Source of the DNA: Candidatus Hermodarchaeota archaeon
Lineage (GTDB): Archaea; Asgardarchaeota; Heimdallarchaeia; Hodarchaeales; Hodarchaeaceae
Direction: 5' to 3'
DNA length: 32,000 nt
Assembly: GCA_048886185.1 (NCBI GenBank)
Contig: JBHLKY010000008.1
Coordinates: forward strand, 90,947-122,946
The notes beneath the pieces are model-generated. The model was given only the letters and a program-made list of their open reading frames with translations, was not told where the DNA came from and searched no databases. The position numbers and the translations under genes were made by a program. Below are positions 1-32,000 of this stretch, one piece after another; positions within the stretch are counted from its first letter, which is position 1, and every line of letters begins with the position of its first letter.

Positions 1-34
1 TGGGTTTTCTAAGGACAATAAACTTTGGATAAAA

Positions 35-895
35 TTACCAATTCATCTGAATAAAATCCTGATAGATATTTAATGGATTATCACTGAAATATTTAATCAT
101 TTCATTCATCTTCTCCATTCCCAATTGATAATCTCGTTGGATTAATTGCTTTAATTCTGAAGACGTAACAAGAGATTTTAGTTTCATGTAATAGTCCTTA
201 AGTCGTTGTTTCCATTCCTCTCTAGTTCTACGATCTAGTCTATAAATTATAGGTGTCTCTATTTCAGTGACAGTGAGCTTGTTAACGGAAGTATAATGCC
301 AAAATACAAGAGGAAATGAATACCCCGTTTCATTAAGGGTGCTGGGAAGTATTTCAGTCTTATAGCCCTTTAATCCACAGAAAGCATCCGTAAGATTCAA
401 ATTAAAACATGTATTAATAGTTTTTGTAAGTAACATATTAGTAATATAGCGATCTACCGGTACGTTTGTGTTTTGTTCCCAGAAACGATATGATTGATAG
501 CGGCTGGTAGAGATTAAATCTATTCCTGGATTATCAACAAAATTTTCAAGTATTTCCTTAACACTGAAGGGAGCGTGTTGAAGATCTGCATCGAAAGTGA
601 TTAATATGTTAAATCTCTCTCTTGCTTCCCGAAATAGAGTGAGAATTGACCTACCATAGCCAAGAGGGCCATCATTGTGACGAATATATTTCAACGGATA
701 TATTAGAGCCAACTTCTTGTAGATTTCTTGAGACCGATCAGTACTTCCATCATCAACTAACAATACTCGGATATCATATTTTCTACAGTCTTTATCAAGA
801 AATTCATAAAGAGAACTAAGACATTCAGATAGATAGGCTTGTTCGTTATATAATGGTATGCCAATTAATATTTTTGGAATCAAGAATTCCTCCAA
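35..895 (-). CDS. Glycosyltransferase family 2 (DPM1-like, GT-A fold)
   Basis: GIPLYNE, VDDGSTD and DADLQH (DxD) motifs; TTG start. Confidence 0.9.
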   Translation of the reverse strand: MEEFLIPKILIGIPLYNEQAYLSECLSSLYEFLDKDCRKYDIRVLLVDDGSTDRSQEIYKKLALIYPLKYIRHNDGPLGYGRSILTLFREARERFNILITFDADLQHAPFSVKEILENFVDNPGIDLISTSRYQSYRFWEQNTNVPVDRYITNMLLTKTINTCFNLNLTDAFCGLKGYKTEILPSTLNETGYSFPLVFWHYTSVNKLTVTEIETPIIYRLDRRTREEWKQRLKDYYMKLKSLVTSSELKQLIQRDYQLGMEKMNEMIKYFSDNPLNIYQDFIQMNW

Positions 896-1343
896 TTAGT
901 AAATTTGCATAAATAATGAGATTATAATTGGTTCAATGTTTTTTCCATTAATTCACATTTAAAATGGGTTCCTATCCTTCTAAGTGTATTATTTCATTAT
1001 TTCTTTTTTTGTCCCCAGAAAGTTAAACATAATTATTCCTATAGTTTTGACCATTAAAAGACAAAGATTATTGTCTTTTATAAAACCATAACGAACTATA
1101 CATTACCATCTAATTAATAATTATTTGATCCTAAATTTTCAACACATCACTACTTTATCAAGTCATTGACTCTGGTAATCAAAAGATATATAGAATGTTC
1201 ATTTTTTATTGAGCATTTTAAGTAGATCTCCTCCTCTATTTTAGAGAGAATAAATATTTTTAAGACTTACCCCTCTCGGGCAAATAGCAGTGCTCCAGCT
1301 AGTTTATTTCATTTGTAGTACGATAGGAGAATGAAATTATCAA

Positions 1344-1784
1344 ATGAGTGATCCTGATCCTGAACTTCAAGAGATTATTAGAAAAAAGGCATCATTCTTG
1401 CAAGAACGAATAGAATTTTTCGATAAAGTCAATCGTGATGGTATTACGAATGTTATTGATACTAATATTGAGAGAATTATTCAATCGTCTCCTATACCAG
1501 TCCTAGTAGACTTTTCTGCTGATGCTTGGTGTAAACCTTGTCAAGTTATGGGTCCTGTATATGAGGAATTAAGTCATCAGTTTGCTAATAGGGTTCTTTT
1601 CGTGAAAATTAACACTGATCACAATCCACAAGCTTCAATGAAGTACAATATTTTCTCTGTACCAACGTTCATGATGTTTAATGCTGGAAAAAAGATTAAC
1701 CAACGTACGGGAGCAATCCCAAAGGCAAAATTCAAAGCTTGGATTGAGGAGGTTCTTCACAGGATCCAAATATCAACCGAGTGA
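1344..1784 (+). CDS. trxA: Thioredoxin with short N-terminal helical extension
   Basis: WCKPC active site; VLVDFSADAW, KINTD and SVPTF (cis-Pro loop) motifs. Confidence 0.93.
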   Translation: MSDPDPELQEIIRKKASFLQERIEFFDKVNRDGITNVIDTNIERIIQSSPIPVLVDFSADAWCKPCQVMGPVYEELSHQFANRVLFVKINTDHNPQASMKYNIFSVPTFMMFNAGKKINQRTGAIPKAKFKAWIEEVLHRIQISTE

Positions 1785-1790
1785 GTGATT

Positions 1791-1859
1791 ATGAGGAATA
1801 AATGGAAAAAGAAACGCTTAAGAAGAAGAAAACGTAAAGAACGCCGAAGAACACGTTAG
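1791..1859 (+). CDS. rpl41e: Ribosomal protein eL41 (L41e), 22 aa; not in the ORF track
   Basis: Manual translation MRNKWKKKRLRRRKRKERRRTR* matches the MRxKWxKKRxRR eL41 pattern; starts 6 nt after the trxA stop, preceded by GTGA. Confidence 0.9.
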   Translation: MRNKWKKKRLRRRKRKERRRTR

Positions 1860-2211
1860 ATTTCATTGTAATTTGTTCAAATTAATGAAACTCACTTCTT
1901 TTTACTATTTATACTGAGATCTAGAACACGATTATTGAAACAATAAAAGTGATAATTATATTTTCTAAATTGAATAACTTTTTGACTTTATAGACACCAC
2001 AGACTACAAATTTGGTCTTCACCAAGGAAAAAATCATTCTTCAATGAGTAACATGTGAATAAGTTTTTTAATCAATATTTTGATTTAAACCCATTTGACT
2101 TGTGTGGTACCTTTTATAAGCTAGAATGTTGAACTTTTGCTATTAATCAAATAACAGATGCCTTAAAGAGAGATAAAAAAATGTTTTAAATATCTAAGGA
2201 GCAATTGGTGG

Positions 2212-3306
2212 ATGATTATTGGTTTAATAGGCTCAAGAGGCACGGTACCTACAGCTGAGGTAGCAACAGTCTCGTTTTTAGTCGATAATCGATTCTTATT
2301 CGAGTGTCCCTCAGAAATAATCCAATCTTTTTATAAATTTCAACAATGTTGGAAGGAACTCCCAGAAATCTCGGTTCATCATAAAATAGTAGCTTTAGGA
2401 AAACCTACTTTTGGAAAAATAAGTCACATCATTTTATCGCATCTTCATTTTGATCATTGGGGAGGATTAGCACATATAATTCATCGAATAATTCTTTTAG
2501 AAAAGGAAAAAAGGGAGATAAATCCCCTTATAATTATCATTCCCAAAGATTCAACTGTTCCTTTTCAACAACGTATGAGGAAAATATATAATAGTATGGA
2601 TTTAAATTTCACCTTACCAGACGATGAATTTTTCTATCGATTGCTTACAATTGAAGTGGGAGAATCAGTAAGAACAGTGTTACAGATAAAGGTTATCAAT
2701 GATGGTGAAACAATTTCACTGGATTCTGATTATTCCTTATCTGCCAAAAAAAACAATCACTTTATTTTAGGTTCTTATTCTTATAAACTAGAATTTAAGA
2801 TTACAAAATTAAACATAGAAAAAGCACAAAAATTAGGCATTCCCTTTAACAAGACATTAAAACAAATAGAGAAAAGCTTGAGTCCTATTCAGATAGGAAA
2901 ACATAAAATATCTCGTTCTGATATTTTCTATGAACAGTGTACCTCTCTGTGTTATTCTGGGGACACACGGGTGAATCCTGAACTTTTTACATTCTTCAGA
3001 CAGAGTCAGATTTTGATCCATGAAGCGACTTATCTTATGCAAGATGAGAGTTATCATCTTGATTCGCATTCAGACATTAGATCTTTAATAGAAGAAGCAG
3101 ATAAACTAAAAACCCTGAAAGTTTTAATTCCTATTCATTTTTCAATCCGTTATACTGAGGAAGAGATTTCAAAGTGTTTAGAGGATTTTCCGAGAAAAAG
3201 ATATGTTTTGATAAATCCAATAGAGGATTTAATTGTCCAAATAGAACCAGATAAATCGGTAATTGTTTTGAAGAGATTCAAGTCAGATGCTTCAGCACGT
3301 TTTTAA
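2212..3306 (+). CDS. rnz: Ribonuclease Z (tRNase Z, metallo-beta-lactamase fold)
   Basis: SHLHFDHWGG (HxHxDH), exosite-like KAQKLGIP, YSGDT, IHEAT and HFSIRY motifs. Confidence 0.85.
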   Translation: MIIGLIGSRGTVPTAEVATVSFLVDNRFLFECPSEIIQSFYKFQQCWKELPEISVHHKIVALGKPTFGKISHIILSHLHFDHWGGLAHIIHRIILLEKEKREINPLIIIIPKDSTVPFQQRMRKIYNSMDLNFTLPDDEFFYRLLTIEVGESVRTVLQIKVINDGETISLDSDYSLSAKKNNHFILGSYSYKLEFKITKLNIEKAQKLGIPFNKTLKQIEKSLSPIQIGKHKISRSDIFYEQCTSLCYSGDTRVNPELFTFFRQSQILIHEATYLMQDESYHLDSHSDIRSLIEEADKLKTLKVLIPIHFSIRYTEEEISKCLEDFPRKRYVLINPIEDLIVQIEPDKSVIVLKRFKSDASARF

Positions 3307-3315
3307 CTGGAGGTA

Positions 3316-4149
3316 TCAAAATTTCATTCTGTATAAATTAGGTGAAAAGGATGATTGAAACCACTCTGGAATGTTTTGATAGTTATTAGATTTTGCTATA
3401 TTCTTGAGCAATTTAATAGTTCCAGATCCATATTGAATGGCTTTTTTCGGTCTATTAGTAAGACTATCAGATAAACCTATGGTCTTAGCTAATTTGCGTA
3501 ACTGGGCTTTTCGTACAATATTTCCTTGAGACATGTAAGCAAGATGAGATTGAATGGAATAAGAATATGCATGTTCAATGATTTTTGGATCTAAAAACGG
3601 GTATATTAGATCTAATCCGAAGTACTGAGCAATCTTTTGTTCTCTGACGATCTGAGATTTTTGTAATTTTTGTAAATCAAAAATCATTGCTTTTTTAACG
3701 GCCTCATGATCCCCCATTTCATATAGCTGGACATATTTTTGGTATCCTACAAAAATTTCATCAGCTCCTTGACCTAAAAAAACGGTTTTGACATCAAAAT
3801 CATGAGCTAGTGTTTGTAAACCTAAGAAAATAGGAATCGCGATTGATAGATCAACAGGGTTATAGATAATACTCATTTGTTTTAGTGTTTCTACCGCTTC
3901 TAACACAAGTTTCTGTGTAAGAAGGCATTTATGCAGCTTAATTCCCAACTCTTTTGCCCCGATGGTCGCATTATTTAAATCAACACTATCTGGTAAACCA
4001 ACACTGACAACAGCTACAGAGGAGGGTGGTATTAGCGTTATTAGAATTTTAGCAATTATAGATGAATCGAGTCCTCCGCTATAAAGGAGCCCCACCGAAT
4101 TTCTTTGTTTTTCAACAATATTTCTCAATTGGTTTTCAATAATTTCCAC
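3316..4149 (-). CDS. Asparagine synthetase C-terminal (PP-loop) domain protein lacking the glutaminase domain
   Basis: LLYSGGLDSS, GQGADEIFVGY, YPFLD and RPKKAIQYGSG motifs; only 277 aa. Confidence 0.85.
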   Translation of the reverse strand: MEIIENQLRNIVEKQRNSVGLLYSGGLDSSIIAKILITLIPPSSVAVVSVGLPDSVDLNNATIGAKELGIKLHKCLLTQKLVLEAVETLKQMSIIYNPVDLSIAIPIFLGLQTLAHDFDVKTVFLGQGADEIFVGYQKYVQLYEMGDHEAVKKAMIFDLQKLQKSQIVREQKIAQYFGLDLIYPFLDPKIIEHAYSYSIQSHLAYMSQGNIVRKAQLRKLAKTIGLSDSLTNRPKKAIQYGSGTIKLLKNIAKSNNYQNIPEWFQSSFSPNLYRMKF

Positions 4150-4346
4150 TTTGTTTCTTCCTATCTTAAGTAATACAAGAAAAACTTCTTAAAAAAAGCT
4201 CTCATATTTCATTGGAGTGAGATTAGTATTTGACCATTACTCTAAGTTATGTCAACATATGATTAGGTAGGAATATCTCAAAAATAAATCCTCAAAAAAT
4301 TTAATACGTGGAACTAAGTTCCTTTGATTGCTACTAATGCTCTGAT

Positions 4347-5051
4347 TTGGAATGTGTTACTAAGTTGGAAAATTCACAGCCTCCCAAAAAAGTAAGAAAA
4401 CGTTATGAAGCATTTTTTGCACCTTTTGGGAGATTTCTCGCAAAAACAGGAATTTCTCCAAACATGATTTCAATTATGAGTGTCATAGCAAGCATTCTTA
4501 GTTGTTGCGCATATGCTTCAGGTTCTTTTCCTAACATTGGCAAAACTTTAGGATTAGTCACTGGAACTCTCCTTCTTGGATGTTCATCACTCTTAGATAT
4601 GTTAGATGGCAGCTTGGCACGAGCTAAAGGAGTAGCAGGGCATTTTGGTGCTTTGCTTGATCGAACCCTTGATCGCGTTTCAGAGTTTTTCTTTTTACTC
4701 GGAATAATGGCTGGAGGATATGTCTACCCAGAATGGGTTTTTTTTTGTTTTGAAGGCATGATTTTAGCCAGTTATATCAGGTCTACCGCGGAAAAACGCG
4801 GTGGCTTAAATATGGACTCTACAACTGGAATTTTTGAACGAAAAGAAAAATTAAGTGTATTGGCTCTAGGATGTCTAATAGAGATTCTTATTTATGAAAA
4901 TATCCTTGGATTAGGTGATTGGTGGTTCCTTGAGTTTGGAATCCTAGCATTAATAGTCCTAATCATTGGTTTACTCTCGAACATTTCAGCATTTCAACGA
5001 TTACAGTATGCTAGGAAATTTCATGCTGCTATGGAAAAAAAGGAGAAGTAG
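4347..5051 (+). CDS. CDP-alcohol phosphatidyltransferase (archaetidylinositol-phosphate synthase-like)
   Basis: DMLDGSLAR...GALLDRTLDR signature, ISPNMIS and several TM segments. Confidence 0.9.
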   Translation: MECVTKLENSQPPKKVRKRYEAFFAPFGRFLAKTGISPNMISIMSVIASILSCCAYASGSFPNIGKTLGLVTGTLLLGCSSLLDMLDGSLARAKGVAGHFGALLDRTLDRVSEFFFLLGIMAGGYVYPEWVFFCFEGMILASYIRSTAEKRGGLNMDSTTGIFERKEKLSVLALGCLIEILIYENILGLGDWWFLEFGILALIVLIIGLLSNISAFQRLQYARKFHAAMEKKEK

Positions 5052-5084
5052 ATTGAATATTTACCTAATCAAGTATCAAAAGAT

Positions 5085-6404
5085 CTAAAATGTTACTGAT
5101 TTTGGTCGTTGGATTTTCACTTTCTTTTTACAGATTGGACAGACTCCCCTAATCTTAAGCCATTCAGCTAGATGTGAATAATGAGCTGGGGATCCACAAT
5201 CAGGACACCGGACTAGGGATGATGATTCAGTTATATGCATACGACACACACTACAGAACTCTTCAACCTCTGCTTCAAAAATATCTACTGATGTTCTTTC
5301 CACACGGGGGATACGCCCCGCTGTTGTAATTTCTAATTTTTTCGCTCGCATTTTAAATGATTCAGCTGCACGAGATGATTGTGCTTTTTGGGCTGCCTGT
5401 TGGAACAATTTTGCAGCATATTGAGGATTCTCTTCCTCATTTGCTAGTGCTGCTTCAGCCAAAATTGGTGTTGGCGCCTTTTCTCCAAGACTGTCTAGGA
5501 GTTCATCGTAAAGTGCTATGGCTTGATTTGTATTTTTTTTTCGTAATATATCTCGTGCAGAATCGAGAATTTTAAGAAGACGATCATATTCGGTCATTCT
5601 ATCTATTAATGAGTCAGTATCCTCCTTCAAAGATTGTTTTTCCTCAGGTGAGATTTTTTCAACTATATCTTTAGAGATACTGAGTGATCTTCTCATTTTC
5701 TCGATATTACCATTTTGGAGATTTTTCTCAACCTCTTGTAAATAATGTTCTATCGCAATGATTGGTTTACGTATCGTGGTTAAAAAGTGTTCAGCTTCTT
5801 TGACTCTTCCTTGTTTTTGCATTTCTGTAGCAGCAGCAATAATAACTGTATTGGCTTCCTCATCTGCTCCGATTGTTCGTAGAAGCTCTGCTGCTTCTAT
5901 ATACTTATGTTCATTGTACGCATGTCTCGCTAGATTACGAATAGCTTGATCACGATTATGAATGATTGAAACATTCTTATCGATGATTTGTATTGCCGCA
6001 GGAATATATTCTAATCCACCAAAGTCAATGTATACTTTAGCAGCAGCAAATGGTTTTTTTGCTAAAACAAAAGCAGAAGCAGCAGTGTGGGGATCTTTTC
6101 TACTTATATGTGTTCTAGCTAACTGAATAAACGCCTTTTCTATTTGCAGAGGAGAATATTTTTTTTCTAGCCGACGTAAGACCAAAATTTGTGAGGCCTC
6201 AGGAGTTCGTAACACTAAACTAGCTGCTTGTTCCAAAGAGTCACGTGCGTAATAGTCAAGGGCGTCAAGATGTCTCCCTTGTTGTTCTAATTCTTGAGCT
6301 TTCTGAACATGCTTTTCAGAACCTTTCCTTGTGGCGATAATAATTATGACTATAATAATTCCAATAATTATTAAGAAACCACTTTCTCCATTCATAATTA
6401 TCAT
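5085..6404 (-). CDS. Single-pass membrane protein with helical-repeat (alpha-solenoid/TPR-like) body and C-terminal RING-like zinc finger
   Basis: N-terminal FLIIIGIIIVIIIIA followed by TRK; Ala-rich helical repeats; CSVC-x13-CPDC-x4-H-x2-H-x3-W-x6-CPIC. Confidence 0.75.
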   Translation of the reverse strand: MIIMNGESGFLIIIGIIIVIIIIATRKGSEKHVQKAQELEQQGRHLDALDYYARDSLEQAASLVLRTPEASQILVLRRLEKKYSPLQIEKAFIQLARTHISRKDPHTAASAFVLAKKPFAAAKVYIDFGGLEYIPAAIQIIDKNVSIIHNRDQAIRNLARHAYNEHKYIEAAELLRTIGADEEANTVIIAAATEMQKQGRVKEAEHFLTTIRKPIIAIEHYLQEVEKNLQNGNIEKMRRSLSISKDIVEKISPEEKQSLKEDTDSLIDRMTEYDRLLKILDSARDILRKKNTNQAIALYDELLDSLGEKAPTPILAEAALANEEENPQYAAKLFQQAAQKAQSSRAAESFKMRAKKLEITTAGRIPRVERTSVDIFEAEVEEFCSVCRMHITESSSLVRCPDCGSPAHYSHLAEWLKIRGVCPICKKKVKIQRPKSVTF

Positions 6405-7262
6405 CCAAAGAGCTCAAATTATGGCCAGATGATCAATTGTTATTGAAATGTAATATTTGTTATGCTTGCTTTTTCTATAAAGATTACTTGTAAATAGATT
6501 TCGTTTTCGGAATGAAAGAAACCTATATAATAATGGAAACTGCTTATACTATTCTAGATAGCCTTCCTATCAAATTGTTTCCCATTTTAATTGCCACTCT
6601 TAATGAAATGGGGGAATCAGTCAAAAGTATGCCCTTTTTTGCAGTATTTAGCTTTACCTCTCAGGTTAATTTATTTTTCTTATTTAGAAAAAAAAGGTAT
6701 ATTCTATAGGATATATCCCCAACATATCTCTTAGAACTGTTTTTATTACCAATCCTCTTAAACGATAGTCTAATTAAAGATACCGACAAAAATCTGGCCC
6801 TATCAAATATTGATTTTTATCGGATAGATACAACGAGCATAATATCGTTCTATTAAAACTCAAGAACTATAGTTTTTTTGTCCTTGAATTCATAATATTG
6901 TACCAAAAAAAATTCTGAGCGGATTCCTATGTCCATATGGCAATCATTTTTCAATCAGCTTTCTAAACCTGTAAATAGAAATGACTCTTCATCAACATTA
7001 AACCAAATCTGTCATTGCGATGAAGGGGCTTTGTCCATTAATGGTGATAATTATAGCCCTCAAGGAGATTGTTCATTAAGTCTGGTTTGTTGTGCCATAC
7101 AAATCGATAAACATCGCGCTTATGCCTTCAATAACCATTATATGGTTTCAGAAAAATCAGAAATAAGCTTATCAGAAAATCATGACTCTAGACTATTTCC
7201 CTTTGATACAATCCTTGATAGATAATCACCTGATATTATCCATCTTTAGTGTTCATACATTT

Positions 7263-9437
7263 CTATATATGATCCTGAGCAATTTTTGCGACAGCTTTCT
7301 CAAGTAACCTATTTGCTGCTTTCCAATTCAATCCTGTTTTACTCAATGTTTGACCCCATGTCCTTCCTTGTAAAACCCGGGCAATTAACAGCAGTTCTTG
7401 ACTTGAACTGAGTTTCTTCACGTTTGATGAGACAAAATATTCAATGGACAACTCGTAAATCACATCTACCGCTAGTAAAAAATTAATTTGCCCTTTTAAG
7501 TAATTTTTCAGCCGGTAAACCCCGCTAGAGGTAATAGGAGGTTCGTAATTAGGAATAGGATTACAAGTCTTAATAATCTGTAAAACTAATTCTGGTTTCA
7601 TTGAATATAATGATTGGTTAAGTAAAGCTATGAACTGTAGTAGAAAATCAGCAGAAGCTTGATTAACAATAGTCTTCGCAGAAGGCGATAACGGACTTAT
7701 TACTACAATGTTCCACTCACCTGTTTCTGGAGTTTTGATTGGTCGAATATGAACAGCTTTAAAGTCAAATTTCTTCCAAAATTTCATTAATTTAACAGTT
7801 GCACCGAAACTTACCCCAATCCAGTCATATGTAGAGAATAATTGATTTTGAAGCTCTATTGCTATCCGTCCAAATCCTTTATCCATTAAACTAGGATGAG
7901 TCGCGATTCTCGCAATTCTTAAGCCACGAAGCTTTGCAAGCTCCTTAGAAAAATGTCGTATTCCAATTGTCGATATAAGATTCCCCTGAATAAAATCTCC
8001 AGATGTTACTCTAAGTATCTCTTGATCAGTCATCTCCCCCTCTTTTGCTAATTGGTTGGATACGAGTAGTTGTGTGGTGTTTTGAGAGTCCTTTCCATAC
8101 ATTCCTGTTAGAAAGTGTTTTCCAGAGTCTGTTAAAACTAGAAGGTCATTTGGTTGATTCCGATAATGGGAATAAACCAATAGTCCAAATAACTGCTTAA
8201 GCTGTGGTAAGCCTTTTTCTGAAAACAGATACACTGGATCTTCATATACTTGAAGATTAAAAGATTCTCTATCGAGGAATTGATGATCTATTTTTGACGA
8301 TTCAAGGTCAATATTCAGAAGAAAAGACTGGTTTAGTAACTCCTCAATTAAATCATCTGATAAAAATCTAATCGGTTGAGACAAAGAGAATTCATCATAA
8401 CGAATCTGCTTTTGTGTCTGTAAGTAATGCAGAAATTTGTATTGAAATCCTCTTCCAGCTCCCTCGTAACCATGTATTGTTGAAACAAAAATCTTTTTTG
8501 ATTTAATTTTCACAGTGTCCTTTAAAATATCTACAGGGATTGCAGCCGCTTCATCAAGTACAAAAAGATCGGTTTTCAAGTTATTATCTATTTCACTTGG
8601 CCATAAATAGTTAATTTTTGCTCTAGAGGTATGAATCCCTGATATTAATCCCTCCTGTTTAATTATATGAAAACGTATATTTTTAGATAGTAATCCTCGT
8701 GATAGAAAATTAAACAATGTTTGAACGTTCATAGGATGGGGAGAAGAGATGATGACTTTATATAACTGTTTACCTCTTTCTGAGAGTACTTGCGATAATA
8801 TTAATCCTATAGAAGCAGATTTTCCTCTTCCTCTATTGGCTAATAAAACAGAGCAGCTATTAGGGTGTTTTGAGTTAAGAATAATTCTGGTCATACTGTT
8901 AATTACATTTTTTTGTTCAGGAGTGACTGCAATGCTGTTAATTTGACTCTTTAGATTGATTTTATATGGCATTGGATTAAATTCAGAGATTACTTTAGAG
9001 GAGCTTGTATCTTTGGTTCTACACCGAGAGTTCTTCTGAATATTCTCAAGAAACCATCCTAATAATACAGATTTCATACGTTTTGCTGATGGTAGTAACA
9101 TTTCTCCTTGAACAAAGCGATTTTTATTAACCGAGTACACCCATTCAGAATAAGGTAACCCTAGAATAAAGATAATCCCCCCTCCACGAACTGTTTCCAG
9201 TAGAATATTAATTTTATTTGGAATAAATTCTTCTCGGAGATCAATAAGAAGAAAATCTACAGTTTGACCTAGTACAGTAAAAACATCATCAAAAGTGATC
9301 TTTCTTACATTCTTTAATTTGGGTAAATAGGCTTTTAGGCTTTGAGAAATCACTGATTGAGACTTTTGATCATCAATTACAAATAATCCGGCAGGATCCA
9401 TTCTCATTCTTTCTAGACAGTGCTGAAAAAATTCCAA
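7263..9437 (-). CDS. tmcA: tRNA(Met)/RNA cytidine acetyltransferase (ac4C; TmcA/NAT10 family)
   Basis: RGRGKSA Walker A, DEAAAIP, STIHGYEGAGRGF and GNAT RIARIATHP...GFG motifs. Confidence 0.93.
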   Translation of the reverse strand: MEFFQHCLERMRMDPAGLFVIDDQKSQSVISQSLKAYLPKLKNVRKITFDDVFTVLGQTVDFLLIDLREEFIPNKINILLETVRGGGIIFILGLPYSEWVYSVNKNRFVQGEMLLPSAKRMKSVLLGWFLENIQKNSRCRTKDTSSSKVISEFNPMPYKINLKSQINSIAVTPEQKNVINSMTRIILNSKHPNSCSVLLANRGRGKSASIGLILSQVLSERGKQLYKVIISSPHPMNVQTLFNFLSRGLLSKNIRFHIIKQEGLISGIHTSRAKINYLWPSEIDNNLKTDLFVLDEAAAIPVDILKDTVKIKSKKIFVSTIHGYEGAGRGFQYKFLHYLQTQKQIRYDEFSLSQPIRFLSDDLIEELLNQSFLLNIDLESSKIDHQFLDRESFNLQVYEDPVYLFSEKGLPQLKQLFGLLVYSHYRNQPNDLLVLTDSGKHFLTGMYGKDSQNTTQLLVSNQLAKEGEMTDQEILRVTSGDFIQGNLISTIGIRHFSKELAKLRGLRIARIATHPSLMDKGFGRIAIELQNQLFSTYDWIGVSFGATVKLMKFWKKFDFKAVHIRPIKTPETGEWNIVVISPLSPSAKTIVNQASADFLLQFIALLNQSLYSMKPELVLQIIKTCNPIPNYEPPITSSGVYRLKNYLKGQINFLLAVDVIYELSIEYFVSSNVKKLSSSQELLLIARVLQGRTWGQTLSKTGLNWKAANRLLEKAVAKIAQDHI

Positions 9438-9534
9438 AAGGACGGAATTAAGTTCCTTCTCATCTTGAAAGAGGAAAAGTGTTCTTTGATAGCTCTGAGT
9501 ATAGGTCTGAGACAGTTTCCATCGACCTTACTTT

Positions 9535-10098
9535 TCATTTCACTTCTATTTTCTTGACCTTTTGTTTAACTTTCTCGAGAATCTCATTACATACCTGAAG
9601 AGCTATTTCATGCTCTTTCTTGATACTCTTAACTTCAGAAATAATTTTCCTTTGCTCAGAGTGAGATATCCTTGTATCGAGTTGTTTCTTAATTGTATTT
9701 AAACGTGGAAAACTACTACAGTTAAAAAGTTCTCCCGACTCAGATGATTCCTTTCTTGGTTTTCTGATTAATTCAGCAACTTCGGGGAATAGGGTATAGT
9801 AAAGCCTTGGTCTTCCCCTCCCTGAGCCTGGACGTATTTTTCCGACAACTAAATTGTGTTTCTTTAATACTTCTAAATGTCTAATAATTGATTGAGGGTG
9901 ATCATCTAGTCTTTTCACTAACTCATTTACAAATCCTTCATTTAGGGCCAATTCAGCCAGCATTCTTCTGCGTGTTCGATTTGCCAATAAATAAAGAATA
10001 TCATCTATCTCATCAATAGCTAAAACTTTTTTGTTCTCAATCTGATAAGAGAGGATCTTCAGTATCAATTCGATTTCGCTTAAAGGATCTTTACTCAT
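9535..10098 (-). CDS. ArsR-type winged-helix regulator, Phr/HSR1-like heat-shock regulator
   Basis: LANRTRRRML...FVNEL...HLEVL...GRGRPRLYY resembles Thermococcales Phr from memory; last gene of the hsp20-cdc48 cluster. Confidence 0.7.
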   Translation of the reverse strand: MSKDPLSEIELILKILSYQIENKKVLAIDEIDDILYLLANRTRRRMLAELALNEGFVNELVKRLDDHPQSIIRHLEVLKKHNLVVGKIRPGSGRGRPRLYYTLFPEVAELIRKPRKESSESGELFNCSSFPRLNTIKKQLDTRISHSEQRKIISEVKSIKKEHEIALQVCNEILEKVKQKVKKIEVK

Positions 10099-10111
10099 CT
10101 CGACCTACCTC

Positions 10112-10909
10112 TTATACAAAGAATCGTGAATCAAAGTCTCCTTCACTTTTTTCTGCTTCTATTTCTTTTGAGGATTGCCTATATAATTGTTTAAATTCTC
10201 GGGATCTTCTCTCTAATTCGCTAAATTCCCCTTCTATTCCCCATTCTGCTGTTAAAACCTTTAATAATTCTAAAGAGGAAATGGGGTCGTAATCTGAAAA
10301 AGAATCAACCACTATGATTTCTATTGGAATACTTCCTTTATACCCCCAATATGTCAAGAAAGAACTAGCTATTTGACCCATTAAGGTGAAATTAGCTTTC
10401 TCCTTATTTGTTACATTGATTTGAAGATTAGATGAGGTAATTCGATGAACTTGTGGCCTTTTTTCTATATTTCGATTAAAATTATATGCACCATCCAACA
10501 GATAAATTTTTGAGACATTTTGATTCTTATAGAACTTATATAATTCCTCAGCTAACCTATAACCAATTATATCTGGTATTGCAAAACTACTTGTAGTTAG
10601 AATAAAATTTTGAGAGTTGATTTGTGATTGTAGAATAGTAATTGGAAGCAGGATTTCTCCTGATAATAATTGAACCATTTCATTGAAGTAATTAGAGAAG
10701 AACCCAGCCAATTTTTCTGTTTTTTGGCTTAATTTTTGAACCTCGTTTGCAATCATTCGATCAACGGATCCATAGTACCCCAACATTTCTATTACAACTG
10801 TCCTTTGAATAGAATTAGGTTTGAAGTCCTTTATAAATTTGATATTTCGTTCTTCATCGGCTTTCTCAAGCCAATCTTCGATTTCTCCAGTCAAGTTTCC
10901 TAGATGCAC
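10112..10909 (-). CDS. PAC2-family (proteasome assembly chaperone-like) protein
   Basis: IGYRLAEEL...KIYLLDG, G-x-IASSFL and DPISSLELL pattern; acidic C-terminus ending in a hydrophobic FFV tail. Confidence 0.55.
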   Translation of the reverse strand: MHLGNLTGEIEDWLEKADEERNIKFIKDFKPNSIQRTVVIEMLGYYGSVDRMIANEVQKLSQKTEKLAGFFSNYFNEMVQLLSGEILLPITILQSQINSQNFILTTSSFAIPDIIGYRLAEELYKFYKNQNVSKIYLLDGAYNFNRNIEKRPQVHRITSSNLQINVTNKEKANFTLMGQIASSFLTYWGYKGSIPIEIIVVDSFSDYDPISSLELLKVLTAEWGIEGEFSELERRSREFKQLYRQSSKEIEAEKSEGDFDSRFFV

Positions 10910-10951
10910 TGATATTCCTCCAAAAAATTATGTTCAAGTATTATCCTCTAT

Positions 10952-13129
10952 TCACAACCTAAAATATTGAAGGGCATCATTCATATTAGATAATTCAATT
11001 TTTGGTTTATGACTTTCAATGAATACAGTCCTTTCTGATGGAGATCTTGTATCCAAAGCCTCTCTATTAGCTTCAAGAAACTGATTTATAGTAAGAAAAG
11101 TTGCACGATTAATAACTCCTTTTAAATCAGCTCCACTAAACCCCTCGGTTTTTTTGGCTATGTCAGAAATAGAAATCTGAGAAGATAATGGTTTATTCTT
11201 AAGATGAACTCGTAGGATTTCTTCTCGGGCCTTTTCATCTGGCATTGGTAGTTTAATGACTCGTTCAAATCTACCAGGCCTTAATAAAGCTGGGTCGAGA
11301 ATATCTGGACGATTAGAAGCCGCAATAACGATAACATCAATTAATTCCTCCAATCCATCCATTTCAGTTAAAAATGTCGTAACAATTCGATCTGTAACCC
11401 CAGCGTCAGAAATATTTGCTTTTCGTGAGGGGAGTAAAGCATCAATCTCATCGAAGAAAATAATGCATGGTGCACTCATTCTAGCTTTCCGAAAAGTTTC
11501 TTGAACAGCTCTTTCACTTTCCCCAACCCATTTTGAATGAATTTCAGACCCTTTTACGTATATAAAATTTCTGGATGATTCACTAGCAATCGCTCTAACT
11601 AACAAAGTCTTACCAGTTCCAGGAGGACCTGTTAACAGAATCCCCCGAGGAATTTCAGCTCCCAAGTAAGTAAAGATTGATGGATATTTGGATGGCCATT
11701 CAATGATTTCTTTCAATTCATTTTTTATCTCATCCAAACCTCCAACATCATCCCATACCACAGTAGGTATTTCTACAAAAACTTCTCTAAGTGCACTGGG
11801 TTTAACTTCTGTTAAGGCGAAATCAAAGTCCTCTGGTAATACTGAGATCTGATTAATGATATCTAAGGAAATTTCTTCCCCCCAGATAATTTGTGGAAAA
11901 ACACGTCTAATTGCTCGCATTGCTGCTTCTTTTGTGAGGAAGAGTAAATCCGCTCCTACAAAACCATGAGTTCGCTTCGCTAAAGCTTCTAAATCAACTC
12001 CTTCAGCTAAAGGCATAGATCGTGTATGAATTTCTAAAATGGATAATCTACCATTCTGATTAGGAATCCCAATCTCAATTTCACGATCAAAACGTCCAGG
12101 ACGACGCAATGCTGGATCAATCGCATTGGGGCGGTTTGTAGCACCAATCACAATTATCTCACCACGACTTTCTAAGCCATCCATCAAAGCCAGCATTTGC
12201 GAAACAATTCTCCTCTCAACCTCTCCTGAATTCTTTTCATCTCGCTTTGGAGCTATACTATCGATTTCATCAATAAACAGAATACTAGGTGCCTTTTCTT
12301 CAGCTTCTTTGAAAATATCCCGAATTTTTTGCTCACTTTCTCCGTAGAATTTCGACATGACCTCTGGGCCTGAAACATCAATGAAATGTGAGTCAGTCTC
12401 GCTAGCTACTGCTTTTGCCAACAGGGTTTTGCCAGTCCCAGGAGGCCCATAAAGAAGAACTCCTTTAGGTGGTTCAACTCCCAAACGCTCAAATAATTCA
12501 GGATACCGCATAGGGAGCTCAACCATCTCTCTTAACCTTTGTATTGTGTCGTCCAATCCTCCTATATCCTCATAGGCGATTTTAGGGATTAGCTTATAAT
12601 CTATAGCTTCAATATCCGAGACGACAGAAGTTGATGCAATTTCAATCGCTGTGTTTTGATCTATAAACACAGAATCTTGTTTAGGAGATATTCTTTCAAC
12701 ATTGTACTCAAAAAGTTTACCCATATATTCTAAACGTATTTTATCATCGAGGGAAAAAGCTCTCCCTTGAAGTTCCCGGTGAAGATATCCTTCTATACCC
12801 TTTAAGACATTTCCTGTTGTTGGGGTAAATATGACCTTTTCTGCTGCTGCTGTATTAGCTTTTCGGACTGTAACCAATTCATCTAAGCGAACTCCAGCGT
12901 TAGATCTTGTTGTTGCATCAATTGATATTACTGGAACCTTTTCTTCATCACTATAAGCAGGCCAAGTTATGGCAGTTGTTTTTTTACCTAAAGATCCCTC
13001 TATTAGAAGTACATCACCAGATTGTAGGTTTAATAGCCTCATATGTGCCTTTGAAATTCGAGCTATTCCTCTGCCAACATCACGATAATGTGCTTCCTTT
13101 ACTCTTAACTGAAGTTCAGTAGACTTCAT
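10952..13129 (-). CDS. cdc48: CDC48/VAT/p97 AAA+ ATPase
   Basis: N-domain DVGRGIARI; two AAA modules ([44 protein letters not shown]). Confidence 0.97.
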
Positions 13130-13165
13130 GAATTGGTCGAATCTCCATCGAGGCTAATTTTAAAG

Positions 13166-13804
13166 TCAATCAACCTTTACTTTCATTTCAGTTTTATCAA
13201 AAGAAGCATTTTTCTTTAATTCGACTTCAAGAACGCCATTCTTAAACTTCGCAGATGCGGATTCAGGAAAAACAACACACGGAAGATCGAGCTCTTTGTA
13301 ATATTTCCGTTTCTTATCACCAGATTCAGCCTGAATCAGTAAACTGTTTTCAGTTGCAGATAAATCAATATTCTGTTTAGAAACACCTGGAATCTCAGCT
13401 ATCACCCGAATAACGTCTGTATCATCAATTATATCTACTAATGGCTCTCTTTCTAGCGATGGTTTAAAACCAGCACCACTACTAACCTTTCGTGGATTAT
13501 TTCCGAATCTTTCAACATGGGGACGCCCATCAGGACCCGTTGTCATACGAAAACCCCAAACAAATCCAGGAAATTTAGAACTATCACTTTCATCCATCAA
13601 GTCTCGAACATTGAGGCGCCGAAAAATATCCTCAATAAAATAATCCATTTGATCCCAAATGTTTTCAAAATTAAATCCGCCAAATTGATTCATAAAATGG
13701 CGAAAAAATTCATCAAATGGATTATCACGAGAACGTCGGCGAGGATGACGATCTTCATCATCATAATTGTCACCAGTGGGATCTGACATAAAATTTAACT
13801 CCAT
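13166..13804 (-). CDS. hsp20: Archaeal small heat-shock protein Hsp20
   Basis: REPLVDI, VIAEIPGVSK, ASAKFKNGVLEV alpha-crystallin domain; GFRMTTGPDG N-terminal motif. Confidence 0.93.
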   Translation of the reverse strand: MELNFMSDPTGDNYDDEDRHPRRRSRDNPFDEFFRHFMNQFGGFNFENIWDQMDYFIEDIFRRLNVRDLMDESDSSKFPGFVWGFRMTTGPDGRPHVERFGNNPRKVSSGAGFKPSLEREPLVDIIDDTDVIRVIAEIPGVSKQNIDLSATENSLLIQAESGDKKRKYYKELDLPCVVFPESASAKFKNGVLEVELKKNASFDKTEMKVKVD

Positions 13805-13808
13805 TAAA

Positions 13809-13827
13809 TAATTGAATGGTTCAATTA
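13809..13827. promoter_or_regulatory. Perfect 8-bp inverted repeat TAATTGAA-N3-TTCAATTA; candidate operator
   Basis: Lies 5-23 nt upstream of the hsp20 ATG. Confidence 0.45.
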
Positions 13828-14413
13828 AAGGAAATTAATTAAAATCACATAAAGCTTTCGCTTCATGTGAATAAAAACGAATGGTTTTTTTTCTGCGATT
13901 GAAAACGAAAATTTCATCCTAATAACACTTACGTAAATAAAGAAATCCATAAAACTTAAATTCATGAGTTATGAAATTAAATAATACTAATTTTTAAGGC
14001 ATTTATAGGTTAATTTTCTTAAAAAAGCATAAAAAACAGATTAAATAGGAGGATATTTTTCATACAGATTCTTTTAATGTGGCTTGGTTCTTGAAACTAG
14101 TTGCTTGACACCATGATCACATTCTCAAACTACTACGTTAAAATTTTGACCTTTTGTAAACCACATAGATATATCAATTAGATATAAGGATTAAAAATCT
14201 TTTATTTCTATAAGCCACGAAGAATCTTCAAAAAAGCTTCGATTACATAATTATATAATGATAGCAAATCATAATATTACATACAATTACTTGGAGTACA
14301 TGCCTTCAAAAAGGGAAATATGAAAAATCCTCTGAAGTCAGTATCCTATTGAGCGTTTTATAAGAATTATCAACCATGCTGAGAGTAGAAGAATCTAATA
14401 GTTGGTAGAGTGA

Positions 14414-14421
14414 TTTATAAA
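14414..14421 (+). promoter_or_regulatory. Candidate TATA box (TTTATAAA)
   Basis: About 44 nt upstream of the ATG at 14465; GGAGA SD-like motif at 14453-14457. Confidence 0.4.
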
Positions 14422-14464
14422 TATTTACATCAAGAATATAAGGAAAAATTATGGAGACACCCTT

Positions 14465-15229
14465 ATGAGTATACATAAAAGTGCTGAAGAAATTCGAAAA
14501 GTGGAGCTCAGTCTAGAAGAATTAATAAACAAATTTCAAGGCCGAGTCCAGTTAATACGAGAAGATCTACGATCTCTTGTCACTGATATAGAATCTCTTC
14601 GAAAATATATTGATGAAAGACGACGCATGTCTAATGATTATACCAGGGAAATAAGCGATCTCACAAACGATCTCCAGACATTTCATAACGAAATCAGTCA
14701 AATCGAAAATGAAATATCCTCAATCCAAAATAATATTGATACAATTAATATCCAAGTATCTCAAAAACAATCTGATTTTTTGGCAGATAAAAATAAATTT
14801 GGAATACTGGACTCTGAAAAAACAAATCTTATGACCACGCTTCACTCATTAGATGTGGAGCTTTCCTCTTTAGAAAATACTCGTGATGAATTAAAACCTA
14901 AGTTTGAAACCCGTATGAAAGCTATTACCAAAGAATATGACCGATTGAAAAAAGAGAAAGATTTTCTTGGTAATCGATTTCAAGCAATTCGAATCCTCTG
15001 TTCCAAAGATTACATCCAAAGTCCTGAGGTTGGATTGGTAAAATTCTTGGCCAAAAAGCCGAGTCCGAATTCTACTTTAACAGAGATTCGTTCCGCATTA
15101 GGTATGGATCTGGATACATTGAATTCGGTCTTAAATGGATTAGCAGAACGAAATGTCCTAGACTTCAATAAATCAGCAGGAAATGTCACCCTCCTAACCA
15201 AAATTGATTTATTTGAAAAGGAGGTTTAA
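14465..15229 (+). CDS. Long coiled-coil protein with C-terminal winged-helix domain (paralog 1)
   Basis: About 175 aa of heptad-like repeats, then SPEVGLVKFL...LTEIRSALGMD...LNGLAERNVLDF. Confidence 0.7.
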   Translation: MSIHKSAEEIRKVELSLEELINKFQGRVQLIREDLRSLVTDIESLRKYIDERRRMSNDYTREISDLTNDLQTFHNEISQIENEISSIQNNIDTINIQVSQKQSDFLADKNKFGILDSEKTNLMTTLHSLDVELSSLENTRDELKPKFETRMKAITKEYDRLKKEKDFLGNRFQAIRILCSKDYIQSPEVGLVKFLAKKPSPNSTLTEIRSALGMDLDTLNSVLNGLAERNVLDFNKSAGNVTLLTKIDLFEKEV

Positions 15230-15231
15230 TC

Positions 15232-15966
15232 ATGGACACAGATACTTTAAGAGAAAAATTCATTAGAAGCGAAGAAGCTCTAAATCGCTTAGCAGATGAT
15301 ACAAAGCAATTAGTCTTCTCTCGTGTTCAGGATCTACGAGGATCTAAAGATTATCTTGATACTCTTATCAAAGAAAAGGAAGCGGTTGATACCCAGATTA
15401 CAGAACAAGAAGCTAAAATATCGTCTCTTCAGGATGAAATTAACAACCAAGCTAACCTAAAGGACGAACTGGTTAAAAAACAAGCAAATGTAGCAAATGA
15501 ATTCCAAACAAAAAAAAGTCGCTTGGAGGAAATTCAAGGGGAGAAAAACAAAATTGCTGAAACACTTCAAATGACAAATGAGGAAATTAACAGGTTGAAA
15601 TCTGAAATCTCTCAAAAAAGAGAAAAAATCGCAATCCTCACAAAGAATATTCAAGAACTTGAAATTAAGTTAAGAACTGAGATTGAGACTAAAGAAGCTG
15701 AAAAATCAGTATTAAGGAGAGAACTCGAAACTCTGAAAGCAAATAATGCAGTAATTTCATTTTTGCTTGAGGAATCGGCAGAAGATATTCCTGAAGTAGA
15801 TATTCTTGCAGCAGTTATGAAATTAGGTAAAACATCAAAAGAAGGCTTAAAAGAAACCCTTGAAGGCCAAATATCTCCAGTAATAATTACTCGCACTCTT
15901 GGTCGCATGGCAGAAAAAAATTTGCTAATTTATGACGAATCTAATGATAGAATTTCTATCCGATAA
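15232..15966 (+). CDS. Long coiled-coil protein with C-terminal winged-helix domain (paralog 2)
   Basis: Heptad-like repeats, then IPEVDILAAV...TRTLGRMAEKNLLIY; starts 2 nt after the paralog 1 stop with a GGAGG SD. Confidence 0.7.
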   Translation: MDTDTLREKFIRSEEALNRLADDTKQLVFSRVQDLRGSKDYLDTLIKEKEAVDTQITEQEAKISSLQDEINNQANLKDELVKKQANVANEFQTKKSRLEEIQGEKNKIAETLQMTNEEINRLKSEISQKREKIAILTKNIQELEIKLRTEIETKEAEKSVLRRELETLKANNAVISFLLEESAEDIPEVDILAAVMKLGKTSKEGLKETLEGQISPVIITRTLGRMAEKNLLIYDESNDRISIR

Positions 15967-15990
15967 AGAGTTCAAGGTGATATATTCCAT

Positions 15991-17019
15991 TTGGCAGTAT
16001 TAACACAAGAGAACGAATGGATATTTTATAGAACCCTAAGGTCAGGAAAGGTGCAATGTCTGGCTTGCCCCAGACATTGTCAACTTACAGATAATGAAGT
16101 AGGCTGGTGTGGAGCTAGGATTTGCAGAGAAGGGATAATAGCTCCACGTACGTATGGTCTAATTTCATCAAAAGCAATAGATCCCATTGAAAAGAAACCA
16201 CTCTATCATTTTTTACCAGGAACTGGAATTTTATCAATTGGATCTCATGGATGTAACATGGGTTGTCTCCATTGCCAGAATCACACAATTTCAACGAGCC
16301 GCGATATCTCTTATCTAAGAAAAATGATGCCAGAGGAGTTGGTACAAGAAGCTCTCAGAAAGAATCTTCCATCCATAGCATCAACTTACAATGAACCAAT
16401 GATCGCTTTTGAGTATGTGCGGGATATCGCAGAAATCGCCCATAAACACAATTTGAAGATGATAGTCGTTGATAATGGATACATTACCAAGAGATTAGCT
16501 GAGAAACTAGGTCCTTTAATCGACGCAGCAAATATTGATGTAAAGGGATTCTCATCAGAATTTTATAGAGAAATTTGTAGTTCACCATCATGGAAACCGG
16601 TATTAAGAACTTGTGAAATTTTCCATAAGTTGGGAGTCCATTTAGAGATTACTAACCTAATAATTCCAACGAAGAATGACTCTATGGATATGATCAGAGA
16701 AATGTGTGAATGGATCTTAGATAGCTTAGATCCCAATGTCCCGTTACACTTTTCACGATTTCATCCTGATCACAAGCTTTTAAACTTACCATTTACACCT
16801 CTTAACACATTAGAAGCTGCATATGATGTTGCAAAAGAAGTTGGATTGAATTATGTCTATTTAGGAAATGTACAGACTCATAAAGGCAATGATACTTATT
16901 GTCACCAGTGTGGTAATCTCATAATTCAAAGAACAGGATTTTACAGAGTAAGAATTCGAGAAATATTAAATGGGCAATGCAAAAAATGTCAGGCTCCCAT
17001 TCCGGGCGTTTTCTCCTAA
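15991..17019 (+). CDS. AmmeMemoRadiSam-system radical SAM enzyme (PflA-like)
   Basis: GCNMGCLHCQN (CxxxCxxC), N-terminal CLACPRHC, DPIEKKPLYHFLPG, TYNEP, C-terminal CHQCG/CKKC. Confidence 0.88.
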   Translation: MAVLTQENEWIFYRTLRSGKVQCLACPRHCQLTDNEVGWCGARICREGIIAPRTYGLISSKAIDPIEKKPLYHFLPGTGILSIGSHGCNMGCLHCQNHTISTSRDISYLRKMMPEELVQEALRKNLPSIASTYNEPMIAFEYVRDIAEIAHKHNLKMIVVDNGYITKRLAEKLGPLIDAANIDVKGFSSEFYREICSSPSWKPVLRTCEIFHKLGVHLEITNLIIPTKNDSMDMIREMCEWILDSLDPNVPLHFSRFHPDHKLLNLPFTPLNTLEAAYDVAKEVGLNYVYLGNVQTHKGNDTYCHQCGNLIIQRTGFYRVRIREILNGQCKKCQAPIPGVFS

Positions 17020-17032
17020 AATAACATAAAAA

Positions 17033-17479
17033 TTAGAACACGTTTTCCATTATCAAAAAGGGAATTTCCATAATCTTCTCATTTAAAAGCGTGAAAATCG
17101 CCAATTTAGGAGTAGATCCTTCGCCTCTATTAGAACCAATTAACCATAAATATGGATATGGCCAAAAACACATGAAATATTGATCTCTTTGTGAAGGATA
17201 AAGGCTAGCTCCTTTAGGATGACTATGAAATATCCCTACAAGAATCTCTCCCTTTTCTTCATGGATCTGAATCTCTTTGTATAATACTTCGTAATCCACA
17301 GAAAATGTAATTTCAGAATTATCTAAATTTTTCATCAAAACAAAATTGGTAATTCTGATCTGATTGTTTTCAAAGGTTCCAAATCCAAGGCCTACAATTT
17401 CATTTTTTGGATTTTCCGAAAGGAGATGCATTATCTCACGATAAACAGTCGGTGATAACAACACTTCCTTTATCAGCAT
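17033..17479 (-). CDS. JAMM/MPN+ metalloprotease (Mov34/MPN/PAD-1 family)
   Basis: NEIVG Glu plus VGIFHSHP...PSQRD motif. Confidence 0.85.
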   Translation of the reverse strand: MLIKEVLLSPTVYREIMHLLSENPKNEIVGLGFGTFENNQIRITNFVLMKNLDNSEITFSVDYEVLYKEIQIHEEKGEILVGIFHSHPKGASLYPSQRDQYFMCFWPYPYLWLIGSNRGEGSTPKLAIFTLLNEKIMEIPFLIMENVF

Positions 17480-17570
17480 ATTGATCTCTCTTTTTTCAAT
17501 CCAAAGAATGAATTTTCCAATGTAATAAAAATAGATATTGAGAATACTTCACTTCTTTTCTCGTGGATTT

Positions 17571-18956
17571 TCAGGGATAATTATATAATATTTCATGAGA
17601 GGATAATATTGTAGCTTTGTGTCCAAGCTCCTCAAGTGCACGATAATAGGCCTGTTGAGCCATTGGTTCTCCATGTAAGGCATAAACCAAGGATGGAGAG
17701 CTATACCGAACCATATCGATTAACCCATCAATTGAAGTGTGACCTGAAAATTCAAATCTTTTTACTTCTAATGATAATTTGATGTCATAATAATCTCCAA
17801 ATCCATTATCAAGTGTTATATCCGTTTTACCTGAGGCAATATCCGAGCCAAGAGTTCCCTCGACCTGATATCCGACAATGTACAACCCATTAAGAGGATC
17901 ATTTCCTCCAAATCGGAGATAATCATAAACTGGCCCTCCTTCAAGCATTCCTGAAGTAGTTAGAATTATACTTGGTTTGCTTTGTGTGACTAATTTTTCA
18001 CGTTTACTCCCCCTCTTTCCTTTATAAGAAACTTCGTCAACTGTTCTAAGCCCTTCATGCTCGAAAGGAGTTCTATAACCTCTTTCCTCCAATTCTATGA
18101 GAATACGTGGTGAAACCCACTTTTTATTCAGATATTTTTGATAAACTGAATTCATATCCAAGATCATTCCATCAATATAAAGGGGAAATTTATGAAGAAA
18201 AGAATCAAAATCACTAGTAAGGTATGATTGTATTTCTTGGCTTCTTCCTAACGCAAAAGATGGAATGATTGCTTTTCCTCCGCGTGAATAACACTTTAAC
18301 AAAGATTTAGTTAAATTTGACGTAGCAAGTTTCCTACTACTCCCTATATTACGATTCGCATTCGTGGTTTCAGTTAATAATACATCAATAGGATTATCTG
18401 GATCTGGGTAAACAATAGGGTCATGATAAGGAGTTTTTGCATCATTATAGTCCCCTGTATAAAAGATCAGGGTGCCTTCCCAATCAAGGAGAATTGCAGC
18501 ACTACCTAAAATATGGCTTGCATCATAAAATTCAGCTGTAATTCCAGGCGCAACCCGAAATTTTCTATGATACTCATGTGTTTTAGTCTTCGCAAGGGCG
18601 GAATGTAAGTGAGAGATACCATAATGATGTGGTCCCTCAATTTTTAAGTGATCTTTCCAGAGAATGTCCACGATATCTTTGGTAGGGGTGGTCATATGTA
18701 CCTGTTCTTTATAACCAGCCCGATATAAAGCAGGAATGTACGCAGAATGATCTATATGAGCATGAGATAGCACCACAGAAGCAATGTCTTCACAAAATTC
18801 ATCTACTCCTTCTGGTGGAGTTGATAATTTACCTGTTCTACGGGGATGAAGCTCAATACCTGCATCTAAGAGGACACGTCGGTCTTCTTCATCGGAAATC
18901 ATGACACAAGATTTCCCCACTGAATCCGCTGCACCGAAAACTGTAATTTCTAGCAT
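17571..18956 (-). CDS. beta-CASP metallo-beta-lactamase ribonuclease (aCPSF-like, no KH domains)
   Basis: SHAHIDH, HILGS, YTGDY, SFALGRSQE, TTSGMLEGGP, FSGH and HGE motifs. Confidence 0.9.
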   Translation of the reverse strand: MLEITVFGAADSVGKSCVMISDEEDRRVLLDAGIELHPRRTGKLSTPPEGVDEFCEDIASVVLSHAHIDHSAYIPALYRAGYKEQVHMTTPTKDIVDILWKDHLKIEGPHHYGISHLHSALAKTKTHEYHRKFRVAPGITAEFYDASHILGSAAILLDWEGTLIFYTGDYNDAKTPYHDPIVYPDPDNPIDVLLTETTNANRNIGSSRKLATSNLTKSLLKCYSRGGKAIIPSFALGRSQEIQSYLTSDFDSFLHKFPLYIDGMILDMNSVYQKYLNKKWVSPRILIELEERGYRTPFEHEGLRTVDEVSYKGKRGSKREKLVTQSKPSIILTTSGMLEGGPVYDYLRFGGNDPLNGLYIVGYQVEGTLGSDIASGKTDITLDNGFGDYYDIKLSLEVKRFEFSGHTSIDGLIDMVRYSSPSLVYALHGEPMAQQAYYRALEELGHKATILSSHEILYNYP

Positions 18957-19174
18957 TTTTAATCAATTGTGGGGCCAATGAATAATTAAATTTTGTATCT
19001 TTACCTTCTGAAAACCGAAACATACTAAAAAAGTTTTTTGGGGTTTTACAAAGAGAATCAAAAGAAAAAATTTCCTCTGGTAAAGGAAAAAGTAAGTTAA
19101 CTTGAGAGTTATCCAAAAAAACTGTTCCATCAAGGAAAAGTCTAAAAGGTTATTCAGATGATTAAATATACCGA

Positions 19175-19891
19175 GTGAAAATGACTGTAGATCCTCAACA
19201 AGTTCCTCTTTCAGGAATACCAATCGGCATTTTTTTAATGTTTATTGGATCATTACTTGAATTTCCAAGCCTTTATAATCTAGGTTTTCTAATTTTTATT
19301 GTATCGGTCGTACTTGTCTTTGTTCAATGGTTAGCGAGTGGTGGCGCTGTTGAACTTCTGAATTGGCTTCCAATGATTATGATTCTCGCAATCATTCTAA
19401 CTTTAAGCAGTGATTTCGTATCCCAATCAAGTGAAACTCAAACTTTTACCTGGCCCCTAATTATCATTGTGTTAATTATTATCATTTCTTTTTTTAGTAC
19501 ACAGGGCGGCGATCTAAGTTTTATTATGCCTTTTTTACCAATTTTAATTGGGATATGTCTTTTAGGATTTGTCAGCGGGTTTTTTATCTGGAATGACCCC
19601 ATTCGAGGATTGGCTTATAGTATTGGGGTATTAGGTATCCTAATAATGGTCATTTGGTTAAGAGTGCGTAAATCGCAACAAATGACTCCTGTAGCTGGGG
19701 AACGAACCCACTTAATTGGAAAAAATGGGATAACTATCTCAGCAATAACTCCCAAGCAAGAGGGGCGAATAAAATTGGGAGGAGCTATCTGGAAGGCACA
19801 ATCAGATATTCCAATTGATGAAAATGAGACGATAGTAGTTGTAGGGATTGCTGAAGATCAATTAATTCTAAAAGTTAAACCTGTAAAATAG
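19175..19891 (+). CDS. NfeD-family membrane protein (TM helices plus C-terminal OB fold)
   Basis: Several TM segments; LIGKNGITISAITP..GRIKLGGAIWKA..D..I...E.IVVV. Confidence 0.8.
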   Translation: MKMTVDPQQVPLSGIPIGIFLMFIGSLLEFPSLYNLGFLIFIVSVVLVFVQWLASGGAVELLNWLPMIMILAIILTLSSDFVSQSSETQTFTWPLIIIVLIIIISFFSTQGGDLSFIMPFLPILIGICLLGFVSGFFIWNDPIRGLAYSIGVLGILIMVIWLRVRKSQQMTPVAGERTHLIGKNGITISAITPKQEGRIKLGGAIWKAQSDIPIDENETIVVVGIAEDQLILKVKPVK

Positions 19892-19980
19892 TTAGTGAAA
19901 GAGTTTTTCCGCTCAGAATTTTTATTAGAACTTCATCTAATCCCATGAATTAGTCATATATCCTTATTAAAATATATTAA

Positions 19981-20057
19981 GGGCCGGTGGTCTAGCTCGG
20001 TATGACGGCTGCCTCACACGCAGCAAATCACTAGTTCAAATCTGGTCCGGCCCACCA
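19981..20057 (+). tRNA. tRNA-Val(CAC), intronless, CCA encoded
   Basis: Acceptor stem GGGCCGG/CCGGCCC; anticodon arm GCTGC-CTCACAC-GCAGC; T-loop TTCAAAT; ends ACCA. Confidence 0.97.
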
Positions 20058-20084
20058 TGATTTTCTGTTAAAAGTCAATACTTT

Positions 20085-22292
20085 TTAAGAATCAAATGCT
20101 TCTAAGATATATGAGTAGATTTCCTTTTCTTCCCCTTTTGATACTTGTTGTAATCGTCGCACAATCAATTCTGGGGTTGACTTTGCATATTTATAATAAA
20201 TAGGGGTTCGATTCACTATGAGTTCTAGATCTTCGGAAAGGCCTTGAGCCTCAATTCCATCAATTCGGAGTTTTTTCTTACTATGTTTAGCAATAAGTTG
20301 AGCCAGATGAGTCACAAATATCCCAACGGAGTCTTGAGATTGTTCTAATAAATCTAGAAAGGCTGCAATTACCCGAGCTGAAGCACCTGGTTCCGAAATA
20401 CTCTCCATTTCATCAGCTAGCACAAATCGAGATTTAGGGCTCATAATCATGCGTGTTAAGGTTTGTAGTGTTGATTCAAAAGCGCCCGCGTCCATCTGCC
20501 CTGAGGTTTTTCGATAGTAATGCAATTCATTAAAACCACCAAGAACGGCCCGTTTACATGGAATAGGTAAACCCATTTGACCTAGAATTATCATTACTGC
20601 TAAAGAAACAATTAATGTCGTTTTTCCACCGCTATTTGCTCCTGAAAGAAGGATGATGCGTTCACCATCAACACGATTAGCAATCCTGCCAATTTTTCCT
20701 GCTGCATAGGATACTGGTTCTACCTTTAAAGCCCCTCGATGTTCTTGTTGAATTAGAAACAGATTGCGTCCTTCTTCTACTAGGATCCCCGTACCCTGTC
20801 CTTCAATAAGTCGTGGGAGAACCAACTTATATGAGAGGGAGAATTTTCCTATCATAAGAAGATAATCGAGTTCTAGCATATAATTTAATGCTGTTCTTGC
20901 TATTGACTCAAATCGCCGTAGAGATTTTGCTAGGGTCACCTTTAATTCAAATGCTTTAATTGCACGCATTTGCCGCAAATAATTTTTCATTCGATTAACT
21001 ACATTGTCAACAGGATCAACAGGGTATCGCAGTTCTCTTGGAAAAATCCCCATAAGGTAATCAGTCTCATCACTTCTCAACTCCAAACTTTTGATTAGTG
21101 TTTCCTCAGCCTTAGTAATTATTTCTTCAACTGCTAGATACAGTTCATCATCCAGATACTCACGGAGCTCAGCTTTTCCACTGTCGCCAGAATATCTCTG
21201 ATCTTCCTCAGACATCCCTTTAAGAAGAGCAAGGATCTTTTCTCCTTCTAAATGAACAGTTGTATCGTGAAGTTTTTTTTCTAATTCCTCATTCAAAGAC
21301 AACAAGATTTCGCTCAATTTGTGTTCAAACGTTTGTTCGGCCCTTAGAAGACGGGAATATTCTTTGTTAAATCTGTGTGTTGGTTCACCTGACTCTTCAA
21401 GGTTTAAAAGCTCATTACCCATTTCTATAAGCATATCAAGATTTAATTCCCCTGTTAATACTGTTAGCTCTAAAGGAGGAAGTGTTTTAAGTAATTTGGC
21501 TAGTTCAGATATTGATTCAAGGATTTTTTTGTTCTGTGCAAAAAAATTAAGCATTTTCTCTGGGATTATCTGAGTTAAATCATTACGTTGAGATTCCGAA
21601 ATCGTAATCGTGTTGGATAATCCGTCTTCAAGTAAGAAATCTGATCCAATCCAGATAACTTCATCATATCCTCCAATAACTTCTGAAACCTGCTCACTAT
21701 CCTCAACAAAAAGAGTTTCACAATGATATCCAATCTCATTAGTTGTTATCTCTTCATAAATCTGCTTATCAGTAGTTACTATGACTCTGGATGCTGTATC
21801 AAGATGGTTGACGCGCTCCTTAAGAGATGTGAGGTTCCTGAGAAGGAGATCATACTCTTTAAACGAATGAGGGGAGTTCTTTATCATAGATACTAATTCT
21901 TTTGCCCTTTTGGTAGTATTTTGCCTCTCTTTGATTTTATTCACAGCTGAAAAAGGTAGTGGAAAAAATAAGTACAATTTCGATCGTGAGTAGATTGTAT
22001 TGGCAAATTTCGAGATAATATCAACAATTCGATTGTAAATTAGGATCGCATCTTCAGTTTTAAGAAAATTTTGAATTTGTTCACCAGTTTCTTGAAAATG
22101 GAGGTTACGACACAGGCTTAAAGCAAACTTTTCGCCAATACCCTCTATAGATGAGATTTCTGCTATTCGAGATTCTCGTAATGCGATAAGAGCAGTATTT
22201 TCACTTCCGAAATATGCCTTCAGTTTTTCCTCCACCGAAGGGCCAATTCCACGGATGTCTCGAAGGTTACTTATACTCAAAGTAGGTTCCAT
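20085..22292 (-). CDS. Archaeal MutS-like ATPase with N-terminal helix-hairpin-helix motifs (MutS5-type, no mismatch-recognition domain)
   Basis: HhH motifs IRGIGP and IEGIGEK; GANSGGKTT Walker A; VLADEME; FVTHL. Confidence 0.85.
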   Translation of the reverse strand: MEPTLSISNLRDIRGIGPSVEEKLKAYFGSENTALIALRESRIAEISSIEGIGEKFALSLCRNLHFQETGEQIQNFLKTEDAILIYNRIVDIISKFANTIYSRSKLYLFFPLPFSAVNKIKERQNTTKRAKELVSMIKNSPHSFKEYDLLLRNLTSLKERVNHLDTASRVIVTTDKQIYEEITTNEIGYHCETLFVEDSEQVSEVIGGYDEVIWIGSDFLLEDGLSNTITISESQRNDLTQIIPEKMLNFFAQNKKILESISELAKLLKTLPPLELTVLTGELNLDMLIEMGNELLNLEESGEPTHRFNKEYSRLLRAEQTFEHKLSEILLSLNEELEKKLHDTTVHLEGEKILALLKGMSEEDQRYSGDSGKAELREYLDDELYLAVEEIITKAEETLIKSLELRSDETDYLMGIFPRELRYPVDPVDNVVNRMKNYLRQMRAIKAFELKVTLAKSLRRFESIARTALNYMLELDYLLMIGKFSLSYKLVLPRLIEGQGTGILVEEGRNLFLIQQEHRGALKVEPVSYAAGKIGRIANRVDGERIILLSGANSGGKTTLIVSLAVMIILGQMGLPIPCKRAVLGGFNELHYYRKTSGQMDAGAFESTLQTLTRMIMSPKSRFVLADEMESISEPGASARVIAAFLDLLEQSQDSVGIFVTHLAQLIAKHSKKKLRIDGIEAQGLSEDLELIVNRTPIYYKYAKSTPELIVRRLQQVSKGEEKEIYSYILEAFDS

Positions 22293-22362
22293 TCACGTTT
22301 GGTTATTAATTGGAGAATGTTAGGATTTGCCTTTTTGCCTTTTTTCCAAATTAATTATTGAT

Positions 22363-23274
22363 TTAGATTTTTTCGATTTTTTTTGCTGCAGCGAGCTTAA
22401 TGAATTCATGAACCTCAGAATAGGAACAATGATCAGAATAAGGAAAAAAATGTACGTCAATACGTTTTTGGCGCAAGCGTGCTGCCCAACCGGTAGGGGA
22501 GATTCGTACAGCTTCAGACATTTTGTCTTGGTATTGCTTTTCTACTCCCTGAAAGTTCTCAACCATTCTACGACTACCAACAAAAATCCCTGAATCACGA
22601 TCACTAGTGAAGATATCCCATTCTCCCCCAATCTCCTTATAAGTTTGGACTTTTTGATCTGATGCCCAAATTTTCACTTTCAAAGCATCACTAATTGTTT
22701 TGAGAAGTTTTTCCTTACCAATTTGATAAGAAGATATCCACACGTCTCTTGCTGGATAATTCCCTTCAGATAAAATCAATGTAATAATTTCTGAAATTAT
22801 TTTTTCTCTCGTAGGAAATTGAAATAATGAATCATTACCATAAGTATAATCAACCCAAAGATGATCTGAGCCTTGAATTAAATCGAATTCATTAAGAATT
22901 GGTGTTCCAAACCTGAAATCACCGGTATAGACTTCTTTTAATCCATCTCTTGACTCAATGACATAAATCAAGCTACCCAAACAATGGTTTGCATCTAGGG
23001 CGTGAATAACAAAATTATCAAAGTCTAATGATTGACTGGATTTTAATGTGAGGCATTTTTCAGGAGGGATCTCATAAAGCACCTTTATAACTGCTGCTGT
23101 TTCCTCAGAGCAAACTATTGTGGCATCAGGATCAGATAAACATGATTTGAGACCTGAGGTATGATCAGAGTGAGCGTGTGATAGGAAAAAATACCCTGAA
23201 GATTTTTTCCTTCGTACTCTTCGTTGAAATGGGAATTCATCAAAATAACTTTGAGCAATCGTTGAAAATACCAT
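22363..23274 (-). CDS. SNM1/Pso2/Artemis-like beta-CASP DNA nuclease
   Basis: FLSHAHSDHTSGL, DANHCLGS, YTGDFRF, DYTY, YQIGKEK and PYSDHCSYSE motifs. Confidence 0.75.
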   Translation of the reverse strand: MVFSTIAQSYFDEFPFQRRVRRKKSSGYFFLSHAHSDHTSGLKSCLSDPDATIVCSEETAAVIKVLYEIPPEKCLTLKSSQSLDFDNFVIHALDANHCLGSLIYVIESRDGLKEVYTGDFRFGTPILNEFDLIQGSDHLWVDYTYGNDSLFQFPTREKIISEIITLILSEGNYPARDVWISSYQIGKEKLLKTISDALKVKIWASDQKVQTYKEIGGEWDIFTSDRDSGIFVGSRRMVENFQGVEKQYQDKMSEAVRISPTGWAARLRQKRIDVHFFPYSDHCSYSEVHEFIKLAAAKKIEKI

Positions 23275-23509
23275 TTAACTTCTCCAATCTGGCATAATAC
23301 CTTATTTAGGGTTTAGGAATTATCTTTACATGATTTGACGAATACAATCTTTTTTCTTAATGTTATAAGACATGAAATCGTTTTTGAGATATCCACTCTT
23401 ATAACGGGATTAAAATATATTAATTTTGGTCAACAATAAAATATTACTGTTTATATTTATTGAATCATGATGTAGGAGGAGAGGATTGTTAATAATATCA
23501 ACTTGGTCA

Positions 23510-23531
23510 AATGAAAAAAGGATAGAAAAAA
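23510..23531 (-). terminator. Oligo-T tracts downstream of the permuted 5S precursor
   Basis: Minus strand reads TTTTTTCTATCCTTTTTTCATT directly after the 3' arm. Confidence 0.55.
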
Positions 23532-23540
23532 CTTTTGATT

Positions 23541-23571
23541 GCGCCTAATAGTTAGGAATCTCTGTTTCCGG
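23541..23571 (-). repeat. 3' processing arm of the permuted 5S precursor
   Basis: Minus CCGG-AAA-CAGAGATTC...TATTAGGCGC, complementary to 23688-23715. Confidence 0.85.
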
Positions 23572-23685
23572 GTTCGGAATGAGACCGGGTGTAACCCAGG
23601 CCCTTTGGCCGAGCAATACTCAGCTTTTCGATTTTCCCGATGGCTCGCGCACAACAGTACAGACCGAAACGGAACCTAACTTAAC
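23566..23685 (-). rRNA. rrf: Circularly permuted 5S rRNA gene: 3' half (23685-23617) precedes 5' half (23615-23566)
   Basis: 5' half UGCUCGGCCAAAGGGCCUGGGUUACACCCGGUCUCAUUCCGAACCCGGAA carries the conserved loop C; 3' half begins GUUAAG. Helix I UGCUCGGC/GCUGAGUA, helix II CCUGG/UUAGG, helix V UUUCGGU/AUCGAAA, helix IV with GCGA tetraloop; 120 nt in total. Confidence 0.92.
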
Positions 23686-23687
23686 TT

Positions 23688-23715
23688 CCGGCAGAGATTC
23701 GCAGGTTATTGGCGC
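23688..23715 (-). repeat. 5' processing arm of the permuted 5S precursor
   Basis: Minus GCGCCAATA...GAATCTCTG-CCGG; pairs with 23541-23571 (9-bp perfect helix plus outer GC helix). Confidence 0.85.
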
Positions 23716-23765
23716 ACAACAGATGTAGTTGCAGCTACAACCTGATAGGAGCGCATTCAAGAGTC

Positions 23766-23773
23766 TTTAAATA
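23766..23773 (-). promoter_or_regulatory. TATA box for the 5S precursor (TATTTAAA)
   Basis: Position predicts a start site near 23742-23746, upstream of the 5' arm. Confidence 0.55.
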
Positions 23774-23799
23774 TTATCCGTTAACCTGAGATTTTTAGA

Positions 23800-24612
23800 A
23801 TGAATTGGTCAGAATGGCAGAAAAGCTACTATCAGATAATTGAGCAATTAGATTTCGATATTGAGGCTGATAAAAAAGCAAGAAATCTATTAGAGAAATA
23901 TTTTATCAAGTTAAATCCAATCACAAAATATCAAATCTTCGAAAAGCTGAAAACTACTCTTCTAGAACCTATAATAATTGCTGGAGCAGGCCCTTCTTTG
24001 AAAAGAGATTTTTCAAATCTCTTTTTAGGGTTTTATAAAAACAAAATTTTAACTAAGTTTCGGACAATAGCTGTGGATGGTGCAACAGCATTATTCAAAC
24101 AAAATAAAATTATTCCATCAATAGTAGTAACTGATCTTGATGGTGATTTGACAGCGATTAGATGGGCTATCGAAAAAGGTGCTTTAACATTAATTCATGC
24201 CCATGGTGACAATCAACAACAGCTTTCTTTGTTTATTGACAAATATAATGAAATAATTGTAAACAATAATGTATGGGGAACTACTCAGTGTAAACCAAGA
24301 CATATTCTCTTTAATTTTGGAGGATTTACAGACGGTGATAGAGCAATCTTCTTAGCATTTCACTTTCAATCTCCTCTGATCTGCCTAATTGGCTTCGATT
24401 TTGGTACTCAAATCGGTGAATATAGTACTCTCAACTCTCCGATAAAGAAAGAACGAAAGAAGAAGCTTGAAAAATTCCAAATTGCCCTTAACTTACTATC
24501 AAACTTTCAATCTCAACACCGAGGGCTTCGCTACAATATGACATATCAAGGGGAAGAAATTTCAGGATTTCTAAAACTATCTATTTCTGACTTCCTCCAG
24601 AATTTAATTTAA
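23800..24612 (+). CDS. mptE: 6-hydroxymethyl-7,8-dihydropterin pyrophosphokinase (DUF115/COG1634)
   Basis: IAGAGPSL, AVDGAT, VVTDLDG, HAHGDN and NFGGFTDGDRA motifs. Confidence 0.9.
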   Translation: MNWSEWQKSYYQIIEQLDFDIEADKKARNLLEKYFIKLNPITKYQIFEKLKTTLLEPIIIAGAGPSLKRDFSNLFLGFYKNKILTKFRTIAVDGATALFKQNKIIPSIVVTDLDGDLTAIRWAIEKGALTLIHAHGDNQQQLSLFIDKYNEIIVNNNVWGTTQCKPRHILFNFGGFTDGDRAIFLAFHFQSPLICLIGFDFGTQIGEYSTLNSPIKKERKKKLEKFQIALNLLSNFQSQHRGLRYNMTYQGEEISGFLKLSISDFLQNLI

Positions 24613-25111
24613 TTGTGTAGCTAGCCCAATAAATAGGTGTTTCCCATATCGAAATTGTGATTGCTCCAATTCTTTCCCAAAAAATTTCTTTTCTTAACTT
24701 TTCTTCAATTTTTTCCCCTAATAATCGCGTTAATGCCTCTGTAGTGACATTAGTACAGCTCAGTAACTGAATTTCTGCCCTTGGAATAGAATAGAATCGT
24801 TCACCATATATAATTTCCATATTTTCCTTGTTTTTACGCATTTTCATGTTCTTATTCTTTGATGGAATCAACACATAATGATCCCATTCAGTTACAATCT
24901 GGATAAGAAGTTTCTCTAAAAAAATAAAGTCGATAATCAAATCATTATTATCTGGGATCCCTTCGATCTCCATTTCAACTAAATAATTGTGACCATGAAG
25001 ACCTTCTTCATAATGATCTAAAATAAGTGCGTGTGAGGCACTAAAATGAACAGAAAGTTTGTCGATGGCAACAGAACTCGATCTACGTTTCTTGCTCAAT
25101 ACATAAATCAA
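24581..25111 (-). CDS. 6-pyruvoyl-tetrahydropterin synthase family (COG0720), ExxHGH (PTPS-III-like) type
   Basis: HFSASH, EGLHGHNY with no catalytic Cys, TTEAL and IWET motifs; TTG start overlaps the trxB TGA. Confidence 0.85.
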   Translation of the reverse strand: MIYVLSKKRRSSSVAIDKLSVHFSASHALILDHYEEGLHGHNYLVEMEIEGIPDNNDLIIDFIFLEKLLIQIVTEWDHYVLIPSKNKNMKMRKNKENMEIIYGERFYSIPRAEIQLLSCTNVTTEALTRLLGEKIEEKLRKEIFWERIGAITISIWETPIYWASYTIKLNSGGSQK

Positions 25112-26079
25112 CCATTACTAGTTTCTATACCATACCAATCTCCACCCCTCATATCAAGAAAAGCAGATATCGCAGCAGTTGTACCCTCACCAACAGCTAC
25201 TGAAATCTGGCCTTGTCCTGGAGTGATATCACCACAGGCATAAATCCGAGGAATATTAGTACGTTGTTTGGCATCAACTTTGATTAACCCCTCTTCAGTC
25301 AGTTTAACACCAATTTTTTTAGCTAATTCATTATTGGGGAGAATTCCAATAGCTATGAAGATTGCTTTCACCCTAAGATCATTTATTTCTCCTGTTTTAT
25401 TATTCTTTATCGATATTTTCCTAATCCCACCAACTTCACTCCCATGAATTTCCGTCACTTCAGAGTCCCAAATAAAATTGACCTTTGAATTGTTTAAGAT
25501 TTCTTTTTGTAAAGAATCTTCTGCTCGTAACCGGTCACGACGATGAATTAGATAAACTTCACGAACAACATTATCAAGATAGAGAGCTTCTGTTACTGCA
25601 GAGTTTCCCCCTCCAACTACTGCTACCTTCTTTGATTTATACAGCGGGCCATCACATGTTGCACAATAAGAAACTCCCTTTGCTTCAAACTCTTTTTCAC
25701 CAGGTATGTTTAAGTGACGGTGAGATGTACCGGTAGCTAAAACGATCACTTTAGCTGTAAAATTACCCGAGGTTGTAACTAATTCTAATGGAGCTTGATT
25801 AGTCTTTATGTCAGTGACTTCTACTAGCTCACGAATCTCAGTCCCAAATTTTTCTGCTTGCTTTCGCAATTTATCAGCAAACTCGAGACCCGTGATTTCA
25901 GAAAAGCCAGGGTAATTTTCTATTATTGGGGTGACTGCCGCTAACCCTCCCACAGCTTCTTTTTCAAGTACCAGTGTTTTCCAACCCATACGTGAACCAT
26001 AGATGGCAGAAGCCATACCTGCTGGACCAGCACCAACTATTACCATGTCGTAATCATTATTATCAGGGGTACTTCCCAT
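25108..26079 (-). CDS. trxB: Thioredoxin reductase
   Basis: GAGPAG FAD motif, GVSYCATCDG, VGGGNSA, HRRD and IYACGD motifs. Confidence 0.95.
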   Translation of the reverse strand: MGSTPDNNDYDMVIVGAGPAGMASAIYGSRMGWKTLVLEKEAVGGLAAVTPIIENYPGFSEITGLEFADKLRKQAEKFGTEIRELVEVTDIKTNQAPLELVTTSGNFTAKVIVLATGTSHRHLNIPGEKEFEAKGVSYCATCDGPLYKSKKVAVVGGGNSAVTEALYLDNVVREVYLIHRRDRLRAEDSLQKEILNNSKVNFIWDSEVTEIHGSEVGGIRKISIKNNKTGEINDLRVKAIFIAIGILPNNELAKKIGVKLTEEGLIKVDAKQRTNIPRIYACGDITPGQGQISVAVGEGTTAAISAFLDMRGGDWYGIETSNG

Positions 26080-26383
26080 GCTAGCTTACGCTCCACCTAA
26101 AAATGAACTAGGTGACTTCATTTTTATTGTGTTAAGTTCCAAATATTAAGTTTTTGCGAAGTTAATAATATTCAAAATCCTGATGAAAGGGAAATTTTGA
26201 AATGAAAAAGGGATTTTAAGAGAAATGATGCTACAACCCTACTTTTTGTCCTATAGCTTCAATGTATTTTTAAGGGGAAGTGCAAGATTTAAGATATAAG
26301 AATACTACGAATATATCAAGCCAAAGAGTATATTTTTTTAATTCAGATAAGAGATTCGCTCTAATCTATTTCACCCAGAACGG

Positions 26384-29035
26384 TTGCAAACTACAATGGA
26401 AATATTAAAATCTTCAACCTCAGACATTACCTTTACTGTTGATACTGAAAATGTATCTATTCATGAACAAGACTTCATTCTGATCATTGATTCTGAAAAA
26501 CAATATTTAGCTCAAGTTTCACATTTAGTTCACACTAAAGGGGAGGAAATAAAAGGAAATGCAATCATCCTTGGGGAAATCAATCTTGACAATTATTCTC
26601 TTTCATCCTGTAGATTCCCAATATCCTCTCAAGCGCTAATCCAGCATCCACCAAAAGGATTAGTTTCAAAGATTATTTCTTATCGAGGAGATCAGGGGAT
26701 ATATTTGGGAGATGTAATAACTTACAGTAATATTACAGACCCATTTCTCATATCGCCACGATTCCTGGAACGTCATGTGCTTTGTGTTGCAAGTACTGGT
26801 GCTGGAAAATCGTACAGTGTTGGTGTGTTATTAGAAGAAATCATTATGAAGTTTCAATCCGCTGCTGTCTTATTATTTGACATTCATAATGAATATTGGG
26901 GATTAGCTCAACCGAATGATGGCCCAGAGACTGAAAACCTTGATTATGAGGGATACTCACCGCGAGGTTTTCAATCAAATATTCTAATTTTCGAAAAAGA
27001 CTCTTTAGGATTAGGGATATACTTTGATTTACCACGATTACGACGATTACTTGATTTAACGGCGGCACAAGAAAACTCACTTTCGAATTTAGTTAGCAAT
27101 CCCATTTCACTTGAAGACTTAATTTCATTGATTGAGGATTCGAATATCCATAGTTCAACACGAGATACTCTACTTTCAAAGATTTATTCTCTTAAAAAAA
27201 TGCCTTTTTTTGAAAGAGAACTCGACCTAGAGGCTCTTATCTCCCCAGGACAAATATCTATTATTCGTTTGGACCAATTTGTTGACCAAAAAAAGCGTAA
27301 TCTTTTGGTTAATGAAATTCTGAATCAAATATTTGAAAAGAAAATGCGTGGGGATTTAATAAGAGAACATGAAGTCATTCTAGTAATTGAAGAGGCACAT
27401 CGCTTCACGGGGTCTAATGAAATCTTACCAAGAATTGCCAGAGAGGGACGAAAGTTCGGAATATATGAAATTCTAATCTCTCAACGACCAGCTGATTTCC
27501 CAGATACTATTATTGCGAATATGAATACATTAATTGCACTAAGAATAAGATCTGATAAAGATATCAATAAAATTCGCTTGATGGAAGGAATAAGTAGTGA
27601 AGTGGTGTCAAGATTACCTCATCTTATTCGGGGAGAAGCTTTAATTGTGGGACTACAGGGTGGTCCTGTTAAGATCCAAGTACGTCCTCGTTTATCAAAA
27701 CATATTGATCCTCAAGAAGATAAGATGCCTGATACTCTCCCTCGATATGGTCTGCCAAAAAAAATTATCAGTTCAGAAACACAAACTGATCTTTCAGAAG
27801 AAGAATTAGATTTTTCGATGTCAGAATCTCCTATAATTGAAGATGATGAATATATTCCCCAAACAGGGGAGAGTGAGGCATTTAATCACAAGGATTTAAC
27901 TAATTTACTTTCCTGTAAACATATTCTAATTCTTCATAAACGAACTGGAATCTGTATCCTCGAACATGGAATTACGATGTTGAAAATAGATCCTCAATTA
28001 GTTTCAGGATTTCTAAGCGCAATTTCTGGACTCTTTAGTGAACTGAAATCAGATCTCGTTAAGGAGCGATCTATTTTACGAATTTTCACAGAAGAGATAG
28101 GAGATCGTGCTTTCAAAATCATTACAGTAGAAGGTGCCTACTCTGTTACCGCTGTTATCCTAGATCGTACCCCAAAATATATCAACGACCTTAAACGACG
28201 CATGAGGAATTTTTCCTACATATTTGAAAAGGAGTATCAGAAAATTCTCGAAGATTTCGTTGGATTGATTGATGATTTTGCTCCTGTAATCAAACTTCTT
28301 GATTACCATTTAGGACTTTCTTTGATATCTCCCTTAAAAATAAATCAATCCTACAAAGGAAAAATACAGCATCAAGAATTATACGAGATTATCAGTGCAC
28401 AATCAGACCAGCTTGCAAGAACTGAGGGACTTTTTGCAATAGAGATAGTTAATCAATGTCTTCTAGATTCAGATTATAGTTATCGAAGTATTATAGAAGC
28501 CATAATTTCCTATCTTCATGATAAAGTTCTTGTACTTGTTGATCAAACTAGGATTTTACCTTCCTTTATCTCTCCACTCATATCAGAAGATCTGCAGCAG
28601 CCAACACTTGAAGAAATTGTCTCAGAGGAACCAACCACATCTGATTCATTGACTGATGTCATGGAGTATATTACTGAAGGAGAAAATAAAAAAATAGGAG
28701 AAGATGATATTAAGTGGTTTATAGACCTGAAACAGGACATCCAAATAACTTCCCTATCAGAATCTCTTACATCAGATATTTTAGAACGTGATTTATTATT
28801 TGAATCAGATTCAAGAATAAGAGCAAAATCTGTACGTCACATGATCTATTCCAAATCAGATCTACAACGTTGGGCTGCCTTAATGACTCACAAAGGATTC
28901 TCACTCTCTAAAAAAGACAAAAATCCTTTGAATGGCGTAAAAATCGCCTTGAGAGCTGATAATACCACAATTCTATGTTCTATTGCCCAAATAGAGACTG
29001 GTGAATATTGTTTCATTATTGGTGAGGCAGAGTAA
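26384..29035 (+). CDS. HerA/FtsK-family (DUF87) ATPase fused to a longin-like domain and further C-terminal domains
   Basis: N-terminal beta-barrel-like region; ASTGAGKSY; LFDIHNEY; VIEEAHRF; ISQRP; then HILILHKRTG...DPQLVSGFLSAI..F..E...FEKEY..L..F.G. Confidence 0.8.
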   Translation: MQTTMEILKSSTSDITFTVDTENVSIHEQDFILIIDSEKQYLAQVSHLVHTKGEEIKGNAIILGEINLDNYSLSSCRFPISSQALIQHPPKGLVSKIISYRGDQGIYLGDVITYSNITDPFLISPRFLERHVLCVASTGAGKSYSVGVLLEEIIMKFQSAAVLLFDIHNEYWGLAQPNDGPETENLDYEGYSPRGFQSNILIFEKDSLGLGIYFDLPRLRRLLDLTAAQENSLSNLVSNPISLEDLISLIEDSNIHSSTRDTLLSKIYSLKKMPFFERELDLEALISPGQISIIRLDQFVDQKKRNLLVNEILNQIFEKKMRGDLIREHEVILVIEEAHRFTGSNEILPRIAREGRKFGIYEILISQRPADFPDTIIANMNTLIALRIRSDKDINKIRLMEGISSEVVSRLPHLIRGEALIVGLQGGPVKIQVRPRLSKHIDPQEDKMPDTLPRYGLPKKIISSETQTDLSEEELDFSMSESPIIEDDEYIPQTGESEAFNHKDLTNLLSCKHILILHKRTGICILEHGITMLKIDPQLVSGFLSAISGLFSELKSDLVKERSILRIFTEEIGDRAFKIITVEGAYSVTAVILDRTPKYINDLKRRMRNFSYIFEKEYQKILEDFVGLIDDFAPVIKLLDYHLGLSLISPLKINQSYKGKIQHQELYEIISAQSDQLARTEGLFAIEIVNQCLLDSDYSYRSIIEAIISYLHDKVLVLVDQTRILPSFISPLISEDLQQPTLEEIVSEEPTTSDSLTDVMEYITEGENKKIGEDDIKWFIDLKQDIQITSLSESLTSDILERDLLFESDSRIRAKSVRHMIYSKSDLQRWAALMTHKGFSLSKKDKNPLNGVKIALRADNTTILCSIAQIETGEYCFIIGEAE

Positions 29036-29105
29036 AGGTCTAGCAGAAATTATGATTTATGTACACTCCTTCAATGTCTTATATTTGGACTTTATAATGG
29101 CTATC

Positions 29106-31721
29106 TTATCCAGAGGAGAATAGTTCGTCAATTGTTTCTATATCACCTTTAAAAACATCAAGATCTCCTAACCATGTTGGAAGAGTTTTTGCATATTTGT
29201 TTTCAAAGTTTATTAGAAACTCACTTAGTTTTTTGCGCAATTCAGTAGAAGTGCTATCTGCAAAAATCGCAGCAAAAACCCATTTAGCATATTCAATGGT
29301 TAGAACCACATCACCATGGTCGATAGTTTTTAACAGCTGTTCACTCCGCACAGCCTCTTTTGCGAAAGATGTAATAGCTGAAAAGAGACCAGCTACCAAT
29401 GCTGGCTCAACCTGAGATTCTGTTGCAAAAGTATGTGACAGAACAGCACGGCCGTCAAGCATCATTATATGGAGCGAGTCAATTGTAACCTCTTCATAAG
29501 AGTATGAGAATTCTCTATGTAAGACAGTAAGGATTTGATTGAACGGGACTTCAATATCAAAAGTTAGATCATCTAAGATTTGATAAATCTCTTTGGTACT
29601 CAACCCACTTCTTTTCGTTAACGCATCTAACGGTTTCAAAGTTCCAGTAATTGCATCATGTAGCTGTTGTCCCTTTTCAATCTCAGCCCAAGCTTCTTCC
29701 ACTCTCTGGTTTATTTCAGGATTGTCAACGGTAGCTGCTCCAATCAGAATTATATCAGATTTTCTATTTAATTCATTTAAACTAGGAAGTCTTCCTATAT
29801 CAGAATAAACCGATTTGTATTGAATTTTTTCTTCTCCTTCTACAGTGCTTTTCTGTGTTCGTATATGGAACTTCCGTCTCACTAAAAATAGAATAGTACC
29901 GTATGTCAATATTATGGCAAACGGATGTAAAAGATTATATGGAATTGAAAGAAGGCCGAGAAAAATACCACCCTCTCCTTTCCAAATTACTGGAATCCGA
30001 TGTAATTCTGGAATAATGAAATGAACATCACCAAAGATACCTTCTTTCCAAATATTAGTATACCATTGCAACCGTTCTCCTCCTCCAGCAATCCCAGACG
30101 TGAGTGTGATAAATGGAGGTATTAAAGGAACAGAATTAATAATGAAAATTGGATTATTAAGATTTAGAAACGGTATAAGTTTATATAAAGCTTCATCATA
30201 CCACAAAAAGAGTAATAGGCTGACGGAAGAAATCGATAAATAAGCAATCAACGTAGTTACAAGAATACTCCAATTCCATCTTCTGATTAACAGAATTAAA
30301 GCTGCACTTAAAAGAAAACTAAAATAATTTAGAGTAAACCAAAAAAATGTACTATATTGAACTGTTTCAATGTTGCGGGGAAATAAACCAGAGACGATGA
30401 CACGATAGACCAAAAAACCGATTGCAAGTAAAAAACCAATAATCACTCCCATAATGCATGATTTTACGATATTTGTAGAATTTATTCTCTTAAAAGCTAA
30501 TTTAAGATTTTTAAAAGACTCAATGAGCTTGATTAACAAATAAATTGAAAAAGGTTCGAAAATATCTAAAAAAAGAACAAAAAAAACTGAAACCATTATA
30601 AAATATACCACAAAAAAAGATACAACGAAAATTTGGTCAAAGTACTGAACTAAGAAGAGAATAACCGCGAGTCCTGACATAAACGCACCCACGGTCGATA
30701 GACTTTGAACCATAGCTACATATAGTTGATTTCCCAAGAATTTACCTTTTCTCGACAAACGACTTGCTTTAATAAGATAAACACTAAATACAATTGAAGC
30801 AATATAGGCAAAAAATATTTCTAGAAAATGTCCCATAGCAGTCCCTTGCAATAAACTCGGATTTTCGGTTTCTCCGAGTAATTGAAGAATTGTCATAAGA
30901 AGAAATAGTGTAATAGGGAGGATTGCAATGAGTACTTTCAATAACTCCCTTTCATTCCCCCAATCTTTTTCTTGAACCCGTTTTCTTATTTCTTGAAAAG
31001 GTGAGTCTTCCATTTCAAACTGAATCTCTTGTAATCTTTGAGTAACATTTCGTCCTTCTTTCAATTGCTGCTCTAAACCGAAAATATCGTTTTCTAGCGA
31101 GGTGATTTCACGATTAAGTACTTCTTTCTCATCTTCTCTTGCTACTTTCCGTTTCTTATTAAGGACTTTGAGCTCCTCAAGATTTTCTTTGATTAATCGT
31201 TTGATTGGTTTCTTTTCATTTCGATTTTCACCCCAAGTTTGATATAATAAAATTATCATTGAAATGATTGGAGAAATTCCAAAAACAAATGCGAGAATAA
31301 TGATTGGATAATATAAGTAATTGACAATTGAATTTATAAAATGTTGAAACATGTACTTTATTAATAGGGGCATTCCTGGGAGTCCAATAGCTGTTAGAAT
31401 GTCATTAATTGTTTCTTCATCAACGGCAGCTGAATCCCATACGGTAGTATACCCATATGTTCCTGAAACCGGATAATATTCTTGATCTAGATATTGAGTT
31501 GGATTTGGAACAACAGCATTTAAAATGCTGGGGAAAATAGAATATGCAATATAGAAGACGATAAAGCCTAAATATGCACGATTAAATATGATTGCGAACA
31601 AATTCTCGTCTTTTCGTCGTGTGAATAGGTAAGGTAAGAATAAGATAATTATAGGGGAGAAAGTTAATAGTAAAGACACAAAAAGATTAACTGGATCCAT
31701 TAAAGGGTCTATCCAAGCCAT
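29106..31721 (-). CDS. Polytopic membrane protein with cytoplasmic coiled coil and C-terminal longin-like domain
   Basis: About 12-14 hydrophobic segments; KE-rich coil; C-terminal SLHIMMLDG...EPALVAGLFSAITSFAKE...FENKY..L..W.GD...F. Confidence 0.75.
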   Translation of the reverse strand: MAWIDPLMDPVNLFVSLLLTFSPIIILFLPYLFTRRKDENLFAIIFNRAYLGFIVFYIAYSIFPSILNAVVPNPTQYLDQEYYPVSGTYGYTTVWDSAAVDEETINDILTAIGLPGMPLLIKYMFQHFINSIVNYLYYPIIILAFVFGISPIISMIILLYQTWGENRNEKKPIKRLIKENLEELKVLNKKRKVAREDEKEVLNREITSLENDIFGLEQQLKEGRNVTQRLQEIQFEMEDSPFQEIRKRVQEKDWGNERELLKVLIAILPITLFLLMTILQLLGETENPSLLQGTAMGHFLEIFFAYIASIVFSVYLIKASRLSRKGKFLGNQLYVAMVQSLSTVGAFMSGLAVILFLVQYFDQIFVVSFFVVYFIMVSVFFVLFLDIFEPFSIYLLIKLIESFKNLKLAFKRINSTNIVKSCIMGVIIGFLLAIGFLVYRVIVSGLFPRNIETVQYSTFFWFTLNYFSFLLSAALILLIRRWNWSILVTTLIAYLSISSVSLLLFLWYDEALYKLIPFLNLNNPIFIINSVPLIPPFITLTSGIAGGGERLQWYTNIWKEGIFGDVHFIIPELHRIPVIWKGEGGIFLGLLSIPYNLLHPFAIILTYGTILFLVRRKFHIRTQKSTVEGEEKIQYKSVYSDIGRLPSLNELNRKSDIILIGAATVDNPEINQRVEEAWAEIEKGQQLHDAITGTLKPLDALTKRSGLSTKEIYQILDDLTFDIEVPFNQILTVLHREFSYSYEEVTIDSLHIMMLDGRAVLSHTFATESQVEPALVAGLFSAITSFAKEAVRSEQLLKTIDHGDVVLTIEYAKWVFAAIFADSTSTELRKKLSEFLINFENKYAKTLPTWLGDLDVFKGDIETIDELFSSG

Positions 31722-32000
31722 AATTTTTCATCCTGCTAAGATTATTTTTGATTAAAAAGATCCTTTGTAGGAAATGAAGTATATTCATTCCTTTTAATAT
31801 GCTACATTAAAAATTATACTTACAGTATGACATTGGAAACTTATCAATATTGTTTTTAAAACTATTCTAAAGCTAGTACGTACCAATAACTTAATTTATT
31901 ATCGTATTTCAAGTGAAAAGGTTGGGTAATATCGATATTTCTATACCGATCAGTATTAGAAGAAAATATTAGTAGAAAGAGAAGAAAAAAATTAAAAAAA

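What the first reader, a model, noticed from the sequence alone, without database searches (positions are those of the whole stretch)
23566..23685. Circularly permuted 5S rRNA gene
On the minus strand, the 5S 3' half (GUUAAGUUAGG...GCUGAGUA, 23685-23617) is transcribed before the 5' half (UGCUCGGCC...CCGAACCCGGAA, 23615-23566). Re-ordered, it folds into a full 119-120 nt archaeal 5S with helices I-V, loop C, loop E and a GCGA tetraloop, with compensatory G-U pairs. That conservation argues for function rather than decay. Known precedents: permuted tRNA genes (Cyanidioschyzon, Thermofilum), permuted mitochondrial 5S in brown algae, and a post-transcriptionally permuted 23S in Pyrococcus. I know of no genomically permuted 5S gene in an archaeal chromosome, but I could not search the literature. 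Standard rRNA finders would probably report only fragments.
Basis: partly seen in the sequence, partly recalled or inferred. Interest (0 to 1): 0.97.

Follow-up and report, generated by a model that had tools for sequence, protein, structure and literature searches.

The report
Permuted, ring-forming 5S rRNA gene
This Heimdall-group Asgard archaeon encodes its only 5S ribosomal RNA back half first, between tRNA-splicing-type cut signals. Cutting and rejoining restores a normal 5S sequence as a 120-base ring, which would explain why 5S genes seemed to be missing from these relatives of eukaryotes.

Summary
On the minus strand, 23685-23617 matches 5S positions ~52-120 and 23615-23566 matches positions 1-51.

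- **Standard search fails.** Rfam RF00001 finds only two sub-threshold fragments, and no other 5S signal exists in the 4.84-Mb, 96%-complete assembly.
- **Re-ordering restores a 5S.** The re-ordered sequence gives one full-length hit (72 bits) to a profile of canonical Asgard 5S.
- **The fold covaries.** Across 49 related loci, 23 of 36 pairs show two-sided changes.
- **New here:** the flanks form a bulge-helix-bulge-like motif. It has a 9-bp covarying outer helix, a 4-bp CCGG/CCGG helix and AAG/AAA bulges. Its predicted cuts fall exactly at 23685 and 23566.
- **Enzymes are present.** The genome has two splicing-endonuclease paralogs and RtcB.
- **RNA support.** Metatranscriptome contigs from two studies, from close relatives, carry the predicted 23566-to-23685 joint. 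One is a 150-nt wrap of a 120-nt circle.
- **Distribution.** A model of the permuted form hits once in this genome. It also hits all sampled families of the class and many other Asgard families, in a pattern complementary to canonical 5S.

Whether the ring itself is the ribosomal 5S, or is reopened at the helix I cap, is unresolved.

I found no publication describing this. This scan has flagged the same layout before on other DNA (241 notes, unchecked).

The parts
23766..23773 (-). TATA-box-like element (TATTTAAA) of an independent transcription unit; predicted start about 23745-23741
   Evidence: Sequence. The block tatttaaag[ag]ctcttgaa..gc[gt]c is conserved about 75 nt upstream of the central helix in the genus, and f4 loci carry aaactttaaa at a similar distance. 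Promoter function and transcription start are inferred.
23711..23715 (-). Distal leader strand (GCGCC) pairing with trailer GGCGC 23545-23541
   Evidence: MFE fold of 23725-23530 pairs leader and trailer (z = -3.6). Conserved only in part of the genus.
23692..23700 (-). Outer helix, 5' strand (GAAUCUCUG) of the bulge-helix-bulge-like motif
   Evidence: 9 contiguous pairs with 23564-23556. Covariation in 24 loci: 10 of 12 flank pairs have two-sided changes, 86% paired against 28-50% in slid controls.
23688..23691 (-). Central 4-bp helix, 5' strand (CCGG), pairs with 23571-23568
   Evidence: 4 of 4 pairs here. Relatives keep complementarity, not identity: CUGG/CCAG, CUGG/CCGG, CAGG/CCUG, CGGG/CCUG.
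23685..23687 (-). 5' bulge AAG; predicted cut between A23686 and G23685
   Evidence: Geometry of the motif. The RNA joint in a relative starts at 23685.
23617..23685 (-). 5S rRNA 3' part (canonical nt 51-119): helix II 3' strand, helices V and IV, loop E, GCGA loop D, helix I 3' strand
23615..23617 (-). Cap of helix I (AUU triloop: A119, extra U23616, U1) joining the canonical 3' and 5' ends
   Evidence: 7-bp stem plus a 3-5-nt cap in 48 of 49 loci. The cap is a YNCG tetraloop in 33 of 49 loci (all outside the window's genus); in the window's genus it is mostly an AUU, GUU or UUU triloop.
23566..23615 (-). 5S rRNA 5' part (canonical nt 1-50): helix I 5' strand, loop A, helix II 5' strand, helix III, loop C
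   Evidence: (model 27-51, 20.8 bits).
23568..23571 (-). Central 4-bp helix, 3' strand (CCGG). The same bases are the 3' strand of helix III in the mature fold, so the two pairings are mutually exclusive.
23565..23567 (-). 3' bulge AAA; predicted cut between A23566 and A23565
   Evidence: The RNA joint in relatives ends at 23566.
23556..23564 (-). Outer helix, 3' strand (CAGAGAUUC)
23541..23545 (-). Distal trailer strand (GGCGC) pairing with leader GCGCC 23715-23711
   Evidence: MFE fold of 23725-23530 pairs leader and trailer (z = -3.6). Conserved only in part of the genus.
23514..23531 (-). Two T6 runs (23531-23526, 23519-23514): likely archaeal transcription terminators
   Evidence: Sequence. 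T-runs follow the trailer in most relatives. Function is inferred.

Best explanation
This is the organism's only 5S rRNA gene, and it is encoded circularly permuted.

1. A short independent transcript is made on the minus strand (inferred: TATA-like box about 23770, T-runs about 23530).
2. Its leader and trailer pair into a bulge-helix-bulge-like motif: outer helix 23700-23692 with 23564-23556, central helix CCGG 23691-23688 with CCGG 23571-23568, and bulges AAG and AAA.
3. The archaeal tRNA-splicing endonuclease cuts after the second bulge base on each strand, releasing G23685...A23566 (inferred).
4. RtcB joins the two ends (enzyme inferred; the joint itself is seen in RNA of close relatives).
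5. The join recreates the canonical loop B sequence ...CCCGGAA-GUUAAG... It also frees CCGG 23571-23568 to form helix III.

The product is a 120-nt covalently closed 5S in which helix I is a 7-bp stem capped by AUU.

I think the ring itself is most likely the form built into the ribosome (about 0.55). The part up to and including ligation I hold at about 0.85-0.9.
For: **Shown**
- Swapped order of 5S parts.
- Sole 5S signal in a 96%-complete genome (one hit of the permuted model, 150.3 bits).
- Covariation of helices I-V in permuted order over 49 loci.
- Covariation of the outer helix, and complementarity-preserving changes in the central helix.
- The motif predicts a 120-122-nt circle in all 49 loci, and the restored junction always reads GAA(A)GUUAAG.
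- Two splicing-endonuclease paralogs, each with N- and C-terminal domains, and one RtcB are present.

**RNA**
- Run X1 is a sediment metatranscriptome. It holds a 150-nt contig reading 23610->23566 and then 23685->23581. The joint is scored 'goes back 120' with 6 ambiguous letters. The length equals 120 + 30, as expected if these contigs were built with 31-letter words (my assumption) from a closed 120-nt path. The contig passes through the helix I cap.
- Run X2 is a wetland metatranscriptome from another study. It holds two contigs that run past 23691 into the reverse complement of UCUCAUUCCGAAC, which is the same joint.
- The X1 ring differs from the window at 3 positions and equals the predicted ring of same-genus locus L019.

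**For the ring as end product**
- The cap is always tight (3-5 nt on a constant 7-bp stem) and is a YNCG tetraloop in 33 of 49 loci. That looks like a structural cap, not a processing spacer.
- E. coli ribosomes tolerate 5S with its native ends joined (PMC7283268).
- A functional circular SRP RNA arises from a permuted gene (PMC4731332).
- Circular 23S is reported within archaeal ribosomes (PMC12918454).
Against: - The RNA evidence comes from assembled contigs of congeneric organisms, not raw reads of this organism.
- Contigs cannot show molecule ends. A mix of precursor (supplying cap words) and reopened linear 5S (supplying joint words) could assemble into the same closed path.
- The motif is relaxed. 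On the inner side of the 5' bulge I found no convincing helix: GUU/AAC gives 3 bp only if the bulge is 2 nt.
- Six loci of this genus have an A.C mismatch in the central helix.
- Cleavage by the endonuclease and ligation by RtcB were not tested.
- In the window's genus the cap is a plain AUU triloop, not a stable tetraloop.
- The 5S fold is not the single-sequence MFE.
- The permuted tRNAs of C. merolae are reopened after circularisation, so reopening has precedent.
Confidence: 0.6

Rival explanations
1. Same gene, same cutting and ligation, but the ring is only an intermediate. It is reopened at the helix I cap (removing or keeping U23616) to give a conventional linear 119-120-nt 5S, as in the permuted tRNA genes of Cyanidioschyzon merolae.
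For: There is precedent in permuted tRNAs expressed through a circular intermediate (Soma 2007, as cited in PMC4267664). Archaeal circular pre-16S and pre-23S are generally thought to be re-linearised (PMC12918454). Contigs cannot show ends. In this genus the cap is not a special stable tetraloop.
Against: The cap is only 3-5 nt on a constant 7-bp stem, with no spacer to carry a processing signal. It is a YNCG tetraloop in 33 of 49 relatives, which suggests selection for a stable closed hairpin. The stem (7 bp) is shorter than I judge helix I of canonical Asgard 5S to be (about 9 bp, read by eye from the alignment, not counted). Opening it would leave a weak terminal helix. Both RNA contigs run straight through the cap.
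Confidence: 0.28
2. The RNA is trimmed but never ligated. The mature 5S is a linear, permuted molecule with helix I closed by the cap and its ends in loop B. It would be permuted in the final product, as proposed for brown-algal mitochondrial 5S.
For: Valach et al. 2014 (PMC4267664) describe 5S permuted in the final product. A nick in loop B might be tolerated, because helices II and III hold the two sides together.
Against: RNA contigs from two independent studies contain the covalent 23566-to-23685 junction. The flanks form a splicing-type motif whose cuts restore the canonical sequence to the base in all 49 loci. A mere trimming signal would not need that. RtcB is present.
Confidence: 0.07
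3. Not a working gene: a rearranged 5S pseudogene or an assembly artefact, with the true 5S on unassembled DNA.
For: The assembly is a 75-contig, 96%-complete MAG, and rRNA genes are often missing from MAGs.
Against: The same order occurs in 49 distinct loci, including closed chromosomes (CP084166, CP084167, CP070695). Compensatory changes are strong. No canonical 5S was found in the closed same-genus genome G010. The canonical hits in relatives are bacterial contaminants. The RNA is present in metatranscriptomes.
Confidence: 0.02

Closest known systems
Permuted SRP RNA gene of Thermoproteus tenax / T. uzoniensis (Plagens et al. 2015, eLife, PMC4731332)
   Same: A chromosomal, permuted gene for a universal structured RNA that standard searches could not find. 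Leader and trailer form a BHB motif, which the heterotetrameric tRNA-splicing endonuclease cuts. The ends are ligated and the circular RNA is the functional form.
   Different: It is a different RNA (SRP RNA, not rRNA) and is confined to a few Thermoproteus species. Its cleavage and protein binding were shown experimentally. Here nothing is shown biochemically, and the layout spans a whole class and many further Asgard families.
Circularly permuted tRNA genes (Cyanidioschyzon merolae, Soma et al. 2007, cited in PMC4267664; Thermofilum pendens, from my own knowledge)
   Same: The 3' half is encoded upstream of the 5' half. A BHB at the leader-trailer junction leads to circularisation. The break point coincides with known intron positions.
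   Different: The tRNA circle is reopened at the acceptor-stem ends by RNase P and tRNase Z across a real spacer. Here the native ends are bridged by only 3-5 nt, and reopening is doubtful.
Permuted mitochondrial 5S rRNA of brown algae and other stramenopiles (Valach et al. 2014, PMC4267664)
   Same: A 5S rRNA whose gene is not collinear with the canonical molecule, with helix I closed as a hairpin. It is missed by the general 5S model.
   Different: It is organellar. The ends lie at the junction of the alpha and gamma domains, not in loop B. It is permuted in the final product with no ligation, and no BHB is involved.
Circularly permuted 23S rRNA of Pyrococcus furiosus (Birkedal et al. 2020, PMC7758197) and circular 23S in archaeal ribosomes (PMC12918454)
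   Same: BHB excision and ligation of an rRNA by the tRNA-splicing machinery. Circular or permuted rRNA ends up in ribosomes.
   Different: In those cases the gene is collinear and the RNA becomes permuted or circular afterwards. Here the gene is permuted and processing restores collinearity. PMC12918454 states that 5S rRNAs are not processed through circularisation.

Membership tests
5S rRNA (Rfam RF00001) | Full-length match to the covariance model at or above the gathering score (38 bits) | tested here: not met
   The native sequence gives only fragments of 20.8 and 17.9 bits. This is expected for a permuted gene. Infernal could not be run on the re-ordered sequence.
5S rRNA (Rfam RF00001) | Collinear full-length sequence similarity to canonical 5S after re-ordering | tested here: met
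   nhmmer profile of 19 canonical Asgard 5S genes: one hit on the re-ordered sequence, profile 5-113 of 119, 72.2 bits, E 2.5e-23. The native sequence gives two swapped hits. 0 of 20 shuffles hit.
5S rRNA (Rfam RF00001) | Three-way junction with helices I-V supported by compensatory changes; loop C, loop E and loop D motifs | tested here: met
   36 of 36 pairs are standard in the window. Over 49 loci, 93.8% of cells are paired against 24-45% in slid controls, and 23 pairs show two-sided change. CCGAAC, GUAC...GGGAA and GCGA are conserved.
5S rRNA (Rfam RF00001) | Component of the large ribosomal subunit | not testable with these tools
   Indirect only: it is the sole 5S-like locus in the genome, and the RNA is present in metatranscriptomes.
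Bulge-helix-bulge substrate of the archaeal tRNA-splicing endonuclease | Central 4-bp helix flanked by 3-nt bulges on opposite strands | tested here: met
   CCGG/CCGG with bulges AAG and AAA. The central helix has 4 of 4 pairs in 43 of 49 loci and 3 of 4 in 6. Complementarity is kept through CUGG/CCAG, CAGG/CCUG and CGGG/CCUG.
Bulge-helix-bulge substrate of the archaeal tRNA-splicing endonuclease | Helices closing both bulges (strict hBHBh' form) | tested here: inconclusive
   The outer helix of 9 bp is present and covaries. No convincing inner helix was found (at best GUU/AAC, 3 bp). So this is a relaxed motif of the kind that heterotetrameric enzymes accept (PMC4731332).
Bulge-helix-bulge substrate of the archaeal tRNA-splicing endonuclease | Cleavage by the endonuclease at the bulges | not testable with these tools
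   The enzyme genes are present: two paralogs of 206 and 212 aa with both domains. Their subunit arrangement is inferred, not shown.
Permuted RNA genes expressed through a circular RNA | 3' part upstream of 5' part, with leader and trailer forming the splice motif | tested here: met
Permuted RNA genes expressed through a circular RNA | RNA carrying the ligated junction, or a circular molecule | tested here: inconclusive
   The junction 23566|23685 occurs in contigs of two metatranscriptome studies, one a 150-nt wrap of a 120-nt path. These come from congeneric organisms and from assembled contigs, so ends and circularity of single molecules are not shown.
Brown-algal type permuted 5S (mtPerm-5S) | Ends at the junction of the alpha and gamma domains; permuted in the final product without ligation | tested here: not met
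   The break here lies in loop B of the beta domain, and the ligated junction is seen in RNA. Compare PMC4267664.

The most novel reading that the evidence does not exclude
The ribosomes of Heimdallarchaeia, and by the model search of many other Asgard lineages, contain a covalently closed circular 5S rRNA. It is made from a permuted gene by the tRNA-splicing endonuclease and RtcB.

The permutation may have arisen from a BHB intron in loop B. Hadarchaea carry a normal-order 5S with a 20-30-nt insertion that, as I read the sequence, lies at that same site. On this view the intron's inner helix became the leader-trailer helix.

The 5S genes 'missing' from closed Asgard genomes would thus be present but unreadable to current annotation tools.
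Probability: 0.5. Interest if true: 0.92.

Novelty: new variant of a known kind. Interest (0 to 1): 0.85.

Why it matters
- **A rule would be broken.** 5S rRNA is regarded as essentially constant and 'easily identified' in archaeal genomes (PMC4267664). 5S is explicitly said not to go through circularisation in archaea (PMC12918454).
- **A known gap would be explained.** The authors of the closed Heimdallarchaeum genomes reported that 5S genes 'could not be predicted' (PMC8813620). This locus type explains that gap.
- **Annotation consequences.** It implies that rRNA annotation and MAG quality standards (presence of 5S) systematically fail for the archaeal group closest to eukaryotes.
- **A new dependency.** An essential ribosomal RNA would depend on the tRNA-splicing machinery. 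This extends the known 'moonlighting' of that machinery from SRP RNA in one genus to rRNA in a large clade.
- **A new kind of ribosome component.** If the ring is the mature form, it would be the first naturally circular 5S in a ribosome.

Tried and rejected
- **Rfam gathering scan** of the window and genome: no 5S. This is a consequence of the permutation, not evidence of absence.
- **Single-sequence MFE folding.** Folding the re-ordered linear RNA, the ring and the cut native RNA shares only 7-8 of 36 pairs with the 5S model (5S model -30.2 against MFE -40.9 kcal/mol). Energy alone neither supports nor refutes the fold, so I relied on covariation.
- **Strict hBHBh' motif.** I first drew the bulges on the outer side of the central helix. 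That does not fit. The correct register has the central helix contiguous with the outer helix on the 5' strand. No inner helix was found.
- **Upstream CCGGAA as a duplication relic.** I rejected reading it as a relic of the 3' CCGGAA. Relatives keep complementarity (CUGG/CCAG, CAGG/CCUG), not identity.
- **Canonical 5S in relatives G006 and G023.** Both lie next to bacterial 23S on 2.3-2.6-kb contigs, so they are contaminants.
- **ORF 23457-23654** (65 aa, overlapping the RNA gene): no Pfam match, taken as spurious.
- **Bacterial sigma-70 and intrinsic-terminator scan:** nothing above shuffles, and not applicable to archaea anyway.
- **RNA cover of the flanks.** No contig covers 23450-23557 or 23702-23800. 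With contigs this says nothing about precursor abundance.
- **Literature:** searches for a permuted, circular or intron-bearing archaeal 5S returned nothing relevant.

Full report
**What is in the sequence.** Read on the minus strand, the intergenic region 23275-23799 lies between a metallo-beta-lactamase/DRMBL-like ORF (22363-23274, minus) and an MptE-like ORF (23800-24612, plus). It contains a 120-nt stretch, 23685-23566, built from the two parts of a 5S rRNA in swapped order.

- A permissive Rfam scan places RF00001 positions 27-51 at 23590-23566 (20.8 bits).
- Positions ~50-120 align upstream, inside a forced alignment of 23719-23615 (17.9 bits).
- Nothing reaches the 38-bit gathering score in the window.
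- Nothing reaches it in the whole 4.84-Mb, 75-contig, 96%-complete assembly, whose only 5S-like signals are these two fragments.

Infernal cannot be run here on an artificial sequence. I therefore built a profile HMM from 19 canonical-order 5S genes of other Asgard families (found) and ran nhmmer.

- The re-ordered sequence (23615-23566 followed by 23685-23617) gives a single hit over profile positions 5-113 of 119 (72.2 bits, E 2.5e-23).
- The native sequence gives two hits in swapped order (profile 45-113, then 4-50).
- Twenty shuffles give none.

Threading the Rfam consensus structure onto the window sequence gives 36 standard pairs out of 36. The GCGA loop D, the loop E GUA/GAA motif and the loop C CCGAAC are all in place. 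Single-sequence MFE does not recover this fold, so the structural case rests on comparison with relatives.

**Relatives.**
- RF00001 searched in 40 relatives gives the same split signature in 20 of 21 same-genus genomes and in three other families of the class.
- The only two canonical hits lie beside bacterial 23S on tiny contigs, so they are contaminants.
- A degenerate pattern for the 3' junction retrieved 60 loci from the genome collection. About 55 have GTTAAG about 94 nt upstream, which marks the permuted order. Nearly all of these are labelled Heimdallarchaeota or Hodarchaeota, including the closed genomes CP084166, CP084167, CP070665, CP070695 and CP070760.
- In an alignment of 49 distinct loci (A1), the permuted-order 5S structure has 93.8% of cells paired against 24-45% when partners are slid. 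23 of 36 pairs show changes on both sides, and no shuffle out of 500 reaches the observed covariation.

This excludes decay and misassembly.

**The flanks.** The leader and trailer pair, and the pairing has the shape of a bulge-helix-bulge motif.

| Element | Sequence | Coordinates |
|---|---|---|
| Outer helix, 5' strand | GAAUCUCUG | 23700-23692 |
| Outer helix, 3' strand | CAGAGAUUC | 23564-23556 |
| Central helix, 5' strand | CCGG | 23691-23688 |
| Central helix, 3' strand | CCGG | 23571-23568 |
| 5' bulge | AAG | 23687-23685 |
| 3' bulge | AAA | 23567-23565 |

- The usual endonuclease rule is a cut after the second bulge base; I take this from my own knowledge of BHB substrates. Under that rule the released RNA is exactly G23685...A23566.
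- Joining its ends gives ...CCCGGAA-GUUAAG..., the canonical loop B sequence.
- The same construction works in all 49 loci and gives circles of 120-122 nt.
- The outer helix covaries strongly: 10 of 12 pairs have two-sided change, with 86% paired against 28-50% in slid controls.
- The central helix keeps complementarity rather than identity (CUGG/CCAG, CUGG/CCGG, CAGG/CCUG, CGGG/CCUG). The repeated CCGGAA in the window is therefore a palindrome effect, not a duplication scar.
- The 3' strand of the central helix is also the 3' strand of helix III. The precursor and mature pairings are thus alternatives.
- The motif is relaxed. I found no convincing inner helix, and six same-genus loci have an A.C mismatch in the central helix.
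- The genome has two splicing-endonuclease paralogs, each with both domains, and one RtcB. Two paralogs suggest the heterotetrameric type, which accepts relaxed motifs (PMC4731332). This is an inference.

**RNA.** One run search found two metatranscriptome runs from different studies holding part of the stretch. Results when laid on the locus:

- Run X1 (sediment) has a 150-nt contig reading 23610->23566 and then 23685->23581. The joint is scored 'goes back 120' with six ambiguous letters.
- Its length is 120 + 30. That is what a closed 120-nt path would give if these contigs were assembled with 31-letter words (my assumption about the assembler; the only stated 31-letter figure is the run index). 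The contig also runs through the helix I cap.
- Run X2 (wetland) has two contigs that continue past 23691 into the reverse complement of UCUCAUUCCGAAC, which is the same joint.
- The three differences of the X1 contig from the window are exactly those of same-genus locus L019. The RNA therefore belongs to a congeneric organism.
- Contigs cannot show molecule ends. A closed molecule is strongly suggested but not proven.

**Ring or intermediate?**

In favour of the ring as end product:
- Helix I is a constant 7-bp stem with a 3-5-nt cap in 48 of 49 loci. The cap is a YNCG tetraloop in 33 of 49, which leaves no spacer for a processing site.
- Joining the native 5S ends is compatible with ribosome function in E. 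coli (PMC7283268).
- The permuted SRP RNA of Thermoproteus works as a circle (PMC4731332).

Against:
- Permuted tRNAs are reopened after circularisation.
- The window's genus has only an AUU triloop as cap.
- No end data exist.

I put the ring as end product at about 0.55 and reopening at about 0.3.

**Distribution.** A covariance model of the permuted form (R1, built from A1) behaves as follows.

- It hits this genome once (150.3 bits).
- It hits all sampled genomes of the class: 38 of 38 in six families.
- It hits many other families of the phylum at 75-108 bits, and one large family at 31-78 bits.
- Families that have a canonical 5S over the Rfam cut-off score 40 bits or less, or nothing.

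The two layouts are complementary across the sampled Asgard genomes.

**Comparison with what is known.**
- The closest system is the permuted, circularised SRP RNA of Thermoproteus (PMC4731332).
- Next come the permuted tRNA genes.
- Brown-algal mitochondrial 5S is permuted differently and is not ligated (PMC4267664).
- In Pyrococcus 23S the logic is reversed: a collinear gene gives a permuted RNA (PMC7758197).
- A recent survey states that archaeal 5S is not processed through circularisation (PMC12918454).
- The authors of the closed Heimdallarchaeum genomes could not find 5S genes (PMC8813620).
- Seven literature searches found no description of a permuted or circular archaeal 5S.

Internal notes of this scan report the same layout in many other genomes. 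I reached the BHB reading before consulting them (note), and I re-tested their main claims here.

**Verdict.** This is a real, functional, genomically permuted 5S rRNA gene. Its sequence is restored by splicing-type excision and ligation. It is a new variant of a known kind (permuted RNA genes rescued by the tRNA-splicing machinery). The surprise value is high because it concerns a universal rRNA in the archaeal lineage nearest to eukaryotes.

Noticed in passing
L083 (JAGGTB010000013, Hadesarchaea) 2400-2550 minus; L085 (JAWCKV010000033, Hadarchaeales) 7785-7924 plus: 5S genes in normal order that pass RF00001 (67.3 and 72.2 bits) but are 151 and 140 nt long. As I read the sequence, a 20-30-nt insertion follows ...CCCGGAA and precedes (A)GUUAAG, the same loop B site as the Heimdall permutation break. 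CCCG/CGGG and AAA-type bulges around it suggest a BHB intron in a 5S gene. cmscan places the insertion a few bases earlier. Both genes follow a tRNA.
   Followed up: partly
L005, L006, L026-L028, L030 and other family-f3 loci (e.g. L005 1441-1735): Heimdallarchaeum-type loci carry an extra conserved hairpin of about 30 nt between the outer helix and the central helix on the 5' strand. The cut register is shifted by one base (CAGG or CGGG, then AAA, then GUUAAG). The closed Heimdallarchaeum genomes have two copies each.
   Followed up: partly
G000 contig C8 47026-47280 and 79836-80096 (loci L092, L093), upstream of the window on the same contig: Two tRNA-splicing endonuclease paralogs (206 and 212 aa, each with N- and C-terminal domains). 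This suggests a heteromeric enzyme. Catalytic residues were not checked.
   Followed up: partly
G057:C158:18818-18998, G067:C142:8287-8467, G116:C450:3654-3834, G151:C209:2868-3048, G130:C7:20101-20282 (family f14): Hits of the 152-position permuted model span about 181 nt at 49-52 bits. This suggests a roughly 30-nt insertion (perhaps an intron) inside permuted 5S genes of another Asgard family.
   Followed up: no
L049 (JBHLQZ010000003, labelled Thorarchaeota) and L072 (DATKZI010000026, labelled Bathyarchaeia): Both carry permuted 5S loci nearly identical to Heimdall types (f3-like and f4-like). The bins or labels are probably wrong.
   Followed up: no
window 19981-20057 plus: tRNA-Val (CAC), 60.2 bits, about 3.5 kb from the 5S locus on the opposite strand; no intron.
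   Followed up: no
L053 (Glycomyces sp. NRRL B-16210) 313-340 plus: A bacterial sequence matching the 5' half of a 5S up to ...CCGAACCCGAAA and then diverging; possibly a truncated 5S copy.
   Followed up: no
G017:C125:17038-17117: A same-genus genome has a second, partial hit of the permuted model (positions 27-107, 69 bits) on another contig. It may be a fragment or a second copy.
   Followed up: no

What the first reader, a model, noticed from the sequence alone, without database searches (positions are those of the whole stretch)
23541..23715. Terminal arms form a BHB-like splice motif whose cleavage and ligation would restore the exact 5S sequence
The 5' arm GAAUCUCUG-CCGG-AAG and the 3' arm CCGG-AAA-CAGAGAUUC pair as a 9-bp outer helix, a 3-nt AAA bulge, a 4-bp central helix (self-complementary CCGG, from a 6-nt CCGGAA duplication at both ends) and a second bulge or loop (AAG; relaxed, BHL-like inner side). 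Archaeal splicing endonuclease (EndA) cuts after the second nucleotide of each bulge. Here that gives ...CCCGGAA (to 23566) and GUUAAG... (from 23685), and RtcB-type ligation would give CCCGGAA|GUUAAG, the canonical 5S sequence, in a 120-nt circle. An outer GCGCC-AAUA/UAUU-A-GGCGC helix extends the stem. Inference: 5S maturation here would use the tRNA-intron splicing machinery, as in permuted tRNAs and archaeal 16S/23S pre-rRNA circularization.
Basis: partly seen in the sequence, partly recalled or inferred. Interest (0 to 1): 0.92.

Follow-up and report, generated by a model that had tools for sequence, protein, structure and literature searches.

The report
Permuted 5S rRNA spliced into ring
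This Asgard (Hodarchaeales-type) archaeon encodes its only 5S ribosomal RNA with the two halves swapped, between arms that form a tRNA-intron-type cut signal, and environmental RNA contains exactly the predicted 120-nt rejoined ring, which explains why 5S genes seemed to be missing from these relatives of eukaryotes.

Summary
On the minus strand of 23541-23715 lies a circularly permuted 5S rRNA: 3' part, helix I closed by a 3-nt loop, then 5' part. Its arms form a 9-bp outer helix, a 4-bp CCGG/CCGG helix, a 3-nt AAA bulge and an AA(G) bulge, which is the layout of a relaxed bulge-helix-bulge (BHB) motif. Cuts after the second bulge nucleotide give a 120-nt core (23685..23566) whose ligation restores CCCGGAA|GUUAAG.

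- **Covariation:** all 11 outer-helix pairs show compensatory changes across 30 loci (86% paired, against 36-44% when slid).
- **Distribution:** in 151 phylum genomes, families with the permuted gene lack a canonical 5S, and the reverse.
- **Enzymes:** the genome encodes catalytic-type and structural-type EndA paralogs and one RtcB.
- **RNA:** contigs from two metatranscriptome studies carry the predicted junction. One is a 150-nt closed unitig (120+30) that also spans the helix I cap.

Not shown: the enzymes acting, the exact cut positions (6-nt CCGGAA ambiguity), and whether the ring is the mature ribosomal form.

This scan had already noted the same arrangement on other DNA, in at least 64 genomes. 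No paper in the searched library describes it.

The parts
23766..23773 (-). Putative archaeal TATA box (UAUUUAAA) of an independent transcription unit, about 80 nt upstream of the 5' cut
   Evidence: The AATATTTAAAG / TATATAAAG block with following GACTCTTGAA is conserved at the same distance in 14 same-genus loci. Promoter function is inferred.
23707..23715 (-). 5' strand of the extended outer processing stem (GCGCC-AAUA)
   Evidence: It pairs with 23541-23550 in the MFE fold. Relatives have different but complementary sequences here (read by eye, not counted).
23692..23700 (-). 5' strand of BHB outer helix H1 (GAAUCUCUG)
   Evidence: Nine Watson-Crick pairs with 23556-23564. Covariation is shown.
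23688..23691 (-). 5' strand of the central 4-bp helix (CCGG), a copy of the helix III 5' strand
   Evidence: It pairs with 23568-23571. It changes together with the helix III 3' strand in G021, G006 and G028.
23685..23687 (-). 5' bulge AAG; predicted cut between 23686 and 23685
   Evidence: BHB geometry. The RNA junction is consistent with it, but ambiguous over 6 nt.
23566..23685 (-). Circularly permuted 5S rRNA core, 120 nt: 3' part 23685-23625, helix I with AUU cap 23624-23608, 5' part 23607-23566
   Evidence: Rfam partial matches in permuted order. Rotated alignment to canonical Asgard 5S. Covariation in helices I, II, IV and V. A 150-nt circular RNA unitig covers exactly this span.
23568..23571 (-). 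3' strand of the central 4-bp helix (CCGG); in the mature fold it is the 3' strand of 5S helix III
23565..23567 (-). 3' bulge AAA; predicted cut between 23566 and 23565
   Evidence: A 3-nt bulge sits at this place in 26 of the 30 phylum-wide loci as read by the script. The other four are the f3 loci L093, L097, L098 and L101, where the script gave doubtful solutions.
23556..23564 (-). 3' strand of BHB outer helix H1 (CAGAGAUUC)
23541..23550 (-). 3' strand of the extended outer stem (UAUU-A-GGCGC)
23514..23531 (-). Two U6 runs (23531-23526 and 23519-23514), a likely archaeal oligo-U terminator
   Evidence: T-runs lie at the same place in same-genus loci. Function is inferred.

Best explanation
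The locus is the single 5S rRNA gene of a Hodarchaeales-type Asgard archaeon, encoded in circularly permuted order and transcribed from its own promoter on the minus strand.

The proposed pathway has four steps.

1. Leader and trailer pair into a long stem whose inner end is a relaxed bulge-helix-bulge motif. It consists of a 9-bp helix, a 4-bp CCGG/CCGG helix, an AAA bulge on the 3' strand and an AA(G) bulge on the 5' strand.
2. The tRNA-splicing endonuclease, here a two-paralog EndA of the alpha2-beta2 type, cuts in both bulges and releases a 120-nt RNA (23685 down to 23566).
3. RtcB joins the ends of that RNA and recreates the canonical CCCGGAA-GUUAAG segment between helices III and II.
4. 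Once the arm is removed, the 3' CCGG is free to pair inside the 5S as helix III.

The product is closed both at the new junction and at the helix I cap, so it is a ring.

Shown here: the gene order, the structure and its covariation, the presence of the enzyme genes, and a ring-shaped RNA with the predicted junction. Inferred: which enzymes act, the exact cut positions, and that the ring rather than a re-opened form sits in the ribosome.
For: - **Permuted order:** Rfam partial matches lie in swapped order, and the rotated core aligns colinearly with canonical Asgard 5S.
- **Only 5S in the genome:** no other 5S was found in this 96%-complete genome.
- **Geometry:** the BHB is built from 13 Watson-Crick pairs, and the conformer lies only 2.9 kcal/mol above the MFE.
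- **Outer helix covariation:** in 24 sequences, 82.6% of cells are paired and 8 of 11 pairs show double changes, against 29-48% paired when slid. In 30 phylum-wide sequences, 86.1% are paired and 11 of 11 pairs show double changes, against 36-44% when slid.
- **Central helix:** it is kept with different sequences, including CUGG/CCAG and the non-palindromic CGUG/CACG, and every lineage's predicted junction restores GGAAGUUAAG-type sequence.
- **Enzymes:** one EndA paralog is most similar to crenarchaeal catalytic subunits and the other to structural or epsilon-type subunits; there is one RtcB.
- **RNA, run X1:** a 150-nt contig equals 120 nt plus a 30-nt k-1 overlap. It maps 23610->23566 and then 23685->23581, so it contains both the ligation junction and the helix I cap.
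- **RNA, run X2 (a different study):** two contigs end at 23691 and continue with the letters of 23572-23584, which is the same junction.
- **Distribution:** permuted and canonical 5S genes are mutually exclusive by family in 151 genomes.
- **Literature:** Wu et al. 2022 state that 5S genes could not be predicted in closed Heimdall-group genomes (PMC8813620).
Against: - No enzymology was done, and the contigs come from near relatives (about 97% and 94% identical), not from this strain.
- The CCGGAA duplication means any equal shift of both cuts within 6 nt gives the same ring, so the cut sites are not pinned (column 'both' = 6).
- The central helix competes with 5S helix III and with local hairpins, and it is absent from the MFE and RNAalifold predictions.
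- In 9 of 24 relatives the central pair next to the 5' bulge is A.C.
- With a 3-nt 5' bulge there is no inner helix, so the motif is relaxed rather than strict.
- Contigs cannot show abundance or molecule ends, so a later re-opening is not excluded.
Confidence: 0.85

Rival explanations
1. The ring is only an intermediate. After BHB cutting and ligation, an unknown nuclease opens the helix I cap (AUU loop, 23617-23615) to give a linear 5S with canonical ends. Permuted tRNAs are re-opened in this way by RNase P and tRNase Z, and circular pre-16S/23S rRNAs are re-linearised.
For: There is precedent: permuted tRNA genes (own knowledge: Soma et al. 2007), and re-linearisation of circular pre-rRNAs (PMC10515664; PMC12918454). 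Contigs cannot exclude a linear major form.
Against: The cap is only a 3-nt loop with no spacer. In other lineages it is a UUCG- or CUCG-type tetraloop or an extended regular hairpin, which suggests selection for a stable closed helix end rather than a cleavage spacer. At a mean word depth of only about 8, both the cap and the junction were assembled into one closed unitig. By inference, neither is rare among these molecules. The permuted SRP RNA of Thermoproteus stays circular (PMC4731332).
Confidence: 0.3
2. The leader-trailer stem is an ordinary processing stem cut by other nucleases. The ends are then joined by another ligase (for example an Rnl3/Pab1020-type RNA ligase) or by low-level circularisation of the kind seen for canonical 5S rRNAs. 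On this reading the BHB likeness is incidental.
For: Minor circular 5S species without a BHB are reported in Sulfolobus, Pyrococcus and Halobacterium (PMC12558985; preprint 10.64898/2026.03.23.713588). The central helix is imperfect in some relatives.
Against: Here ligation is required to make a 5S fold at all. The 4-bp helix and the 3-nt bulge sit at a fixed distance from the junction across lineages that have unrelated arm sequences. The central-helix arm changes in step with its 3' partner. The junction is exact in two studies, unlike the variable ends reported for degradation-type circles.
Confidence: 0.07
3. The locus is a decayed or rearranged 5S pseudogene, or an assembly artefact, and the real 5S gene is in the unassembled 4% of the genome.
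For: The genome is a 75-contig draft, 96% complete.
Against: The same arrangement occurs in 20 of 21 same-genus genomes, three of them single-contig, and in about 20 families. All helices covary. A promoter and terminator are conserved. RNA of this sequence exists. No canonical 5S was found in any of these families.
Confidence: 0.01

Closest known systems
Permuted, circular SRP RNA of Thermoproteus tenax / T. uzoniensis (Plagens et al. 2015, PMC4731332)
   Same: It is an essential ncRNA gene with swapped halves. Leader and trailer form a BHB that is cut by a heterotetrameric, relaxed-specificity splicing endonuclease. Ligation restores a functionally important region, and the product is a stable circle.
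   Different: The RNA here is a ribosomal RNA. The arrangement spans about 20 families of a phylum rather than a few species. Cleavage and protein binding were shown experimentally for the SRP RNA and not here.
Circularly permuted tRNA genes (Cyanidioschyzon merolae; own knowledge, Soma et al. 2007, cited within PMC4267664)
   Same: The 3' half lies before the 5' half, there is a BHB at the transcript termini, and a circular intermediate is made by the splicing machinery.
   Different: tRNA circles are re-opened at an intervening spacer by RNase P and tRNase Z. Here the native ends are joined by a 3-nt loop with no spacer.
BHB-mediated circular pre-16S/pre-23S rRNAs, and circular or permuted 23S in archaeal ribosomes (PMC10515664, PMC7758197, PMC12918454)
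   Same: There is a leader-trailer processing stem with a BHB, EndA cleavage, and ligation of the rRNA ends.
   Different: Those genes are colinear with the mature RNA, and ligation joins the native ends. These papers treat 5S as not processed in this way. Here ligation is needed to create an internal segment of the fold.
Permuted mitochondrial 5S rRNAs (Valach et al. 2014, PMC4267664)
   Same: The 5S rRNA order of elements is permuted relative to the canonical molecule.
   Different: Those are organellar, with no BHB and no splicing-endonuclease pathway. The paper was identified only by title and abstract and was not read in detail.

Membership tests
BHB/BHL substrates of the archaeal splicing endonuclease | Central helix of 4 base pairs | tested here: met
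   CCGG/CCGG forms 4 Watson-Crick pairs. Across 24 relatives 88.5% of cells are paired, and one pair shows compensatory UA. The pair next to the 5' bulge is A.C in 9 of 24. In other lineages the helix is CGUG/CACG.
BHB/BHL substrates of the archaeal splicing endonuclease | At least one 3-nt bulge flanking the 4-bp helix, with bulges on opposite strands (definition as given in PMC4731332) | tested here: met
   The 3' strand has AAA between the central helix and H1. The 5' strand has AA(G) on the other side of the central helix.
BHB/BHL substrates of the archaeal splicing endonuclease | Strict hBHBh' form: two 3-nt bulges and helices on both sides | tested here: inconclusive
   The outer helix is present (9 bp). 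An inner helix of 3 bp exists only if the 5' bulge is read as 2 nt; with a 3-nt bulge there is none. CGUG-type lineages show the strict form, with 3-nt bulges and a 3-bp inner helix.
BHB/BHL substrates of the archaeal splicing endonuclease | Cleaved by EndA at the bulges and joined by RtcB | not testable with these tools
   Only the genes and the ligated product are shown.
5S rRNA (Rfam RF00001) | Genomic sequence reaches the family's gathering score of 38 bits | tested here: not met
   The two partial matches score 20.8 and 17.9 bits. This is expected for a permuted gene.
5S rRNA (Rfam RF00001) | Colinear sequence and the helix I-V fold after rotation or circularisation | tested here: met
   The rotated core aligns end to end with six canonical Asgard 5S rRNAs at 55-68% identity. 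Helices I, II, IV and V show compensatory changes, and helix III matches model positions 27-51. A covariance-model score for the rotated sequence could not be computed with these tools.
Permuted ncRNA genes restored by circularisation | Circular RNA with the junction predicted from the BHB | tested here: met
   The X1 contig is a closed 120-nt cycle, and two X2 contigs carry the same junction. The two runs belong to two studies. These are contigs from near relatives, not raw reads of this strain.
Permuted ncRNA genes restored by circularisation | The circle is the functional, ribosome-bound form | not testable with these tools
   This needs RNase R or northern analysis, end mapping, or a ribosome structure.

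The most novel reading that the evidence does not exclude
In most Asgard lineages, including the Hodarchaeales group closest to eukaryotes, the 5S rRNA inside the ribosome is a covalently closed 120-130-nt ring. It is made by the tRNA-splicing endonuclease and RtcB from a permuted gene. On this reading, ribosome assembly in these organisms depends on the tRNA-splicing machinery.
Probability: 0.5. Interest if true: 0.95.

Novelty: new variant of a known kind. Interest (0 to 1): 0.88.

Why it matters
5S rRNA is a universal ribosome component, and it is normally the easiest RNA gene to find. Its apparent absence from closed Heimdall-group genomes has been noted in print (PMC8813620).

This locus explains that absence. 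The gene is permuted and needs cutting and rejoining to fold.

It would make 5S rRNA a third class of permuted RNA gene rescued by the splicing machinery, after tRNAs and one SRP RNA. It would be by far the most widespread of the three, found in about 20 families of the phylum sample in exclusive alternation with canonical genes.

Several consequences follow.

- It predicts a circular rRNA in the ribosomes of the closest archaeal relatives of eukaryotes.
- It ties ribosome biogenesis to EndA and RtcB.
- It gives annotators a concrete model for finding the gene.
- It offers a discrete character for Asgard phylogeny.

Tried and rejected
- **Rfam at gathering threshold.** It found no 5S in the window or the genome. 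Only E-value mode showed the two halves.
- **Unconstrained folding.** The MFE fold and RNAalifold form the outer helix but pair the 5' CCGG elsewhere. Thermodynamic prediction alone therefore does not give the central helix. A constrained fold was needed.
- **RNA coverage of the arms.** No contig covers 23541-23565 or 23692-23715 in X1 or X2. This is not used as evidence, because contigs cannot show absence.
- **Word shares of the runs.** The shares were small (0.29 and 0.14). Habitat names are therefore not interpreted beyond the run labels ('sediment' and 'wetland').
- **A possible nested intron.** The 29-nt insertion in the permuted 5S of G001 and G016 was checked for a BHB by folding and by eye. 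None was found.
- **Automatic BHB search in family f3.** For genus g8 (L093, L097, L098, L101) the script gave implausible solutions. By eye their outer helix is short or weak, so these loci are not counted as support.
- **Literature searches.** 'Permuted 5S rRNA', 'circular 5S rRNA', and 5S combined with Asgard, Heimdall, BHB or circularisation found no description of an archaeal permuted 5S. The library lacks most subscription journals.
- **Naming the other families.** The anonymous families (for example the 1.4-Mb closed genome in f8) could not be named with the tools left.

Full report
**What is in the sequence.**
The feature lies on the minus strand. Reading 5' to 3':

- a conserved TATA-like box at 23773-23766;
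- a leader;
- an outer stem strand, GCGCC-AAUA (23715-23707);
- GAAUCUCUG (23700-23692);
- CCGG (23691-23688);
- AAG (23687-23685);
- a 120-nt core running down to 23566;
- within the end of that core, CCGG (23571-23568);
- AAA (23567-23565);
- CAGAGAUUC (23564-23556);
- UAUU-A-GGCGC (23550-23541);
- two U6 runs (23531-23526 and 23519-23514).

**It is a permuted 5S rRNA.**
Rfam at its gathering threshold finds no 5S in the window or in the whole 4.84-Mb, 96%-complete genome. In E-value mode, 5S model positions 27-51 match 23590..23566, and positions about 52-120 match 23685..23615. The 3' part therefore precedes the 5' part.

The native ends are joined in a helix I hairpin (23624-23608) with a 3-nt AUU loop. 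When the core is rotated to start at helix I, it aligns end to end with six canonical Asgard 5S rRNAs at 55-68% identity. The shared blocks include CACACCCGG..CCGAACCCGGAAGUUAAG, GUACUG and GGGAA.

Across 24 homologous loci, helices I, II, IV and V all show compensatory changes. The genome holds one copy.

**The arms form a BHB-type motif.**
In the canonical tRNA-intron motif, strand 1 reads outer helix, 4-bp helix, bulge. Strand 2 reads 4-bp helix, bulge, outer helix. The cut falls after the second bulge nucleotide. This can be derived from the 37/38 intron position and is established knowledge. PMC4731332 defines a BHB as a central 4-bp helix flanked by at least one 3-nt bulge.

The locus has exactly this order, and all 13 pairs are Watson-Crick. 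The predicted cuts, 23686|23685 and 23566|23565, release 23685..23566. Joining the ends gives CCCGGAA-GUUAAG, which is the canonical 5S sequence.

The 5' bulge can be read in two ways. It is either AAG with no inner helix, or AA followed by a 3-bp inner helix (G23685-C23572, U23684-A23573, U23683-A23574). The motif is therefore relaxed rather than strict.

The unconstrained MFE fold forms the outer helices but uses the CCGG copies differently. Forcing the BHB costs 2.9 kcal/mol (-66.9 against -69.8). The 3' CCGG is also the 3' strand of 5S helix III, so the BHB and the mature fold are alternative conformers. Removal of the arm frees helix III.

**Conservation and covariation.**
The same gene is found in 20 of 21 same-genus genomes and in other families of the class.

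- In 24 sequences the outer helix is 82.6% paired, with double changes at 8 of 11 pairs. The central helix is 88.5% paired. Sliding the partner by 1-3 columns drops pairing to 29-48%.
- A covariance model of the permuted gene plus outer helix finds full-length matches of 50-168 bits in about 20 families of a 151-genome phylum sample.
- In 30 diverse loci, all 11 outer-helix pairs show double changes. Pairing is 86.1%, against 36-44% when slid.
- The central helix is kept with other sequences. In G021 and G006 it is CUGG/CCAG. In several other families it is the non-palindromic CGUG/CACG, with 3-nt bulges on both strands and a 3-bp inner helix. In every lineage the predicted junction rebuilds GGAAGUUAAG-type sequence, giving rings of 120-131 nt.

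One family (f3, genus g8) has a weak outer helix and was not counted as support.

**Distribution.**
On the same 151 genomes, a canonical 5S over Rfam's cut-off occurs in f11 (25/26), f17 (17/19), f20 (3/5), f15, f27 and f28. It occurs in none of the families with strong permuted matches, except for one marginal 38.4-bit hit in f7.

Weak model matches in f11, f17 and f20 overlap their canonical genes. A pattern scan of named species genomes returns MAGs labelled Candidatus Hodarchaeota or Heimdallarchaeota, including closed genomes CP070665, CP070695 and CP070760. Wu et al. [quoted passage not shown]

**Enzymes.**
The genome encodes two proteins carrying both splicing-endonuclease domains.

- One (206 aa) is most similar to the catalytic subunits of Aeropyrum pernix and Sulfolobus tokodaii EndA (E = 3e-41). 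By my reading of the alignment it keeps the Tyr/His/Lys motifs.
- The other (212 aa) is most similar to ARMAN-2 and M. kandleri EndA and to the N. equitans structural subunit. It lacks the His at the corresponding place (read by eye).

This suggests an alpha2-beta2 enzyme, the class with the most relaxed BHB recognition (PMC4731332). One RtcB is present.

**RNA evidence.**
Two metatranscriptome runs from different studies hold words of this stretch. Both are stored as Logan contigs.

- Run X1 contains a 150-nt contig whose letters 1-45 lie on 23610->23566 and letters 46-150 on 23685->23581. This is a 'goes back 120' joint at 23685|23566 with 3 mismatches. A length of 150 equals 120 + 30, which is what a closed 120-nt cycle gives at k = 31. 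The contig spans both the ligation junction and the helix I cap.
- Run X2 contains two contigs that run to 23691 and continue with GTTCGGAATGAGA, the letters of 23572-23584. This is the same junction, in a relative about 94% identical.

A canonical gene could not give a molecule that is closed at both places. Both places were assembled at a mean word depth of only about 8. I infer from this that the doubly closed form is not a rare species, but contigs cannot prove abundance.

The joint is ambiguous over 6 letters because of the CCGGAA repeat. The product is confirmed; the exact cut positions are not.

**Comparison with what is known.**
The closest analogue is the permuted SRP RNA of Thermoproteus, which is circularised at a BHB by a heterotetrameric endonuclease and works as a circle (PMC4731332). 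Permuted tRNA genes use the same first steps but are re-opened afterwards. Archaeal pre-16S and pre-23S rRNAs are circularised at BHBs, and recent work reports circular or permuted 23S in ribosomes (PMC7758197, PMC12918454). Those papers describe 5S as not processed in this way.

Low-level circular species of canonical 5S, without a BHB and with variable ends, are known and are read as intermediates or decay products. Permuted 5S rRNAs are reported for mitochondria (PMC4267664).

No paper in the searched library describes a permuted archaeal 5S gene. Earlier rounds of this scan noted the same arrangement on other DNA in at least 64 genomes, one of them with ring-shaped RNA. Those notes were treated as leads, and the claims used here were re-tested.

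**Verdict.**
The interpretation, BHB-directed excision and ligation that restores the 5S, is supported at about 0.85.

Whether the ring is the mature ribosomal form is open, at about 0.5. In its favour are the minimal or tetraloop-type helix I caps across lineages, the single closed unitig at low depth, and the SRP RNA precedent. Against it stand the re-opening seen for permuted tRNAs and pre-rRNAs and the lack of read-level data.

Noticed in passing
L082:1501-1685 (G001) and L023 (G016), same genus: Their permuted 5S carries a 29-nt insertion in the loop C / helix III region, with a duplicated UCAUUCCG, giving a predicted 149-nt ring. No BHB was evident, so this may be an expansion or an unusual intron.
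   Followed up: partly
L035:1500-1740 (G028:C1 about 2590506-2590745), closed genome of family f3: This second permuted 5S copy has a 9-bp outer helix (CUAAUGGCA/UGCCAUUAG) separated from the central helix by a roughly 31-nt extra hairpin on the 5' strand. It is a three-way-junction variant of the motif.
   Followed up: partly
Loci L093, L097, L098, L101 (family f3, genus g8): These permuted 5S genes score well on the model, but their outer helix is short or mismatched by eye. The BHB may be degenerate or built differently in this genus.
   Followed up: no
G139 (family f7): C77:3907-4046, C106:1-140, C90:1-134, C132:1-134: Four permuted 5S matches lie mostly at contig ends, and a marginal canonical-order Rfam hit (38.4 bits) overlaps one of them. 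These may be tandem or multi-copy permuted genes that break the assembly.
   Followed up: no
G023:C798:1536-1644 and G006:C310:995-1109: Canonical 5S genes (about 80 bits) sit on roughly 2.5-kb contigs in two MAGs that have 6-7% contamination. G006 also carries the permuted gene. These are probably foreign contigs.
   Followed up: no
L066 (DATKZI010000026.1, 256-kb contig labelled Candidatus Bathyarchaeia): It carries an f4-type permuted 5S with an 11-bp outer helix. Either the public label or the binning is probably wrong.
   Followed up: no
window 23725-23738 (minus strand): A small leader hairpin (GUAG-CUGCAA-CUAC) lies between the putative transcription start and the outer stem. Its stem is kept (up to 6 bp), with differences in the loop, in the closest relatives (L004-L006).
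   Followed up: no
window 19981-20057 (+): A tRNA-Val(CAC) gene, the only Rfam family match in the window at gathering threshold.
   Followed up: no

What the first reader, a model, noticed from the sequence alone, without database searches (positions are those of the whole stretch)
23608..23624. Native 5S ends joined by about 1 nt: possibly a covalently closed circular 5S in the ribosome
The native 3' and 5' ends are fused as GAGUA-U-UGCUC, so helix I is capped by a minimal loop. Permuted tRNAs carry an intervening spacer that RNase P and RNase Z remove, but here there is almost no spacer to remove. Either the mature 5S stays circular or a single nick opens helix I. Circular 5S species have been reported in archaeal circRNA surveys, but here the circle would be an obligatory intermediate or the final product.
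Basis: inference. Interest (0 to 1): 0.75.

Follow-up and report, generated by a model that had tools for sequence, protein, structure and literature searches.

The report
Sealed end of a ring-shaped 5S rRNA
The 17-base hairpin is the closed-off outer end of a back-to-front 5S ribosomal RNA gene in a Heimdall-group Asgard archaeon; public RNA data from a sister species hold the transcript joined into a 120-base ring, which probably stays closed in the ribosome, though that last step is not yet shown.

Summary
Window 23608-23624 (minus strand) is a 7-bp hairpin with an AUU triloop. It is helix I of a circularly permuted 5S rRNA gene, the only 5S found in this 96%-complete Heimdallarchaeia genome.

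Rotated, the 120-nt core aligns end to end with canonical Asgard 5S rRNAs of 119-120 nt. There is therefore no spacer: the loop is carved out of the end of helix I.

The flanks form a co-varying stem with a bulge-helix-bulge-like motif. RtcB and two splicing-endonuclease paralogues are encoded in the genome.

Two metatranscriptomes from different studies hold contigs from the same genus that join 23566 to 23685, exactly as predicted. One is a 150-nt contig, equal to 120 + 30, the signature of a closed k-mer cycle. It also runs through the cap.

Among 65 other permuted Asgard 5S genes, 49 caps are YNCG tetraloops. Selection therefore acts on the loop as a loop, which argues against re-opening. 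In this genus the cap is a weaker U-rich triloop.

Shown: the permuted gene, and the ring in RNA from a sister species. Inferred (about 55%): the ring is the final ribosomal form. Contigs cannot show RNA ends.

This scan has found the same arrangement before in many other Asgard genomes. I found no paper describing it.

The parts
23608..23624 (-). Helix I of the 5S rRNA closed as a hairpin: 7-bp stem plus AUU triloop (loop 23615-23617). The native 3' and 5' ends are fused here.
   Evidence: Sequence; fold; 8 of 8 pairs co-vary and 99.4% are paired in 86 sequences.
23566..23685 (-). The 120-nt 5S rRNA core in permuted order: native 3' half (23685-23618), then the cap, then native 5' half (23614-23566). 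This is the stretch found as a ring in RNA.
   Evidence: Rfam partial hits: model positions 27-51 at 23566-23590 and the remainder at 23615-23719. Model R1 scores 154.8 bits at 23553-23702. The rotated core is collinear with canonical 5S. Joint 23685->23566, 'goes back 120'.
23686..23691 (-). Leader side of the cut site. CCGG (23691-23688) is a copy of the 5' strand of helix III and pairs with 23571-23568. AA (23687-23686) plus G23685 form the 3-nt bulge. Predicted cut: AA|G.
   Evidence: Per-sequence motif analysis; cofold; the 6-letter ambiguity at the RNA joint equals CCGGAA.
23692..23700 (-). Leader strand of the 9-bp outer processing helix (GAAUCUCUG).
   Evidence: Pairs with 23556-23564. 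The outer helix co-varies: 4 of 4 modelled pairs change on both sides. In another family it reads GAAAUCCAUCG/CGAUGGAUUUC.
23565..23565 (-). Third A of the trailer-side AAA bulge (23567-23565). Predicted cut: AA|A, between 23566 and 23565.
23556..23564 (-). Trailer strand of the outer processing helix (CAGAGAUUC).
23707..23716 (-). Leader strand of a second, distal leader-trailer helix (UGCGCCAAUA).
   Evidence: The cofold pairs it with 23540-23550. It is conserved among the closest congeners.
23540..23550 (-). Trailer strand of the distal helix (UAUUAGGCGCA).
23764..23776 (-). A/T-rich, TATA-box-like element (AUAAUAUUUAAAG) about 20-25 nt upstream of the conserved start of the leader. Probably the promoter of a stand-alone 5S transcription unit.
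   Evidence: Read from the sequence only. Leader conservation begins near 23755. Inference.
23514..23531 (-). Two runs of six U (23531-23526 and 23519-23514) after the trailer. Probably an archaeal oligo-U terminator.
   Evidence: Read from the sequence only. Inference.

Best explanation
The hairpin at 23608-23624 (minus strand) is the sealed outer end of helix I of a circularly permuted 5S rRNA gene, the only 5S gene detectable in this Heimdallarchaeia genome.

The gene is probably transcribed alone, as a precursor of about 230 nt: leader, 3' half, cap, 5' half, trailer.

Leader and trailer pair into a stem. Its inner end has a 3-nt AAA bulge, then a 4-bp CCGG/CCGG helix, then an AAG bulge. 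This has the geometry of a bulge-helix-bulge motif.

The tRNA-splicing endonuclease is inferred to cut at AA|G and AA|A, and RtcB is inferred to join the ends. That restores the helix II / helix III continuity and gives a 120-nt covalently closed ring.

There is no spacer between the native ends, and the cap behaves in evolution as a structural hairpin loop. The ring is therefore most likely not re-opened and is the form built into the 50S subunit.

Shown: the permuted gene, the conserved fold, and the ring junction in RNA of a sister species. Inferred: which enzymes act, and that the ring is the final ribosomal form.
For: Gene:
- Rfam 5S matches only in two sub-threshold pieces, in swapped order.
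- No canonical 5S was found in the genome, which is 96% complete.
- The same locus is present in 20 of 21 congeners searched, including single-contig genomes.
- The only two canonical 5S hits among 41 relatives lie next to bacterial 23S rRNA, so they are contamination.
- RNAalifold recovers helices I-V from the permuted alignment; 25 of 35 pairs show compensatory changes.
- On 86 sequences, 38 of 39 pairs change on both sides, and no shuffle out of 500 reaches the observed values.

No spacer: the rotated 120-nt core is collinear with canonical Asgard 5S rRNAs of 119-120 nt.

Processing motif:
- In this genus and in two other families, the outer helix is 5-11 bp, followed by an AAA bulge, a 4-bp helix and an AAG bulge. 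The predicted ring is 119-122 nt and the junction is always ..GGAA^GUUAAG.
- The cofold reproduces this arrangement.
- RtcB and two endonuclease paralogues are encoded.

Ring in RNA:
- X1 is a sediment metatranscriptome. It holds a 150-nt contig made of 23610->23566 followed by 23685->23581. Its first 30 nt equal its last 30 nt, so it is a 120-nt cycle plus k-1. The joint is 23566/23685 with 6 ambiguous letters (CCGGAA). The contig crosses the cap without a break.
- The three differences of this contig from the window make it match the alignment row of congener L007 at those positions.
- X2 is a wetland metatranscriptome from another study. Two of its contigs end at 23691 and continue with 13 nt that equal 23572-23584, which is the same joint.

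Cap kept:
- Of 65 distinct permuted 5S genes outside this genus, 58 have tetraloop caps and 49 of these are YNCG (42 UNCG, 25 UUCG). By established knowledge this is an unusually stable structural loop class.
- E. coli ribosomes work with the native 5S ends joined by a 4-nt connector (PMC7283268).
- Circular final products are known for Thermoproteus SRP RNA (PMC4731332) and for 23S rRNA in Methanosarcina ribosomes (PMC12918454).
Against: - No data on RNA ends. Both runs are kept as assembled contigs, which cannot show 5'/3' ends, strand or stoichiometry.
- The RNA comes from congeners in environmental samples, not from this organism. Depth is low (about 8).
- Nothing links the ring to ribosomes.
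- In this genus the cap is not a YNCG tetraloop. It is a U-rich triloop (AUU, GUU or UUU in 13 of 15), closed in the window by a G.U pair. The 'stable loop' argument is therefore borrowed from other lineages.
- The leader-side bulge is not closed by an adjacent inner helix in simple pairing (inner = 0). Eight congeners have an A.C mismatch in the 4-bp helix. The motif is thus a relaxed BHB, not a strict one.
- Circular 16S and 23S precursors are re-opened in most archaea studied, so re-opening has precedent (PMC12918454).
Confidence: 0.55

Rival explanations
1. The ring is only an obligatory intermediate. After ligation, an unidentified endonuclease nicks the AUU loop of helix I, so the mature ribosomal 5S is a linear molecule with near-canonical ends.
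For: - Circular pre-16S and pre-23S rRNAs are re-linearised in most archaea studied (PMC12918454).
- Permuted tRNAs are re-opened after circularisation (cited in PMC4267664).
- In this genus the cap has lost the YNCG tetraloop and is a weaker U-rich loop with a conserved -UU. That could be a nuclease target.
- Contigs cannot exclude ends at the cap.
Against: - There is no spacer and no processing signal between the native ends.
- In 49 of 65 other Asgard permuted genes the cap is a YNCG tetraloop. That selection makes little sense if the loop is destroyed.
- The X1 contig is a closed 120-nt k-mer cycle. Words that cross the cap were therefore not rare compared with the rest, at a mean depth of only about 8 (inference).
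- No enzyme is known for such a cut.
Confidence: 0.25
2. There is no ligation in the functional molecule. The mature 5S is a linear permuted RNA whose new ends, in the helix II/III region, are held together by the leader-trailer helix, as in the permuted mitochondrial 5S of brown algae.
For: - A permuted linear 5S as final product exists in brown-alga mitochondria (PMC4267664).
- The leader-trailer helix is strong and co-varies.
Against: - RNA contigs from two studies carry the ligated joint and stop short of the leader and trailer.
- The duplicated CCGGAA and the bulge geometry give an exact canonical junction. A retained stem would not need that.
- The length and sequence of the outer helix are not conserved between families.
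Confidence: 0.04
3. The locus is a non-functional rearranged pseudogene. The real canonical 5S gene is simply missing from the assembly.
For: rRNA genes are often lost from metagenome-assembled genomes. This genome has 75 contigs.
Against: - The same permuted gene is present in 20 of 21 congeners searched and in 102 of 151 Asgard genomes, including single-contig genomes with no canonical 5S.
- All helices show compensatory covariation, which means purifying selection on the fold.
- The gene is expressed and processed in environmental RNA.
Confidence: 0.01

Closest known systems
Permuted, circular SRP RNA of Thermoproteus tenax and T. uzoniensis (Plagens et al. 2015, eLife, PMC4731332)
   Same: A permuted gene for an essential structured RNA. 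The new ends lie in a BHB cut by the tRNA-splicing endonuclease and are ligated. The circle is the stable, functional end product.
   Different: It is a different RNA (SRP RNA, not rRNA). It is confined to a few Thermoproteus species, whereas this arrangement is spread through most Asgard lineages sampled. Cleavage and protein binding were shown experimentally there; here there is only an RNA joint seen in contigs.
Circularly permuted tRNA genes (Cyanidioschyzon merolae; Soma et al. 2007, as cited in PMC4267664)
   Same: Halves are encoded in swapped order. The precursor is cut at a BHB-like motif and circularised.
   Different: Permuted tRNAs carry an intervening sequence between the native 3' and 5' ends, and it is removed to re-open the circle. 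Here the native ends are fused with no spacer, so that step has nothing to act on.
Circular 23S rRNA kept in archaeal ribosomes (Methanosarcina and others; Genome Biol 2026, PMC12918454); circularly permuted 23S of Pyrococcus furiosus (PMC7758197)
   Same: An rRNA is excised at a BHB and circularised. In Methanosarcina the circle stays in the ribosome, with its ends capped by a tetraloop-bearing helix.
   Different: Those genes are in normal order, so circularisation joins the native ends. Here the gene is permuted and circularisation repairs an internal break. The same paper states that 5S rRNAs are not processed this way.
Permuted mitochondrial 5S rRNA of brown algae (Valach et al. 2014, PMC4267664)
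   Same: Helix I of the 5S is replaced by a closed hairpin.
   Different: The final product there is linear, with an open three-way junction. There is no BHB and no ligation.
Engineered E. coli cp5S (Huang et al. 2020, PMC7283268)
   Same: The native 5S ends are joined by a 4-nt connector, and the ribosomes remain active.
   Different: It is artificial, and the cp5S is inserted into 23S rRNA rather than being a free ring.
Low-level 5S rRNA circles in Sulfolobus solfataricus and Halobacterium salinarum (Danan et al. 2012, PMC3326292)
   Same: A circular 5S species of about the full length (123 nt).
   Different: The gene there is canonical. The circles are minor, were not validated by RT-PCR, and were suggested to be possible degradation steps. 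Here the circle is required to obtain a 5S fold at all.

Membership tests
5S rRNA (Rfam RF00001) | Three-domain fold with helices I-V supported by covariation | tested here: met
   RNAalifold recovers helices I, II, III and IV/V from the permuted alignment. On 86 sequences, 38 of 39 pairs change on both sides and 95.3% of cells are paired.
5S rRNA (Rfam RF00001) | Score at or above the Rfam gathering threshold (38 bits) | tested here: not met
   The scores are 20.8 and 17.9 bits, in two pieces in swapped order. The model cannot represent a permuted order. After rotation the core is collinear with canonical Asgard 5S rRNAs that score 77-85 bits. A rotated sequence could not be submitted to Rfam with these tools.
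5S rRNA (Rfam RF00001) | Sole 5S candidate in the genome | tested here: met
   One R1 match and no canonical match in G000. The same holds in single-contig congeners.
Permuted RNA genes matured by BHB cutting and ligation into a circle (Thermoproteus SRP RNA type) | Gene halves in swapped order, with the native ends joined | tested here: met
Permuted RNA genes matured by BHB cutting and ligation into a circle (Thermoproteus SRP RNA type) | Bulge-helix-bulge motif at the new ends (two 3-nt bulges separated by 4 bp, flanked by helices) | tested here: inconclusive
   The trailer side is canonical: a 9-bp helix, an AAA bulge and a 4-bp helix. The leader-side AAG bulge has no adjacent inner helix in simple pairing. 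Eight congeners have an A.C mismatch in the 4-bp helix. This counts as a relaxed BHB.
Permuted RNA genes matured by BHB cutting and ligation into a circle (Thermoproteus SRP RNA type) | RNA molecules carrying the circularisation joint | tested here: met
   Joint 23566/23685 in contigs of two metatranscriptomes, from the same genus rather than this strain.
Permuted RNA genes matured by BHB cutting and ligation into a circle (Thermoproteus SRP RNA type) | Splicing endonuclease and RtcB ligase present; cleavage by the endonuclease | tested here: inconclusive
   The genes are present: RtcB at 533.6 bits and two tRNA_int_endo paralogues. Cleavage itself cannot be tested with these tools.
Permuted RNA genes matured by BHB cutting and ligation into a circle (Thermoproteus SRP RNA type) | The circle is the functional end product | not testable with these tools
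   This needs mapping of RNA ends, exonuclease resistance, or ribosome structures. The contigs show only that the ring exists.
Permuted tRNA-type pathway (circle re-opened at the native ends) | Intervening spacer between the native 3' and 5' ends that is removed by end-processing enzymes | tested here: not met
   The 120-nt core equals canonical 5S in length. The cap is a 3-nt loop taken from helix I itself.
Brown-alga-type permuted 5S (linear final product) | Ends left open, with no ligation | tested here: not met
   The ligated joint is present in RNA.

The most novel reading that the evidence does not exclude
In this genus of Heimdallarchaeia (relatives are labelled Hodarchaeota in public records), and probably in most Asgard archaea, the 5S rRNA in the ribosome is a covalently closed 120-nt ring with no free ends. 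It is made by tRNA-splicing enzymes from a back-to-front gene. This would be the first natural circular 5S rRNA serving as a stoichiometric ribosome component.
Probability: 0.55. Interest if true: 0.88.

Novelty: new variant of a known kind. Interest (0 to 1): 0.8.

Why it matters
- 5S rRNA is universal, and in every system described so far it is a linear molecule whose two ends form helix I. A ring-shaped 5S made by the tRNA-splicing machinery would be a new way of building a ribosome component. The papers I could search state that archaeal 5S is not circularised (PMC12918454).

- The arrangement explains why standard tools find no 5S gene in these genomes. Rfam gives 18-21 bits against a threshold of 38. 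That matters because 5S presence is, to my recollection, one of the criteria for calling a metagenome-assembled genome high quality.

- It is spread through most Asgard families sampled, while three families keep a canonical gene. The gene order is therefore a rare genomic change. It may help to order Asgard lineages and bears on where the eukaryotic, canonical 5S came from.

- The cap is the key to the question of ring versus nick. Its evolution from YNCG tetraloops to a triloop in this genus gives a concrete, testable handle.

Tried and rejected
- Rfam at gathering threshold finds no 5S in the window or the genome. Only the permissive search shows the two swapped pieces.
- The two canonical 5S hits among relatives (G023:C798 and G006:C310) looked like counter-examples. 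They sit beside bacterial 23S rRNA on 2-kb contigs, so they are contamination.
- My simple BHB finder gives spurious best hits for a second group of Heimdall-class genes (L045-type). There the leader forms its own hairpin and the outer helix is only 2-3 bp. I did not resolve their motif.
- I tested whether the 29-30-nt insertion in helix III of some genes is a BHB intron. Cutting at the only plausible UUCC/GGAA helix would give a product 3 nt short of canonical, so I dropped the idea (reasoned by hand from sequences).
- Single-sequence MFE folds of the ring do not reproduce the full native 5S fold. Only the cap and a few helices come out. The comparative structure was used instead.
- X2 records 3 and 4 diverge from the window at helix I and come from other organisms.
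- No run kept as raw reads was offered. RNA ends at 23615-23617 could therefore not be examined, and depth across the cap could not be compared with the body.
- Literature searches for a permuted or circular archaeal 5S found no description.

Full report
**What is at the coordinates.** On the minus strand, window 23624->23608 reads GCUGAGU-AUU-GCUCGGC. A permissive Rfam scan gives two sub-threshold 5S rRNA matches on that strand:
- model positions 27-51 (helix III and loop C) at 23566-23590;
- a poor full-length alignment at 23615-23719, whose good part is the 3' half (GUUAAG..., loop E, helix IV/V).

The 3' half of the 5S therefore lies upstream of the 5' half, and the hairpin is where the native 3' end runs straight into the native 5' end. 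One refinement: a 1-nt loop cannot form. The structure is a 7-bp stem with an AUU triloop at 23617-23615 (dG -8.0 kcal/mol).

**Is it a real gene?**
- The genome is 4.84 Mb and 96% complete, and it has no canonical 5S.
- The organism belongs to the Heimdall group of Asgard archaea. An exact-pattern scan for the permuted order returned 44 loci. All but two are titled Heimdallarchaeota, Hodarchaeota, Promethearchaeota/-ati or plain 'archaeon'; the other two are labelled Thorarchaeota and Bathyarchaeia. The set includes complete chromosomes.
- The locus is present in 20 of 21 genomes of the same genus that were searched, and in other families of the class.
- Among 41 relatives, only two canonical 5S hits passed the Rfam threshold. 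Both lie next to bacterial 23S rRNA on 2-kb contigs, so they are contamination.
- RNAalifold recovers helices I-V from the permuted alignment.
- On 86 Asgard sequences aligned to a covariance model, 95.3% of cells pair (63.1% in shuffles). Thirty-eight of 39 pairs change on both sides. The covariation score is 0.807 against about 0.1 with slid partners. All 8 pairs of the cap helix co-vary, and 99.4% of its cells are paired.

**No spacer.** Cut in the cap loop and rotated, the 120-nt core aligns end to end with canonical 5S rRNAs of 119-120 nt from Asgard families that kept the normal order. Nothing was inserted between the native ends. The loop is made from the outermost 1-2 pairs of helix I. 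This is the main difference from permuted tRNA genes, whose intervening sequence is removed to re-open the circle.

**How the new ends are made.**
- Leader and trailer pair over 9 bp (23700-23692 with 23564-23556) and again over about 10 bp further out (23716-23707 with 23550-23540).
- At the inner end of the stem, the trailer has a 3-nt AAA bulge (23567-23565).
- Next comes a 4-bp helix between CCGG of the leader (23691-23688) and CCGG of the helix III 3' strand (23571-23568).
- The leader then has AAG (23687-23685).
- This is the strand geometry of a bulge-helix-bulge motif. Cutting between the second and third bulge nucleotides (my recollection of the canonical BHB rule) and joining the ends gives ...CCGGAA-GUUAAG..., the canonical helix III-to-II connection, and a ring of exactly 120 nt.
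- The same arrangement, with a predicted ring of 119-122 nt, holds in this genus and in two other families. Their outer helices are quite different in sequence, for example GAAAUCCAUCG/CGAUGGAUUUC. The outer helix co-varies across the phylum (helix 1).
- The motif is relaxed rather than strict. The leader-side bulge has no adjacent inner helix in simple pairing, and eight congeners have an A.C mismatch in the 4-bp helix.
- The genome encodes RtcB and two paralogues of the splicing-endonuclease catalytic domain. That these enzymes act here is inferred.

**RNA evidence.** Two RNA runs from different studies share words with the locus. I laid their contigs on the window.
- X1 is a sediment metatranscriptome. 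It contains one 150-nt contig that maps as 23610->23566 followed by 23685->23581.
  - The tool reports a joint 23685->23566, 'goes back 120', with 6 ambiguous letters. Those letters are the duplicated CCGGAA.
  - The first and last 30 nt of the contig are the same stretch, so it is a 120-nt cycle written out with a k-1 overlap. That is what a k = 31 assembler produces for a closed cycle (inference from the 31-letter words named in the tool description).
  - The cycle contains the ligation joint and the uninterrupted cap, and it has no branch into the leader or trailer.
  - At its three differences from the window, it agrees with the alignment row of congener L007, which has the same cap.
- X2 is a wetland metatranscriptome. 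Two of its contigs end at 23691 and continue with 13 nt identical to 23572-23584, which is the same joint. One of them, 144 nt long, also runs through the cap.
- The ring therefore exists in nature in this genus. At a mean depth of only about 8, neither the cap-crossing nor the joint-crossing words can have been rare.
- Contigs cannot show RNA ends or stoichiometry, and no run with raw reads was available.

**Ring or nick?** The best further evidence I could get is comparative.
- The covariance model finds full-length permuted 5S genes in 102 of 151 Asgard genomes, across about 20 families. Three families (f11, f17, f20) keep canonical genes scoring 51-85 Rfam bits.
- Among 65 distinct permuted genes outside this genus, 58 caps are tetraloops and 49 are YNCG (42 UNCG, of which 25 are UUCG). 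Their stems are 7-13 bp.
- UNCG loops are the classic extra-stable hairpin caps (established knowledge). Their maintenance through compensatory changes of the stem means the loop is selected as a loop. That is hard to reconcile with a pathway that destroys it.
- In the window's genus the picture differs. Thirteen of 15 distinct genes have a triloop (AUU 10, GUU 2, UUU 1) on an invariant 7-bp stem.

Precedents make a permanent ring plausible:
- The permuted SRP RNA of Thermoproteus is circular in its functional form (PMC4731332).
- Circular 23S rRNA stays in Methanosarcina ribosomes (PMC12918454).
- E. coli ribosomes tolerate 5S with its native ends joined by a 4-nt connector (PMC7283268).

Against this, most archaeal circular pre-16S and pre-23S rRNAs are re-opened.

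My estimates are:
- permuted functional gene: about 0.97;
- ring formed by cutting and ligation: about 0.9;
- ring as the final ribosomal form: about 0.55;
- nick at the cap: about 0.25.

**Comparison with what is known.**
- The mechanism is that of the Thermoproteus SRP RNA, applied to 5S rRNA and spread over much of a phylum.
- It differs from permuted tRNAs in having no spacer.
- It differs from brown-alga mitochondrial 5S, which is linear and not ligated (PMC4267664).
- It differs from the minor, unvalidated 5S circles of Sulfolobus, which arise from a canonical gene (PMC3326292).
- I found no paper describing a permuted or obligatorily circular archaeal 5S.
- A 2026 paper states that 5S, unlike 16S and 23S, is not processed through a circle.

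**Earlier notes of this scan.** The same arrangement was reported in many other Asgard genomes, including caps sealed by UNCG loops and ring joints in RNA. I used those notes as leads only and re-tested the points above on this window.

Noticed in passing
L022:1493-1671 (G001; also G016, same genus); L130 and L150 (family f14): Some permuted 5S genes carry an insertion of about 29-30 nt at the same place, inside the 3' strand of helix III (after ..UCCGAA, before CCCGG). The insert contains its own small hairpin and ends with a near-repeat, UCCGGGAA. It may be an expansion segment, a duplication or a small intervening sequence. A simple BHB intron model did not give a canonical product.
   Followed up: partly
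L160 (G162, family f14): Helix I of one permuted 5S is expanded to a 51-nt branched hairpin instead of the usual 17-28 nt. The capped end of helix I can therefore grow, as expected if it points into solvent.
   Followed up: no
L147, L148 (f17), L152, L153 (f11), L154 (f20): Three Asgard families keep a canonical 5S gene (Rfam 51-85 bits), while about 20 families have the permuted one. Gene order is therefore a discrete character that could be mapped on the Asgard tree.
   Followed up: partly
L045, L046, L055, L069 and similar (Heimdall-class MAGs): In this group the leader forms its own perfect 8-bp hairpin just upstream of the cut site (for example CAUCUGGA...UCCAGAUG). The leader-trailer outer helix is only 2-3 bp. 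This is a different way of presenting the cut site.
   Followed up: no
G028 and G038 (single-contig genomes), G017, G116, G024, G139: Several relatives carry two or more copies of the permuted 5S gene at separate loci. The window's genome has one.
   Followed up: no
window 23457-23654 (-): A 65-codon open frame overlaps the 5S gene. It is almost certainly spurious and could be mis-annotated as a hypothetical protein.
   Followed up: no
G000:C8:47026-47280 and G000:C8:79836-80096: Two separate genes (open frames of 210 and 215 codons) carry the tRNA-intron endonuclease catalytic domain. This would fit a two-subunit enzyme of the kind that accepts relaxed BHB motifs. Both lie on the same contig as the 5S gene.
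   Followed up: no
window 19981-20057 (+): A tRNA-Val (CAC) gene, GC-rich and archaeal in type, lies 3.5 kb from the 5S gene. The 5S gene is not linked to the 16S or 23S genes.
   Followed up: no
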